Notes under the pieces: generated by a model | The model's input: the letters and a program-made list of their open reading frames with translations, nothing else | Told to the model about the DNA's origin: nothing | Database searches by the model: none | Shown here: piece by piece, positions 1 to 54,834 of the stretch | How the letters are laid out: each line of letters opens with the position of its first letter | How positions within the stretch are numbered: position 1 is the stretch's first letter | Assembly: GCA_043813875.1 (NCBI GenBank) | Contig: JBDRKP010000053.1 | Location: 1 to 54,834, forward strand | Length of the DNA stretch: 54,834 nt | Origin: an archaeon | GTDB taxonomy: Archaea; EX4484-52; B79-G9 | Direction: 5' to 3' | Made by a program: the position numbers and the translations under genes

Positions 1-44
1 TTAAACATCAGAAGACTATTTGGTATTAAGTTGTATGAATTCAT
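1..44 (-). CDS. 5' end of a gene running off the left edge (MNSYNLIPNSLLMF...)
   Basis: Minus strand GGGGGAGA, 4 nt, then ATG at 44; frame open to the window edge. Confidence 0.45.
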   Translation of the reverse strand, partial: MNSYNLIPNSLLMF

Positions 45-225
45 TTTATCTCCCCCGGATTGTTTTGTTCCAAAAAACGTATGGGGAGATAGAATATATA
101 TGTGCTACTAAAGATTAGCTACAAAAAGTGCAAAAGGTCTATTTAATATATTTGACTTGGCGGGCTCGCAATTCCGCATAAAAGGTTTTTTCTTTTGCGG
201 CGGCTTCTTGAGCGCATTATGATGG

Positions 226-327
226 CGCAGGATAATTGTTTTTTAGGTGACTACAATCCCTGTTTTTTGTAGTCACCCATGAAATTTATAAAATGCAGTC
301 ACCTATAATCACTTACTGTATCCTGCG
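226..327. repeat. Nested inverted repeat (GGTGACTAC hairpin family) downstream of marC
   Basis: CGCAGGATA 226-234 / TATCCTGCG 319-327; GGTGACTACAA 246-256 / TTGTAGTCACC 267-277; TAGGTGACT 244-252 / AGTCACCTA 297-305. Confidence 0.6.
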
Positions 328-366
328 ATGCGATTGATTGCAAGCGCGCGGATATGCTCTGCGGGA

Positions 367-966
367 CTAGAAGAAGACGTTTCTTATGCCGGTCACCATC
401 ATGTCGACGCCGATGGCGCCTATGAAGAAGCCGTTCAGTCTCAGGATGATGCCCATGCTCTTGTCAAAGGCATCTTTCAGCCGCTTTTTTGCGATGTTGT
501 CTCTTGACAGTTTCAGGGCGATTATGATGGCGTAATTTACAAAAAGGATTATCGCAAGCGATATCGTGCCGTCGGTTGTTGTCAGTTTCTGGCCCATGAC
601 TATGGTGAGCGATATTGAGCCAGCGCCTATCATGAACGGGAAGGCTATCTCTGTCGCCAGTTCGTCAAGGTTTCCTTTCATCTGGACGATGGCTTTCTGG
701 CCTTTTACGATGTAGAGGTATGCGAAGGAGAAGATGATGATGCCGCCGAAAATGCGGAAGGATTCGAAGTTTATCTGCAATATCTTCTGAAAGATGATGT
801 CGCCTGTGATCAAGAACAGGAAAAGGATGAAGTAGGATGTCAGTGTTGATTTTAAGAGCAGTTTCATGAAATCCCTGTGAGACATCTGTTCCATGAGCGG
901 CTCGAGGTAGAGGAAGAGCGCGAAGGGGTTGAGCATCGCAAGGAAGCCTATGATTGTCGAAAGCAT
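367..966 (-). CDS. marC: MarC family integral membrane protein
   Basis: N-terminal NP motif, 'ESFRIFGGII', 'AFPFMIGAGSI', about 6 hydrophobic helices. Confidence 0.85.
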   Translation of the reverse strand: MLSTIIGFLAMLNPFALFLYLEPLMEQMSHRDFMKLLLKSTLTSYFILFLFLITGDIIFQKILQINFESFRIFGGIIIFSFAYLYIVKGQKAIVQMKGNLDELATEIAFPFMIGAGSISLTIVMGQKLTTTDGTISLAIILFVNYAIIIALKLSRDNIAKKRLKDAFDKSMGIILRLNGFFIGAIGVDMMVTGIRNVFF

Positions 967-1013
967 AGGATTAGATAGCGGGATAGATTTTTAAAGGGAT
1001 ATGATGTCTTCCC

Positions 1014-1072
1014 GGGTGACTACGATAAGTTATTTTGTGGTCACCCATGCGCTCCTGTGTCAGGTGACCACA
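1014..1072. repeat. GGTGAC(T/C)AC hairpin, second copy, between rlmH and marC
   Basis: GGGTGACTACGA 1014-1025, TTGTGGTCACCC 1035-1046, GGTGACCACA 1063-1072. Confidence 0.55.
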
Positions 1073-1087
1073 TCATGGCCTTTACTG

Positions 1088-1522
1088 TCATTTGTGGTAT
1101 TTCATGTTGCGCTCTATCGTGAGCGTGCGGTAGATCTGCTCGAGGAGGAGGATGCGCGCCATCTCGTGGGTGAAGGTCATGCTTGAGAGCGAGATTGTGC
1201 TTTTTGCGCGCTTTTTTACGTCTTCTGAGAGGCCGTTTGCGCCGCCGATGACGAATACCGGAGCGATTGTTTTTTTTAGCAGATGGGCGAAGTCAACTGT
1301 GGTGAGTTGAGCGCCTTTCGGGTCCAGGGCTATGAAGGGCTTGTCTTTTATTTTTGATAGGAGGGATTCGCCTTCCTTTTTTATGACCTCTTCAATATTC
1401 TGTGACTTGTCGTTCTTGAGCTCGAGCACTTCTGCTTTTGAGAAATGGTTGATGCGTGTCAGATATTCTTTTTCCTGATCTTTGAACATCTTGTTTGTGC
1501 CTACTGAGATTATTGTGATCAT
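1088..1522 (-). CDS. rlmH: 23S rRNA pseudouridine-1915 N3-methyltransferase RlmH (SPOUT)
   Basis: 'FVIGGANGL', 'SLSSMTFTHEMARILLLEQIYR', C-terminal 'YHK'; GGTGA SD 4 nt before ATG. Confidence 0.92.
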   Translation of the reverse strand: MITIISVGTNKMFKDQEKEYLTRINHFSKAEVLELKNDKSQNIEEVIKKEGESLLSKIKDKPFIALDPKGAQLTTVDFAHLLKKTIAPVFVIGGANGLSEDVKKRAKSTISLSSMTFTHEMARILLLEQIYRTLTIERNMKYHK

Positions 1523-1665
1523 GTGTTCACCTTTTGTATATTTGGCTTCTGGATTTAATTAATGTTGTTTAATTTTGTATTTATGATGCCCTAACTCTCA
1601 CATTTTTGTGGGTTTTTTTTGGTCTATCCTGTTTTACGAGGGATGATTTCGTGCCAGGAAGTTTA

Positions 1666-1763
1666 TAGTAAACGCCATAACTTTTTGGACAAATGGCGTT
1701 TCCATATAGTTGACATCTCTTGGTTTTTGGCATAATTTGTCCATTTATCAACGATGTCAACTA
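1666..1763. mobile_element. TA-flanked bipartite hairpin miniature element (A+B modules), copy 1, upstream of srp54
   Basis: TA|TAGT...ACTA|TA; module A stem AAACGCCAT/ATGGCGTTT; module B stem TAGTTGACATC/GATGTCAACTA; similar to 31399-31497 and 46238-46336. Confidence 0.8.
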
Positions 1764-1804
1764 TATTTAAAGTTTATAATCAAGGTAATTTTCAGGTAAT
1801 CAAT

Positions 1805-3124
1805 ATGTTTGACAAAATCAAGGATGCACTCAACAAGTTCGCGCGGCTCGGGGTCGCTGACAAGAAGGCAATCGATGAGCTTGTGCGGGACATACAGCGC
1901 ACGCTGATAGCTTCTGATGTGAATGTGAAGCTTGTTTTTGAGCTATCGAAGAATATCAAGGAGAAGGCGCTTGATGAAAAGATACCAAAAGGGCTTACGA
2001 GGCGCGAGCATGTTGTCGATATTGTCTATAAGGAGCTTGTGAGGTTCCTCGGCGAGAAGAAGCCGGATATAATGCTCAAGAGCCAGAGAATACTGCTTGT
2101 CGGGCTTTTCGGGTCCGGTAAGACTACTACTACGGCCAAGCTTGCCAAGTATTTCACAAAAAAGGGGCTTTCGTGCGGGATGATATCGTGCGACGTGTGG
2201 AGGCCTGCGGCGTTCGAGCAGCTCAACCAGCTATCAAAGCAGATAAATGTGGCGGTATATGGCGATTCGAAGGAAAAGGATCCGGTGAAGATTATCGAGA
2301 AGGGACTTGTGGCGCTTGAAGGGAAAGAGGTCATAATTGTCGATTCTGCCGGCAGGTCTGCGCTTGATGATGAACTGAGGGAGGAGCTTGTCAGGATCGA
2401 TGAGGTTGTCAAGGCGGATGAGAAGCTGCTTGTGCTGTCGGGTGATATCGGGCAGGCTGCAGGGAGCCAGGCAAAGGAGTTCAATGAGCTTGTCGGGCTT
2501 ACGGGTGTCATAATCACGAAGATGGATTCGAGCGCAAAGGGAGGCGGGGCGCTCTCTGCGTGCTATGCTGCGGGGATCAATACGAAATTCGTCGGAATGG
2601 GTGAGAAGATTGATGATTTTGAGACATATGACCCAGTGAAGTTCGTGTCAAGGCTTCTTGGGATGGGGGATCTTGAAGGGCTGCTTGAGAAGGCAAAGGA
2701 GGTCATGAGTCCTGAGAAGGCTGAGGAGATCATGAGCGGGTCGTTCAACCTGAATACGTTCTATGACCAGATAGACAGCATGAAGAAGATGGGCTCCTTA
2801 AGCAAGATCATGGATATGCTGCCGATGGGCGGGGTCAAGATACCGAAACACCTGATGGATGAGCAGCAGGACAAGATGGAGAAATGGAAAATCATCATGG
2901 ATTCGATGACGAAGGAAGAGAAGAAGAAGCCAGAGGTCATTGATTCTTCGCGTATCGAGAGGATCGCCGCCGGGGCGGGGGTCGAGCCGGCTGAGGTCAA
3001 AGAGCTTATGAAGAATTACAAGCAAGTCAGCAAGATGATGAAGAGGTTCAAGGGCGGGAAGGCGTTCAAGAGAGGGCCGCTGAAGGATATGTTCAAGAGC
3101 CTTAAGGGGAATCTGCCGGTGTGA
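1805..3124 (+). CDS. srp54: Signal recognition particle protein SRP54
   Basis: GLFGSGKTTT, DVWRPAA, DSAGR, TKMD, Met-rich M domain with SRIERIAAGAG; start set at MFDKIK after AGGTAA. Confidence 0.96.
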   Translation: MFDKIKDALNKFARLGVADKKAIDELVRDIQRTLIASDVNVKLVFELSKNIKEKALDEKIPKGLTRREHVVDIVYKELVRFLGEKKPDIMLKSQRILLVGLFGSGKTTTTAKLAKYFTKKGLSCGMISCDVWRPAAFEQLNQLSKQINVAVYGDSKEKDPVKIIEKGLVALEGKEVIIVDSAGRSALDDELREELVRIDEVVKADEKLLVLSGDIGQAAGSQAKEFNELVGLTGVIITKMDSSAKGGGALSACYAAGINTKFVGMGEKIDDFETYDPVKFVSRLLGMGDLEGLLEKAKEVMSPEKAEEIMSGSFNLNTFYDQIDSMKKMGSLSKIMDMLPMGGVKIPKHLMDEQQDKMEKWKIIMDSMTKEEKKKPEVIDSSRIERIAAGAGVEPAEVKELMKNYKQVSKMMKRFKGGKAFKRGPLKDMFKSLKGNLPV

Positions 3125-3144
3125 GGATTATGTTGACAGGAAGT

Positions 3145-4497
3145 TCATATCACTTTGTCTTTCTTAAGTTCTTTTAGCATCTCTTCGACCGAATGGGCTG
3201 CCCTTGTCACGCCCATGCTTCTTGTGTCTGTGTCTGTCCCTGCAAGATAAAGGCCGCTTATCGGGGTTCTTGGGCCAGGGAATCTGGCGCCGACGGTTAT
3301 TGCTGCCTTTTCAGGAGTGGTCACCTGTATGTGCTTCATGATTATGCCTTTTTCTATGCCGGGAAACAGGCCTTTAATTGTGTCTAATAGCAATTCACTC
3401 TGCTCTTTTTCTGTGCGCCCGCCTGTCAGCGCGGATGTAAAACCGATTAGCTGAGTGCCTGGTGGCGCGAACTGAGGGTCATAATTGGATACTGGCATGG
3501 CCCAATATGGGGTATCGCTGTTTGAAAATACTTCTGAGCCGATATAATCAAATTCTTTCCTTTTTTGCTTCAGACCAAGCCATAATGTGAGGGCTTTTGA
3601 CTGCTTAAGGTTCAAGAGTGAATCTTTGAAGTCTTGGGGGAGTTTGTTTTCTATCAATGATGGAAGGGTTTTGACTTCTGCTGTGAAGATGACGATGCCT
3701 GATCTGTATTTGCCTTTTTTTGTGGTTGTCAGAAAGGCGTTTCCTTTCTTTCTGATTTTTGTGGCTGCTTCATCTGTGTTTATTGTCACGCGGCCGATAG
3801 GAATTGACATCAGGATCGCGTTTGTTATGCTTCTTATGCCGCCGGCAGGGTAACCATGACCGCTGATGTTGTTGTTTTTAACTATGCCGACGATGCCTGA
3901 GATTTTTTTCTTTATGCCGCGGGACAGTTCATCGGTGGTGCCGCCGCCTGAAAGTATCCGCCATACGGGGGTCTCTTCCATGGATTTGCCTGAGAGGAAA
4001 TAGCATACTGTGTCGATAAATTTCAGGGCGCTCTGAGAGAAGTCGTATTTTTTTATGAAATCATAGACGCTTTTGTCTAGTTCTTTTTCGTCAAATGTGT
4101 GGTTTTTTGTAGCGTCGATGAAGGAGCGCGCGATTATGAGCCGGTCTTTTTTTGAGAACATGTTAAATCTTGCAAGCGACTGCAGAGTGGAGGGGAATCT
4201 TAAGAGCTTGTTTTCGCTTCTTACGTAATAGTGCCCATGCGGAAGAAATCTTGGGACTATGTCAAAATATTTATTCATAAGTTCGACCAGCGGTCCTTTT
4301 TTGAGGCTGGTGATGGCGTGGACTCCTGTATCTACCTGGAAACCAGCGATATTGTATGACCTGCAGTTGCCGCCGAGAAGTGATGTTTTTTCAAGGAGCA
4401 GTACGGTTTTGCGTTCTTTTGCGAGCGCAAGCGCTGACAGGAGCCCGGAGATGCCGGCGCCTACTACGACAGCGTCATATTTTTTTTGAGAGATGAT
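3145..4497 (-). CDS. FAD-dependent oxidoreductase (phytoene dehydrogenase-like); probable ATC start
   Basis: Frame extends 73 codons upstream of the ORF-track ATG and encodes YDAVVVGAGISGL...LLEKTSLLGG; C-terminal GLYLAGTD; in-frame TGA at 4503-4501 within the AGGTGA SD. Confidence 0.85.
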   Translation of the reverse strand: MISQKKYDAVVVGAGISGLLSALALAKERKTVLLLEKTSLLGGNCRSYNIAGFQVDTGVHAITSLKKGPLVELMNKYFDIVPRFLPHGHYYVRSENKLLRFPSTLQSLARFNMFSKKDRLIIARSFIDATKNHTFDEKELDKSVYDFIKKYDFSQSALKFIDTVCYFLSGKSMEETPVWRILSGGGTTDELSRGIKKKISGIVGIVKNNNISGHGYPAGGIRSITNAILMSIPIGRVTINTDEAATKIRKKGNAFLTTTKKGKYRSGIVIFTAEVKTLPSLIENKLPQDFKDSLLNLKQSKALTLWLGLKQKRKEFDYIGSEVFSNSDTPYWAMPVSNYDPQFAPPGTQLIGFTSALTGGRTEKEQSELLLDTIKGLFPGIEKGIIMKHIQVTTPEKAAITVGARFPGPRTPISGLYLAGTDTDTRSMGVTRAAHSVEEMLKELKKDKVI

Positions 4498-4649
4498 AAA
4501 TCACCTAAATAAAGAATTTTAATATCTATGTTATTTATATGGGAATATATTTATATTGGATATCCAAGAATTTATGTCTCTTTTACTTTAATAATATTTC
4601 TTTTTGTTGGGTAGCATTGTGATTAATGCGGTAAATGTTTAGAATTGGT

Positions 4650-4686
4650 GATATGCAAGGGGCATAAATGCCCCAGAATGCATATC
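4650..4686. repeat. Nested palindrome resembling an IS200/IS605 end hairpin
   Basis: GATATGCA / TGCATATC outer stem enclosing GGGGCAT-AA-ATGCCCC. Confidence 0.35.
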
Positions 4687-4894
4687 GTTCTCTTTGGGAA
4701 GAGAGGAGGGGGTTGAATTTGATTGCGTAATGGGTTGTGTTTACATTAGATAGTAGCACATATCACCCCAAGATAGTAACTTATATCTCCCGATAAGTTT
4801 ATAAACCTTTTGTTTTTTGGTTTTACCTGCGCAAAGTTAATAAGTATTTCTGTGTAATTTGCAATTCTAAAAAAATGATACGGTTGGTGATTTT

Positions 4895-6025
4895 ATGGTT
4901 GAATATGATGAGTTCGGACCCGAGAAAATCGTCGAGGTCTATGACCCGAAAACGGGTATGAGAGGCATAACTGTCATCCATTCGACGGCTCTTGGGCCTG
5001 CAAAGGGCGGGATCAGGATGGAGAAGGATGTCACAAGAGATGAGGTGTTCGGGCTTGCGCGGGCGATGAGCTGGAAATGCGCGCTTGCTGATCTTCCTTT
5101 CGGCGGAGGGAAGTCAGGCATCATCGGCGACCCAAAGGCGCCTAACAAGCAGGAGATTGTGGCTGCTTTCTCGCGGGCGCTCAAGCAGGAAATCCCCAGC
5201 CAGTATGTGGCTGCGCCTGATATGAATATCGCCGAGGGGGAGATGAGGACGTTCGCCAATGCAAACGGGTCGCTGCAATCATGCACTGGCAAGCCTCTTG
5301 ATATGAAGGGCCTTCCGCATGAGCTCGGATCTACCGGTTTTGGCGTCTTTCTTGCAACGCTCGTGGCTCTGAAGCATAAAGGGATGGATGTTGACGGCGC
5401 CACTGTCGCTATCGAGGGTTTCGGCAACGTCGGCCAGTTCACGGCGAAGTTCCTTGCCGAGAAGGGAGCAAAGATTGTCGCTGTGTCTGATTCGAAGGGC
5501 ACGCTATATAATCCGGACGGTCTTGATGTTCTTAAGCTTATCGAAGTCAAGGAGAGAACAAGAGCAGTTGGCAATTATGCTGATGCAGAGAAGATGACGA
5601 CTGAGGAGCTGTTCGGGCTTGACGTGGATGTACTGGTCCCTGGGGCAAGGCCGAATGTCATCACAGATAAGAACGTCTCTTTAGTGAAGGCAAAGATTGT
5701 TGTCGAGGCGGCAAATATCCCTATGACTTATGATACCGAGAAGAAACTGCATGATAAAGGGGTTCTTGTTGTGCCTGATTTTGTTGCCAATGCCGGCGGC
5801 GTGATATCATCTTATGTCGAGTATATAGGCGGCGACAATGATGAGGCGTTCAGGATGATCGAGGAGAAGATCAACAAGAATACCGAGCTTGTCCTGTCGC
5901 GCGCGGAAAAGGAAGGTGTGATGCCGAGGGATGCGGCGCTTGCCATCGCGAAGGAGAGAATCAGGAAGGCGCTTGATAGGCGGTATGAGAACGTAAAGAA
6001 AGAGAATGAGAAGCATATATCATAG
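4895..6025 (+). CDS. gdhA: Glu/Leu/Phe/Val dehydrogenase (glutamate dehydrogenase-like)
   Basis: LGPAKGGIR, FGGGKSGI, APD, EGFGNVG, EAAN, PDFVANAGGV. Confidence 0.9.
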   Translation: MVEYDEFGPEKIVEVYDPKTGMRGITVIHSTALGPAKGGIRMEKDVTRDEVFGLARAMSWKCALADLPFGGGKSGIIGDPKAPNKQEIVAAFSRALKQEIPSQYVAAPDMNIAEGEMRTFANANGSLQSCTGKPLDMKGLPHELGSTGFGVFLATLVALKHKGMDVDGATVAIEGFGNVGQFTAKFLAEKGAKIVAVSDSKGTLYNPDGLDVLKLIEVKERTRAVGNYADAEKMTTEELFGLDVDVLVPGARPNVITDKNVSLVKAKIVVEAANIPMTYDTEKKLHDKGVLVVPDFVANAGGVISSYVEYIGGDNDEAFRMIEEKINKNTELVLSRAEKEGVMPRDAALAIAKERIRKALDRRYENVKKENEKHIS

Positions 6026-6161
6026 CTGGCCGTTGTTTTGTGTCACCACCATTCCTTTCTGCATGATCGCCAAAACCTCAGGCATTTGCATGGATCACAT
6101 TACTTTGTGCTGCGCCTGAATCATCTTCTCTTGAAACTGAGGGTAAGATGATGTCGATTGC

Positions 6162-7622
6162 TCACGAACAAGCACTTGTATATGTTGTAACTTCTGGTGA
6201 ACTCCACGCCGGATTTTCATGCGTCCATGTTATTATTAGGTTATTTCCACTGGCATGGGTATAAAAAATAGATGCATATGGATCTTCTCCGTCTGTAGTT
6301 TTTGCTCCGGATACACCCGCATCCACATGCCACACGCCATCGTGATCATTCACAGTGGCATAATGAGTGTGTGCACCAACGAATACCGCGACTTTTTGAG
6401 ATACAAATAGATTCTGCAGGTTGTTTCTATTTGTAACATCTTTATCCAATGAATCGCCTACATGACGACTCTTAGGATATAAAGGTTCATGTCCGACGAC
6501 TACCTTGCAACTTGTTGTTCCCGATAAATCAGTATTTAGCCAATTAAATAAAGCAGTTGGTATGTAACCTCCTTCTGTGCCTCCGTATTTCCAATACGCA
6601 TCATTATTTGCCCCATCCCAGTATTCGTTCATGTTAATGACATGTATTCCACCCACATTCAATGAATATGTTGTTTTATCTGTTCCTGTGGGGCCGGGGG
6701 TTGGAGTTATTTTTAAACCGGAATACATTGCACGAACCGCTGAAGCATCTCCTTGATCTATTTCATGGTTTCCCATCACATAAAACACGGGTATATCTTT
6801 TACATCTGATGCGGCATATGCCTGTTGTGTTTGTGCTATTCTATCCATATCACCGATCATAAATATTGCATCAACCGTACCCGTCGGTGATTGTGGAATA
6901 ACTTGATTAAGGTCTTTTGTCAATTCAGTTATTCCTGCTGCTCCAAATTTTGATGGTCTTGCATCACCAAGGTATGCTATAGTGCCGGATGCGGGTGCGG
7001 GACATGCAGGGCAGGAGCCTCCGCAATCGATCCCGGTCTCATCGCCATCTTTTATCCCGTTTGAGCAGGATGGTGCGGGGACACCCATCTCACTACATAC
7101 TGTTTTTAATTTATCTACATCAGCGTCTTCTTCAAGTACGGTTATCCCGCATTCTTTTTTTGTGAAGTCCATTGGATATGTTGTATAGCTTGAGCGTTTT
7201 AGAATCTTGTCTGCCAAGGATAATACTGTCTTCTTCTGGCCGAGGTAGCTCACTTCAGCATCGCAGGTCAGGCGTTTACATACAGGCTTTTCTTCACGAA
7301 GCTTCATGCAGAGATAGTTACCGACAGAGGTATCATGAAGAGTTATTTTTTCGTCTATGTCTCCGGGATATATTTTCGGATTGTCTGTCGCGTATATCGC
7401 TTCGACTATGTCGGGTATATTTGCCTTGTAGTATGTCTCTTGGCCTGAATTTGCAGCGCAGAGGGTGTTGATGTTGGTGTATATGTCTGAGAATTGCTTG
7501 CCTGCGTCCTGTCGGGCGCGTTCGGTGAAGATGTTGTTGAGGATGCCTAGAAATATGCCGATGGCCACGAGGCCTACTATCAGGCCGGTTATTATCCAGT
7601 TAAATGCGAATGCTTTTTTCAT
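6162..7622 (-). CDS. Membrane-anchored pilin-like N-terminal domain + Cys-rich linker + calcineurin-like metallophosphoesterase
   Basis: MKKAFAFNW followed by a hydrophobic helix; CSNGIKDGDETGIDCGGSC; GDAR, GDMD, GNHE, GHEP, GAHTH motifs. Confidence 0.75.
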   Translation of the reverse strand: MKKAFAFNWIITGLIVGLVAIGIFLGILNNIFTERARQDAGKQFSDIYTNINTLCAANSGQETYYKANIPDIVEAIYATDNPKIYPGDIDEKITLHDTSVGNYLCMKLREEKPVCKRLTCDAEVSYLGQKKTVLSLADKILKRSSYTTYPMDFTKKECGITVLEEDADVDKLKTVCSEMGVPAPSCSNGIKDGDETGIDCGGSCPACPAPASGTIAYLGDARPSKFGAAGITELTKDLNQVIPQSPTGTVDAIFMIGDMDRIAQTQQAYAASDVKDIPVFYVMGNHEIDQGDASAVRAMYSGLKITPTPGPTGTDKTTYSLNVGGIHVINMNEYWDGANNDAYWKYGGTEGGYIPTALFNWLNTDLSGTTSCKVVVGHEPLYPKSRHVGDSLDKDVTNRNNLQNLFVSQKVAVFVGAHTHYATVNDHDGVWHVDAGVSGAKTTDGEDPYASIFYTHASGNNLIITWTHENPAWSSPEVTTYTSACS

Positions 7623-7689
7623 GTCAGGCACGGGAGATATACGATATTCACGGTCTATCAATATTTGTGCAGGACGCATATATATAATT

Positions 7690-8499
7690 TTATTTTTTGA
7701 GCCATGTACCAAGGCTAGCGTCGGCTTCTATATCAAATATCTGGTTGTCATTCGCTGAGACTGTCTTTATGCCTGTGTCTTCCTCTATCTGTTGTGCTAT
7801 TTTCCAGGGTCCGTGCTTTATAATCCCCATGCCTATGTGCTGGATGATCGCAAGTTTCGGGTTGATGTCTTTTATGAATCTTTTTGTATCTTCTACGTCC
7901 ATGTGCTTTTTTTCATAGCCGTCCGCCTTTTCATTGTCCCATTTGAGGTAGACGCAGTTGAGGATGATGATGTCGGAACCAATGTGTTTTTTTGCGATGG
8001 CTTTCGTGTAGAGGGTGTCTGAGAGGTATGAGATTGTTTTTTCTGCGTGGAAGATGAAACCGATGCCTGCTTTGTCTGTGTGCTCCGTCGGGGTGACGGT
8101 GATTTTCAGGGCGCCGATGTTGAATTCGTCGCCGGCTTTGAGAATCCGCTTATTTTGTGCGCAGTCCTGATGGTAGTAGTTGATGGCTTTTTCTTCGCCT
8201 TCAAGGACTGACGATGGCGCTGCGATGAGGCCTCTTTTTTTTCTTGTGCCTGCGGTCATGGCTTCGATGAGGACTGCCGCATCGTTTGTGTGGTCTATGT
8301 GGTTGTGGGAGACCAGTACCGCGTCGAGGTTCTCTAAGCGGATTTTTTGGGTGCGGGAGCGGATGAGTGCGCCGGGACCGGGGTCGAGGTAGATTCTTTC
8401 TCCTTTGAGTTCGGCGTAGATGCCGGCGGTCGATCTCAGCTGGGTGACGAGGTTTATCCTGCCGCCGCCTGTGCCTAAGAACTGGATTCTTGATGCCAT
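7690..8499 (-). CDS. MBL-fold metallo-hydrolase
   Basis: FLGTGGGR, LDPGPG, SHNHIDH (HxHxDH), SDT and downstream His. Confidence 0.88.
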   Translation of the reverse strand: MASRIQFLGTGGGRINLVTQLRSTAGIYAELKGERIYLDPGPGALIRSRTQKIRLENLDAVLVSHNHIDHTNDAAVLIEAMTAGTRKKRGLIAAPSSVLEGEEKAINYYHQDCAQNKRILKAGDEFNIGALKITVTPTEHTDKAGIGFIFHAEKTISYLSDTLYTKAIAKKHIGSDIIILNCVYLKWDNEKADGYEKKHMDVEDTKRFIKDINPKLAIIQHIGMGIIKHGPWKIAQQIEEDTGIKTVSANDNQIFDIEADASLGTWLKK

Positions 8500-8550
8500 T
8501 GCTAATTGTTGGGGCAAGACATTTATATCTTTTTTAACAATATCTATTTT

Positions 8551-8778
8551 ATGGATGATGAGATCACTTTCGGAAATGAGGATGTTGATGAGGAGATCAA
8601 GAAGAAGATGAAACTGATTGAGGGGAAGATGAAGGAGATACGGGAGCTTCGTGTCGATATCAGGGAGCTGAATAAGAGGAAGGCGAAGAAAAGGGCGATA
8701 AGGATCAATGTCCCTGCGGATAAGAAAGAGGAGATTCAGAAGAGGATCAAGGAGATGATGGAGGAGTATGCGGAGTAG
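8551..8778 (+). CDS. Small charged coiled-coil hypothetical protein
   Basis: 75-aa K/E-rich ORF with host-like codon usage. Confidence 0.6.
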   Translation: MDDEITFGNEDVDEEIKKKMKLIEGKMKEIRELRVDIRELNKRKAKKRAIRINVPADKKEEIQKRIKEMMEEYAE

Positions 8779-8808
8779 GTGTTGTTTTTATCAGGGAGAC
8801 AACTCAAC

Positions 8809-9282
8809 TCAGATGGCTCTGATCTTGTTCCGGATGCCATGTATCTGATCATAAGTCAGCTTCTCCAGAATATCTTTTGTATCTAACAGAAAATTGAGAA
8901 GCTCATCGTAATCAACTGATACAGGCATGTTTTTCAGGTAATACTGGTTGTCTATCCTCAATTTCTTGTCTTTTGAAAGCCTTTTTTGGGTGCCTTTCCT
9001 GAAAACGCCTTCATCCTCGAGTAGGCTGCATAAAGATATTGTGCATTCATGTATCTCTGATTTTATGCCTATTTTCATGAGCACGGCGTAGACTGCAAAA
9101 TACTCAAAATAGTATTTCGTTGTTGCAAGCCACATGTTTGATTTGCCTGTTATTGCTTTCAATATGCTTAAAGTCTCTTCTGCTGTTGTTATGTATTCCC
9201 TTGCAAGATTGTCGTTTGGCTCAATCAATTTTATTCCGCTCTTCTGGGATTTGCACCACCTTATCTTCTCATTATCATCCAT
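8809..9282 (-). CDS. HEPN domain protein
   Basis: W...YY..Y.AVYAVL..IGIKSEIHECT and RIDNQYY; overlaps the upstream MNT gene. Confidence 0.8.
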   Translation of the reverse strand: MDDNEKIRWCKSQKSGIKLIEPNDNLAREYITTAEETLSILKAITGKSNMWLATTKYYFEYFAVYAVLMKIGIKSEIHECTISLCSLLEDEGVFRKGTQKRLSKDKKLRIDNQYYLKNMPVSVDYDELLNFLLDTKDILEKLTYDQIHGIRNKIRAI

Positions 9283-9836
9283 CTTAAGACCTCTTCTGTT
9301 CCTTTTATTATTATATGCTTCTTTATTACCTCGTTTCTTAACGTCGGCGTTATCTTTTCCAGATCCGAAACATTTATGAGGTGTATTTTCCGGTTGAGCT
9401 TCTCGCCTAGTTTGTCGATATCTTTTTTGGATTTTATTTTGCCGGTGACAATGATATCAATATCATTGGCCTCTTCTGCATCCTGTGCTGCAGAGCCGAA
9501 GATTATGGCGATATTGTCTTCATCCAGATTTGAACCAGTGTATGATATAAATTCTTTTAAGATGAGACTCTTTTCTGCCAGGTTTATCAGTCTGTTCTTT
9601 TCTGCTATTGAAAGATAATGGAGTGTCAGCGGGCTTTCAGTGTTTAATGAATAAAGGGTCAGACGTCCCTTTGTTTTTTTCTTTAGAATACCTTTTTTTT
9701 CTAAATAATTGAGATGTTGTCTTATTGTGGAATATGGTTGGTTTATTTCTCTTGATATGTCTGCCAGATGTATATCCTCATAAGGTCGGTTTAAGAATGG
9801 TTCTAAAACGGACAATATTGTTATTTTTTCTACCAT
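9261..9836 (-). CDS. wHTH + minimal nucleotidyltransferase (MNT)
   Basis: HLADISREINQPYSTIRQHL helix-turn-helix; IIFGS...DIDIIV nucleotidyltransferase motif. Confidence 0.82.
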   Translation of the reverse strand: MVEKITILSVLEPFLNRPYEDIHLADISREINQPYSTIRQHLNYLEKKGILKKKTKGRLTLYSLNTESPLTLHYLSIAEKNRLINLAEKSLILKEFISYTGSNLDEDNIAIIFGSAAQDAEEANDIDIIVTGKIKSKKDIDKLGEKLNRKIHLINVSDLEKITPTLRNEVIKKHIIIKGTEEVLRWMIMRR

Positions 9837-9947
9837 ATCGTTATATTTGTAACAATAGACATATATATTTATCGATATTTCCGAGTTCCTGAAAATCTCC
9901 AAAAACTATATAAGGATATGCGGCAAAACATGTTCTTGGTGATTGAA

Positions 9948-12041
9948 ATCAAATCTCGGCGCATTCTTGTTACTTCCGCACTACCTTATGCGAACGGCTC
10001 TCTTCATATGGGGCATCTTTGTTCGACTTATCTTCCGGCGGATATCTTTGTGCGCTATCATCGAGCTATCGGCAATGATGTCGTGTATGTGTGCGCGACT
10101 GACGAGCACGGGACGCCTATCGAGATCAATGCACAGAAGGCTGGACTCAAGCCAGAGGAGTTCGTGAAGAAGTTCCGGGTCGAGCATGCGAAGGATTTTT
10201 CTTTGATGGGTATCAGCTTCGATATCTTCTATCATACGCATTCTCCTGAGAACAAGGAGTTTGCGGCGCTTTTTTTTGAGAGGGCGAAGAAGAAGGGCGT
10301 GATATATACCAAGGAAGTGGAGCTGATGTTCTGCCCGGATTGCGAGCGGTATCTGCCGGACAGGTTCCTCAAGGGCACGTGCCCGAAGTGCGGGGCAGCG
10401 GATCAGTACGGGGATTCGTGCGAGAAGTGCGGGGCGACTTATCAGACAAGCGAGCTTGTCGATGCTTATTGCGCTGTCTGCGGGGCGAAGCCGGAGAAGA
10501 GAACCGAAGAACATTATTTTTTCAAGCTTAAGATGTATGAGAAGGAGCTTCGGAAGTGGCTTACGTCTAATAAGAAAATACAGAAGGATGTCAAGAATTA
10601 TGTGCTGAACTGGATCAAGGAGGGGCTCAAGGACTGGGATATCACGCGTACCGGGCCTTATTTCGGTTTCCTGATCCCGGGGGAGAAGAACAAGTATTTC
10701 TATGTGTGGCTTGATGCGCCGGTGGGGTATGTGTCTTCTACTGCGAAGTGGGCCAAGGACAATAAACGGAAGTGGGAGGATTTCTGGCTGTCTAAAGATT
10801 CGTCCATCTATCATTTCATCGGGAAGGATATTGTCTATTTCCATTTCCTTTTCTGGCCTGCGCTCCTGATGGCTGCTGATTTCAATCTCCCGACGGATAT
10901 CCCTACCCGAGGGTATCTTACGGTCGACAAGGACAAGATGAGCAAGTCGAGGGGGACGTTCATTCTGCTTCGGGATTACCTTGATAAATTTCCTGCTGAT
11001 TATCTGAGGTATTTTTTGACGTCCGTGACTGCGAATAATACAACGGACACGGATTTCAGCTACAAGGAGTTCCAGATGAAGGTGAACAACGAGCTTTCGG
11101 ACACTTTCGGGAATTTCGCGCATCGGACGCTTACTTTTGCCTGCAATAATTTCGGTTCGTCGGTGCCACGCTGTGGCAAGATGAACAAAGTGGATAAGGA
11201 GTTCGATAAGAGGATCGAGGGGCTTTCGGGTGTTGTCGGAGATTTAATAGAGGATGTCGAGCTCAAGCGGGCGCAGGAGGAGATCATGGAGTTTTCGAGG
11301 GAGTGCAACCGATACTTCAATTCAAATGAGCCCTGGAAGACTGTGAAGACTGATAAGGAGAGGGCGGCTACTACTGTTTATCTTTCGTTGAAGGCGCTGT
11401 TTATGCTTGCGAATGTACTTTCGCCTTTTGTGCCTACAATCGCTGCCAGTTTAGGGAAGACGCTTGGTGTTAAGGATACATCTTGGGGTAAGATTGATTT
11501 TAAAGCCGGGGCGAAGCTTAAGAAGCCGGAAGTGCTTGTCGCAAAGGTCACTGATGAGGATATAGCGGAGGACCCTTTCAGTGCGCTTGATCTTCGGGTG
11601 GCGAAGGTTTTGAGTGTTGAAGATCATCCTCAGGCGGATAAACTTTATGTGGTGCAGATTGATCTTGGTGCTGAGAAGAGGCAGCTTGTCGCCGGGCTTC
11701 GGGAGCATGTGGCTAAAGTGGATCTGGTGGGGAAGAATATTGTTGTTGTGGCCAATCTGGAATATGCTAAATTGCGCGGGGTCGAGTCGCAGGGGATGCT
11801 TCTTGCTGCGGATGACGGGAAGGATGTGGTTGCGCTTACGGTCGCGGGTGAGCCGGGTGAGAGTGTTGTTGCCAGCGGTGTTGCCCGGAAGCCGAAAGAA
11901 AAGATAAAATTCAATGATTTCCTGAAGATTGAGATGTTGGTCAATTCCCGGAAGGAAGTCGAGTATAAGGGGAAAGTGCTGAAGAGCGAGAAGGGGAGCG
12001 CTGTCGTGGGGGATATCGGTGAGGGCGCTAAGGTCAGATGA
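9948..12041 (+). CDS. metG: Methionyl-tRNA synthetase with C-terminal tRNA-binding domain (start uncertain: 9930 ATG, 9939 GTG or 9948 ATC)
   Basis: SALPYANGSLHMGH, Zn knuckles, KMSKS, 'HPQADKL...GVESQGMLLAA' domain. Confidence 0.96.
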   Translation: MKSRRILVTSALPYANGSLHMGHLCSTYLPADIFVRYHRAIGNDVVYVCATDEHGTPIEINAQKAGLKPEEFVKKFRVEHAKDFSLMGISFDIFYHTHSPENKEFAALFFERAKKKGVIYTKEVELMFCPDCERYLPDRFLKGTCPKCGAADQYGDSCEKCGATYQTSELVDAYCAVCGAKPEKRTEEHYFFKLKMYEKELRKWLTSNKKIQKDVKNYVLNWIKEGLKDWDITRTGPYFGFLIPGEKNKYFYVWLDAPVGYVSSTAKWAKDNKRKWEDFWLSKDSSIYHFIGKDIVYFHFLFWPALLMAADFNLPTDIPTRGYLTVDKDKMSKSRGTFILLRDYLDKFPADYLRYFLTSVTANNTTDTDFSYKEFQMKVNNELSDTFGNFAHRTLTFACNNFGSSVPRCGKMNKVDKEFDKRIEGLSGVVGDLIEDVELKRAQEEIMEFSRECNRYFNSNEPWKTVKTDKERAATTVYLSLKALFMLANVLSPFVPTIAASLGKTLGVKDTSWGKIDFKAGAKLKKPEVLVAKVTDEDIAEDPFSALDLRVAKVLSVEDHPQADKLYVVQIDLGAEKRQLVAGLREHVAKVDLVGKNIVVVANLEYAKLRGVESQGMLLAADDGKDVVALTVAGEPGESVVASGVARKPKEKIKFNDFLKIEMLVNSRKEVEYKGKVLKSEKGSAVVGDIGEGAKVR

Positions 12042-12519
12042 TTAGCAATCCATGCGTTTTCGGTTTCTGTTGGGCTTTTTCTAATACATTAATGTGATTT
12101 GGAGATGATAATAGCAAATCATTTATTTCTTCTATGGATGATGCTGTCTTAATGTGCAACGGAAATACTCTCTCTTCCAAAGTGTGTTTCTGTAAATCGA
12201 TTTTGGATAAATACCCCATACCAGCGGGGACATACATGACCGTGTCATAAGCCAGCACCCAGTCGGTATCAGACAATATTTCTGTCGGTTTCTGGTCTAT
12301 CAGGCGAATGTTATAGAGAATGCCAGCATCAGGCGTGTTACTGCCTATCCTTTCGATATAGACGGTCATCAGGCTGTTGCCTTCTCTGATCGTTTCTGTG
12401 ATGGCCGGAAGAGTGTCGCGCTCTCTGAGAGCCATGATGCTTCCTATGAGCCAATCCTTCTTTTCTGAAAGAATTTTCCTGTACGTCTCAACTAAAGTAG
12501 CGCTATAATTGCCGCTCAC
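12034..12519 (-). CDS. Hypothetical protein
   Basis: 161-aa ORF; GAGGTG SD 5 nt before GTG. Confidence 0.6.
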   Translation of the reverse strand: MSGNYSATLVETYRKILSEKKDWLIGSIMALRERDTLPAITETIREGNSLMTVYIERIGSNTPDAGILYNIRLIDQKPTEILSDTDWVLAYDTVMYVPAGMGYLSKIDLQKHTLEERVFPLHIKTASSIEEINDLLLSSPNHINVLEKAQQKPKTHGLLII

Positions 12520-12665
12520 AACAACACCTCAATCTGCCGTGGGATATATATGGACAGAAATAGTTATAATTCTACTGATGGTCAGGATATGTAGATTTTA
12601 TAGAATACAACCATTGAAAGTGTAAAGGCGAGTAATAGATATTTAGAGGCAATGGGGAAATATAT

Positions 12666-12929
12666 CTAATATTTGGGTATGAAACTGCCTGCTGCGGCTT
12701 TTACAATCCCGTCTATCACTTTTTCGATGTAATCAGGGATTGCGCTTTCCTTTACGATATCCATTCCCCTGTATTTACTCCTCTCACACCGGAGGTCATC
12801 CGGAATCAGGTAGATCTGCCCCAATACATCTATCCCTTTCCCTTTCTTGTCCATCAAAACATCTGCCGAACAGGGAGAATATGTCTTGTCACTAAAAATG
12901 TAATGGCAGCATTTTTTCATATGGATCAT
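12666..12929 (-). CDS. Small hypothetical protein (4 Cys)
   Basis: 87-aa ORF, ATGA-coupled to the upstream gene. Confidence 0.5.
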   Translation of the reverse strand: MIHMKKCCHYIFSDKTYSPCSADVLMDKKGKGIDVLGQIYLIPDDLRCERSKYRGMDIVKESAIPDYIEKVIDGIVKAAAGSFIPKY

Positions 12930-13468
12930 GCGATAATGTATTCTGAAGAACGCCTTTTTTTTACAGGTTTATTCACCAGTGCTCCGAGGCCGATTCTTTC
13001 TAAGACCTCTTCGATAGTCTTAGCGCTGCGAATCTCTTTTGGTTCGCTGGATTCTGAACTGATATACAACGGGTCTTTACTTACCTCATTAGGTCTGATC
13101 ATCAATCCATGAATCTGGTTTTTGCCTGTATTTTTCAGAATGATCACTTTATTCGCGTTGGCATAGCCGCCGCATCTGAATTCCGGTGATGTATATATTG
13201 TTGCACTAGCATCACGTTTCTCAATTTTACCTTCTGACTGAATTGTCCAGTAACTCTCTAAACCCTTTTCCATCTGTTGTATCCCGTACAATGCAGAAAT
13301 AGCTACATCTTCCTCCTTCAAAAAATCAGATGAAATTCCAGTATCTACTCTTTCCTCGCCTTTTACAACACCGAGATATAGAGCATCATCACCTTGAACA
13401 ATATACATACCTTCATTCAATTCTTTTTTTCTATAAAAATTCTCTTCGCTTATTATATTCATTGTCAT
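12926..13468 (-). CDS. Hypothetical protein (AT-rich)
   Basis: GAGGTGG SD 5 nt before ATG; 180-aa ORF. Confidence 0.65.
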   Translation of the reverse strand: MTMNIISEENFYRKKELNEGMYIVQGDDALYLGVVKGEERVDTGISSDFLKEEDVAISALYGIQQMEKGLESYWTIQSEGKIEKRDASATIYTSPEFRCGGYANANKVIILKNTGKNQIHGLMIRPNEVSKDPLYISSESSEPKEIRSAKTIEEVLERIGLGALVNKPVKKRRSSEYIIA

Positions 13469-13657
13469 TATAACCACCTCATCCTAACATGATCATTATT
13501 ATTACTTTTTTGTAATTAATTGTTTTATATATTTAAATACTTTTTGGTAGTGACATTATTTTTGTTGGCTCATCCTTTGAACTTGGTGGATTTTTGCACA
13601 TCTTTTTCCCATATGATTAATGCCAAGTATTATATGTATGGAATGCTGATTATTGTC

Positions 13658-15622
13658 ATGGTCGGCATGAAGGACATTGATGGCGCGAGGCATGAAGTGC
13701 GCAGGTATAGAGGATTTACGCTTGATCAGTTCCAGGTCGATGCCATCTCTTCTATCGAGAATAATCATTCGGCCGTGGTGTCTGCGCCCACGGGGTCAGG
13801 AAAGACGCTTATCGCGGACTATATCATCAATAAGTATATCGATAAGGGCATCAAGGTGATATATACTGCGCCTATCAAGGCGCTTTCCAACCAGAAGTAC
13901 AAGGAGTTCTCGAAGGATTATGGAAAGGAGCGCGTCGGGCTTATCACCGGCGATGTGACTATCAACCCGGGGGCGCCTGTGATCATCATGACGACTGAGA
14001 TATACCGCAATATGGCTATAACTCATGATCCTGCGCTTGATTCTGTGGCTTATGTGATTTTTGATGAGATACATTTCATCAATGATGTCGAGAGAGGCTA
14101 TGTGTGGGAGGAGTCTATCATATTTTCAGATGAACGCGTGCGAATGCTCTGCCTTTCTGCCACGATCCCTAATGCGCGCGAGTTCGCGGACTGGATAAAG
14201 GCTATAAAGGGGCATGAAGTGGATACGATCATGAATGACAAGAGGCCGGTGCCGCTTCACCGGGCCTTTTTTGAGCGCGAGCTAGGCATCACTACGCTTG
14301 ATGAGATTAAGAAAAAGCACGAGAGAGAGAAGGTACAGTACATGGGATTCAGGAAGCGGAGAGGGGACATGGGTGATAAGAACAGTACGCATGTCGAGCT
14401 TGTGTCGCTTATCAGGGATAAGCTGCCCTGCTTTTTTTTCACGTTCTCGAGGCAGAAATGCCAGTTGAATGCACTTGAGCTTGCAAGATCGGAGATGTTT
14501 GAGCGCAATGATGAGATGAGTTCGCGTATAAGGAAGAAGCTGAGTGATTCTGTTCCTGAGATCAATAACCTTAAGTCTATGCGGGATCTACGATCGGTGC
14601 TACCTTACGGGATAGCTTTCCATCATGCGGGGCTTCTGCCCATCATCAAAGAGCTTGTCGAGGAGCTTTTTTCAGAGGGGCTTATCAAGGTGCTTTATAC
14701 GACCGAGACGTTTGCCGTGGGCATCAATATGCCTGCAAAAAGCGTGTGCTTCGATTCGATGATGAAGTATGACGGCATCAATTTCCGGTATCTCAATTCC
14801 AAGGAGTATTTCCAGATCGCCGGCAGGGCCGGGCGGAGGGGCATTGATAAGGAAGGGTTCGCGTATGCGATTGTCGGGGGGCGGGATTTCAATTATGAGA
14901 TGCTGAAAAAGATAACCAGAAAGGATACGGAGCCGATAAGGTCGCAGTTCCGGCTTTCTGTGAATACTGTGCTGAATCTTGTGAAACAGCATACCAAGGA
15001 AGAGATAGATAATATCCTGTGCAAGAATTTCAGTACATACCAGAAATACGGCAAAAGGTTCGATAAGGAGAAGGAGGCGGTCATCTATCGCAATTTCAAT
15101 AATATACGAAAGAAGCTTCTTGCCCTGAATTATATAGAGGGGAACAATCTTACTGAGAAGGGGGAGTTTTCGAGGAGGATATATTCGGAGGAGATCGCTA
15201 CGGGAGAGATTTTCGGGACGCGGCTCTATACGAGGATGAATGACTATGAGATACTTCTTGTGATTGCGTGTCTTGCTTATGAACATAAGCCAAAGAACGA
15301 GTTTTTCAAGAAGTTTGATAACCGGACTACGCGGGCGCTTATCCAGAAGGTCAATTCAGTGCCGTATCTGGCCAAGGTGAAGAATTTCGCTTATATGAAG
15401 GAGCTTACTGCGCTCATATACCCGTGCTACCGGGGGTCCAGCATTTTTGAGATCATGAGGAACACGAGCCTTCTTGAGGGCGATGTGATACGTTTCTTCA
15501 GGCAGATCATCGACCGTATAGGGCAGATTAGGAATGCCACTACGGATTATAAGCTGATCGATATGCTTGATAAGTGCGAGGATAAGATCAACCGCGCGAT
15601 GGGGGATATTGATGTCATTTGA
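13658..15622 (+). CDS. Ski2/HelY-like DExH-box RNA helicase
   Basis: APTGSGKT, PIKALSNQK, DEIH, LSAT, TETFAVGINMPA, QIAGRAGRRG, C-terminal EGDVIRFFRQ. Confidence 0.92.
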   Translation: MVGMKDIDGARHEVRRYRGFTLDQFQVDAISSIENNHSAVVSAPTGSGKTLIADYIINKYIDKGIKVIYTAPIKALSNQKYKEFSKDYGKERVGLITGDVTINPGAPVIIMTTEIYRNMAITHDPALDSVAYVIFDEIHFINDVERGYVWEESIIFSDERVRMLCLSATIPNAREFADWIKAIKGHEVDTIMNDKRPVPLHRAFFERELGITTLDEIKKKHEREKVQYMGFRKRRGDMGDKNSTHVELVSLIRDKLPCFFFTFSRQKCQLNALELARSEMFERNDEMSSRIRKKLSDSVPEINNLKSMRDLRSVLPYGIAFHHAGLLPIIKELVEELFSEGLIKVLYTTETFAVGINMPAKSVCFDSMMKYDGINFRYLNSKEYFQIAGRAGRRGIDKEGFAYAIVGGRDFNYEMLKKITRKDTEPIRSQFRLSVNTVLNLVKQHTKEEIDNILCKNFSTYQKYGKRFDKEKEAVIYRNFNNIRKKLLALNYIEGNNLTEKGEFSRRIYSEEIATGEIFGTRLYTRMNDYEILLVIACLAYEHKPKNEFFKKFDNRTTRALIQKVNSVPYLAKVKNFAYMKELTALIYPCYRGSSIFEIMRNTSLLEGDVIRFFRQIIDRIGQIRNATTDYKLIDMLDKCEDKINRAMGDIDVI

Positions 15623-15819
15623 TTGCGTTTTTTGTTGATGATTATTTTTTGATTCATCCGAATCTGTATCTTACGACTCCTTATGGGTCTTGTCTGACAA
15701 CCCACACTGATACATATTCTCATGCATTATCTTCGATATATTGTCTTAGGATCAGGTATTTGCTTCAATCTGAAAGAAAAATGGGCAGTATACTGGTTGA
15801 AAGACAACACTTGAAGTTC

Positions 15820-17451
15820 TCACTTAAGGCAGGCTTTGATGAGGCCCATGAACAACGGGTGCGGATTCAGGGGGCCTGATTTGAATTCGGGGTGGGCCTG
15901 GGTCGCTACGAAGAATTTCCTGTCTTTTAGTTCCATGAATTCCATGAGCTTGCCGTCGGGAGATGTGCCTGAAAATGTGAGGCCGTGACTTTCCAGTTTT
16001 TCTATGTATGCGGGGTTGACTTCGTACCTGTGGCGGTGGCGCTCGGATACTTCGTCTTTGCCGTAAAGCTTGTGGACTATCGTTCCTTTTTTGAGGATGG
16101 CGTTGTATGCGCCAAGACGCATTGTAGCGCCGTACCGGTTGTTTTTTATGAGCTCTTTCTGTTCCGGGAGGATGTCTATCACAGGGTATGCTGTCTTTGG
16201 GTCCATCTCTGTGGAATGAGCGCCTGACATGCCGCAGGCGTTTCTTGCGTATTCTATGACCGAGAGCTGCATGCCGAGACAGAGACCGAGAAGCGGAATG
16301 TCGTTTTCTCTCAAGTATCTTATAGCCGTGATTATCCCTTCTATGCCTTTGTCGCCGAAGCCGCCGGGGATGACTGCGCAATCATATCCTTTGAGTATCT
16401 CTTCTGGTGATTGCTCTTCAAGGACGGTGGATTGTATCTGGGTAATCTTTGGCCTGACTCCGTTGTGGGCGCATGCGTGCTTTATCGCCTCAAGGACTGA
16501 AAGATATACGTCGGCATGGTCTGTCTTGCCGTGGGATACGTATTTGCCTATCAGGGCGATGTTCAATTCTTTTTCTGCGTTTTTGAGCATGCGGGTGTAT
16601 TTTTTCCATTCGGAGAGGTCTATGCCGTCAAACATGCCGAATTTTTCAAGTATCTTCTCGCCGAAGTCCTGCTTTTCGAATAGCTGAGGTATCTTATAGA
16701 CGCTGTCAAGGTCGGGATTGTCTATTATGTATTCCTCGTCGACGAAGCATCTTTTTGCGATTATCCAGCGGCGGGGCTTGTCTATGCCTATCTCTGACCT
16801 CGCCACGACGAAATCAGGGTATATGCCGACCTCTCTGAGTTTTGACATAGCATGCTGGGTGGGCTTGGTTTTCAGCTCGTTTACGTTCTTGAGGTATGGG
16901 ACGTATGTCACCATGACGCTTACTGACGGGTATTCTCTTGAGAGTTCCCGTACCGCATGAAGGAATACGAGGTTCTCGATGTCGCCTGTGGTGCCGCCTA
17001 CCTCGACGAGCGTGAATTCGTTGCCGTCTGTGGATTCCAGTATCCTCCTTTTGACCTCGTCTACAATGTCCGGGATGACTTCCACGTCGCGCCCGTTGTA
17101 TTTTAGCTGGCGCTCTTTCTCTATGACCGATAAGTATATCTGGCCGGTCGTGATGTTGTTTCTCTTCGGCACGTGGATGTTCAGGAAGCGCTCGTAGTTG
17201 CCCAAGTCCTGGTCTATCTCGCCGCCGTCTTCGGTGACGTAGACCTCGCCGTGCTCTGTGGGGCGCATGGTGCCGGCATCGATGTTTATGTAGGGGTCGA
17301 TTTTCACTGCCGTGACCGAGTAGCCGCCGGATTTGAGGAGAGCGCCGACGGATGATGTCACTATGCCTTTCCCGAGACCTGACAGCACACCGCCTATTAC
17401 GAATATGAATTTTGGTTTATCGTTTTTTTTAGAAGAAGATTTTCTTTCCAT
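15820..17451 (-). CDS. pyrG: CTP synthase
   Basis: GGVLSGLGKGI, KIDPYIN, KTKPTQH, GLCLGMQ, ERHRHRYE, QAHPEF. Confidence 0.97.
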   Translation of the reverse strand: MERKSSSKKNDKPKFIFVIGGVLSGLGKGIVTSSVGALLKSGGYSVTAVKIDPYINIDAGTMRPTEHGEVYVTEDGGEIDQDLGNYERFLNIHVPKRNNITTGQIYLSVIEKERQLKYNGRDVEVIPDIVDEVKRRILESTDGNEFTLVEVGGTTGDIENLVFLHAVRELSREYPSVSVMVTYVPYLKNVNELKTKPTQHAMSKLREVGIYPDFVVARSEIGIDKPRRWIIAKRCFVDEEYIIDNPDLDSVYKIPQLFEKQDFGEKILEKFGMFDGIDLSEWKKYTRMLKNAEKELNIALIGKYVSHGKTDHADVYLSVLEAIKHACAHNGVRPKITQIQSTVLEEQSPEEILKGYDCAVIPGGFGDKGIEGIITAIRYLRENDIPLLGLCLGMQLSVIEYARNACGMSGAHSTEMDPKTAYPVIDILPEQKELIKNNRYGATMRLGAYNAILKKGTIVHKLYGKDEVSERHRHRYEVNPAYIEKLESHGLTFSGTSPDGKLMEFMELKDRKFFVATQAHPEFKSGPLNPHPLFMGLIKACLK

Positions 17452-17539
17452 AATGTATTGTTAGTGCGCTAAGAAATTTTATATAATGATTGCCTGTCTT
17501 TTATCAAGGTTTATAAAATTTGTTTTTCTATTGTGTCTA

Positions 17540-17800
17540 ATGCCTGATTATAAAGAGAGGATGATTTCTACACTGATGCATACTTTTGCCGGTGTCGGCA
17601 TGGGTTATGTCTCAAAGGATATAATCGCCGGATATGGCGGGAGCACGGTGGCTTTTGTCGGCGCGGTTGTGCTGATATTGATGAACCAGGTCGTCAAGTT
17701 CGGGCTGAAGAAGCATGAGTTCAACTGGTGGATGGGAAACGGCATCTGGCCTTATCTTTCTACGTGGTTTGCTGTGTGGGTTATTGTCCTTAATGTGTGA
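17540..17800 (+). CDS. Small three-helix membrane protein (archaeal EMC6-like/DUF5379)
   Basis: H..AG...G first helix and 'WWMGNGIWPYLSTWFAVW' C-terminus. Confidence 0.65.
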   Translation: MPDYKERMISTLMHTFAGVGMGYVSKDIIAGYGGSTVAFVGAVVLILMNQVVKFGLKKHEFNWWMGNGIWPYLSTWFAVWVIVLNV

Positions 17801-17948
17801 GTTTTGAAGCTTCTGCTTTAGGGGTCGTGTTTTTCAATAGTCTTATTCTGAGTTAGTAACCGGGTATGGATAGCTATTAAAAAATAAGAAAGCAAACTAT
17901 TGTATTGTTGTTACCGGGGAGATTTGTGTAATTTTGGGGGCGGTTTGT

Positions 17949-18533
17949 GTGAATGAGACGATTAAGAATCTTGCTTTGGCATTTGTCGGCGAGAGCCAGG
18001 CGCGCAACAGGTATTCTATCTATGCAGAGATCGCAAAGGAGGGGGGGCATACCACGGTCGCTGAAGTGTTTCTGCTTACTGCGGATAATGAGCGGGAGCA
18101 TGCGAAGTGGAATTACAGGATGCTTTCAGCGCTTGTGAAGAAAAGCGGCGGGGATGTTTCCGAAATCAATATTCCGATTTCTGTCCCTCTTATTCTTGGG
18201 GATACAAAGGAGAACCTTCGAGGTGCGATTGCAGGCGAGCATCATGAGACTGCCACGATGTATCCTGATTTTGCAAGAGCTGCTGAAAAAGAGGGGTTTA
18301 ATGATGTCGCTGCGCGCATCAGGGCTATCGGCATGGCTGAAGAGCATCACAGGAAACGATACAAGAGACTGCTTGACGAACTGGAAGGCAGGGCTGAAGA
18401 TGTGAAAGCAGATGGTGCGTCCTGGGTCTGTAGCGTGTGCGGCTATGTGCACAAGGGCAATGCTGCGCCTTCAAGATGCCCGTCATGCGACAGCCCGCGC
18501 GAGAAGTTCAGAAGAGAGAGCGCAAATGACTGA
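17949..18533 (+). CDS. rbr: Rubrerythrin
   Basis: AFVGESQARNRY, EREHA, GEHHE, EEHH; C-terminal CxxC...CxxC rubredoxin domain. Confidence 0.93.
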   Translation: MNETIKNLALAFVGESQARNRYSIYAEIAKEGGHTTVAEVFLLTADNEREHAKWNYRMLSALVKKSGGDVSEINIPISVPLILGDTKENLRGAIAGEHHETATMYPDFARAAEKEGFNDVAARIRAIGMAEEHHRKRYKRLLDELEGRAEDVKADGASWVCSVCGYVHKGNAAPSRCPSCDSPREKFRRESAND

Positions 18534-18549
18534 AAGGAGACAGGATATA

Positions 18550-19611
18550 ATGTCGAAATTTTTTAAAAAGGCCAAGAAGAGCGGTCTTCCACCCGGGACT
18601 CTAGTCCATACCGGCAAGAAAAGGACAGAGAAGGTGAAGATCACAATCTTTGATTATGATAAAGATCATCTCGAGGAAAAGACCGTAAAAGATGTTGAAG
18701 AGTGCTTCCCGTTCAAAGAAAAACCAACTGTCACATGGATCAATATAGACGGTATCCACGAGACAGATATCATCGGGAAGACCGGGAAGCATTTCGGGCT
18801 TCATCCTCTTGTGATCGAGGATATAGCAAGCATCGGCCAGCGGCCGAAGATGGAGGATTTCGAGGATTACCTGTATATTGTCCTGAAGATGCTTAGTTAT
18901 GATGAGAAAAACAACGAGATCAATGCCGAGCAGATCAGCCTTATCCTCGGGTCCAATTTCGTGATATCGTTCCAGGAGAGGGCGGGCGACATATTCGACC
19001 CCATACGCGAGAGGATCGGTAGCGGAAAAGGGCGTATAAGAAAATCCGGCGCTGATTATCTTGCCTATGCATTGATGGATGCTATTGTTGACCAGTATTT
19101 CGTCATCCTTGAGACGCTTGGTGAGCGGATAGAGGACATGGAAGAGGAACTTGTGACCAATCCTACTCCCGAGACACTTAAGGCCATACACAACATGAAG
19201 AGGGAGATGATATTTTTGCGCAAGTCTATATGGCCTTTGAGGGAGGTCGTGAGCGGGCTTGAGAGAGGTGAATCGCCGCTTATCCAAAAATCGACTGCCA
19301 TCTACTTGAGAGATGTCTATGACCACACGATACAGGTCATCGATACTGTCGAAACTTTCAGGGATATGGTCTCAGGTATGCTTGACATTTATCTTTCAAG
19401 CCTGAGCAATAAGATGAATGAGGTCATGAAGGTTTTGACTATCATCGCGACGATATTCATCCCGCTGACTTTTCTTGCCGGAGTCTATGGCATGAATTTT
19501 GAGTACATGCCAGAGCTTCATGTGTGGTGGGCGTATCCTCTGCTATGGTTGATGATGATTGCTGTTGCTGTTTCAATGCTGTTTTATTTCAAAAAAAGGA
19601 GATGGTTATGA
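18550..19611 (+). CDS. corA: Magnesium/cobalt transporter CorA
   Basis: GLPPGTL, FGLHPL, QRPK, YGMNF signature, two C-terminal helices. Confidence 0.95.
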   Translation: MSKFFKKAKKSGLPPGTLVHTGKKRTEKVKITIFDYDKDHLEEKTVKDVEECFPFKEKPTVTWINIDGIHETDIIGKTGKHFGLHPLVIEDIASIGQRPKMEDFEDYLYIVLKMLSYDEKNNEINAEQISLILGSNFVISFQERAGDIFDPIRERIGSGKGRIRKSGADYLAYALMDAIVDQYFVILETLGERIEDMEEELVTNPTPETLKAIHNMKREMIFLRKSIWPLREVVSGLERGESPLIQKSTAIYLRDVYDHTIQVIDTVETFRDMVSGMLDIYLSSLSNKMNEVMKVLTIIATIFIPLTFLAGVYGMNFEYMPELHVWWAYPLLWLMMIAVAVSMLFYFKKRRWL

Positions 19612-19670
19612 GTGGATATTAAAAGATTCATACATATATATTCTAGTATTGAATTTGTGAGGTTTTCTGT

Positions 19671-20075
19671 ATGATTGGTGAATTGCCTGATAAGATTATG
19701 GCTGCGTTGCTTGAGACGCTGCCGGTTGAATTTTCGGTTCTTGACAAGGATGATAAGCTTCTTGCGTGGAACAAGCATGAGAGAAGGATATTCAAGAGAC
19801 AGGAGAGTGCGCTTGGATGCGATGTGCACGAGTGGTATCCTAAGGCAGACATAGATAAAGTGGACCAGATATTGCGCGAGATGAAAAAAGGGACCAGGAA
19901 CTATTCCAAGTTCTGGATAGATTATATCATAGGCGAAAATAAGCAGAAGCATAAGATACTGATACAGTATTACGCCCTGAGGGATAAAGACGGGAGATAT
20001 CTTGGATGTCTTGAGGTGACGCAGGATATCTCTATCATACAGAAGATAAAGGGCGAGAAGAGAATGATTGATTGA
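19671..20075 (+). CDS. PAS-domain protein (PAS_10-like)
   Basis: LETLPVEFSVLDKDD...YYALRDKDGRYLGCLEVTQDI. Confidence 0.8.
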   Translation: MIGELPDKIMAALLETLPVEFSVLDKDDKLLAWNKHERRIFKRQESALGCDVHEWYPKADIDKVDQILREMKKGTRNYSKFWIDYIIGENKQKHKILIQYYALRDKDGRYLGCLEVTQDISIIQKIKGEKRMID

Positions 20076-20091
20076 GGAGGCGATTTATGTG

Positions 20092-20370
20092 ATGTCGAAA
20101 ATCCCGATAAACCTGATGGATGTGAGTACGGATAATGCAGATAAGGAAATATTGAGGGCAGGGGTCATTGCCGAGCTTGATGCGATCAATCTTTATGAGC
20201 AGATGGCGGCGATGACGGATGATAAGAATCTGAAAAAGCTGCTTCTTGATATCGCAAAGGAAGAGAAGACGCATGTCGGGGAATTCCAGGCGATGCTTCT
20301 CAGACTCGATAAGGAGCAGGAGAAGGAGCTTGCCGAGGGAAAGAAAGAAGTGGATGAGCTGATGGAGTAG
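20092..20370 (+). CDS. Short ferritin-like protein (encapsulin-associated ferritin type)
   Basis: AELDAINLYEQ and EEKTHVGEF ferroxidase-like motifs in 92 aa. Confidence 0.8.
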   Translation: MSKIPINLMDVSTDNADKEILRAGVIAELDAINLYEQMAAMTDDKNLKKLLLDIAKEEKTHVGEFQAMLLRLDKEQEKELAEGKKEVDELME

Positions 20371-20376
20371 GTGCAT

Positions 20377-20751
20377 ATGACTGAACTGAATGAAATTTAC
20401 AGGTGCAATGTGTGCGGCAATGTCGTCGAGATGCTTCATGCAGGTATGGGCGAGCTTGTCTGCTGCGGCGTGCCGATGGAGTTGCTTGCTGAAAAGAAGA
20501 CTGATACCGGGCTTGAAAAGCATGTGCCTGTGATTGAGAAGACTGATTCGGGATTTACGGTGAAGGTCGGCTCTGTGGCGCATCCGATGGAGGATAAGCA
20601 TTATATCGAATGGATTGAACTTATTGCTGACGGCCGCCTCTACAGGATGTTTTTGAGACCGCGCGATAAACCGGAAGCGCTGTTCTGTGTAAAGGCACAG
20701 AATGTGGTGGCGCGGGAGTATTGCAGTGTCCACGGGCTTTGGAAGTCTTAG
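20377..20751 (+). CDS. dfx: Desulfoferrodoxin (2Fe superoxide reductase)
   Basis: YRCNVCGN...CCG, EKHVP, HPM...[14 protein letters not shown]. Confidence 0.95.
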
Positions 20752-20985
20752 GGATTTTTGTAAATATCTATTAAACTTCTGTTGCTAAAAATCTTGTGGC
20801 TGTCCAAAAAGCAGTTATAATAAGCCATAATCTTCTTTTGGTTTAGTTTTTTTCATGTCATTTTAGTGCGGGAAAATTATTTCGGGATAATGAAATTCTG
20901 ATTTTAGGTCTATTTTTGATGTTTTGACCAATAACTATATAAATAGTAACAACCACATAGTAGTTATTGTTTGGGGGTGTTAATA

Positions 20986-21375
20986 ATGACTTACAATGTT
21001 GATAAAATAAAAGAAAGTCTCAATAATCAAGGTATACCAGGAGAAGGACGTACATTTCTATTTGGAGCGATAAATGAAAATGACAACACCGCATATGTAG
21101 CCACAATGGGGTCCGATGAGAAATATTGGAAAAATGGAGTGTTTGATAATGATTCTGCACAAAAATCGGTCGAATTCTATCTTGGAAAAGAAAAATTTGA
21201 GAAGATGAACGTTGTTGGTGTAGAGGGGGCTTTGGGTGTAGAGGGAGTATATCCAATAACTATAGTCTATAAAGAACCAGATTCAGTATCTCAAAATACA
21301 ATAACATATAATGGTCCTGGAGCAGTAACAGATCTTTTCTGTGTATCTGAATTATTAGAATTAAAATCGCTCTAA
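20986..21375 (+). CDS. Hypothetical protein (AT-rich orphan)
   Basis: GGGGGTG SD; 129-aa ORF with A/T-ending codons. Confidence 0.6.
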   Translation: MTYNVDKIKESLNNQGIPGEGRTFLFGAINENDNTAYVATMGSDEKYWKNGVFDNDSAQKSVEFYLGKEKFEKMNVVGVEGALGVEGVYPITIVYKEPDSVSQNTITYNGPGAVTDLFCVSELLELKSL

Positions 21376-21643
21376 TCCATTAGAATCAACGGATCATGAT
21401 TCGGATAATAGTTGAATCTGAAGTATTACTAGATCCATGTTTCGTTTGTACTTGATGTCTTTGATTATGATAAATATAACTAATAATAACGGGAAGTTCG
21501 GGCATGAAAAATAGAATTATTCTGATTATTTTTTAGGATAGGTTCTATTCATTCTTCTTTTATTACAACAGATTTACTGATAAATATATAATGTTTTGGC
21601 GGATAAGGTTATCATAACAAAAACATTATGTGCAGGTGTTGTC

Positions 21644-22933
21644 ATGATACGGGATAAATATTCTAATGAGATCAAGGTCGGCGAGGATGTGAAGATCGCC
21701 GGGTGGATACATGATATCAGGGATCTTGGGAAACTTATTTTTGTCACTATCAGGGACAGGGAGGGCATTGTCCAGGTGACTGCCAAGGGCGGCGTGACTG
21801 ACGAGAAACTGATGGCTGAGATCAAAAAGCTCGGGAAGGAATGGATCATATCTGTTTCAGGGAAGGCGGAGAAGAATGACCGGGTGCCTAATGGGTTTGA
21901 GGTCAAGCCAACCAGCATCGAAGTGATTTCTGAATCCGAGACGCCGCTGCCGCTTGAGGTGACAGGAAGGATCGAGAGCAATCTTGACAAGAGGATCGAC
22001 TGGCGCTTCCTTGATATGAGAAGGAGGGAATCGCTTGCTGTTTTTTGGGTGCAGTCCGAGATCGCAAGGGCTATGGGCGAGTTCATGGCGAATGAAGGGT
22101 TCATCAGGATTTTTTCGTCGCGGCTGACTGGTGCGGCAACTGAGGGCGGCACTGAGTATTTCCCGATACTATATTTCAACAAGGAGGCGTTCCTGGCGCA
22201 GAGCCCGCAGCTTTCAAAGGAGTCTGTGCTCGCTTCCGGGATCGACAAGGTGTGGGAGATAGGCATGGTTTACCGCGCAGAGCCGCATCATACGACAAGG
22301 CATCTTTGCGAATATGTGTCGTATGATCTTGAGATGGTGACTGATGACCTTTCCGATGTGCTTGATGTCGAGGAGAGGATGCTTAAATATATCTTTCTCA
22401 AGCTGAATGAGAGATGCAATGATCTTTTGGATCTCTTCAAGATCAGCCTGAAGTTCCCGAAAAATATTCCGCGCCTTACTTTTGATGAGGCGAACAAGAT
22501 ACTCAAGAAAGAGGGCGTCGAGACTGAGGCGCATGACCTCACGCCCGAGGGCGAGAGATGGATATGCAAGCACTGCGAGGAAAAATATGGCTCTTCTTTT
22601 GTGTTCATCACAGGGTTCCCGTTCGCAAAGAAGCCGTTCTATATAATGAAGGACGGAAAGAAGGGATCTTTCGGTTTTGACCTGCTTTACAATGGGCTTG
22701 AAATCACTAGCGGCGGGATACGCGAGCACCGATACAAGGAGCGTGTGGCAAATATCCGTGAGAAGGGCATCAATCCGGATGATTTCGACCATCTTCGGTT
22801 CTTCAAGTACGGGATGCCACCGCATGGGGGGCTTGCTATCGGGCTTGAGAGGCTTACTGAGACGATACTGGGACTCGAGAACGTGCGCGAAGCGAGCCTG
22901 ATGCCAAGGGACCCTAGCAGACTGACGCCTTGA
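21644..22933 (+). CDS. aspS: Aspartyl-tRNA synthetase, archaeal type (probably non-discriminating)
   Basis: OB fold GWIHDIRDLGK, AFLAQSPQL, YRAE, GMPPHGG.AIGLERL, PRDP.RL.P. Confidence 0.93.
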   Translation: MIRDKYSNEIKVGEDVKIAGWIHDIRDLGKLIFVTIRDREGIVQVTAKGGVTDEKLMAEIKKLGKEWIISVSGKAEKNDRVPNGFEVKPTSIEVISESETPLPLEVTGRIESNLDKRIDWRFLDMRRRESLAVFWVQSEIARAMGEFMANEGFIRIFSSRLTGAATEGGTEYFPILYFNKEAFLAQSPQLSKESVLASGIDKVWEIGMVYRAEPHHTTRHLCEYVSYDLEMVTDDLSDVLDVEERMLKYIFLKLNERCNDLLDLFKISLKFPKNIPRLTFDEANKILKKEGVETEAHDLTPEGERWICKHCEEKYGSSFVFITGFPFAKKPFYIMKDGKKGSFGFDLLYNGLEITSGGIREHRYKERVANIREKGINPDDFDHLRFFKYGMPPHGGLAIGLERLTETILGLENVREASLMPRDPSRLTP

Positions 22934-23078
22934 ATGAGCATCATAGCATCAAATGATGAAAAGGAAAATCCTGCTGTAAAATATGATTTCTCCTGTTTAC
23001 AGGATGAGCCGATTGACGGTCCGTATATGCCTTTTTCTCTCATACAGCATCCGGTGTTTTCAGGCATTATCAGTCGAA

Positions 23079-23669
23079 TCACAAACAATTCTCAACTATC
23101 ATCCATCCTTGTGGCACATCGCAGGGCGTCCGGAATTCCCTGCATTCGCCGGTAGAAGGATTCTTTGCAGGCGTTATGACCTGGATGCACATGTGTCCGC
23201 CAGTATCGGCATCTGGAGCAATGAGCGTATCGTCGGATTTATGCTTCCAGTAGCCGTCATCGCCTTTGTATATCTCTATGGAACGCATCTGTTCATCATA
23301 CGTCAAATCACATTCTGCAAGATAAAAAGTGTTCCAATTCTCATCCCCAACTAATATGGCGCAAAACTCAGAACCATCCGGCTGAGCCAATCTATGGACG
23401 AGCGGTGCTGCAGGAACTTTATCTGGCTTGTCTGGTGAGGGTATGCCTGTTCCTGGACAACTGGCGATTATCTTCCATCCTTCTGGCACATTGCAAGGCG
23501 TAGGAAACACAATGCATTCGCCTGTTTCTGGATTCGTTGCAGGAGACTCAACCTGTATGCATGCCCCGCCTGAGGGCTTGCCGGTATCAATACTACCGGA
23601 ATCATCTGCAGTGCAGCCGCTCACAAGAATAATTGCAGATATCAAAATCAAGAATAATGGTTTTTTCAT
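23079..23669 (-). CDS. Lipoprotein with two Cys-rich repeats around an M6-protease-propeptide-like segment
   Basis: LVSGC lipobox; CIQV..PA.NP.TGEC..F.TPC.VP.GW twice; VPAAP...QPDGS...GDE. Confidence 0.7.
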   Translation of the reverse strand: MKKPLFLILISAIILVSGCTADDSGSIDTGKPSGGACIQVESPATNPETGECIVFPTPCNVPEGWKIIASCPGTGIPSPDKPDKVPAAPLVHRLAQPDGSEFCAILVGDENWNTFYLAECDLTYDEQMRSIEIYKGDDGYWKHKSDDTLIAPDADTGGHMCIQVITPAKNPSTGECREFRTPCDVPQGWMIVENCL

Positions 23670-23770
23670 AATCTTATTTTAGTCTGCCTATTATTTATAT
23701 TTTTGCATTTTATGCGGCAAAAAGCTTACAATATACAGAAATCAGTCACAGGAGCATATCTTCCTCTGTC

Positions 23771-23890
23771 ATTTATTCATGCAGCATATAATTGGCGCAT
23801 GTGGTACAAGACGAAGTTCAACCAGGTTTTGAAGCTTTCAGGCCAGTAGGGGTTCCTGACAGAGTCGATGAAGGCGCAAATACTGTTCTT
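23771..23890 (+). pseudogene. Decayed duplicate of the upstream region and 5' end of the 24380 gene
   Basis: MWYKTKFNQVLKLSGQ* then ..DRVDEGA..YC, versus MGYRTEFNWVLKLSVEQGFPERVDEGATYC; upstream TATAATTGG(C/T)GCATG shared. Confidence 0.75.
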
Positions 23891-23897
23891 AGGCGTC

Positions 23898-24323
23898 TTA
23901 TTTTCTTTCTGTAACTGTGGTATTCAGGGTCGTATTTTTTTCTGGCACATCATATACGCATTTTTTTTCTGTGCAGGTACAGTCGGAATCGGCTGTTTTC
24001 CCGCCCGCTTCTCTCAGTTCTTCTTCGAAGACGGTTTTTACAACTTCTACCAAAGGCGACTCCGGAAAGATGCATATAGGCTCTGAATCAGTGCCGAGGC
24101 ATTTTGTGGTCAGGCCGCAGAGGTCTTTTTCTGTACAGTCGGTGCCTTTCTTGCAGGCGTAATGATCTTCTGTGATGGCAAGGCTATTGACGGCGATATT
24201 TAAAATGTAGCCGAAGCCCAGAATCCACATCAGCAGAAGTAGGAGCGCTATCTTTAAGATATTGTACAGATTGCTGCCCGGATTTGCTGGCATCTGGTTT
24301 ACTATGCCGTTATTTATTTCCAT
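23898..24323 (-). CDS. Membrane-anchored Cys-rich hypothetical protein
   Basis: One transmembrane helix followed by 8 Cys; GGTG SD. Confidence 0.65.
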   Translation of the reverse strand: MEINNGIVNQMPANPGSNLYNILKIALLLLLMWILGFGYILNIAVNSLAITEDHYACKKGTDCTEKDLCGLTTKCLGTDSEPICIFPESPLVEVVKTVFEEELREAGGKTADSDCTCTEKKCVYDVPEKNTTLNTTVTERK

Positions 24324-24379
24324 AATCTACACCGCTATTATTGTGTAATTATTTATTTCTTGGCTTATATAATTGGTGC

Positions 24380-24682
24380 ATGGGATACAGGACTGAGTTC
24401 AACTGGGTCTTGAAGCTTTCAGTAGAGCAGGGGTTTCCCGAAAGAGTAGATGAGGGCGCAACTTATTGTTTCGAGAAGGCAGACAAGCGCGTCTACCCGG
24501 TGGGCATTCCGGTGTTCCTTTGCGATTCGACGTGGAATGTGTGCGCTGCGGTGAAAATAAAGTATTTCTCTGTGAAAGACGATGCGACTAGCGGCATATT
24601 CGAGGTAATGCGCGTGTTTCCTCCCGAGGAAAAGGAAGTAATCACAAAGGTGGTGCGCGAAATGTATAACGGAGGAGTGTGA
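24380..24682 (+). CDS. DUF2584-like protein
   Basis: MG..TEFNWVLKL...K...RVYPVGIP pattern recalled for this family. Confidence 0.6.
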   Translation: MGYRTEFNWVLKLSVEQGFPERVDEGATYCFEKADKRVYPVGIPVFLCDSTWNVCAAVKIKYFSVKDDATSGIFEVMRVFPPEEKEVITKVVREMYNGGV

Positions 24683-24686
24683 TGAT

Positions 24687-25448
24687 ATGGCAAAGCTTAT
24701 TGAGATTGTTAATTTTTTAGATAAGTATCTGAGGGTCGGTGAGATAGAGGATAATGCTATCAACGGATTGCAGGTCGATGGCAGGGAGGATGTGAAGAAG
24801 GTGGCGCTTGCTGTCGATGCGTGCCTCGATGTGTTTGATCGGGCAAAGGATCTTGGGGCGGATATGATCATTGTCCATCACGGGCTCTTCTGGAAGGACA
24901 CGGACCCAAGGATTGTCGGTTTTGCCAGGAAGAGGATTGAGGCACTCCTTACGAATGGAATATCTCTTTATGCTGCGCATCTGCCGCTTGATTCGCACCC
25001 GGACGCGGGTAATAATGCGGTCATGGGGAGGCTTATCGGACTTTCTTTGCTTAAACCTTTCGGGAATTATCATGGTGTCTCTTGCGGCTATAGCGGCCAG
25101 CTTAAGAAAGAGTATGATCTGGATGATTTTCTTAGGCTTGTTGAGGAAAAGATAGGTAAAATCAGGGTCCGGCATCTTTTCGGGGCAAAAAAGATACGCT
25201 GCGTCGGGATTGTCAGCGGCGGCGGGGCTTTTGCTGTCGGCGAGATGGAGAAAGATGGCATAGATATACTGATTTCCGGGGAACAGCAGCATGTGTCATA
25301 TAATCCTACCAGGGAACTTCATGTGAATGCAATCTATCTTGGGCATTATGATTCTGAGGTTTTCGGCGTGAAGGCCCTCGGGGAGAAACTGAAAGAAAAA
25401 TTCAGGGATGTTGATACGGTTTTTGTCGATAATCAGACGGAGCTATAG
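24687..25448 (+). CDS. Nif3-like (DUF34) dinuclear metal protein
   Basis: NGLQVDG, IVHHGLFW, AHLPLDSHP..GNN, SGGG, GE, GHY.SE. Confidence 0.93.
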   Translation: MAKLIEIVNFLDKYLRVGEIEDNAINGLQVDGREDVKKVALAVDACLDVFDRAKDLGADMIIVHHGLFWKDTDPRIVGFARKRIEALLTNGISLYAAHLPLDSHPDAGNNAVMGRLIGLSLLKPFGNYHGVSCGYSGQLKKEYDLDDFLRLVEEKIGKIRVRHLFGAKKIRCVGIVSGGGAFAVGEMEKDGIDILISGEQQHVSYNPTRELHVNAIYLGHYDSEVFGVKALGEKLKEKFRDVDTVFVDNQTEL

Positions 25449-25619
25449 GATCTTTGATGCGAGGTAGAGTATGAGGATGAGGCCTGATATGTTAAGAAGT
25501 CTGCCAAAAACGCAATTATAATCGCTTAAGGAGCATGTGAAAAGAGCAATCTCGTTCATTATCGCATAGATGGCTACAAGAATTATCAAATAGGCTGCAA
25601 TTGTTTTTATGCGCATCAT
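25443..25619 (-). CDS. 58-aa two-helix membrane microprotein (not in ORF track)
   Basis: MMRIKTIAAYLIILVAIYAIMNEIALFTCSLSDYNCVFGRLLNISGLILILYLASKIL*; fills the intergenic gap. Confidence 0.55.
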   Translation of the reverse strand: MMRIKTIAAYLIILVAIYAIMNEIALFTCSLSDYNCVFGRLLNISGLILILYLASKIL

Positions 25620-25741
25620 ATTATTTGAATTAAAGAATATTTAATGTTTCTTCAAAATATACTAAACACATTTAAAGATTTGTATTTAATGTTGACTTAA
25701 CTAACTGATTCTAAGAGTCATTAATATTATGGGTGATAAAT

Positions 25742-26371
25742 ATAGAGACGCTGAAAACAGGAACGACAACGGTTGCAATGGTCTGTAAGGATGGGATTGT
25801 CATGGCTGCTGACCAGAAAGCAACGATGGGGCATCTGGTCGCATCAAAGGATACGCAGAAAGTGTTTGAAATCTCTGACAGGATCGGCATGACTATCGCC
25901 GGCAGCGCAGGGGACGGACAGGCGATGGCGCGGCTTCTAAGAGCTGAACTGAAGATATATGAGCTACAGGAGAAGGAGATAACCGTCAAAGCTGCTGCGA
26001 CGCTGCTTGCAAATATCCTGAGAGGAGCCTACAAATCATTTATTCCTGAATATGTACAACTGGTGCTTGGGGGATATGACTCAAGAGGACCACAATTGTA
26101 TTCGGTAGATGCTGCCGGAGGATTATCACCCGAGGAAGAATTTGCGTTCAGCGGGTCAGGCTCAGTTATGGCTGTCGGGGTTCTTGAAGACTCATACAAG
26201 AAGGGCATGTCTACTGAAGACGGCGTTAAGCTGCTTCTTCGTGCAATAAAGGCGGCAAGGGAAAGAGATGTATTTACCGGGGGTAAATCGATGCATGTCG
26301 CAGTCATAAAGAAGGACGGCATCAAATGGATCACTGATAAAGAGATCAGAGAGATTGTTGCAAAACTATAA
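25742..26371 (+). CDS. psmB: Proteasome beta subunit (start uncertain: GTG 25733 or ATA 25742)
   Basis: KTG/TTTV autocleavage site, AADQKAT, GSGS, RD..TG. Confidence 0.95.
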   Translation: METLKTGTTTVAMVCKDGIVMAADQKATMGHLVASKDTQKVFEISDRIGMTIAGSAGDGQAMARLLRAELKIYELQEKEITVKAAATLLANILRGAYKSFIPEYVQLVLGGYDSRGPQLYSVDAAGGLSPEEEFAFSGSGSVMAVGVLEDSYKKGMSTEDGVKLLLRAIKAARERDVFTGGKSMHVAVIKKDGIKWITDKEIREIVAKL

Positions 26372-26548
26372 TTTTAGTTAATATAGTTAATAAACTCTGA
26401 TTTTATTTTTTTATTTAGCAAAATATATTCCAGAATTTTGAGAAATTTTGTATAATCGAACCTTGGAAAATTAAGACAAATCTATAAGACTTATTTTTTA
26501 TTTGATGGAACAGAGTAATGATAACAACAATTACAGAGAGTGGTTTAA

Positions 26549-28429
26549 ATGGAATTAGATGATGTGAAATCGCGACTGCCAAAGAATGCGATGATTACCA
26601 AGACAATGTTTGAAGGGTCAGATATTGTTTTCTATACAAAAAATAAGGACTTCTTTGTCAATGGAAGCTCGGATATTAAGGCACTTGTTTCTGAAATCAG
26701 GAAGAGGATCAATCTCAGGCCGGATACGGCTATCACGACACCGGAAGATGAGGCGAGAGAAAAAATCAAAAATATTGTGCCTAAGGAAGCTGAAATCACT
26801 GACATCATTTTTGAGCCGGAATATGGAAAGGTCATAATACTTGCCCAGAAACCAGGTATTGTTATCGGCAAGACTGGCGATACATTAAGGGAGATCAAGA
26901 AGGAGACGTTCTGGAGCCCGGAAATACAGAGGGTGCCTGCTTTCCGTTCCAAGATTGTGAACAAGGCGAGAGAGATTGTTCATGAAGAAGCGAAATACAG
27001 GCAGCAGTTCCTTAACCGGATCGGCGAGAAGATACAACTGAAGAAAGGGTCTAAAGAGGGATGGGTCAGATTCTCGGCGCTCGGGAGTTTCGGTGAAGTC
27101 GGAAGATCGTGCATATTCCTGCAGACAAAGGAGTCGAAGATCTTGCTTGACTGCGGTGTGAATACGGGATCGAGTGATACGAATCCGTATATCGATGCGC
27201 CGGAGTTTGATCTTGAGTCGCTTGACGCAGTCATAATTTCGCATGCGCATCTTGACCATTCGGGGTTTGCGCCTTATCTTTATGAGTACGGTTATAAGGG
27301 ACCGCTTTATACCACGCTGCCGACAAGAGATGTCATGACGCTTCTGCAGATTGATTTTATTGATGTCTTGCAGAGGGAGACGGGTAATGCGCCTTATTCA
27401 TCCACTGGTATCAAAAATGCGATCAAGCATTCCATAACTCTTGATTATAATGAAGTATGCGATATCACGCCGGACATGAGGCTGACTTTCCAGAATGCAG
27501 GCCACATACTGGGTTCTGCGCTGACGCATATACATATTGGCGAAGGGCTGCATAATCTATTATATACTGCGGATCTCAAGTTCGGACCGACGAAGCTTCT
27601 TGAGCCTGCGTTTACCGGATTTTCAAGAATTGAGTCGATGATCCTTGAATCAACTTACGGCGGCCCAAGGGACATAATACCGCCTAAAAGGGATGCTGAT
27701 ATGAATCTTATGAACGTCATCAAGAGAACGGTTCAGAAGGGTGGAAAAGTGATTATACCTGCCTTTGCTGTCGGTCGCTCACAGGAGGTCATGGTCGTGC
27801 TTGCGGAGGAATATGCAAGGGGCGAACTGGATGTGCCGGTCTATCTTGACGGCATGATATGGAATGCTACGGTAATACATACGACGTACCCTGAATTCCT
27901 GTCGAGGAAACTCCAGAAACAGATATTTCACCAGGACAATAATCCTTTCTCGTCTGAAGTGTTCCAGCGTGTCGCGTCGATGAATGAAAGGAAAGCGGTC
28001 ATCGAGGACAAGAAGCCATGCGTTATCCTTACAACATCAGGCATGATTACAGGCGGGCCGATCATGGAATATCTGAAAGGGCTTGCAGAAGATAAGAAGA
28101 ATACGCTCGTGTTTATCGGATACCAGGCTGAAGGCACGATGGGGTCAAGGATACAGAAAGGCTGGAGAGAATACACATATACGGATAATAATGGCGAAAA
28201 GAAGATGATCAAGATTGAAGCGGATGTTGAGACGGTTGAAGGGTTTTCAGGGCATTCTGACAGGAACCAGCTGATCAATTATGTCGCTAAGCTCAGGTCA
28301 AGACCGGACAGGATTTTTCTCAATCATGGAGAACATAGCAAGTCGGTAAATCTTGCGGCTACGCTGCACAGGTCGTTTAAGATTGAGACTTCTGTGCCGT
28401 CGAATCTGGATGCTGTCAGGCTGAAGTAG
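26549..28429 (+). CDS. fttA: aCPSF1/FttA beta-CASP ribonuclease with KH domains
   Basis: KPGIVIGK KH domain, EVGRSC, SHAHLDH, AGHILGS, ESTYG, FSGHSD, NHGE; adjacent to psmB as is usual in archaea. Confidence 0.95.
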   Translation: MELDDVKSRLPKNAMITKTMFEGSDIVFYTKNKDFFVNGSSDIKALVSEIRKRINLRPDTAITTPEDEAREKIKNIVPKEAEITDIIFEPEYGKVIILAQKPGIVIGKTGDTLREIKKETFWSPEIQRVPAFRSKIVNKAREIVHEEAKYRQQFLNRIGEKIQLKKGSKEGWVRFSALGSFGEVGRSCIFLQTKESKILLDCGVNTGSSDTNPYIDAPEFDLESLDAVIISHAHLDHSGFAPYLYEYGYKGPLYTTLPTRDVMTLLQIDFIDVLQRETGNAPYSSTGIKNAIKHSITLDYNEVCDITPDMRLTFQNAGHILGSALTHIHIGEGLHNLLYTADLKFGPTKLLEPAFTGFSRIESMILESTYGGPRDIIPPKRDADMNLMNVIKRTVQKGGKVIIPAFAVGRSQEVMVVLAEEYARGELDVPVYLDGMIWNATVIHTTYPEFLSRKLQKQIFHQDNNPFSSEVFQRVASMNERKAVIEDKKPCVILTTSGMITGGPIMEYLKGLAEDKKNTLVFIGYQAEGTMGSRIQKGWREYTYTDNNGEKKMIKIEADVETVEGFSGHSDRNQLINYVAKLRSRPDRIFLNHGEHSKSVNLAATLHRSFKIETSVPSNLDAVRLK

Positions 28430-28506
28430 GGTCGGCTTATTTTTGGCTAGCGTTCACAAAATCAAGTGCTGTACAAAGCAGAACCTTGGTTTTTGGATAT
28501 GTTTTA

Positions 28507-28549
28507 TAGTGAATTCAACAACTTATGGCACAGATGTTGAATTCCCATA
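28507..28549. repeat. Module A variant of the TA-flanked hairpin element
   Basis: TA|TAGT-GAATTCAACA-loop-TGTTGAATTC-CCATA; same ends and similar loop, different stem sequence. Confidence 0.65.
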
Positions 28550-28629
28550 TCATAACACTTACATGTTAAGCTTTTTGGCAAAGCCAAAAATACTCAATCG
28601 CATTTGATTTTTGGATATATGATGTTATC

Positions 28630-28806
28630 AAAAATCATGAAATTTCGAGTAAATTGGTGGATTTCAAGCTTTTTAAGCGGAGCTTAAAAGCCCTAAAAAT
28701 TGTTAAACAATTTTAGGGTCCCAAAAATCTTTGATTTTTGAGGACTTCGAGCAACGCGAGATGATTTTTATTGTCGGCATATGCTTTATACACAATAAAA
28801 AATAAT
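28630..28806. repeat. Multi-stem repeat 'C', copy 1, with two extra internal hairpins
   Basis: Colinear with 38853-38975 apart from a 54-bp insert (CCTAAAAATTG..CAATTTTAGG; CAAAAATC..GATTTTTG). Confidence 0.8.
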
Positions 28807-28918
28807 GCGGTTGACTATAGCTTAAAAGTTATCCAATTGACTACTCATGTGAACAACTATATTTATATGAATCTTTATATGAATCTATCAATATAATTAT
28901 TATATGTTGGTGGTCTGA

Positions 28919-29953
28919 ATAAATAAAATCATTTCTCTTGAGAAGGTACTTTTTGCAGTAACTCTTATTTTAGGGGCGATTATGCTCAAGCCATTTATAA
29001 TGCCTTTGCTTCTTGCAATCATAACGGCATATGTGATGTTTCCGATGGTAAACGGGTTGAGAAAGTTCTTTAAATCGTATCATTTTGCGCTGATTCTTTC
29101 GGTAGTCATCATCATAACGCCTTTGATCCTGATCATAATGTATTCTATCAATGATATCAGCCCGCTCATATGGGAGGTTACAGGCCTTAGCAAAGATATC
29201 AGTAAAAGCCTTGTCACTGTCGAAGAAGTCCTGTCTGATTATGGTGTGGAAGGGCTTGCATCAAATATACAGATCACGGTTACTGATTTAACTGAATATC
29301 TGAAGGCAGAAATGACCCGTTTTGTGTTCACGATACCTATGCTCATGCTGAATATAGCGATCTACCTGATATCGACTTATTATTTCCTGATGGACGGGGC
29401 AAAGGTCATCAGATTTGTCAATGACTATGTAAACACGTTTGAATACAGGGAAAAGAGAATGATACAGAGCATCATACTGGGATTGAAAAACAGCTTTGAT
29501 GTCCTGTTCCTGTCTTATATTACGATATCGGTTATCGTCACAATATTTGCGTGGATCGGTTTTTATCTTCTGGGTGTGCCTTATGCTGCAGCCCTTGCAT
29601 TGCTTGCCGGAATCTTCGGGTTCCTGCCACTTCTGGGCATATGGGTCATCTATACTGCTGTCGGCATGTATAAGTTAATCAATGGCGATGTGACCGGAGC
29701 GTTGCTTGTTATCAGTTATGGGGTCATCTTCCTTAATATCATACCGGATCTGTTTATCAGGCCGAGTATCGGCGCTAAAACAGGAAATGTCCATCCGATG
29801 ACCATCATTCTCGGGTTTATTGGCGGACCATTGATTTTTGGGACCAGCGGCTTTCTGATCGGACCGATATTGCTTGTGATTGTTGAAACTGTGATTGTCA
29901 GCTATATGAAATTTAATATTAATCTCGAGAAAAAAGAACAAAAAGAGAAATAA
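28919..29953 (+). CDS. AI-2E family transporter; probable ATA start
   Basis: KPFIMPLLLA, YYFLMDG, DLFIRP...VHP....GFIGG...FG..GFLIGP; first hydrophobic helix lies upstream of ATG 28982, from ATA 28919. Confidence 0.85.
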   Translation: MNKIISLEKVLFAVTLILGAIMLKPFIMPLLLAIITAYVMFPMVNGLRKFFKSYHFALILSVVIIITPLILIIMYSINDISPLIWEVTGLSKDISKSLVTVEEVLSDYGVEGLASNIQITVTDLTEYLKAEMTRFVFTIPMLMLNIAIYLISTYYFLMDGAKVIRFVNDYVNTFEYREKRMIQSIILGLKNSFDVLFLSYITISVIVTIFAWIGFYLLGVPYAAALALLAGIFGFLPLLGIWVIYTAVGMYKLINGDVTGALLVISYGVIFLNIIPDLFIRPSIGAKTGNVHPMTIILGFIGGPLIFGTSGFLIGPILLVIVETVIVSYMKFNINLEKKEQKEK

Positions 29954-29971
29954 ATAAATTTGTAATCTCTT

Positions 29972-30526
29972 TCACATCTCATCGGTTCTTGGCGGAGATG
30001 TAAACAGATACCATTTTTCCATGCCGTCCAGTTCGTCCATGATTCTTTTGATTACTGATTTTTTGGGGTCGGGGAGAAGAGGCACTCGTTTTTTCAGGTC
30101 TTCAAAACTTTCGAATGGCTTTTTTTTGCGCTCGTCTATTATCTGCCACATATGTTTCTTGCCGATGCTTGGCAATAGCTCTAGTTGATGCTGCTTTGTT
30201 GTAAGCGGACCTGCTTTGTTGAAAAAATCGATGAATTTTGTTTCATTTCTATCTATCAATGATTCTATTGCGAATTTCAGTTCGGAATGGGCTGTTGCTG
30301 TAAGTTTTGATGGCTCAATGCGTCCTATAATCGATTTTACCTGATCCCGTTTACCGGCACCAATGTATACCCGATCCTGACTTTTCAGAATGACGTCATC
30401 TCTTGGTATTATCTCGAGAATGTTAAAGTGCTCTTCACCAAGCACCTGGGCAACCGGAACTGAGCGTGACTGGATAGCATGTCCATGTTTCAAAAAATCA
30501 AGTACAATCCCCCACTCATCTTTCAT
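29972..30526 (-). CDS. DUF655 family putative RNA-binding protein
   Basis: VLDFL, HQLELLPSIGKK helix-hairpin-helix, PFESFEDL; conserved position after rpoF. Confidence 0.9.
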   Translation of the reverse strand: MKDEWGIVLDFLKHGHAIQSRSVPVAQVLGEEHFNILEIIPRDDVILKSQDRVYIGAGKRDQVKSIIGRIEPSKLTATAHSELKFAIESLIDRNETKFIDFFNKAGPLTTKQHQLELLPSIGKKHMWQIIDERKKKPFESFEDLKKRVPLLPDPKKSVIKRIMDELDGMEKWYLFTSPPRTDEM

Positions 30527-30544
30527 AATATTACCTTCTATATA

Positions 30545-30889
30545 TTATTTTTTCTTTTCTTTTGGTCTTGCTTTATTTATTATACCTGCGATTTTTGCTA
30601 TTTTGTCCGGTTCAAGTTTCATTCTCTCTTTCATAAATAAAGTGTTTATCTCATCTACATCTTTTGGCAACATGTTCACGAGTGTGATTATCTGATGATC
30701 TTTTATTCCTTCGATTTTTGATAGTTCTTCGCGTACTGCTTTTAATTCTTTTTCATCCAGAGTTGTTACAGTTCTTAGATAGTCAAGCGTGATTTTTTGT
30801 TCATGACCAAGCTCTTTTTCTTTTTCCATTTTTGTTAACACTTCTCTCACTTCTAAAAAAGGAATTGGTTTTGTCTCTATTATTTTCAT
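30545..30889 (-). CDS. rpoF: RNA polymerase subunit F (Rpo4)
   Basis: EV..VL, EQKITLDYL, VNMLPKD; lies between rpl21e and DUF655. Confidence 0.85.
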   Translation of the reverse strand: MKIIETKPIPFLEVREVLTKMEKEKELGHEQKITLDYLRTVTTLDEKELKAVREELSKIEGIKDHQIITLVNMLPKDVDEINTLFMKERMKLEPDKIAKIAGIINKARPKEKKK

Positions 30890-30908
30890 TGATTTCACCT
30901 GTGAAATG

Positions 30909-31220
30909 TTAATTTAAAGGATTTGGGTTCAAAGGCTTTATGTGCTCTGGTGATGCGATAAGTGTTTTTGGCTTGTTCTGGTCCTTTACTGCGAGGATGT
31001 AGGCTCGGCCTCTTTTTTCGATAACACTTCCGATAGTGCCATGATAGCGTGGGTGCGGCATGCCATTCTGGAAGGATGGCTGGAGATATACTACTACCTT
31101 TGAACCAATTTCTATTTCCTTGAGCCTTTGTGTTATTGTCAGCTTGGCCCTGGTTTTCTGTTTAAGCGTCTGTCTTGTTTTGTTCCTGAATCCTCTTGAT
31201 CGTCTCATTTCTTTCACCAT
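30909..31220 (-). CDS. rpl21e: 50S ribosomal protein L21e
   Basis: SRGFRNKTR, GMPHPRYHG..G.V..KRGRAY, PEHIK. Confidence 0.95.
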   Translation of the reverse strand: MVKEMRRSRGFRNKTRQTLKQKTRAKLTITQRLKEIEIGSKVVVYLQPSFQNGMPHPRYHGTIGSVIEKRGRAYILAVKDQNKPKTLIASPEHIKPLNPNPLN

Positions 31221-31245
31221 TGTTTGTCGTTGAGTAAAGCATCAT

Positions 31246-31396
31246 TCGCCAAAGACATAACTCTTTAGAATCATGTCTTTGTCATATCCTTAAAATCGCC
31301 TTGCGATTTTAGGATCCACAAACCTTTGGTTTGCCCGGATAGTTAACGCCTTTTGTTTGTTGGTTTAAGTTGTCATTGATGTTACGACGTTAACTA
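31246..31396. mobile_element. Degenerate A+B element with two small hairpins inserted at the A/B junction
   Basis: A' 31246-31286 (AAAGACAT/ATGTCTTT); hairpins 31287-31339; B 31340-31396 (TAGTTAACG/CGTTAACTA). Confidence 0.65.
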
Positions 31397-31398
31397 TA

Positions 31399-31497
31399 TA
31401 GTAAAAGTCATAACTTTTTAGACTAATGACTTTTACATCTAGTTAACACCGTTTTGTTTTTTGGTTCAATTTGTCCAACTATTAACGATGTTAACTA
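31399..31497. mobile_element. TA-flanked A+B hairpin element, tandem copy
   Basis: TA|TAGTAAAAGTCAT...ATGACTTTT...TAGTTAACA...TGTTAACTA|TA; 99 bp. Confidence 0.8.
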
Positions 31498-31593
31498 TAC
31501 TTACAATTATTTGAATCATGCTTCTTTCTTATGTATTCTCCCGGAAATATTATAAAGCTTGCGGAAGAAGAAGGGACGGTCTGTACGAATCAG

Positions 31594-32850
31594 TCATTCC
31601 ACGTTCAGGACTGTGAGATCGACTACTTCTATATCTGTTTCCAGGAGCTTTGCGATTGACGGATTTGTCCTGTTGCTGTCGCCGGTTGCCAGCTCTTTTA
31701 TGTAGAGGCCTGCCTGGGTTTTCAATTCTACTTTAAGATGACCGTCTTTTTCAAGGGAGTATCTGACTGAGTAGACAGCTCGCTTTCGTTCGATGTCGGC
31801 TCTGCGGTGCTTTACGCGATCCGGGGTTTTCTGGATTATTGTGCCGACGAGTTGATCGAGCTTTTTTAGGTCTGTCTTTTTTATCGGTTTTGCGGTCTTT
31901 AGTCTCAGAAGATATGTCTTGTCGGGATGTGTGCTTTTTATATTCTGTACTTCGCTCTTGTCCGAGCATCTTAGGCCATCGACCTCTATCTGATTTTTCG
32001 ATGATGCGTTTATGTCTTTTTGTAGTTTTTTTAGGTCCAGGTTTCTTTTGCGCGGCTCAAGGACTTCGATCACAAAGGGGCGCCAGCCAAGGCACAGGAC
32101 GTCGACGTCTTCGCGGCCCTGCCCGTGGAATTTCGTGTCTATGCCTTCGGTTGCGCAAAGGAGCGGCTCTCCTGCCAGCTGCTGGACGCTTGTCGTATAG
32201 GTGAGGCCGCGCCAAGCGCATCTGTCGCATCCGCTGCCGTGGCAGTCAGGGCAGTAGTGTTTTGTCTGGGGGATCTTTGCATATTTCTTGTATCTACCGT
32301 ATATGAAGAATGAGTTTATTGCGACTTCAATCGCGTTCCTGTCCAGATTCAGGAGGACTACGATATCCGGGTTCTTGAGGTCGACTTCTTTTTTTGTCTT
32401 TTTTGATACGAGTTTTCCTGTCTCTCTTGCAAGCTCTTTTTTTATGGATTCTGTGCTCTCTATGCCTGATGCATCCCATAAGGCCTCTTCGTTATTGAGG
32501 AGCTTTTCTGAAAGCCTCACTCCTATGTGGAATGTCTCGTATTCAAGGTCTTTTATCTCTTTTAATATCTTCAGGGTAATTTTGGGGAGGCTGTCAAAGA
32601 GGCCGTCGCAGACGTAGCATGCTGTTTTTTTTGGTTCTATCTTCTTGTTCCTGAAATTGATGCCGACGAAGTTCGACGGGTCAATGCAATTGTCTTTGTT
32701 TTCGGCTTCCATCGCAAGGACGAGCCTTATGGCTCTGCCGCGCTCCTTGTTTGTGCAACCCGACAGGAGCTGTGCAAACTGACGGCCAAGACAGTTGTCG
32801 CAGACATAGCCTTTTTTCAGTATCTGACGTGAAGAATCCATCATTTCCAT
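31594..32850 (-). CDS. pus10: tRNA pseudouridine(54/55) synthase Pus10
   Basis: CDNCLGRQFA, THUMP-like region, GREDVDV catalytic motif, GLYIKEL..GD..RT.PS. Confidence 0.93.
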   Translation of the reverse strand: MEMMDSSRQILKKGYVCDNCLGRQFAQLLSGCTNKERGRAIRLVLAMEAENKDNCIDPSNFVGINFRNKKIEPKKTACYVCDGLFDSLPKITLKILKEIKDLEYETFHIGVRLSEKLLNNEEALWDASGIESTESIKKELARETGKLVSKKTKKEVDLKNPDIVVLLNLDRNAIEVAINSFFIYGRYKKYAKIPQTKHYCPDCHGSGCDRCAWRGLTYTTSVQQLAGEPLLCATEGIDTKFHGQGREDVDVLCLGWRPFVIEVLEPRKRNLDLKKLQKDINASSKNQIEVDGLRCSDKSEVQNIKSTHPDKTYLLRLKTAKPIKKTDLKKLDQLVGTIIQKTPDRVKHRRADIERKRAVYSVRYSLEKDGHLKVELKTQAGLYIKELATGDSNRTNPSIAKLLETDIEVVDLTVLNVE

Positions 32851-32970
32851 GTTATCACCGTTGCTCTCACGACAAATAGTGGGTGTGAATTATATAAATG
32901 TTGTTTTTTGCACTCCTTCAGGGTTGAAACCACCAATATTTTTATACTGCGGAGGACATAAGTATCAGAT

Positions 32971-33495
32971 ATGAGCAAACTACTGATGGCTAGTGTTCTT
33001 ATCATTGCCATACTTTTTCCTGTATCCGTATATGCGCTGAACGAGAGGATCGTGTCGATATACGATGAAGAGCCGAAAGTAATTGCTCTTGGCGATACTG
33101 AAAAGGTAGACCTGATTGTCAAAAACGTGAATGGTTTCAACACCACAGTCGATATTTATATCGGTTCGGATGATCCCGCTTTTAGAAACTGGATATGGCT
33201 TGAGAACCACCGCTACGGCGAGAACAGAGTACATATGAAGGCAGAGCTTTCCCCTCATGAGGAAAGGAGTGTCATAGTCAATGTCTTTGGGGGCAGGACG
33301 GGCAAATATCACCTTATCGTGGGACCTGACGGCAGCAATATCGACGATAGATATGATTCGACAGAGATTATTGTCGTGAACCGGAATGCTGGCGGAATGT
33401 ATTCAAGTTATCCTGATGGCGGGTTCATAGGCATCATGGTCATTCTTGTTGTCGCAGCGAAAGTTTTATTAAGAAGGACAGACATAATTGAATAG
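32971..33495 (+). CDS. Secreted protein with a candidate C-terminal archaeosortase sorting signal
   Basis: Signal peptide; beta-rich body; C-terminal PDGGF + hydrophobic helix + RR. Confidence 0.65.
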   Translation: MSKLLMASVLIIAILFPVSVYALNERIVSIYDEEPKVIALGDTEKVDLIVKNVNGFNTTVDIYIGSDDPAFRNWIWLENHRYGENRVHMKAELSPHEERSVIVNVFGGRTGKYHLIVGPDGSNIDDRYDSTEIIVVNRNAGGMYSSYPDGGFIGIMVILVVAAKVLLRRTDIIE

Positions 33496-33543
33496 CAGAT
33501 GTGGGAATACATATCTGTATTTTCTAAAAGGGAGATGGAGAAT

Positions 33544-33657
33544 ATGCAAAAATTCAAATGCAAAGAATGCGGGACTGAGAAAAAGGTCAAGACCAGTGAT
33601 GCGGAGCTGTTCCACAATCCGATGTGCTGCGGAAAAAAGATGTTTATCGCAAGCTAG
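33544..33657 (+). CDS. 37-aa desulforedoxin-like metal-binding microprotein (not in ORF track)
   Basis: GGAG SD; MQKFKCKECG-TEKKVKTSDAELFHN-PMCCGKKMFIAS*. Confidence 0.7.
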   Translation: MQKFKCKECGTEKKVKTSDAELFHNPMCCGKKMFIAS

Positions 33658-33727
33658 ATTGCGAGATCATCTGAATATTTTTATCTTTTTGAAGGTTGTT
33701 TTAGCCCATCCGGGTCTTGTGAAAATC

Positions 33728-34342
33728 ATGTCTTTTATGAGAGTCATTGAGGAGATGTGGGACAGGTTCGAGACGAAAGTGGTCTTCAGCCTTGATTCCA
33801 AGCAGAGGAGGCTGTGGGAAGTATTCGTGTTCCTTATGAGGTTCCTGATTCTTGCGGTCCCGCTGCATGTGCTTCTGTGGCTTAATTTCGATGCCTATCT
33901 TTTGCAGATATGGACTGCAAAGATTGTCTCGTTCTTCCTTTATGCCGCGGGTGTTGCTCATGAGACAGCAGGCATATTCTTGTTTGTGCCTCTTGGAAGT
34001 CTACAGTGGACTATCGAGATCATCAAGGATTGCGTCGGATGGAAGTCTTTTATGGCAGTATCCGGATTGATGTTTGCGGTCAGAAAGGTCAGGCTGGAAA
34101 AGAGGATTGCGGGGGTTCTGGTGGCGGCGCCGATCATTTATTTCGGCAATGCATTCCGTATATTCAGTTCTATTTATCTTACGCGGATTTTCGGGTTTGA
34201 GTGGTTTGATTTCATCCACGGATTCTTGTGGCAGTGGGGGTTGATTGCGCTTGTTATACTGATCTGGTGGGTGTGGCTTGAGAAGTTCGCGGATGCTACG
34301 GGGGCACATCCAGGCACAAGGCGGAAAACAAAAAGAAAATGA
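33728..34342 (+). CDS. Exosortase/archaeosortase family protein
   Basis: IEIIKDCVG (Cys), GNAFRI (Arg), FDFIH (His); multi-pass membrane. Confidence 0.85.
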   Translation: MSFMRVIEEMWDRFETKVVFSLDSKQRRLWEVFVFLMRFLILAVPLHVLLWLNFDAYLLQIWTAKIVSFFLYAAGVAHETAGIFLFVPLGSLQWTIEIIKDCVGWKSFMAVSGLMFAVRKVRLEKRIAGVLVAAPIIYFGNAFRIFSSIYLTRIFGFEWFDFIHGFLWQWGLIALVILIWWVWLEKFADATGAHPGTRRKTKRK

Positions 34343-34386
34343 GCCACATTTATTGATAATCGGCATTCTGTGCATGCTGGAACAGG

Positions 34387-35352
34387 TCATTTCAAGAAGA
34401 CATGCCCTACGCGCCTGTCCCAGATCCATGGGTCTTCTGTGTTTGCGTTCTGTTTCAGGGTTATGAACTGGAAGAGCTTTGCGTCGGCGTCGTCTGCGTA
34501 GTGGATGGCGACAGCTTCTGCGAACTGGGGTTTTTTGGGTGCGCCCCATTCGAGTTCCTTGTGGTGGGAGAGTATCATGTGCGCAATCTTCAGTTTCAGG
34601 ATTTGCGGGAAGCCTTCAATCTTTTTTATCCTGTCCAATACCATCTGTTCGCCGATCACCACATGGCCGCGAAGCATCCCCTCTTCTGAGATGTCTATGC
34701 TTGTCGTGGTTGTGAATTCCTTTACTTTGCCGATGTCGTGAAGTATCGCGCCTGTGATGGCAAGATTGCGGTCGAGGCGGATGTGGACTGCTGCGAGGGC
34801 GTCCACGATCTTTGTCACAGCAAGCGTGTGTTCAAGGAGACCACCGATATAGTTCGAGTGGATGTGCATTGAAGCAGGAGAAGATCTGAACTGGTCTATA
34901 AATTTACTGTCATGGAAGAATGAATCGAGCAATGATTTCATGTGAGGGTCTGTTATGGAGATGATATATTGCGACAGCTGGGCGAACATCTGGTCTATGT
35001 CGTTTTCGGTGTGGGGGATGAAGTCTTCGATATTGTATTCGGCGCGGGTGCATTTTTTGAATATGTGCTGTTCAGGGTTCACTGATATCTGGAGATTGTC
35101 CTGATATTCGCCGACAATACCTGAGAGCTCTATAACGTCGTTGGTGTTGAAGGAATCGTATAGTTTCTGGGCCGCGTCACGGTTTCTGTCGCCCCAGTAG
35201 GTGATCGTGATCTCGCCGGTCTTGTCTGAACCGCGTACGTCGAAGCGGTAACCTTTTGCGTATTCTCTCAGTGGTTTTTTGAATTTCACTGCGAATTTCG
35301 AATGTATCTGGTTCCCTGATTTGAAGTCCTTTATGAATTCTTTTTTGTCCAT
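34387..35352 (-). CDS. OB-fold + HD 3'-5' exoribonuclease (YhaM-like)
   Basis: DKTGEI OB fold, H...GGLLEHT, LHDIGK, GH, SHH, HYADD. Confidence 0.9.
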   Translation of the reverse strand: MDKKEFIKDFKSGNQIHSKFAVKFKKPLREYAKGYRFDVRGSDKTGEITITYWGDRNRDAAQKLYDSFNTNDVIELSGIVGEYQDNLQISVNPEQHIFKKCTRAEYNIEDFIPHTENDIDQMFAQLSQYIISITDPHMKSLLDSFFHDSKFIDQFRSSPASMHIHSNYIGGLLEHTLAVTKIVDALAAVHIRLDRNLAITGAILHDIGKVKEFTTTTSIDISEEGMLRGHVVIGEQMVLDRIKKIEGFPQILKLKIAHMILSHHKELEWGAPKKPQFAEAVAIHYADDADAKLFQFITLKQNANTEDPWIWDRRVGHVFLK

Positions 35353-35378
35353 ATAGTATTATTCTTAAGAGAAATATT

Positions 35379-36317
35379 TTAAGGGTTTGTACTATCCGGT
35401 GTTTTTTGACCTGCTATACGAAACGCGAGGTACCAGAAAAAGGTTATCCAGAGGAAGTACAGGATCCAGCCGAGATGCGTGTGCATGAATGTCATGGCGC
35501 CGTTCCCGTAGCGGAGGCCGACAAGGAAAAGCGTGCTGATCCTTAATACGTTTGATGCGATTGTCCCTGCTATGCCGATCGCGAGCAGAAGGGCTTTTTT
35601 AGGGATGGATAGCCTCATGTCCCAGGCAAGTGCGAGGAATGCGGCGCTAAATACTGATAGCGATGTTATTCCAGAACAGAGTATCCCTACGAAGACCTGG
35701 TATGAATTGTCTGCCATCACAAGGGTTGTTCCGCCATCTGTCGGTATTGCGTTTGTATGGATACCAATTAACGAGAGTACAAGCTGTACGGCCGGAGTTA
35801 TCAGCTCTATCAGCGGCATGGCTATTGAATGGAATCTGAAGTCGATTGCGCCGGATGAGTGATATTCATATGCTGCGGCAGGCAATACCATCAGCCCGAG
35901 TATGATGAAGAAGCGCAGTGAAAAGAGGATCATGGGTGACTTGAGGTTGATTTTTTTTGATATTGTCCTCTGGACGGATTTCTGGTTCAGGGCGAGCGCA
36001 AGGAGAAAATAGATGGCTGCAAAGAATAATGGGATCTTGGGGTTCATGTTTCTTGTGTAGAATATGAGGAAGAGAAATATCACAGAGACTATGAAGAATG
36101 ATGAGAATCCTTCAAGTTCCTTTTTTTTGATCTTTTTGTCTAGCAGTTGGTGCGCGAAGAGGAATCCTGATGCCAGAAGGAATGTCATGAAGGTGAGGAT
36201 TATCTGGACCCTGTTGAAGTCGTTATGGACGAACCCGTGATAGAATATCTCGAAAAAGTAGAGGAATGAGCCGAGCAGGAGTATTATGGAAAGATACTGG
36301 ATGTTTGAGAGTTTCAT
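35379..36317 (-). CDS. Exosortase/archaeosortase family protein (ArtC-like)
   Basis: VGILCSGITS, SNVLRI, FMHTHLGW; about 8-9 hydrophobic helices. Confidence 0.85.
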   Translation of the reverse strand: MKLSNIQYLSIILLLGSFLYFFEIFYHGFVHNDFNRVQIILTFMTFLLASGFLFAHQLLDKKIKKKELEGFSSFFIVSVIFLFLIFYTRNMNPKIPLFFAAIYFLLALALNQKSVQRTISKKINLKSPMILFSLRFFIILGLMVLPAAAYEYHSSGAIDFRFHSIAMPLIELITPAVQLVLSLIGIHTNAIPTDGGTTLVMADNSYQVFVGILCSGITSLSVFSAAFLALAWDMRLSIPKKALLLAIGIAGTIASNVLRISTLFLVGLRYGNGAMTFMHTHLGWILYFLWITFFWYLAFRIAGQKTPDSTNP

Positions 36318-36364
36318 TCTTGATTATTGAAAGAGAATTTTAAAAAATGTTGCCAGACTTATGG

Positions 36365-37333
36365 TTACTGTATTTCTCCGCGGTAGAATTTGGCTGCATC
36401 TTCGGGTGGGACGGGGTTTATTATGGTGCCGGTCTCAAGCTCGAAGCCTGCCCAGACGGTTAAGCGCGGAAGGATCTCTACATGGAAGTGGAAGTTGCTG
36501 GATTTGTCTATGATAGTATGAAACAGGATGTTGTAGGGGGTGTTTCCTATGTCTTTGAGTCTTGTGAGTATCGTTTTCAAGGAGTCTGCGAATCCGTGAA
36601 GCTCCTCATCTGTGAGTTCACCTATGCCTGCGACATGCCTTGTGGGGAAAAGCCAGATCTCGAAGGGGAATCTTGAGGCGTAGGGCGTGAATGCGACTGT
36701 ATGGCGGGTGTTTAATACGCCACGGGTACTGTTCTTTTCGCGGGCGATTATGTCGCAGAATGCGCATCTCTTTTCGATGACGTAGTGCCTGTAGGATGAT
36801 TCAAGCTCGTGCTTTATGACTGAGGGGATGTTGTTGTATGCGATTATCTGGGTGTGTGAGTGGACGATGGATGCGCCGGCGTCGCGGCCTTTGTTCTTGA
36901 ATACGGAGACATAGTCTATCTCGGGGTCTTTCATGTGTTCGCTGATCCTTGATATGATTATGTCGAGCACCTTCTTTATGTGGTCCGCTGGCAGGTCTTC
37001 TAGCTCTTTTCCGTGCTCGGCTGTCTCGATGACTATCTCGTGCCTGCCGTAGGCGCTTGCAAAGGTGTAGAAGTGGTTGTCTGTCTTAATGCCGGGTGTG
37101 CCGTTCGGTTTTACTGCGGGGTATTTGTTCGGGATGACGCGGATGATCCATTTCGAGTCCTGTTCTACCCTCGATATCTCCGGAGGGGTCATGTGCTCAT
37201 TGCCGGGGCAGAAATAGCAGGTCTTTGGGCTCTCTTCTTTCTTTTCTGTCCTGAAGTCGTGCGGGCGTTTTGAGCGATCGGATGATATTATAACCCAACG
37301 GTCTGTTAGGTAGTCTTTGCGCAGTTCGTTCAT
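36365..37333 (-). CDS. galT: Galactose-1-phosphate uridylyltransferase family protein
   Basis: ELRKD....WVI...R.KRP, CYFCPGNE, NKYPA, GASIVHSHTQ, HFHVEILPR, AGFELETG. Confidence 0.9.
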   Translation of the reverse strand: MNELRKDYLTDRWVIISSDRSKRPHDFRTEKKEESPKTCYFCPGNEHMTPPEISRVEQDSKWIIRVIPNKYPAVKPNGTPGIKTDNHFYTFASAYGRHEIVIETAEHGKELEDLPADHIKKVLDIIISRISEHMKDPEIDYVSVFKNKGRDAGASIVHSHTQIIAYNNIPSVIKHELESSYRHYVIEKRCAFCDIIAREKNSTRGVLNTRHTVAFTPYASRFPFEIWLFPTRHVAGIGELTDEELHGFADSLKTILTRLKDIGNTPYNILFHTIIDKSSNFHFHVEILPRLTVWAGFELETGTIINPVPPEDAAKFYRGEIQ

Positions 37334-37501
37334 CTGTCTATTATAGGCTTTGGTCTATATTAAGTTTTTTTGGAGTTTTTGGTTTCTGTAATAATTTTTT
37401 TTGCGAATTGAGCGCTTTCTCTGGATTAGAGGGGAGTTTTATGTGCTTTTGTGAATATAACTCCGTCTTAAGTGAAATCGCTGACGGGGACCGACATATA
37501 A

Positions 37502-37900
37502 TTAAAATCTAACTAATTCGCTCTTCCTTAGCTTTTCTAACTCAACATATCTATGTTCTGGGTCAATTTTATTCCATTCGGTAACCCGGAAAATAACATT
37601 ATGTACATACACCTTTGTCTCTTCATATCTTACAAAAGGAGTGTATCCAACTGCTTTCGAGATTTCTCTTATTAGTCCCTCGTCGTACGTTTTCCCTGAA
37701 ACTAAAAGCCTATTCTTGTCTTTGGACATTTCAAAATGGAATCTATTTCCCTTATAGTCTAACTCATCTGTTTTAACATCGCCCAATATAGAAGCGATTT
37801 GAATAAATTGTTCTATGGTCACCAACGGACTAAACCCCAGTGCATCCTCATAAAGGGAACCTTCTGGTTTAGTGCATGAACATAATACATCTTCGCCCAT
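37502..37900 (-). CDS. Hypothetical protein (AT-rich orphan)
   Basis: AAGTGA 4 nt before ATG 37900; TTTATAAA box at 37931-37938. Confidence 0.55.
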   Translation of the reverse strand: MGEDVLCSCTKPEGSLYEDALGFSPLVTIEQFIQIASILGDVKTDELDYKGNRFHFEMSKDKNRLLVSGKTYDEGLIREISKAVGYTPFVRYEETKVYVHNVIFRVTEWNKIDPEHRYVELEKLRKSELVRF

Positions 37901-38075
37901 ATTATCACTTATAAATGACATTAATGAAAATTTATAAATCTTAACAGCCCCGCCAGCGACTCTCCCTCGCTTCGATTGGTCGCCCCTTGTGCAGTTTTAT
38001 GGCTCGTTGCGACTCGCCCAAATCGGCTGTTTTCGACTTCATACCCGCTGATTTAAACCCAAAGGATGCTATGCG

Positions 38076-38819
38076 CTATTCGCCTTTCTTTCTGGGCTTG
38101 TCCTGTTTTTCCTGCTTTGGCTCGCTCTCAAGCTTCTCCAAATCGATTATCAGGCCTTGTATGGCTTTTTTCGGGTCCTTTGCCTTTGTGACGCCAGAGG
38201 CCAAGAGGACGCCAACTGCTCCAAGCTTGAGCGCTATGTCTATGTCTTCTTTTGTCTTGACGCCTGCGCCTACAAGAAGTTTTGTTGTGAAGCTTACTGA
38301 TTTTACTTTTTTTACTGCGTCTGCTATCAGTTCCGGCTGCGCTGTGGATACGGAGATGTCGCCGCCTATCAGTTCCGGCGGCTCTACTGCGACGTAGTCG
38401 GGGTTGAACTGGGCTACTGCTTTTGCCTGGTCGGAGTCTGCCACGCAGCATATTGTCTGTAATTTCAGTTCTTTTGCCCTTTTGATTGTCTTCTCGATGA
38501 CGTCCAGTGAGAGCTTCTTTTCTGAGTGGTTTATGAGTGTGCCTGTTGCGCCCGAAGAGATGACCGCTTCCGGGAGAATCGATCCTGTGTGGGAGCCAAA
38601 GACGACCGGGTCAATATGCTGGGCATACACCGGTATTGATACTGATTTAGATATGCGGTATATGTCTGTCGGCTGCACTGCAACGATTATCGGCACTTTT
38701 TCTGTCTTTGAGACCATCTCTGCTATCTTTGCGAGCTTTTCTGCCTTGTGGGCGGTCGCCTCATCATAGGTCTTGAAATTAATCACTATCAGCGGTTTTT
38801 TTTCGTTATTATCTTTCAT
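38076..38819 (-). CDS. tpiA: Triosephosphate isomerase, archaeal type
   Basis: INFKTY, AQHID, NHSE, AVEPPELIG, GAGV, GVLLASG. Confidence 0.96.
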   Translation of the reverse strand: MKDNNEKKPLIVINFKTYDEATAHKAEKLAKIAEMVSKTEKVPIIVAVQPTDIYRISKSVSIPVYAQHIDPVVFGSHTGSILPEAVISSGATGTLINHSEKKLSLDVIEKTIKRAKELKLQTICCVADSDQAKAVAQFNPDYVAVEPPELIGGDISVSTAQPELIADAVKKVKSVSFTTKLLVGAGVKTKEDIDIALKLGAVGVLLASGVTKAKDPKKAIQGLIIDLEKLESEPKQEKQDKPRKKGE

Positions 38820-38846
38820 TGAATTCCCTCCAATATGTTAATCATC

Positions 38847-38975
38847 ACAATAAAAAATCATGAAATTTTGAGGATATTGAGGCATTTCAAGCTTTTTCAG
38901 CTTTCCTGAAAAGCTTCGAGCGAAGCGAGATGATTTTTATTGTCGGTATATAAGTTATATACAATAAAAAATATT
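38847..38975. repeat. Multi-stem repeat 'C', copy 2, upstream of tpiA
   Basis: ACAATAAAAAATCAT / ATGATTTTTATTGT outer stem; internal TGAAAT/ATTTCA and GCTTTTTCAG/CTGAAAAGC. Confidence 0.8.
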
Positions 38976-39032
38976 ATATACTCTTATCTATATAAATATC
39001 CCATAAGCCTGAAATCATGAAACCTCGATGAG

Positions 39033-39122
39033 ACCACCGAGTAAAGCCGGTGGTTTGTTTGGTTCGGTTTCAAACTCTCTGATCGCCTTCATCTGCGGAC
39101 TGAAGTCCGCAGTTTTCGGCGA
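39033..39122. mobile_element. IS200/IS605-type end remnants (PATE-like), no transposase
   Basis: ACCACCG..CGGTGGT hairpin and TCGCC-TTCAT-CTGCGGAC-TGAA-GTCCGCAG-TTTTC-GGCGA. Confidence 0.55.
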
Positions 39123-39144
39123 ATTATAGATAATATATAATCTG

Positions 39145-39537
39145 ATGGTCACGATGATTGAATATAAAGGTACCAGTGACAATAATTTATTGAAACTATT
39201 TCTGGTCATGACATTTGCCATGGCGATGCTTTTTTTCTCAATCATATTCAGCCTTCATTTCATGATCGAGAAAAAAGGAGGCAGTGATTGTGTTGAGATG
39301 ATGGGGACCAAGGCCATATATGATTATGGGAAGGCGATAAATTCGAAGTCCATGGCTGAAAAACTTGCTGAGATGTATGTGAAGAACAATAAGAATGAGT
39401 ACAATCTACGGTTCCTTAAGGGAGGATTAGAGTCCTGCGGGCCGGTGTTCACTTTTATCGACAGGATGGATAATGCAAAGTATGCAGTATGTGAAACCGG
39501 GAAGATATACGACTATGTCATGAAATGCAAGGATTAA
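39145..39537 (+). CDS. Membrane-anchored hypothetical protein
   Basis: Single N-terminal transmembrane helix and 4 Cys. Confidence 0.6.
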   Translation: MVTMIEYKGTSDNNLLKLFLVMTFAMAMLFFSIIFSLHFMIEKKGGSDCVEMMGTKAIYDYGKAINSKSMAEKLAEMYVKNNKNEYNLRFLKGGLESCGPVFTFIDRMDNAKYAVCETGKIYDYVMKCKD

Positions 39538-40751
39538 AATGTTATGTCTTTCATGGCAAGCGTGAACACTTCCATCGCGCGCCAGACGTCTTCTTTTTCT
39601 ACCTTTTTTCGCATCTCTATCCTTGCGCTGGCTTCTATCAGGCGCTTGAGGCCGATGACGAATCTCGGCGTGACGTCGACCAGCATATGGTCTTCTTTTT
39701 CCTTGACTTCTGCAATGAACTTTTTTATCATGTCATTGTAATCTTTGATGAATTCGACATCGATCGATTTTGACTGCTCAATGTATCTTTTTATGAACTG
39801 CATGTCATCCGGGCTTGCGCGGTGTTTTTTTTCGTCGAGGACGCCGTCTGTTATCTCCATGAACTGTTTGATGTCTGCTTCTTTTATGATGTATATCAGG
39901 TGAAAGCGGGAAAGGAGCGCGGGATCGAACGGGATCTGCTTTTCAATCTCTTTTTTTGTCTTGCCGGCGAATTTGTCTTTTGCAGGGTTTGCGCTTGCAA
40001 GGATTGAGCATCTGGCATCGAATCTGTAGTGGTGGCCGCCTTTGTCGTAGGTGATGAAGCCTTTTTCCATGGCATTGTAAAGGCCTGCGCGGTCCTCTTT
40101 TTTCATGAGGTTCAGTTCGTCGATGAGAGCTATGCCTTTGTCTGCAAGCGACAGTATGCCTTTTGATATCTCGTTGCCTCTCACCGTGACTGTCAGGCCG
40201 GTGTTGGATGTTCCTGAGCCAAGACCGAAGGCCGATACCGGGGCGATGTCTTCTGATGCTCTCAGGATGTCAGTCTTGCCTGTGCCGGGATCGCCAAGAA
40301 GCAATATGTGAAATTGGTCGCCTGCAAAGAGCTGGAGTATGACGCCTTTCTTCACGTTCTCGAAGCCGACGATGTGCGGGGCGAATGTCTTCTGGATCCG
40401 CTGGTACGCGTCCTTCCTGAATTCGTTGATTATTGCTGAATCTATTGATTTTTCTATCTTGCTGTTGAGATCTTCTGCAACGGATGCGATTGCCTTGTCT
40501 TTGGGGTCTATTGCAGGGTGTTCTTTTAAGTCTGTTATGGCTCTTGAATAGGGTATCCTTTTTGAGATTATACTTATCCTCAGTTGTTTCAGGAGCTTAT
40601 GTGCCTGCTTTGAGTCTTCTTTTCTGAGGTGGACTGATAAGGAGTCCAGGCCGGATTTTTCTTTTTCGGATAGGGGGCGCAAGAGAAGGATCAGATGTTT
40701 TGCTGAGTTGAGTATGGTTCTTATTTTTTCAAGGAGTCTTTCGATGTCCAT
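39534..40751 (-). CDS. Truncated MCM-family AAA+ ATPase
   Basis: LLGDPGTGKT, GLTVTV, IDELNLM, LASANP, ALLSRF, TPR; no Zn-finger/OB N-domain. Confidence 0.85.
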   Translation of the reverse strand: MDIERLLEKIRTILNSAKHLILLLRPLSEKEKSGLDSLSVHLRKEDSKQAHKLLKQLRISIISKRIPYSRAITDLKEHPAIDPKDKAIASVAEDLNSKIEKSIDSAIINEFRKDAYQRIQKTFAPHIVGFENVKKGVILQLFAGDQFHILLLGDPGTGKTDILRASEDIAPVSAFGLGSGTSNTGLTVTVRGNEISKGILSLADKGIALIDELNLMKKEDRAGLYNAMEKGFITYDKGGHHYRFDARCSILASANPAKDKFAGKTKKEIEKQIPFDPALLSRFHLIYIIKEADIKQFMEITDGVLDEKKHRASPDDMQFIKRYIEQSKSIDVEFIKDYNDMIKKFIAEVKEKEDHMLVDVTPRFVIGLKRLIEASARIEMRKKVEKEDVWRAMEVFTLAMKDITF

Positions 40752-40822
40752 GGCATTAATTGGGTTCTGTAATTTTTATATTTGTGGTTTATGCGGCTGG
40801 AAATGTAATGCTTACAGGGACA

Positions 40823-41881
40823 TCAGATGAATGCAAAAATGATTTCAAAAGCTATGAGCAGTATTATGATTATTTCCAGGAATTCTGTTCTTTTTGCGCT
40901 TGCCTCTTCTGAAAGTATCTCGTATAATTCTTTTGCATCAACCAAGCGCTTCCTGATATTTTCCTGAGTGGTCTTCATGTTGAGCCTGACTGAGGCAGCG
41001 TGATAAATCCGTGACAGATACTCGTCGCCTGTGAGCCTTAAGAAGCTGCTTATGCGATTCTCGACTCCTGTGAATTCAACGTATATCTCAAGGGTCTTTT
41101 TGAGTAAATTATGTGTCCCGTAGTATTGAATCATCCCGTAGCGAGTGGTTCTTGAGAATAAATGTATCTCTTTGAGACGCTTGTCTAATTCCTTCTCGTA
41201 ATAGCGCAACTGGAGAAGCTGCAGGTTAGTGTATTCCAGTACGTCCCAGACGTCATCATCGGGCATATCTTTGATTGTTATTGCGCGGTCCCAGTCAACC
41301 ACTGTCAGGTCGTTTGGAGTATAGCTGAAGTTGTAGCGGAATGCCTCGTCCTGCTCGTAGTCTGAGAGCATCATCTCCTCGTTTCTTAGAAAACGGGATA
41401 TTGCGCCTTTGATATTATTCTTTTTTACGGCATTATATTTATCCTGTATCCAAAGTATCGCATAATCTTCCACAAAGCCGTTGTATGTCTTTATGGCCAA
41501 CTCCTTTTCTACCAGTTCTCTTGATTTAGCTGCCAGTTGTTTTGTCTTTTCATCAAATGGAGAACTGTCGTTCAAAATCTTTTGGGCATTGGCTAAAATC
41601 TGAGAATAGTCTTTTCCTTCTATCTCTAATCCATAGCGGATTGTGATGCTGCCTAATGAATAATATTTTATCTGTGTCTCGACCAGTGATCTTGTGAGGG
41701 GAATAGGCCATGGATCATCTGTGGTTTCGACTGGCGGGTCTGTGAAGTTCAGGTATGCCGGCGTAAAGTAGGTCAGTTTCAATGGGCGCAGCTTCAGCTC
41801 TTTGAGATGCTCACGGAGTTTCTGTATGTCGAAGTCCTCTGCCATGTCTACGAGGTGGTAGATATATAGTTTTGCAATCAT
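40823..41881 (-). CDS. RMD1/DUF155-like protein with C-terminal membrane helix
   Basis: LEYTNLQLLQLRYYE, GDEYLSRIY, terminal RTEFLEIIIILLIAFEI. Confidence 0.65.
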   Translation of the reverse strand: MIAKLYIYHLVDMAEDFDIQKLREHLKELKLRPLKLTYFTPAYLNFTDPPVETTDDPWPIPLTRSLVETQIKYYSLGSITIRYGLEIEGKDYSQILANAQKILNDSSPFDEKTKQLAAKSRELVEKELAIKTYNGFVEDYAILWIQDKYNAVKKNNIKGAISRFLRNEEMMLSDYEQDEAFRYNFSYTPNDLTVVDWDRAITIKDMPDDDVWDVLEYTNLQLLQLRYYEKELDKRLKEIHLFSRTTRYGMIQYYGTHNLLKKTLEIYVEFTGVENRISSFLRLTGDEYLSRIYHAASVRLNMKTTQENIRKRLVDAKELYEILSEEASAKRTEFLEIIIILLIAFEIIFAFI

Positions 41882-41904
41882 GGTATATTATATGGAGAAT
41901 TGAG

Positions 41905-42185
41905 TTTATATTACTGATTATGCTGAAGGATTGAAAGACATCGGAAGGTCTAAATATATTGCTCTTGTGTGCCATTTTTATCTGTCGACGGGATTTTCTT
42001 TGCCGGCGAAGCCGCCGCATAGGGTGAAGGAATGCGGGGTGTTCGCAATACGGGCGCCTATGCGGCCGAATCCTATAGGGATTTCTCTTGTGAGGCTTGT
42101 GCGCGTTGAGACGAATAAGATCCAGGTCAGGGGTGTCGATGTTTCGACGGGACGCCTGTCCTTGATATAAAGGCGTATTTTCTGG
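41905..42185 (+). pseudogene. tsaA: TsaA/TrmO tRNA m6t6A methyltransferase fragment
   Basis: YAEGLKDI...GVFAIRAPMRPNPIGIS...GVDV, then frameshift near 42142 to DGTPVLDIKAY; N-terminus absent. Confidence 0.8.
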
Positions 42186-42486
42186 AAGTTGAAGATCTAT
42201 AAATATATGACGTTTTAGAGATAATCTGCTTGCATTTTAAACTTTGGCTATACACGAAACTTGGATTTGTTTTTTTGGAATGTACTAAAATAGACAGATA
42301 CATTATAACACAATTATAATTTAATTATTTTTATAAAATTGTAATTTTATACGCTATTTTAATAAGAAATCAAAAAAATAATATCGAAGATTATATATAC
42401 TCTACCCACATAAGTTATGTGTTAGTGGTTACAAAAATGCGTTTAATTGTTGTGTAACTACTGCTTCGAGGTTTAAGGCGAGTTAT

Positions 42487-42594
42487 ATGATAAAAAGAGA
42501 TATGATGGGATTTGCTATTGAAAGCGATGAAACGGATAATGACGGATTTAAGACAAAGGCGCCATGGGACACTAATCCGGATGATGTGTTTTAG
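42487..42594 (+). CDS. 35-aa acidic peptide (not in ORF track)
   Basis: MIKRDMMGFAIESDETDNDGFKTKAPWDTNPDDVF*; downstream of a long AT-rich promoter-like region. Confidence 0.4.
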   Translation: MIKRDMMGFAIESDETDNDGFKTKAPWDTNPDDVF

Positions 42595-42645
42595 GGTCTG
42601 ATTTTCTTTTTCATGATAACGGCATGTTTAGGAATGAGCCGGACT

Positions 42646-43620
42646 TCAACTGAAAAGGTACATCGGAAGGTATGATCTCTTGTAGTAATTATAAAATTCG
42701 ATGAGGTTGAATCGTTCTATCAGGTCGGGGTATTCTTCTTTCATCTCTCTTATTATGTACCTTACCCTGCTTTTTGATGGCGATTCGATGTCTATCTCCA
42801 AATCCCAGTCGCCTACGGTCTTATGACTCTGGACTATCTCTTTTGTTTTAAGCATATAGGCCATGATCTGGTTTTCGCGCTCTATCGATACATTGTGCAG
42901 TTTGAGGAATAGGCGGTTCCTCTGGATGTCGAGCCTGTTCGCATCTACAATATATTTGTATCCTTTTATGATGTTTCTTTTTGCAAGAACTTTCAGGACT
43001 GATTTTACTGTCTTTATGTTCAGGCCGGTCTTGTTCGCCAGGTCGGTGTAGCGCATGGTGGGGTCAAGGAGCAGATTTTTCATGACGAGCATCTCATTCT
43101 GGTTGAATGATTCTTTTTCCCTGTCGCCGCCTACTATCTTTTCAGGATCAAGGCTGAGAGGGTTTGCTGTCTTGACAAGATAATGGCGCGGGTATATGTG
43201 CGTCACCAGATTTAGGACTATCTTGTAATCTTTCAGTGAGGGGATGGATGTCGCCAATAGTTTTAGCTCTTTGTTGAATTTAGATGGATTTGGGCATGCG
43301 AATTCAACGGTGAGGTCAAATTCGCCCGTGAGCTCGTATATGGATACTACGTACGGGTTTTTGTTCAATTCAGCGATTATGTGCTCTTTGTCTTTTTCGC
43401 TTATGTATGCGCCTTTGAAGTAGACCCGAAAAAGTATCAGGCCAAAGTAGGAGTAGTCGAAAATGCAGTACGGATCCCTCAGGATGCCTTCCTTTTCGAG
43501 AACGGATATGGAATACTTGAGGCGCTGCGGGGTCTTTAAGAGGATGCGCGAGAGCTCCTTTAAACTGATCCTTGCGTTCTCTGAGCGGAGATAGATGAGA
43601 TCGTTATCAATTTTTGTCAT
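42646..43620 (-). CDS. Tandem Lrp/AsnC-type transcriptional regulator (two HTH-RAM units)
   Basis: NARISLKELSR...GEFDL and DPTMRYTDLA...GDWDLEIDIE. Confidence 0.88.
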   Translation of the reverse strand: MTKIDNDLIYLRSENARISLKELSRILLKTPQRLKYSISVLEKEGILRDPYCIFDYSYFGLILFRVYFKGAYISEKDKEHIIAELNKNPYVVSIYELTGEFDLTVEFACPNPSKFNKELKLLATSIPSLKDYKIVLNLVTHIYPRHYLVKTANPLSLDPEKIVGGDREKESFNQNEMLVMKNLLLDPTMRYTDLANKTGLNIKTVKSVLKVLAKRNIIKGYKYIVDANRLDIQRNRLFLKLHNVSIERENQIMAYMLKTKEIVQSHKTVGDWDLEIDIESPSKSRVRYIIREMKEEYPDLIERFNLIEFYNYYKRSYLPMYLFS

Positions 43621-43770
43621 ATTCCTAATATATTTTTATAAATTAATAAATGTTTGCTTTTTTTTGGAGATAAGTAAAAAAATAGATAATGGTATGTATA
43701 AATATCGGTAACTACACACTACTACAAACAAATGAACTTATTTACGATTAAATAGTGAGGAATTGCATAT

Positions 43771-45084
43771 ATGTATCAAAGCCCGCTTCTAGGACCTGAA
43801 GAAGAATATCTGATTGTTGATAAAAATGGCAGAATATCCAAGTCTGCGGATGATATTTTGAGTCATCCCCTAAATACAGGCAATATTGTTAGAGAAAGAT
43901 GGACAGGAGTAGTAGAAGTTAATTCTCCTCCCTCCTATAATTTGGAAAAATTCAAAAAATCATATATGGATGAAGTGAAAACACTAACAGATATTTCTGA
44001 ATTACTAGAATTACATGTAATTCCTGCATCTGTTTTTGAAAATGAAAATATAAGCGGGGACGCATATCCAATTAGACGATATTTATCACGGGATCGTCTT
44101 TTTGGAGAGTATAAAACGGCAATATCTCATGCTTCATGTGGTACTCATCTTCATATTGATCGTAATGAGAGAACAATAGACCAATATAATCTGTTACAAT
44201 CACTAGATCCAAGCTTTGTTTTACTTTCCACATCCCCTTTTCTATTGGGCAAAAACACATATAACTGCCACAGAGTTCATTCTTATAGAGATGAACTTTT
44301 TGAAGATTATCCTGCACATGGACAATTAATAAATTATTTTAATAGTACGGAAGAACTAGACCAATTAAATCACCAACGTCTCGATGATTGGCTAGGCCTT
44401 ATTGGAAATGACGAGGAAACAAAAGCAGCATATAATCAAACTAATACCTCATGGGGACCCATACGGTTAAGAGAAAGAACGATTGAAACACGAAACGGTG
44501 ACGCAAATCTACCTTCTATCGTTATGGCACAAGCAGCACTTTACAAAGGTGTTAATGACCACGTATTCAGAAATCAGCTAAATGTCCGCATTATGGAGTC
44601 ACAGGATTTTGAAAATCTTTATGGTATTACGACACATGAGATGATACTCCCAAGCTATGAAACTCTCAAGCAAATGGAATATGAAGGATGTGTGTATGGA
44701 TTGGAATCTGATCAGGTATATTATTACCTGAAACATCTAGTAGATATTGCAGATAAAGGACTGTCCAAGCATGAACAAAGATACCTTGAGCCTTTTAAAA
44801 TAATGTTAAATGAAAGAAGAAATATAGCGGACGTTCTATATGACCGTGCAATAAGTATATACCCGAAACTTACGAACTATATCAATGCACAGACAGCAAG
44901 AGAATTAAATCTATATATGAGTGAATTGCATACACTGGATATGAATGAGGGAAGCAAACCTATTTGCGAGATTATAAGAGATAAATCTTCGATGAGAAAC
45001 CCAAAAATCATCTCGTCTGAATCTGTTTTGTTCTATGGACCTTCAAATGCTCTTGCTGAAAGGCCCAAAATGACAGTCTATTAA
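43771..45084 (+). CDS. Glutamate-cysteine ligase family 2 (GCS2/YbdK-like) carboxylate-amine ligase
   Basis: GPEEEYLIVD, VEVNSPP, CGTHLHI, STSPF, WGPIR, TIETR.GD. Confidence 0.8.
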   Translation: MYQSPLLGPEEEYLIVDKNGRISKSADDILSHPLNTGNIVRERWTGVVEVNSPPSYNLEKFKKSYMDEVKTLTDISELLELHVIPASVFENENISGDAYPIRRYLSRDRLFGEYKTAISHASCGTHLHIDRNERTIDQYNLLQSLDPSFVLLSTSPFLLGKNTYNCHRVHSYRDELFEDYPAHGQLINYFNSTEELDQLNHQRLDDWLGLIGNDEETKAAYNQTNTSWGPIRLRERTIETRNGDANLPSIVMAQAALYKGVNDHVFRNQLNVRIMESQDFENLYGITTHEMILPSYETLKQMEYEGCVYGLESDQVYYYLKHLVDIADKGLSKHEQRYLEPFKIMLNERRNIADVLYDRAISIYPKLTNYINAQTARELNLYMSELHTLDMNEGSKPICEIIRDKSSMRNPKIISSESVLFYGPSNALAERPKMTVY

Positions 45085-45273
45085 TCTTGATGCGATAATG
45101 CAGTCATAATCGTATTTCTTTGTCCTCAAGATGGAATTGATGCTTTTTGGCTGATTCTTCAATCACTACAACCAGAATATTTTTAGTATATAATAAAACC
45201 AGCATTATTTTTGGATTAAATTAAAAAAATATGTTCAGGCATAGTTATATACTGGCAATACGAATCAAATCAT

Positions 45274-46086
45274 ATGGCAGACGCAGCTATGTCAGGGATT
45301 TTAAAAGCGATTGCAGAAGATCATTTTGAGAGATACTTAAACAGGCATATCTATGGCGATAATCGCGGAAAAGAGGGCAAGGAGAATCATCCCCATACTG
45401 TATTTCTTTTAGCGTATAATCAGCCTGGTATAGAAGATCCCTATGCGATATTGCGTGAAGATGCACTTGATCTTATAAGCGAAGAACCATATAATCCGAA
45501 GACAATAAAATACGAGAAAGAGATACTGGATTATCTTGGTGGTTGCGGTGACGGAGCATGCGCTCTCAACATAGTAGGCAATAGTATAGCGCATGTGGGT
45601 GAGATCAACAATAAGCCCAGCAGCCTGCCAAAAGACTTTGATGTATATTCGTTGATACCTCGCGATTTCGTCTATTATAATGGTCATACTTATAATCGCG
45701 ATCAGATTGGCATGAAGACAAGAGCGGCAGTTAAGGCTGCGGCTGCGGCCCATAATAATGGTTACGAGGATTTTTATGCAATCATCACAAAAGAGACATC
45801 TTACGCAAATGACCGGGTCGGGATGGCAGCGCTTATCGGCGGAAATGGACTAGAGGAAATGTATTATCTACTCAGTCCTGAATATGAACCAAAAATATCA
45901 GAAATGCAGGTCAGACATAGAGTATATAAAGATAACGGCTATGTTTTCGATAACCCGGTTGATATCGGTTTGAGTAGATTGTTGGGGGCCATGGACAAGG
46001 GATATGAAATACAATTCATGCCGCAGTTGGCTCTGGTGGAATCCGGGTCAGTTGTTATTTCAAACCAACATGAACTCCTGACATGA
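45274..46086 (+). CDS. Hypothetical protein, possible divergent DisA_N/DAC domain
   Basis: DGA motif followed ~50 aa later by GMKTRAA (canonical GTRHRAA). Confidence 0.45.
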   Translation: MADAAMSGILKAIAEDHFERYLNRHIYGDNRGKEGKENHPHTVFLLAYNQPGIEDPYAILREDALDLISEEPYNPKTIKYEKEILDYLGGCGDGACALNIVGNSIAHVGEINNKPSSLPKDFDVYSLIPRDFVYYNGHTYNRDQIGMKTRAAVKAAAAAHNNGYEDFYAIITKETSYANDRVGMAALIGGNGLEEMYYLLSPEYEPKISEMQVRHRVYKDNGYVFDNPVDIGLSRLLGAMDKGYEIQFMPQLALVESGSVVISNQHELLT

Positions 46087-46118
46087 GCAGAATTCATTTT
46101 AAATCAGGCTGTTAATGA

Positions 46119-46912
46119 TTATGTGATATTTCTAATAAAATTCAGAACAGCATCAGGCCTGTCGCTTGAGATTATGTCGACGTTCAGTCCGAGCATCTTT
46201 TTGATGTCATCCAGCTGATTTATGGTCCATGCATTTATAGTAAAAGTCATAACTATTTGGACTATATGACTTTTCCATATAGTTAATGCCTCTTGGTTTT
46301 TGGTTATATTTGTCTATTTAGTAACGGTCTTAACTATATTTTGATGTTGTTTTTGTGGCATTCTTCTACCAGTCTCTTGTCTAAGAATACGTAATTCATG
46401 CAGAGGATGTCTGCATTGCACGCCTTTACCATGGACACGGTGTCTATCGGTCTTGCTTTGATGATGGCGCCGGTCTTTATCTTCGGCTCGAGCTCTTTTG
46501 CCTTTTTTACTGTTTCGTGCCAGAACGAGACAAGAATTACTTTGTCTATGACATTGTTAGTTTTTATGATGGATAGTATTTGTTCTAGTGTTTCTGGTTC
46601 TTTTATCTCAATTGTCATCACGGGCTTTTCGTTTTTGAGATGGGTGATGACCTCCTGCAGCGCCAGGATCTTTTCGCCTTTGCCTGCGTCAAGTTTTTTG
46701 ATTTCTCCAAGCGTGTAGTCTTTAACGTATCCCCTGCCGTTTGTTGTCCTCTCAAGGGTGCCATCGTGTATTACTGCAAGTTCTTTGTCTTTGGTCATTC
46801 TGATGTCGAATTCTATAAAATCTACACCTAAAGATATTGCTTTCTTGAATGACCTCATCGTGTTTTCTGGTTCAAGGCCTGCTGCGCCCCTATGGCCTGT
46901 TATCAATACCAT
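46119..46912 (-). pseudogene. Glycerophosphodiester phosphodiesterase split by a 99-bp element
   Basis: GHRGAAGLEPENT, EFD, HD, EIK in the 5' part; NAWTIN...VDIISSDRPD in 46119-46235; frame restored by removing the element and one TA. Confidence 0.9.
46238..46336. mobile_element. TA-flanked A+B hairpin element inserted in the GDPD gene
   Basis: TA duplicated at 46236-46237 and 46337-46338; empty site reads AAA ATA AAT GCA TGG (KINAW). Confidence 0.9.
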
Positions 46913-46963
46913 AAGATATATTGATTGAGAAAAGATATAAAAACCAGATTATATACTCTTAAC

Positions 46964-47479
46964 ATGAAATACGAATGTCAGTACAAGTTTCCTATAACTG
47001 ACAAGAGCGCATTCATCCTGAGATTAAAATCAAAAAATATCACTTTGACTGCCCCTTCTGACCATAAATACACTTATTTTGAGCCAGCTTCAAGGGATGG
47101 CGCTGCCCATACATTCATCAGAATCAAAGAGTCGCAGGGCAAGAGCGCAATTGATATGAAAACAAGAGATGAAGAGGACAGCTGGAAAAGCTTTGAATCA
47201 AGGATAGACAATCCGGGAGAGATGAAGAGCATCCTTGGGGGTATCGGGTGCAAAGAGGTGTTCGCTTTCCACAAGAGAAGGCAGACGTTTATCAATGAAT
47301 TCATACGTATCGATGTTGATACTATCGATAAGATCGGAACGTTTCTTGAAGCGAAATTCGCTTCCAGGGATAAAGAGAGAGTCGAGCAATTCCTTTCCGG
47401 TGTCGGAATTAATGTTGATAAATACGATAACAGAAGTATTGTCGAGATATTCCTTTCAAAGGAGCAGGGCAATCTTTGA
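46964..47479 (+). CDS. CYTH domain protein (class IV adenylate cyclase-like, degenerate)
   Basis: YECQYKF in place of ExExK, YF, IRIK, KRRQTF, IDVDTIDKIGTFLE. Confidence 0.75.
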   Translation: MKYECQYKFPITDKSAFILRLKSKNITLTAPSDHKYTYFEPASRDGAAHTFIRIKESQGKSAIDMKTRDEEDSWKSFESRIDNPGEMKSILGGIGCKEVFAFHKRRQTFINEFIRIDVDTIDKIGTFLEAKFASRDKERVEQFLSGVGINVDKYDNRSIVEIFLSKEQGNL

Positions 47480-47480
47480 T

Positions 47481-47807
47481 TTATTCTTTGTCCTGGACGA
47501 ATCGTGTGTTGTTCTTTAAGGCGTATTCGGCGCGCGCAAGTTCGTATCCCAGATATGCTGCGTGGTCCAGGTGCGAGATGAAGTCATGGAGCAGTATTGC
47601 CCGGTAAAGGTCGATGCCGTTCCTGCCGTTGAAGACCATCCTGAGCTTGCCGCTTTTTATTTTGGTGTCGTTTCTTATGGCATCATAATACTGGACCTGG
47701 ATGTTTTTTTTCTCTTGGTCGATGTCGATGACAAAGAAGCCTTTGTCGAGCCTGATGTCCTCTTTGTGCTTCGGGACGTTCACGGTTATTTTTTCGTGGG
47801 GGAGCAT
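47481..47807 (-). CDS. Stand-alone DUF4346 domain protein
   Basis: D.GFFVIDID...ISHLDHAAYLGYELARAE.AL....FVQD. Confidence 0.8.
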   Translation of the reverse strand: MLPHEKITVNVPKHKEDIRLDKGFFVIDIDQEKKNIQVQYYDAIRNDTKIKSGKLRMVFNGRNGIDLYRAILLHDFISHLDHAAYLGYELARAEYALKNNTRFVQDKE

Positions 47808-47838
47808 AATGAGAAATTGTTGGTTGACAAATAAAAAC

Positions 47839-49089
47839 TTATCTGAAGCAGTACTTGACATCCAGAAAGTCGTTTCGGAATGCTTTCACGTCTTCTTTTA
47901 CGCACGCGGGGTCCTCTTTGTCGACTACTACGCGCTTCATGAGTTCTGCCAGATGTTTCATGTCTGATTCCAACATGCCGAAGTGGGTCATCTCTGCTGT
48001 GCCTATCCTTATGCCTGCGGGATTGGCGGAGTTGTTTACGTCTTCCCATGGAAGGAGGTTCTTGTTTAGGATTATGTTCGCTTTTTCCAAGGTTTCTGCG
48101 GTCCATGCGCCGCCGCCGTATTTGCTTACATCTACTATTACCTGATGCGATTTTGTGAAGCCCTTGTTTTCTGCGAGGACGTCGAAGCCGTATCCGTGGA
48201 GCGACTCTGCGAGTGCCTGTGCGTTCTTAATAATCTGTTTTGCGTAGGATTCACCGAATTCCAGCATCTCTGCCATTGTCACTGCGAGGGCTGGCAGGCG
48301 ATGGAGATGGTGGTTGGATACGAGCGCGGGAAATATCTTCGGCCTGATCTTTTTGTAGTGCTCTTCCTTGTTGCCGAATATTATGCCGCCCTGGGGGCCG
48401 GGGAATGTCTTGTGGGCTGATGCGCCGACTACGTCTACGCCTTCTCTTAGGGGGTCCTGGAACTGCTTTCCTGCAACGAGGCCAAGGACGTGGGAACTGT
48501 CGTAGGTGAGGACTGCGCCTACTTCGTCTGCTGCTTCTCTCAGCTCTTTTAGAGGGTGGGGGAAAAGGAATATTGTGCCGCCGGCGTTGACCAGTTTCGG
48601 CTTGTGCTCGAGGATGACTTTACGGCTTTTGTCAATGTCTAAGTTCATCTCGTCCCTGTCGAGGGGCATGTGCCTCACTTCCAGGCCGCGGATGCCTGCT
48701 GCCCCGAATTCTGCCTGGCTTATGTGGGCGCCTGCGGGGACGCTCGGGGCTACGTAGTGGTCGCCGTGCTTTGCGAATGATGTGAGAACGATAAGGATTG
48801 ACAGGCAGCCGGAGATTGGCCGCACGTCAAGGAACTGGGCGCCGAATAGCTTTTTTCCCAGGTCTATGCAGGCGGTCTCTACCTCGTCGACGTAGGATAA
48901 ACCCTGGTAGTACCTTTTGTGGGGCATGCCTTCTGCGTAACGGTGCTCAAAGTCAGAATTATAAAGTTGCCATGCCATGGGGCTCATGACGTTTTCTGAT
49001 GCGATGAGGTTTATGCATTCCCTGCCGCGCCATTGATCATGTTTTTTTACTGTGTCTTTCACTTCGCTTATTATCTCTTTTACGTTCAT
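47839..49089 (-). CDS. glyA: Serine hydroxymethyltransferase, archaeal type
   Basis: INLIASEN, RYAEG....RYYQG, HKTFPGPQGG PLP lysine, SNHHL, GIRIGT. Confidence 0.96.
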   Translation of the reverse strand: MNVKEIISEVKDTVKKHDQWRGRECINLIASENVMSPMAWQLYNSDFEHRYAEGMPHKRYYQGLSYVDEVETACIDLGKKLFGAQFLDVRPISGCLSILIVLTSFAKHGDHYVAPSVPAGAHISQAEFGAAGIRGLEVRHMPLDRDEMNLDIDKSRKVILEHKPKLVNAGGTIFLFPHPLKELREAADEVGAVLTYDSSHVLGLVAGKQFQDPLREGVDVVGASAHKTFPGPQGGIIFGNKEEHYKKIRPKIFPALVSNHHLHRLPALAVTMAEMLEFGESYAKQIIKNAQALAESLHGYGFDVLAENKGFTKSHQVIVDVSKYGGGAWTAETLEKANIILNKNLLPWEDVNNSANPAGIRIGTAEMTHFGMLESDMKHLAELMKRVVVDKEDPACVKEDVKAFRNDFLDVKYCFR

Positions 49090-49215
49090 GATTAAAACAC
49101 CCCACGAATCTTACGAGTTGAAATTGATTCCAAAACTTAAATAATGTTGTTGAAAGAAATATTATTATTGGAATAATCACTCACAAATATATAATTTTGG
49201 TGCTAAAATCATCTT

Positions 49216-50118
49216 ATGAAGCTTATATCCAAGGGCAAGGTCAAGGAAGTCTACGAGGTTGACGGGCGCGAACTTGAGTTCCGCTTCACTGACCAGATCT
49301 CTGTCTTTGACAAGATCATCCCGAGCCTGATTCCGCGCAAGGGGGAGACGCTCAACAAGACTTCTGTCTTCTGGTTCGAGAAGCTCAAAGAGGCCGGCAT
49401 CAGGAATCATTTCATCTCTTCGCCTACGTCTAATTCGATGCGCGTCAAGCGCGTGAATGTGATCCATGATTACGGCAAAATAAATAATGAGACACGCAAT
49501 TATCTTATCCCTCTTGAGGTCGTATGCAGGCATTATGTCGCCGGGTCGCTTAATGACAAGATAATTTCGGGAAAGATAAAGGGTGAGGCGCTCGGTTTCC
49601 CGCCGGGCCATGCGCCTAAATACGGGGAGAAGCTGCCACGGCCTTTTGTCGAGTTCACGACAAAGCTTGAGCCGGTTGACCGGAAGCTTACTGAAGAGGA
49701 GGCGCTTGATATCTCCGGCCTTACCCTGGATGAACTCTCAAAAATCAAGGAAATCGTCTTAAAGATTGATGCGATTATCGCGGAGGTCGCAGGAAACCAG
49801 GGGCTTATCCATGTCGACGGGAAAAAGGAGTTCGGGATGGATGAGAACAGGAACATCATGGTTGTCGATACTTTCGGCACGCTTGATGAGGACAGATGGT
49901 GGGATATGGCTGAGTGGCAGAACGGGCGAATAACTGAGCTTTCGAAGGAATTCGTGCGCCAGCATTATCGGAAAACTGGATATTTCGATGAGCTTGAAGA
50001 GGCGCGGAAAAACGGTATGCCTGAACAGGATATACCTGCGCTGCCGGATGATGTGATCGCAGAGGTCACTCTGCTTTATGTCGGGATGTATGAGCGAATC
50101 ACAGGCAGGAAATTGTGA
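49216..50118 (+). CDS. purC: SAICAR synthetase
   Basis: KGKVKEVY, TDQISVFD, PLEVVCR, TTKLE, VDGKKEFG, LSKEFVR. Confidence 0.93.
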   Translation: MKLISKGKVKEVYEVDGRELEFRFTDQISVFDKIIPSLIPRKGETLNKTSVFWFEKLKEAGIRNHFISSPTSNSMRVKRVNVIHDYGKINNETRNYLIPLEVVCRHYVAGSLNDKIISGKIKGEALGFPPGHAPKYGEKLPRPFVEFTTKLEPVDRKLTEEEALDISGLTLDELSKIKEIVLKIDAIIAEVAGNQGLIHVDGKKEFGMDENRNIMVVDTFGTLDEDRWWDMAEWQNGRITELSKEFVRQHYRKTGYFDELEEARKNGMPEQDIPALPDDVIAEVTLLYVGMYERITGRKL

Positions 50119-50415
50119 GTCCGGATGGGCAAGTGCAGAATTCATCAGTGACGGTTTAGTACCGGGAACGCTGATTTAGCGCGTTTTGCGCATAAATCGC
50201 TAATACTTCTTTCCACACATTGCTTTTTTTGAAAATTGTTTGTATTGATAGATTCTTTCTGCGGTATTTAAACTCTGCTTATGGACGCCTTGCCGATATG
50301 GACGAAACTGTGCATCATCAAGAGCAACATTAAGGTTTGATAAGCAATTAACATGCCGATAGAATTGCGATACTCATACTTCAGATATATAAATTCATCT
50401 AATTCTAATAAATGC

Positions 50416-51816
50416 ATGAACATGAATGTAGTTCTGCGTGATGTGGGCATTCTTCTCAAATACATGAGCCCTGTCTTTCTTTTGCCGATCATTGTCGCGC
50501 TGATCTATGAGGAATATTTCACGATAATCTATTTTGTTCTTGCGTCACTGCCGATGTTCGCATTAGGCGTGATTCTTGAAAAGGCTTTTCAAACGGATGA
50601 AAAGACATCGCTTAAAGAGAGTCTTGTGACGGTGTCACTCATATGGCTCGTTATCACGCTTATCGCGACGATACCATACATCGGCATTGAACAGATATCA
50701 CTTCTTGATGCGGCTTTTGAGACCATGTCGGCGTGGACGACCACAGGATTCAGCCTTCTGGTCCCGGAGGATCTAGGGCGGACGATGCTTTTTTACAGGA
50801 GCATGCAGCAGTGGTTCGGCGGGGTCGGGATTGTCGTTCTTGCGCTTGCAGGACTGTTCAAGACAGGTTCCAGCCTTTATTATGCGGAGGCAAGGACCGA
50901 TAAGATAATGCCGAATATCCTGAATACTGTCAAGATGATCTGGGGGATATACGCTCTTTATACTATTGCCGGAGCGGCACTGCTTGCTCTTTTGGGGATG
51001 AGTGTGTTTGATGCGGTCAACCATAGCATGACATCGATTGCCACGGGAGGGCTTTCTACGCACAGCGAAAGCATCGGGTATTATAACAACCCCTATATCG
51101 AATTTGTTGTCATCCTGATAATGATTGTCGGGTCCGTGTCTTTTCTTTCGCATTATGATCTCATCAACGGCAAAGTAAAGAAATTCTATAATGATGTATT
51201 TGTGAGATCGCTTATTTTGGCGATTATTGCTGGCACTCTTTTTGTTTTCAATGAAATGGGCTTCCGGACCGGGCTTTTCACTGTCGTCTCTGCCATATCA
51301 AGCACGGGTTTTAATCTTGATGATATCGCTCTATGGCCGCATTTTTCGAGTTTTGCGCTGATTATCCTTATGCTTGTCGGCGGCTGTGCGGGGGCGACGG
51401 CGTCAGGCATCAAAATCAACCGTATTGTTGTGGTGCTCAAGTCCATATGGTGGTCTGTGAAGCGTATAAGGCATCCGAGGCATATCTTCTCAAGAAAATT
51501 TGGCAATGTAAGCTATAATTATATCATTGTCGGCGAGATATTTAAGTTTGTAGCACTGTATCTTATATTTGTCGTCATGGGCATTTTTGTGTTCATGTAT
51601 GGCGGGTGCGTGGAGGATGGACATGATACGGGATGCGATATGAACACGTCGATATTTCAGTCTGTGTCAGCTATCGGAAATAGCGGGCTGTCTGTGATGT
51701 CCAACTATACGCCGCTTGGAAAAATCATGGCGATCTTTCTTATGTGGATAGGAAGACTTGAAATATGGGCTATCGTCATATTTTTAGGATATCTGGCAGT
51801 CAAATCAAATAAGTGA
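50416..51816 (+). CDS. trkH: Trk potassium uptake membrane subunit
   Basis: TTTGFS, QWFGGVG, ATGGLS, SSTGF, GGCAGATASGIK, GNSGL, MWIGRLEI. Confidence 0.93.
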   Translation: MNMNVVLRDVGILLKYMSPVFLLPIIVALIYEEYFTIIYFVLASLPMFALGVILEKAFQTDEKTSLKESLVTVSLIWLVITLIATIPYIGIEQISLLDAAFETMSAWTTTGFSLLVPEDLGRTMLFYRSMQQWFGGVGIVVLALAGLFKTGSSLYYAEARTDKIMPNILNTVKMIWGIYALYTIAGAALLALLGMSVFDAVNHSMTSIATGGLSTHSESIGYYNNPYIEFVVILIMIVGSVSFLSHYDLINGKVKKFYNDVFVRSLILAIIAGTLFVFNEMGFRTGLFTVVSAISSTGFNLDDIALWPHFSSFALIILMLVGGCAGATASGIKINRIVVVLKSIWWSVKRIRHPRHIFSRKFGNVSYNYIIVGEIFKFVALYLIFVVMGIFVFMYGGCVEDGHDTGCDMNTSIFQSVSAIGNSGLSVMSNYTPLGKIMAIFLMWIGRLEIWAIVIFLGYLAVKSNK

Positions 51817-51828
51817 GGTGTAGTTATT

Positions 51829-52482
51829 ATGCATATTATCATTGTCGGTGGAGGAAAAATCGGATTCTCGCTTGCGGAGACGCTTGCGGCGCATAAGCAT
51901 GATGTGGTCATCATCGAGGAGGACAAGGCGAAGTGCCAGGAGATTGCAGATGAGTTCAACGGGATTGTCATACATGGCGATGCGACGCAGATTGATGTCC
52001 TGAAAGACGCCAAGGTCGAAAAGGCGGATGTCTTTGTTGCTGTAACATCGAGTGAGGAAGTGAATCTTTTGAGCTGCCTTCTTGCAAAAGAGACATGCAA
52101 AGCCAAGACTCTTGCAAGAATCATCAATCCGAGCTATGAAAAGGTGTTCAAGAAAGTAGGTATAGACCTTGTGATGTCGCCGGAGGTCGCCATGGCATCG
52201 CGGCTGGAGTCGATGATAATCGAGCCGGATGTGGTGGATATCGCCATGATACACAGAGGGAATATAGAGATGATTGAGTTCACTGTCACTGAAAAGTCAA
52301 AGGCGCTCGGGAAGAGTGTGAAGGAGCTTGAGAGGCCTAAGGGGGCGATCATCGTCGCTGTGAAGGAGAATGATAGCTTCATCATCCCAGGGGTGCATAC
52401 TGTTCTTAAGAAGGGTGAGCGGGTCATAGTGATTGTCAAGAAAGACATGGAAGGGCAGATAAGGAAGATGTTTGAAGGGTGA
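51829..52482 (+). CDS. trkA: Trk potassium uptake RCK subunit
   Basis: IIVGGGKIG, HGDAT, RCK_C domain; follows trkH. Confidence 0.93.
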   Translation: MHIIIVGGGKIGFSLAETLAAHKHDVVIIEEDKAKCQEIADEFNGIVIHGDATQIDVLKDAKVEKADVFVAVTSSEEVNLLSCLLAKETCKAKTLARIINPSYEKVFKKVGIDLVMSPEVAMASRLESMIIEPDVVDIAMIHRGNIEMIEFTVTEKSKALGKSVKELERPKGAIIVAVKENDSFIIPGVHTVLKKGERVIVIVKKDMEGQIRKMFEG

Positions 52483-52486
52483 ACCG

Positions 52487-53632
52487 GTGGCAATAAAATA
52501 TCCGTATGAGTATGATAAAGAGAAGAGGAAGAGAGCTAAAATATATACGAGGACGAAGATCATCAACGGCATTGTCAATTCCATATTCATATCGATGATT
52601 TTTCTTGTCTTCCTGTTGTATTCGGGGTATACACAGACCATATTGGAGTATGCTATCCAGATCGCAGGATCATATTATGTCCCGGCGTATATCATCGTGC
52701 TTATGACTCTGCTTACGATTGTTGAGTTCCCGCTGTCTTTCTATTCGGGGTTCATATACGAGCATAAGTACAAGCTTTCGAACCAGTGCCTCTATGCCTG
52801 GCTTGTGGATTTCTTTAAGGAAATAGCTCTGATGTATGCTATAGCTGTCCCGCTCCTGTGGGGGCTTTATGTGCTGATGGGGTGGACGCCGATATGGTAT
52901 GTCTATGCGGCGATTCTTTATATCGGATTTACTGCTTTCCTTGATTATATCTATCCGATAGTGATATTTCCGATTTTCTATAAGACCAGGCCGTATGCTG
53001 ATGAAGAGATGAAGAGGAAGCTTCTTCTTATGGCAGAGAAGGCGGGCATCAAGAATTTCAGGAGTGTCGAGGTCGCATGCGAGAGCGAGAAGTCGAACAA
53101 GGCGAATGCTATGTTTACGGGGATAGGCGGGTCTAAGAGGATCGTTCTTTTTGATACGCTTCTTGATAATTTTACTGCTGATGAGATTGAGACTGTTGTC
53201 GCGCATGAGCTTGGGCATTATGTGAATAAGGATATACTGAGGCTTACTGTTATTGATTCGCTTAAGATAATACCGGTGTTTCTGATCATCATCGCGGTGT
53301 TCGAGAATTATGCTATCGATTTCGGTATCTCCGGTATAGGGGATATTTCGGGGCTGCCGCTTTTTCTTCTGGTCAACTCGGTGATTGAGCTTATACTTAT
53401 GGGACCGATGATGGCGTATTCGAGGAAGAGGGAGAAGGCGGCTGATTTGTTTGCGCTTGAGTTCACGGGAAAGGCGGAGGCGCAGATATCGACTGAGAAG
53501 AGGCTTGCGGATATGAATCTTGCGGATGAGAGCCCGCATGCGCTCGTCGAGTTCCTGCTGTATTCGCATCCGGCGGTGAGCAAGAGGATTGAGTATGCGA
53601 GGGAGTGGGAGAAGAAGAAAAAGAAAGAATGA
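52487..53632 (+). CDS. M48 family (Ste24-like) membrane zinc metalloprotease
   Basis: ANAMFTG, LFDTLL, AHELGH, SRKREKAAD, SHP...RI. Confidence 0.92.
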   Translation: MAIKYPYEYDKEKRKRAKIYTRTKIINGIVNSIFISMIFLVFLLYSGYTQTILEYAIQIAGSYYVPAYIIVLMTLLTIVEFPLSFYSGFIYEHKYKLSNQCLYAWLVDFFKEIALMYAIAVPLLWGLYVLMGWTPIWYVYAAILYIGFTAFLDYIYPIVIFPIFYKTRPYADEEMKRKLLLMAEKAGIKNFRSVEVACESEKSNKANAMFTGIGGSKRIVLFDTLLDNFTADEIETVVAHELGHYVNKDILRLTVIDSLKIIPVFLIIIAVFENYAIDFGISGIGDISGLPLFLLVNSVIELILMGPMMAYSRKREKAADLFALEFTGKAEAQISTEKRLADMNLADESPHALVEFLLYSHPAVSKRIEYAREWEKKKKKE

Positions 53633-53637
53633 CTCAA

Positions 53638-54552
53638 TCACGCGTATATATCAAGACCTTGTGGTAGAATGATCTCGTCTGTGAACATCATATTACGATA
53701 TTGTTCGGGCATATTGTCCAAGAATTTGAATCTGTTCGCCTGATTTGTATAAACCGGTACGACAAGGATGGGATTGTCTGGTCCAATCTTATTACCAAAA
53801 CCATGGTCTCCTCTGATTATGTCCATGGCAAGCATGAGGTCTTCAATGGTCTGTTTGTCGTTTGAGTAATTAAGAACAAATCCTGGATATAATGTCTCAT
53901 TCATGTGAGGATTCAGGCCATCACAATCTTCATCAAGAAGATATACAATCCGTGTCAGATGATTTTCTGTCTTTATCATGTCCTCGTACGGAATATGCTC
54001 ATGGTCTGCATTTGTCTTGTGTGCTAATTTTGAGACAAAATCATATCCGAAGGCGTCAGCAGGGGTTATTCCTTCCACAACTTCATCTTGCAGCTCTTCT
54101 GCACGTTTTTCATAACTCTCTTTGATGCTCTTGTCGCTTTTGACCAGTAAGTTGTAGATATTGGCGTTTGCGCCGCACAAGTCATGGGTCGTTAACTTAT
54201 TGTATTCTTTTCCTGTTTTCTTGCGATTCAGCAAAAATGCTTCGGCTGCACCAAGACCGGCATCTATCGCAGCCTGTCCTTTTAGCCCTTTATCCAATCC
54301 ATAATGCTTGATATAAGTGATGAAGGTGCCTGGATATCCGTGGCGGTGCAGATCAAGTCTCTCATCGATGCAGCCGGCTACGTCGCCGCCGCCGAAAAGA
54401 GCTTTAATAACCTCTTCAGATTGTTCATTGAAATAATCGTTAATACATCCTTGTTTGAAATCAATAGTTTGGGTTTGTTCTTCTGTTCCGTAAATTACGG
54501 CCAGATATCCGTTATTCTCAATCCAGCCCTTTTCAACTTCTTCATGATTCAA
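53638..54552 (-). CDS. Hypothetical protein with beta/zeta carbonic-anhydrase-like metal ligands
   Basis: GCIDER and THDLCGA motifs; GGTGA SD 5 nt before TTG. Confidence 0.5.
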   Translation of the reverse strand: MNHEEVEKGWIENNGYLAVIYGTEEQTQTIDFKQGCINDYFNEQSEEVIKALFGGGDVAGCIDERLDLHRHGYPGTFITYIKHYGLDKGLKGQAAIDAGLGAAEAFLLNRKKTGKEYNKLTTHDLCGANANIYNLLVKSDKSIKESYEKRAEELQDEVVEGITPADAFGYDFVSKLAHKTNADHEHIPYEDMIKTENHLTRIVYLLDEDCDGLNPHMNETLYPGFVLNYSNDKQTIEDLMLAMDIIRGDHGFGNKIGPDNPILVVPVYTNQANRFKFLDNMPEQYRNMMFTDEIILPQGLDIYA

Positions 54553-54712
54553 TCATATCACCGTGCATCTATCAGATAATGTGTTCTTGTTATAACTCAC
54601 CAATAATATCTCAAAGATTTAGTAAAAGAATGGTTAAATTTAAATAGGTTTTGACTTGTGCGGCTTTTTTTCAGATAATCAGGCGGAGAAGAAAAAATAA
54701 AACGAATTTGAG

Positions 54713-54834
54713 GCATCGCCTATCCCCGCAGCAAGCTACGGGGTATTACGGCGATGCTAATTATTAAGATATCAACTCATCAAAGCCCCCATTCAAGTGC
54801 ACACGTTCAAAATCGCAGCAAGCTGCGGGGTATT
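54713..54834. mobile_element. IS200/IS605-type hairpin pair (PATE-like) at the window edge
   Basis: GCATCGCC..CCCCGCAGC-AA-GCTACGGGG..GGCGATGC, and a second CGCAGC-AA-GCTGCG-GGGTATT. Confidence 0.55.

Follow-up and report, generated by a model that had tools for sequence, protein, structure and literature searches.

What kind of element is the 98-99-bp repeat that recurs along this archaeal contig, each time bounded by TA and containing two hairpins, how would it move, and what does the conserved pairing of its hairpins mean? The window, by which we mean the whole stretch of 54,834 nucleotides analysed here, is contig C53 of an archaeal source MAG, G000, that comprises 1.64 Mb in 90 contigs, has a G+C content of 44%, is 91.5% complete, and contains an archaeal SSU rRNA scoring 1478 bits. 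SRP54, whose gene lies beside the first copy, is 83-84% identical to that of its closest named relatives, which are Candidatus Nanohalarchaeota records from sediment and seep MAGs, and all genomes of this lineage that were compared are fragmented MAGs. Throughout, L-numbers denote loci from other records, and C-numbers denote contigs of G000 unless stated otherwise.

Three full copies are found on the plus strand of the window, at the positions assigned to them by an initial annotation of this DNA and with the sequence that it described. Each is laid out as TA / TAGT..hairpin A..CCATA / TAG(A)TT..hairpin B..AACTA / TA, and the element proper, between the flanking TA dinucleotides, measures 98-99 bp in the window and 98-101 bp across G000. 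Copy 1 (1664..1765) has its element proper at 1666-1763 and its TA dinucleotides at 1664-1665 and 1764-1765; its terminal inverted repeats (TIRs) occupy 1666-1690 on the left and 1739-1763 on the right, the arms of hairpin A lie at 1670-1678 and 1693-1701, and those of hairpin B lie at 1705-1717 and 1753-1765. This copy scores 113.4 bits with a covariance model built from 19 G000 copies, folds as single-stranded DNA at -20.6 kcal/mol (z -6.83), and carries TGGACAAAT at both of its ends, as had been pointed out. With the start of SRP54 set at 1805 by comparison with relatives, copy 1 stands 39 nt upstream of that gene. On the other side of the copy, a segment of the window that ends in a T-run (1586-1623) matches contig C62 of G006, a second genome of the genus, twice at 94-100% identity; it may represent a further small repeat or a module resembling a terminator.

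Copy 2 (31397..31499, element proper 31399-31497) scores 103.6 bits with a fold z of -5.21, and its left TA is at the same time the right TA of a longer variant immediately upstream. Copy 3 (46236..46338, element proper 46238-46336) scores 105.5 bits; its B stem is damaged and its single-stranded DNA fold reaches a z of only -2.67, while its final CTA (46334-46336) is the TAG stop of a minus-strand open reading frame (ORF) at 46334-46912.

The longer variant, about 150 bp on the plus strand at 31246..31398, had been described as a degenerate copy. Its left terminus is indeed degenerate, with CATTCGCC in place of TATAGTC, and nhmmer matches it in two parts (31251-31315 and 31330-31396), but it is better described as a long form with two extra hairpins between hairpin A and hairpin B and a four-hairpin fold at z -5.93. 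Locus L091 has the same four-hairpin form with different stems, and the differences between its extra hairpins and those of window 31246-31396 are compensated. A solo A-type module is located on the plus strand at 28505..28551, where it starts TATAGTGAATTCAACAAC. It had been listed, at 28507-28549, as an A module of the present family; it is of A type, but it belongs to a 'GAATTC' sister subfamily and is not found by the family HMM. BLAST aligns it at 89% identity over 47 nt to C67:6034-6080, its first 20 nt are identical at five other loci, and the intact 101-bp two-hairpin form of the sister subfamily is G000 C77:19040-19140.

Beyond this solo module, window 28552-28780 and 38847-38946 contain a pile of small repeats, each composed of an A-run, a hairpin and a T-run. 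A 45-nt hairpin-repeat unit (window 28630-28674) has about 15 copies in G000, and similar small hairpin units are nested in the hairpin A loop, or between A and B, of long forms of the element, as at G000 C4:5516-5660 and in the copies on C61, C17, C69 and C72.

An HMM made from the three window copies returned 20 full-length matches in G000 together with about 30 partial or split ones, and the covariance model returned 54, numbers well above what chance would give. Elsewhere the model matched seven of the seven other genomes of the genus, 13 of 15 genomes of family f1, and, among further families of the order, five of ten in f4, the single genome of f5 and one of two in f8; none of the 13 genomes of families f2, f3, f6 and f7 was matched, nor were any of 19 archaeal genomes outside the order. 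Some copies at separate loci are identical (C20 and C38; C24 and C57), which indicates that the family has moved recently. Taxonomic labels call for some care here. Locus L107, labelled Bacteroidota, contains a copy that is identical, as printed and together with its flanks, to the C20 copy of G000, and its contig probably belongs to the G000 archaeon and was binned wrongly. Several copies in a single MAG labelled Methanosarcinales (L091, L188, L203, L220 and L228) suggest the same misbinning problem.

The initial annotation had read the flanking TA as a target duplication, and comparison of filled with empty sites demonstrates this directly. For 101 elements we queried all fetched sequences with each flank on its own, and obtained three filled/empty pairs. 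In L028, a copy with TA on both sides fills 1501-1603, and a duplicate of the site 900 bp away (2389-2470) is empty, with flanks that are 100% identical and a single TA. The filled site at G000 C24 8934-9038 has paralogous empty sites at C38 3500-3581 (TA) and C37 1468-1550 (CTA), and the site filled by the L110 copy is empty, with TA, at the orthologous position in another species (L021). The element proper therefore runs from TAG to CTA, and the flanking TA is the target duplication. Filled-filled orthologous pairs between species were absent among the 101 elements examined, which implies, for a sample this small, that insertions turn over on the timescale of speciation.

For copy 1 itself, the orthologous regions upstream of SRP54 in relatives are too diverged to reveal any empty site. 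In public runs searched as Logan contigs, where the organism is present at a depth of about 2-5, no contig skips a copy, a coverage too thin to judge, and the contig joints at copies derive from other copies or repeats. RNA run X3 contains short contigs of window genes and MITE modules with mismatches, which says nothing on transcription.

Target duplication also bears on whether the family could have an HUH-type origin, as a PATE derived from IS200/IS605 or as a REP-like element whose movement depends on a Y1 transposase. HUH elements make no target duplication. Two subterminal hairpins and conservation of structure alone are what such an origin would lead one to expect, and G000 does contain an IS200-type Y1 fragment at a contig end: on the minus strand of C84:3102-3338 lies the C-terminal part of such an enzyme, cut by the contig end and followed by the hairpin CGCCCGCCC...GGGCGGG. 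This GC-rich hairpin is, however, unrelated to that of our element, whose termini are instead inverted repeats identical to IS630 TIRs, and the TnpB zinc-ribbon domain has no match in G000. An HUH enzyme, which had been named among the candidate transposases, is excluded by the TA duplication, and we consider an HUH origin of the family exceedingly improbable.

The affiliation of the element is given by its ends. Its left end reads TATAGT-N6-CATAACTTTTTRGAC, which is also the TIR carried by full-length IS630-family elements in a Methanomicrobiales MAG and in Altiarchaeales IMC4. We scanned a collection holding one genome per prokaryotic species with the pattern TATAGT-N6-CATAACT-N-TTT-R-GAC, whose 21 specified bases should, by our own arithmetic, match less than once by chance in the collection, and found it in at least 104 stretches. 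Among the matches listed, most are in nanohaloarchaeote-labelled MAGs, and the others include Altiarchaeales IMC4 (on a 1.39-Mb contig), Aenigmatarchaeota, multi-megabase Poribacteria contigs, and Methanosarcinales, Methanomicrobiales, Methanomethylophilaceae and Methanobacterium MAGs. Two of the matches listed are full-length elements flanked by TA. The first, from the Methanomicrobiales MAG (L112:741-1851), is 1.1 kb long and has near-perfect 27-bp TIRs, TATAGTCGATAACATAACTTTTTAGAC and TATAGTCAATAACATAACTTTTTAGGC. Its orfA contains HTH_23/HTH_32 and its orfB contains DDE_3 (2e-24), the two being joined at an A-run frameshift site; orfB scores 107.7 bits with the IS630 model NF033545 (cut-off 100), and NCBIfam names both ORFs as IS630 family. 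The second, from Altiarchaeales IMC4 (L086:2001-3138), has the layout and TIR of the first and scores 115.4 bits with NF033545. The proteins of the two elements are only 33-35% identical, yet the TIR is the same, and in each element the transposase reading frame runs into the right TIR, where its final residues are encoded. An IS630 element from the same order as G000 (L177 951-2030) ends in TA/TAGTC...TTAGA.

Some of these elements may have landed in genes. The L086 element, with TA on both sides, lies between an ORF at 1659-2039, whose product has a GVGKT P-loop motif, and an ORF at 3170-3676, and our impression from the translations is that it may split one KaiC/RecA-like ATPase gene. The L177 element, in genome G018, may be inserted in another transposase gene, judging by its flanking translations.

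The end geometry reported for the window copies, TAGT-N16-T(G/A)GAC, recurs at both ends of 16 G000 elements. The 16 nt are not all variable, as had been supposed, but include at the left end a conserved CATAAC(T) box. TAGT, the 16 nt and TGGAC thus correspond to the outer and inner boxes of an IS630-family TIR with the CATAAC box inside the 16, and what the initial annotation called a bipartite terminal repeat is an imperfect TIR, 25-27 bp long, that belongs to an IS630-family group. The right end is a degenerate version that agrees with the TIR consensus of the insertion sequences at about 18 of 27 positions by our own count, and its specific form was found in 75 stretches, almost only in nanohaloarchaeote-labelled MAGs. 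As its left end is the TIR of full-length IS630-family elements, we take the repeat to be an IS630-derived MITE. Enzymes of this family are described as binding TIRs through two HTH motifs and as inserting almost only at TA, which is duplicated (PMC2170065).

A MITE of about 190 bp with TATAGT...CATAACT...TGGAC ends is present on multi-megabase contigs of Poribacteria (L078, L083, L103, L130 and L144). It looks conventional despite having the same TIR, and its ends indicate that this type of TIR crosses domains.

A transposase with matching ends had been proposed as the thing to look for, and IS630 elements L112 and L086 have ends of this type; no cognate transposase turned up in G000, nor, for those copies in relatives that were examined, in the surrounding 2 kb. 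A tblastn search of G000 with the L112 proteins returned nothing, an IS630 transposase profile matched no place in G000 and five of the 42 genomes of the order, and Pfam DDE_3 is present in only three of the 16 genomes of the family. At none of 74 loci in relatives was an IS630 ORF detected within 2 kb of B-type ends. A contig end is 140 bp away from the sole IS630-family gene of G000 (C62:11870-13000; L056 956-2070), in which an A-run frameshift site accompanies orfA and orfB; we rejected this gene as the source of the MITE, as repeat search and local alignment identified no TIR around it and its ends are unlike those of the MITE. The IS630 elements of genomes G005 and G006 were set aside because their TIR, TAGCAAWCCAAG..., is of a different type. 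A 2.4-kb stretch of C34 enclosed by two MITE ends was considered as a parent element and discarded, since its genes are housekeeping ones and the ends are neighbours by chance. Multi-copy insertion sequences are often missing from fragmented MAGs, and with G000 itself so fragmented and incomplete the absence of the transposase is weak evidence. That these symbiotic archaea, with no such transposase of their own, have their MITEs moved by the enzyme of a partner cell seems to us very unlikely.

Collectively, the small size, lack of coding capacity and many dispersed copies of these repeats, the insertion at and duplication of TA seen in the three filled/empty comparisons, and the TIR match at the left end argue that they are very probably a non-autonomous transposon of about 101 bp, a MITE derived from an IS630/Tc1-mariner insertion sequence, in agreement with the type first proposed for them. 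By analogy with the IS630 family, a DDE transposase of this type, supplied in trans, would bind the 25-27-bp TIRs, recognising TAGT-N6-CATAAC-TTTTTRGAC on the left and the degenerate version of it on the right. The enzyme would then excise the element and insert it at a TA, which would be duplicated in the process.

The copies are inserted in intergenic stretches or in the ends of genes. Judged by a simple ORF heuristic, no ORF spans 19 of the 20 full G000 copies; the exception, in C24, sits in an ORF of 139 aa within repeated sequence that is probably not a gene. Four of the 20, including window copy 3, carry the stop codon of a neighbouring ORF. Eleven are located between co-directional ORFs, five in the same orientation and six in the opposite one, and there is thus no orientation bias.

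The hairpins are formed within the ends themselves. Just inside each TIR lies an inverted copy of its outer 9-13 nt, and by pairing with this copy each end can form a hairpin, whose loop contains the inner TIR box. An internal TA (CCA-TA-TAG) marks the junction of the two halves. Minimum free energy folding and consensus folding both yield two local hairpins, without any end-to-end stem, and intact copies folded as single-stranded DNA reach z -5.2 to -7.3. The stems quoted in the initial annotation are correct, and their pairing is kept as their sequence changes. RNAalifold applied to 19 G000 copies recovers the two hairpins with compensatory changes in eight of 21 pairs, and all five stem differences among closely related G000 copies, as read from the alignment, are compensated on both arms.

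A larger set of 89 model matches (80 distinct), drawn from the window and the loci of relatives, shows strong covariation in both stems. In an alignment fitted to the model structure, which favours the pairing counts, and against shuffle controls that overstate significance because the copies are related, 93.1% of 1642 cells are paired (78.4% when shuffled), 16 of 21 pairs have a change on both sides (shuffled 11.5), double-change cells number 225 (shuffled 59), and the covariation score is 0.375 (shuffled 0.117; slid controls 0.03-0.07), values that none of 500 shuffles reached for any of the four measures. Watson-Crick pairs account for 1508 of the 1642 cells, with 21 G:T and 43 A:C, an asymmetry that we do not use to name a strand since the copies are not independent.

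The design is not confined to this family. Elements with the same TIR and the same fold-back arrangement, built on unrelated stems, are found in Aenigmatarchaeota (L113, L081 and L085; z -4.6 to -7.0), Altiarchaeota have a four-hairpin example (L073; z -9.15), and two sister subfamilies of G000 share the design. Full-length L112 and L086, as read from their sequence, have no terminal fold-back hairpins, from which it follows that the transposase needs no hairpins to recognise an end.

The initial annotation went further, taking covariation to imply a recognition step that involves single-stranded DNA or RNA. Covariation means that pairing is maintained; a single-strand recognition step is not thereby demonstrated, given full-length elements that carry the same TIR without hairpins, a neutral route through template switching, and the lack of orientation bias relative to genes. 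The last point weighs most directly on a role for the hairpins in the host as RNA, in which co-transcribed copies would protect 3' ends or act in termination or processing, as proposed for Correia and ERIC. An RNA structure would tolerate G:U pairs, and the given strand shows no excess of them (21, compared with 43 for the opposite strand). Rfam returned no match at its gathering score in the whole window, where a tRNA scan also found none, the copies turn over between species, and the identical copies at different loci point to selfish spread. In favour of an RNA role, all copies do lie between genes or at gene ends, and stable stem-loops are reported for bacterial MITE transcripts (PMC2229807), but on balance we think this role improbable.

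Could the fold instead serve the element? The terminal hairpins may be a required feature of recognition or assembly, with a single-stranded DNA fold or an extruded cruciform as the form in which the element is processed; this could bring its ends together for the DDE transposase, and selection on mobility would keep the stems paired. Strong covariation in both stems, the compensation of every stem difference among close G000 copies, and the covarying extra hairpins of the long form are all consistent with this, as is the recurrence of the design with unrelated stems in three archaeal phyla sharing the TIR and in the sister subfamilies of G000. The lack of filled-filled orthologous pairs makes the copies look young, and if so selection would act through mobility. 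A duplex of about 100 bp is too stiff to bend its ends together. Extruded hairpins would rebuild each outer TIR as an intramolecular duplex and leave only a few nucleotides between the two TA-flanked cleavage sites, and extrusion would thereby let a DDE transposase synapse the ends of such a stiff duplex, or of half-modules of about 50 bp. Against a required fold, the full-length IS630 elements with this TIR dispense with such hairpins, single-stranded intermediates are shown by nothing in these data, and covariation in DNA palindromes has a neutral explanation. IS630 and mariner enzymes, moreover, are described as acting on duplex ends (PMC2170065). We hold the required fold to be a tentative proposal.

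The neutral explanation is that covariation is a mutational by-product: template switching during replication between the arms of a quasipalindrome would copy substitutions from one arm to the other, so that stems stay perfect while drifting in sequence, with no selection for folding. This process is established in E. coli and yeast, where it is described as producing compensated changes without selection (PMC7202029). The dominance of Watson-Crick pairs and the scarcity of G:T are what arm-to-arm copying should yield, and the indifference of the copies to gene orientation, as well as the dispensability of hairpins in autonomous elements, is in line with it. It leaves unexplained, however, both the origin of the fold-back design and its persistence across several phyla and subfamilies; the process has not been studied in these archaea, and window copy 3 indicates that stems can decay in place. 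Template switching is likewise a possibility that we would put short of probable.

We rank the two explanations as about equal, with the RNA role lower. Pairing would thus be kept either because folding into hairpins or a cruciform aids the movement or persistence of an element this short, or through template switching between its arms. The bolder extension of the first, that in very short IS630-type elements the fold-backs are a functional adaptation, one that gives them a structure-dependent form of cut-and-paste transposition across DPANN and other archaea, we regard as doubtful.

A full-text literature search returned no description of this repeat family. A widespread and apparently undescribed family of archaeal repeats thus gains a candidate parent in an IS630-family group, and the new element of this work is the link, drawn from sequence comparison, between the ends of the MITE and full-length IS630-family elements. 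It involves a TIR of about 27 bp that is kept between transposases 33-35% identical and that extends from methanogens and Altiarchaeales to Poribacteria. For the annotation of small DPANN genomes, the family accounts for many repeats lying between genes, and likewise for many contig breaks and altered gene ends, and it carries the warning that covarying hairpins are not to be read as regulatory RNAs. Should the fold matter, it would offer new insight into the synapsis of very short elements.

Several known systems resemble these repeats in part. The ends of Correia elements start TATAG. By the description in PMC2229807, Correia/NEMIS elements of Neisseria also have TA termini and duplicate TA, and their classes of about 107 and about 155 bp, which differ by a 50-bp internal piece, parallel the forms of about 101 and about 150 bp seen here. 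The likeness is one of description, and the Neisseria elements differ in being bacterial, in having 24-bp TIRs that pair in an end-to-end stem, and in having, according to the same source, no known transposase (PMC2229807); long TIRs joined in one such stem are not what we find.

RUP of pneumococcus comes close as well. It is described as a non-coding, multi-copy element of about 107 bp with TA targets and IS630-like TIRs, much like the present element, and it was proposed to be mobilised by IS630-Spn1 on an argument of the kind used here, from TIR similarity and TA targets (PMC2229807). RUP is, however, a bacterial element, described as forming one long stem-loop by end-to-end pairing of its TIRs (PMC2229807), whereas in the MITE described here each end forms a hairpin of its own and the cognate insertion sequence was not found in the same genome. 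CIR of Caulobacter and Brucella shares the two stem-loop arms joined by a linker, with no pairing of the 5' and 3' ends in the account given; it is described as having no TIR and as fitting the MITE criteria partly (PMC2229807), in contrast to the TIRs and target duplication present here.

REP/BIME-RAYT systems and the PATEs of IS200/IS605 are similar in being short dispersed hairpin modules that form mosaic arrays and conserve structure over sequence (PMC2817692). Their movement depends on Y1 enzymes of the HUH type, with insertion beside a fixed tetranucleotide and no duplication of the target, and here we see TA duplication and IS630 TIRs in place of a Y1 enzyme with matching hairpins. With IS630-family insertion sequences such as ISY100, L112 and L086 the MITE shares TA duplication, and its left 27 bp fit the TIR of L112 and L086; the MITE differs in containing no gene, in its fold-back hairpins and in its degenerate right TIR. 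A census of prokaryotic MITEs gives DPANN the highest MITE densities among archaea (PMC11602168). Placed among these systems, the repeat is an ordinary class of element with one oddity, a hairpin at each end that is kept by compensating mutations.
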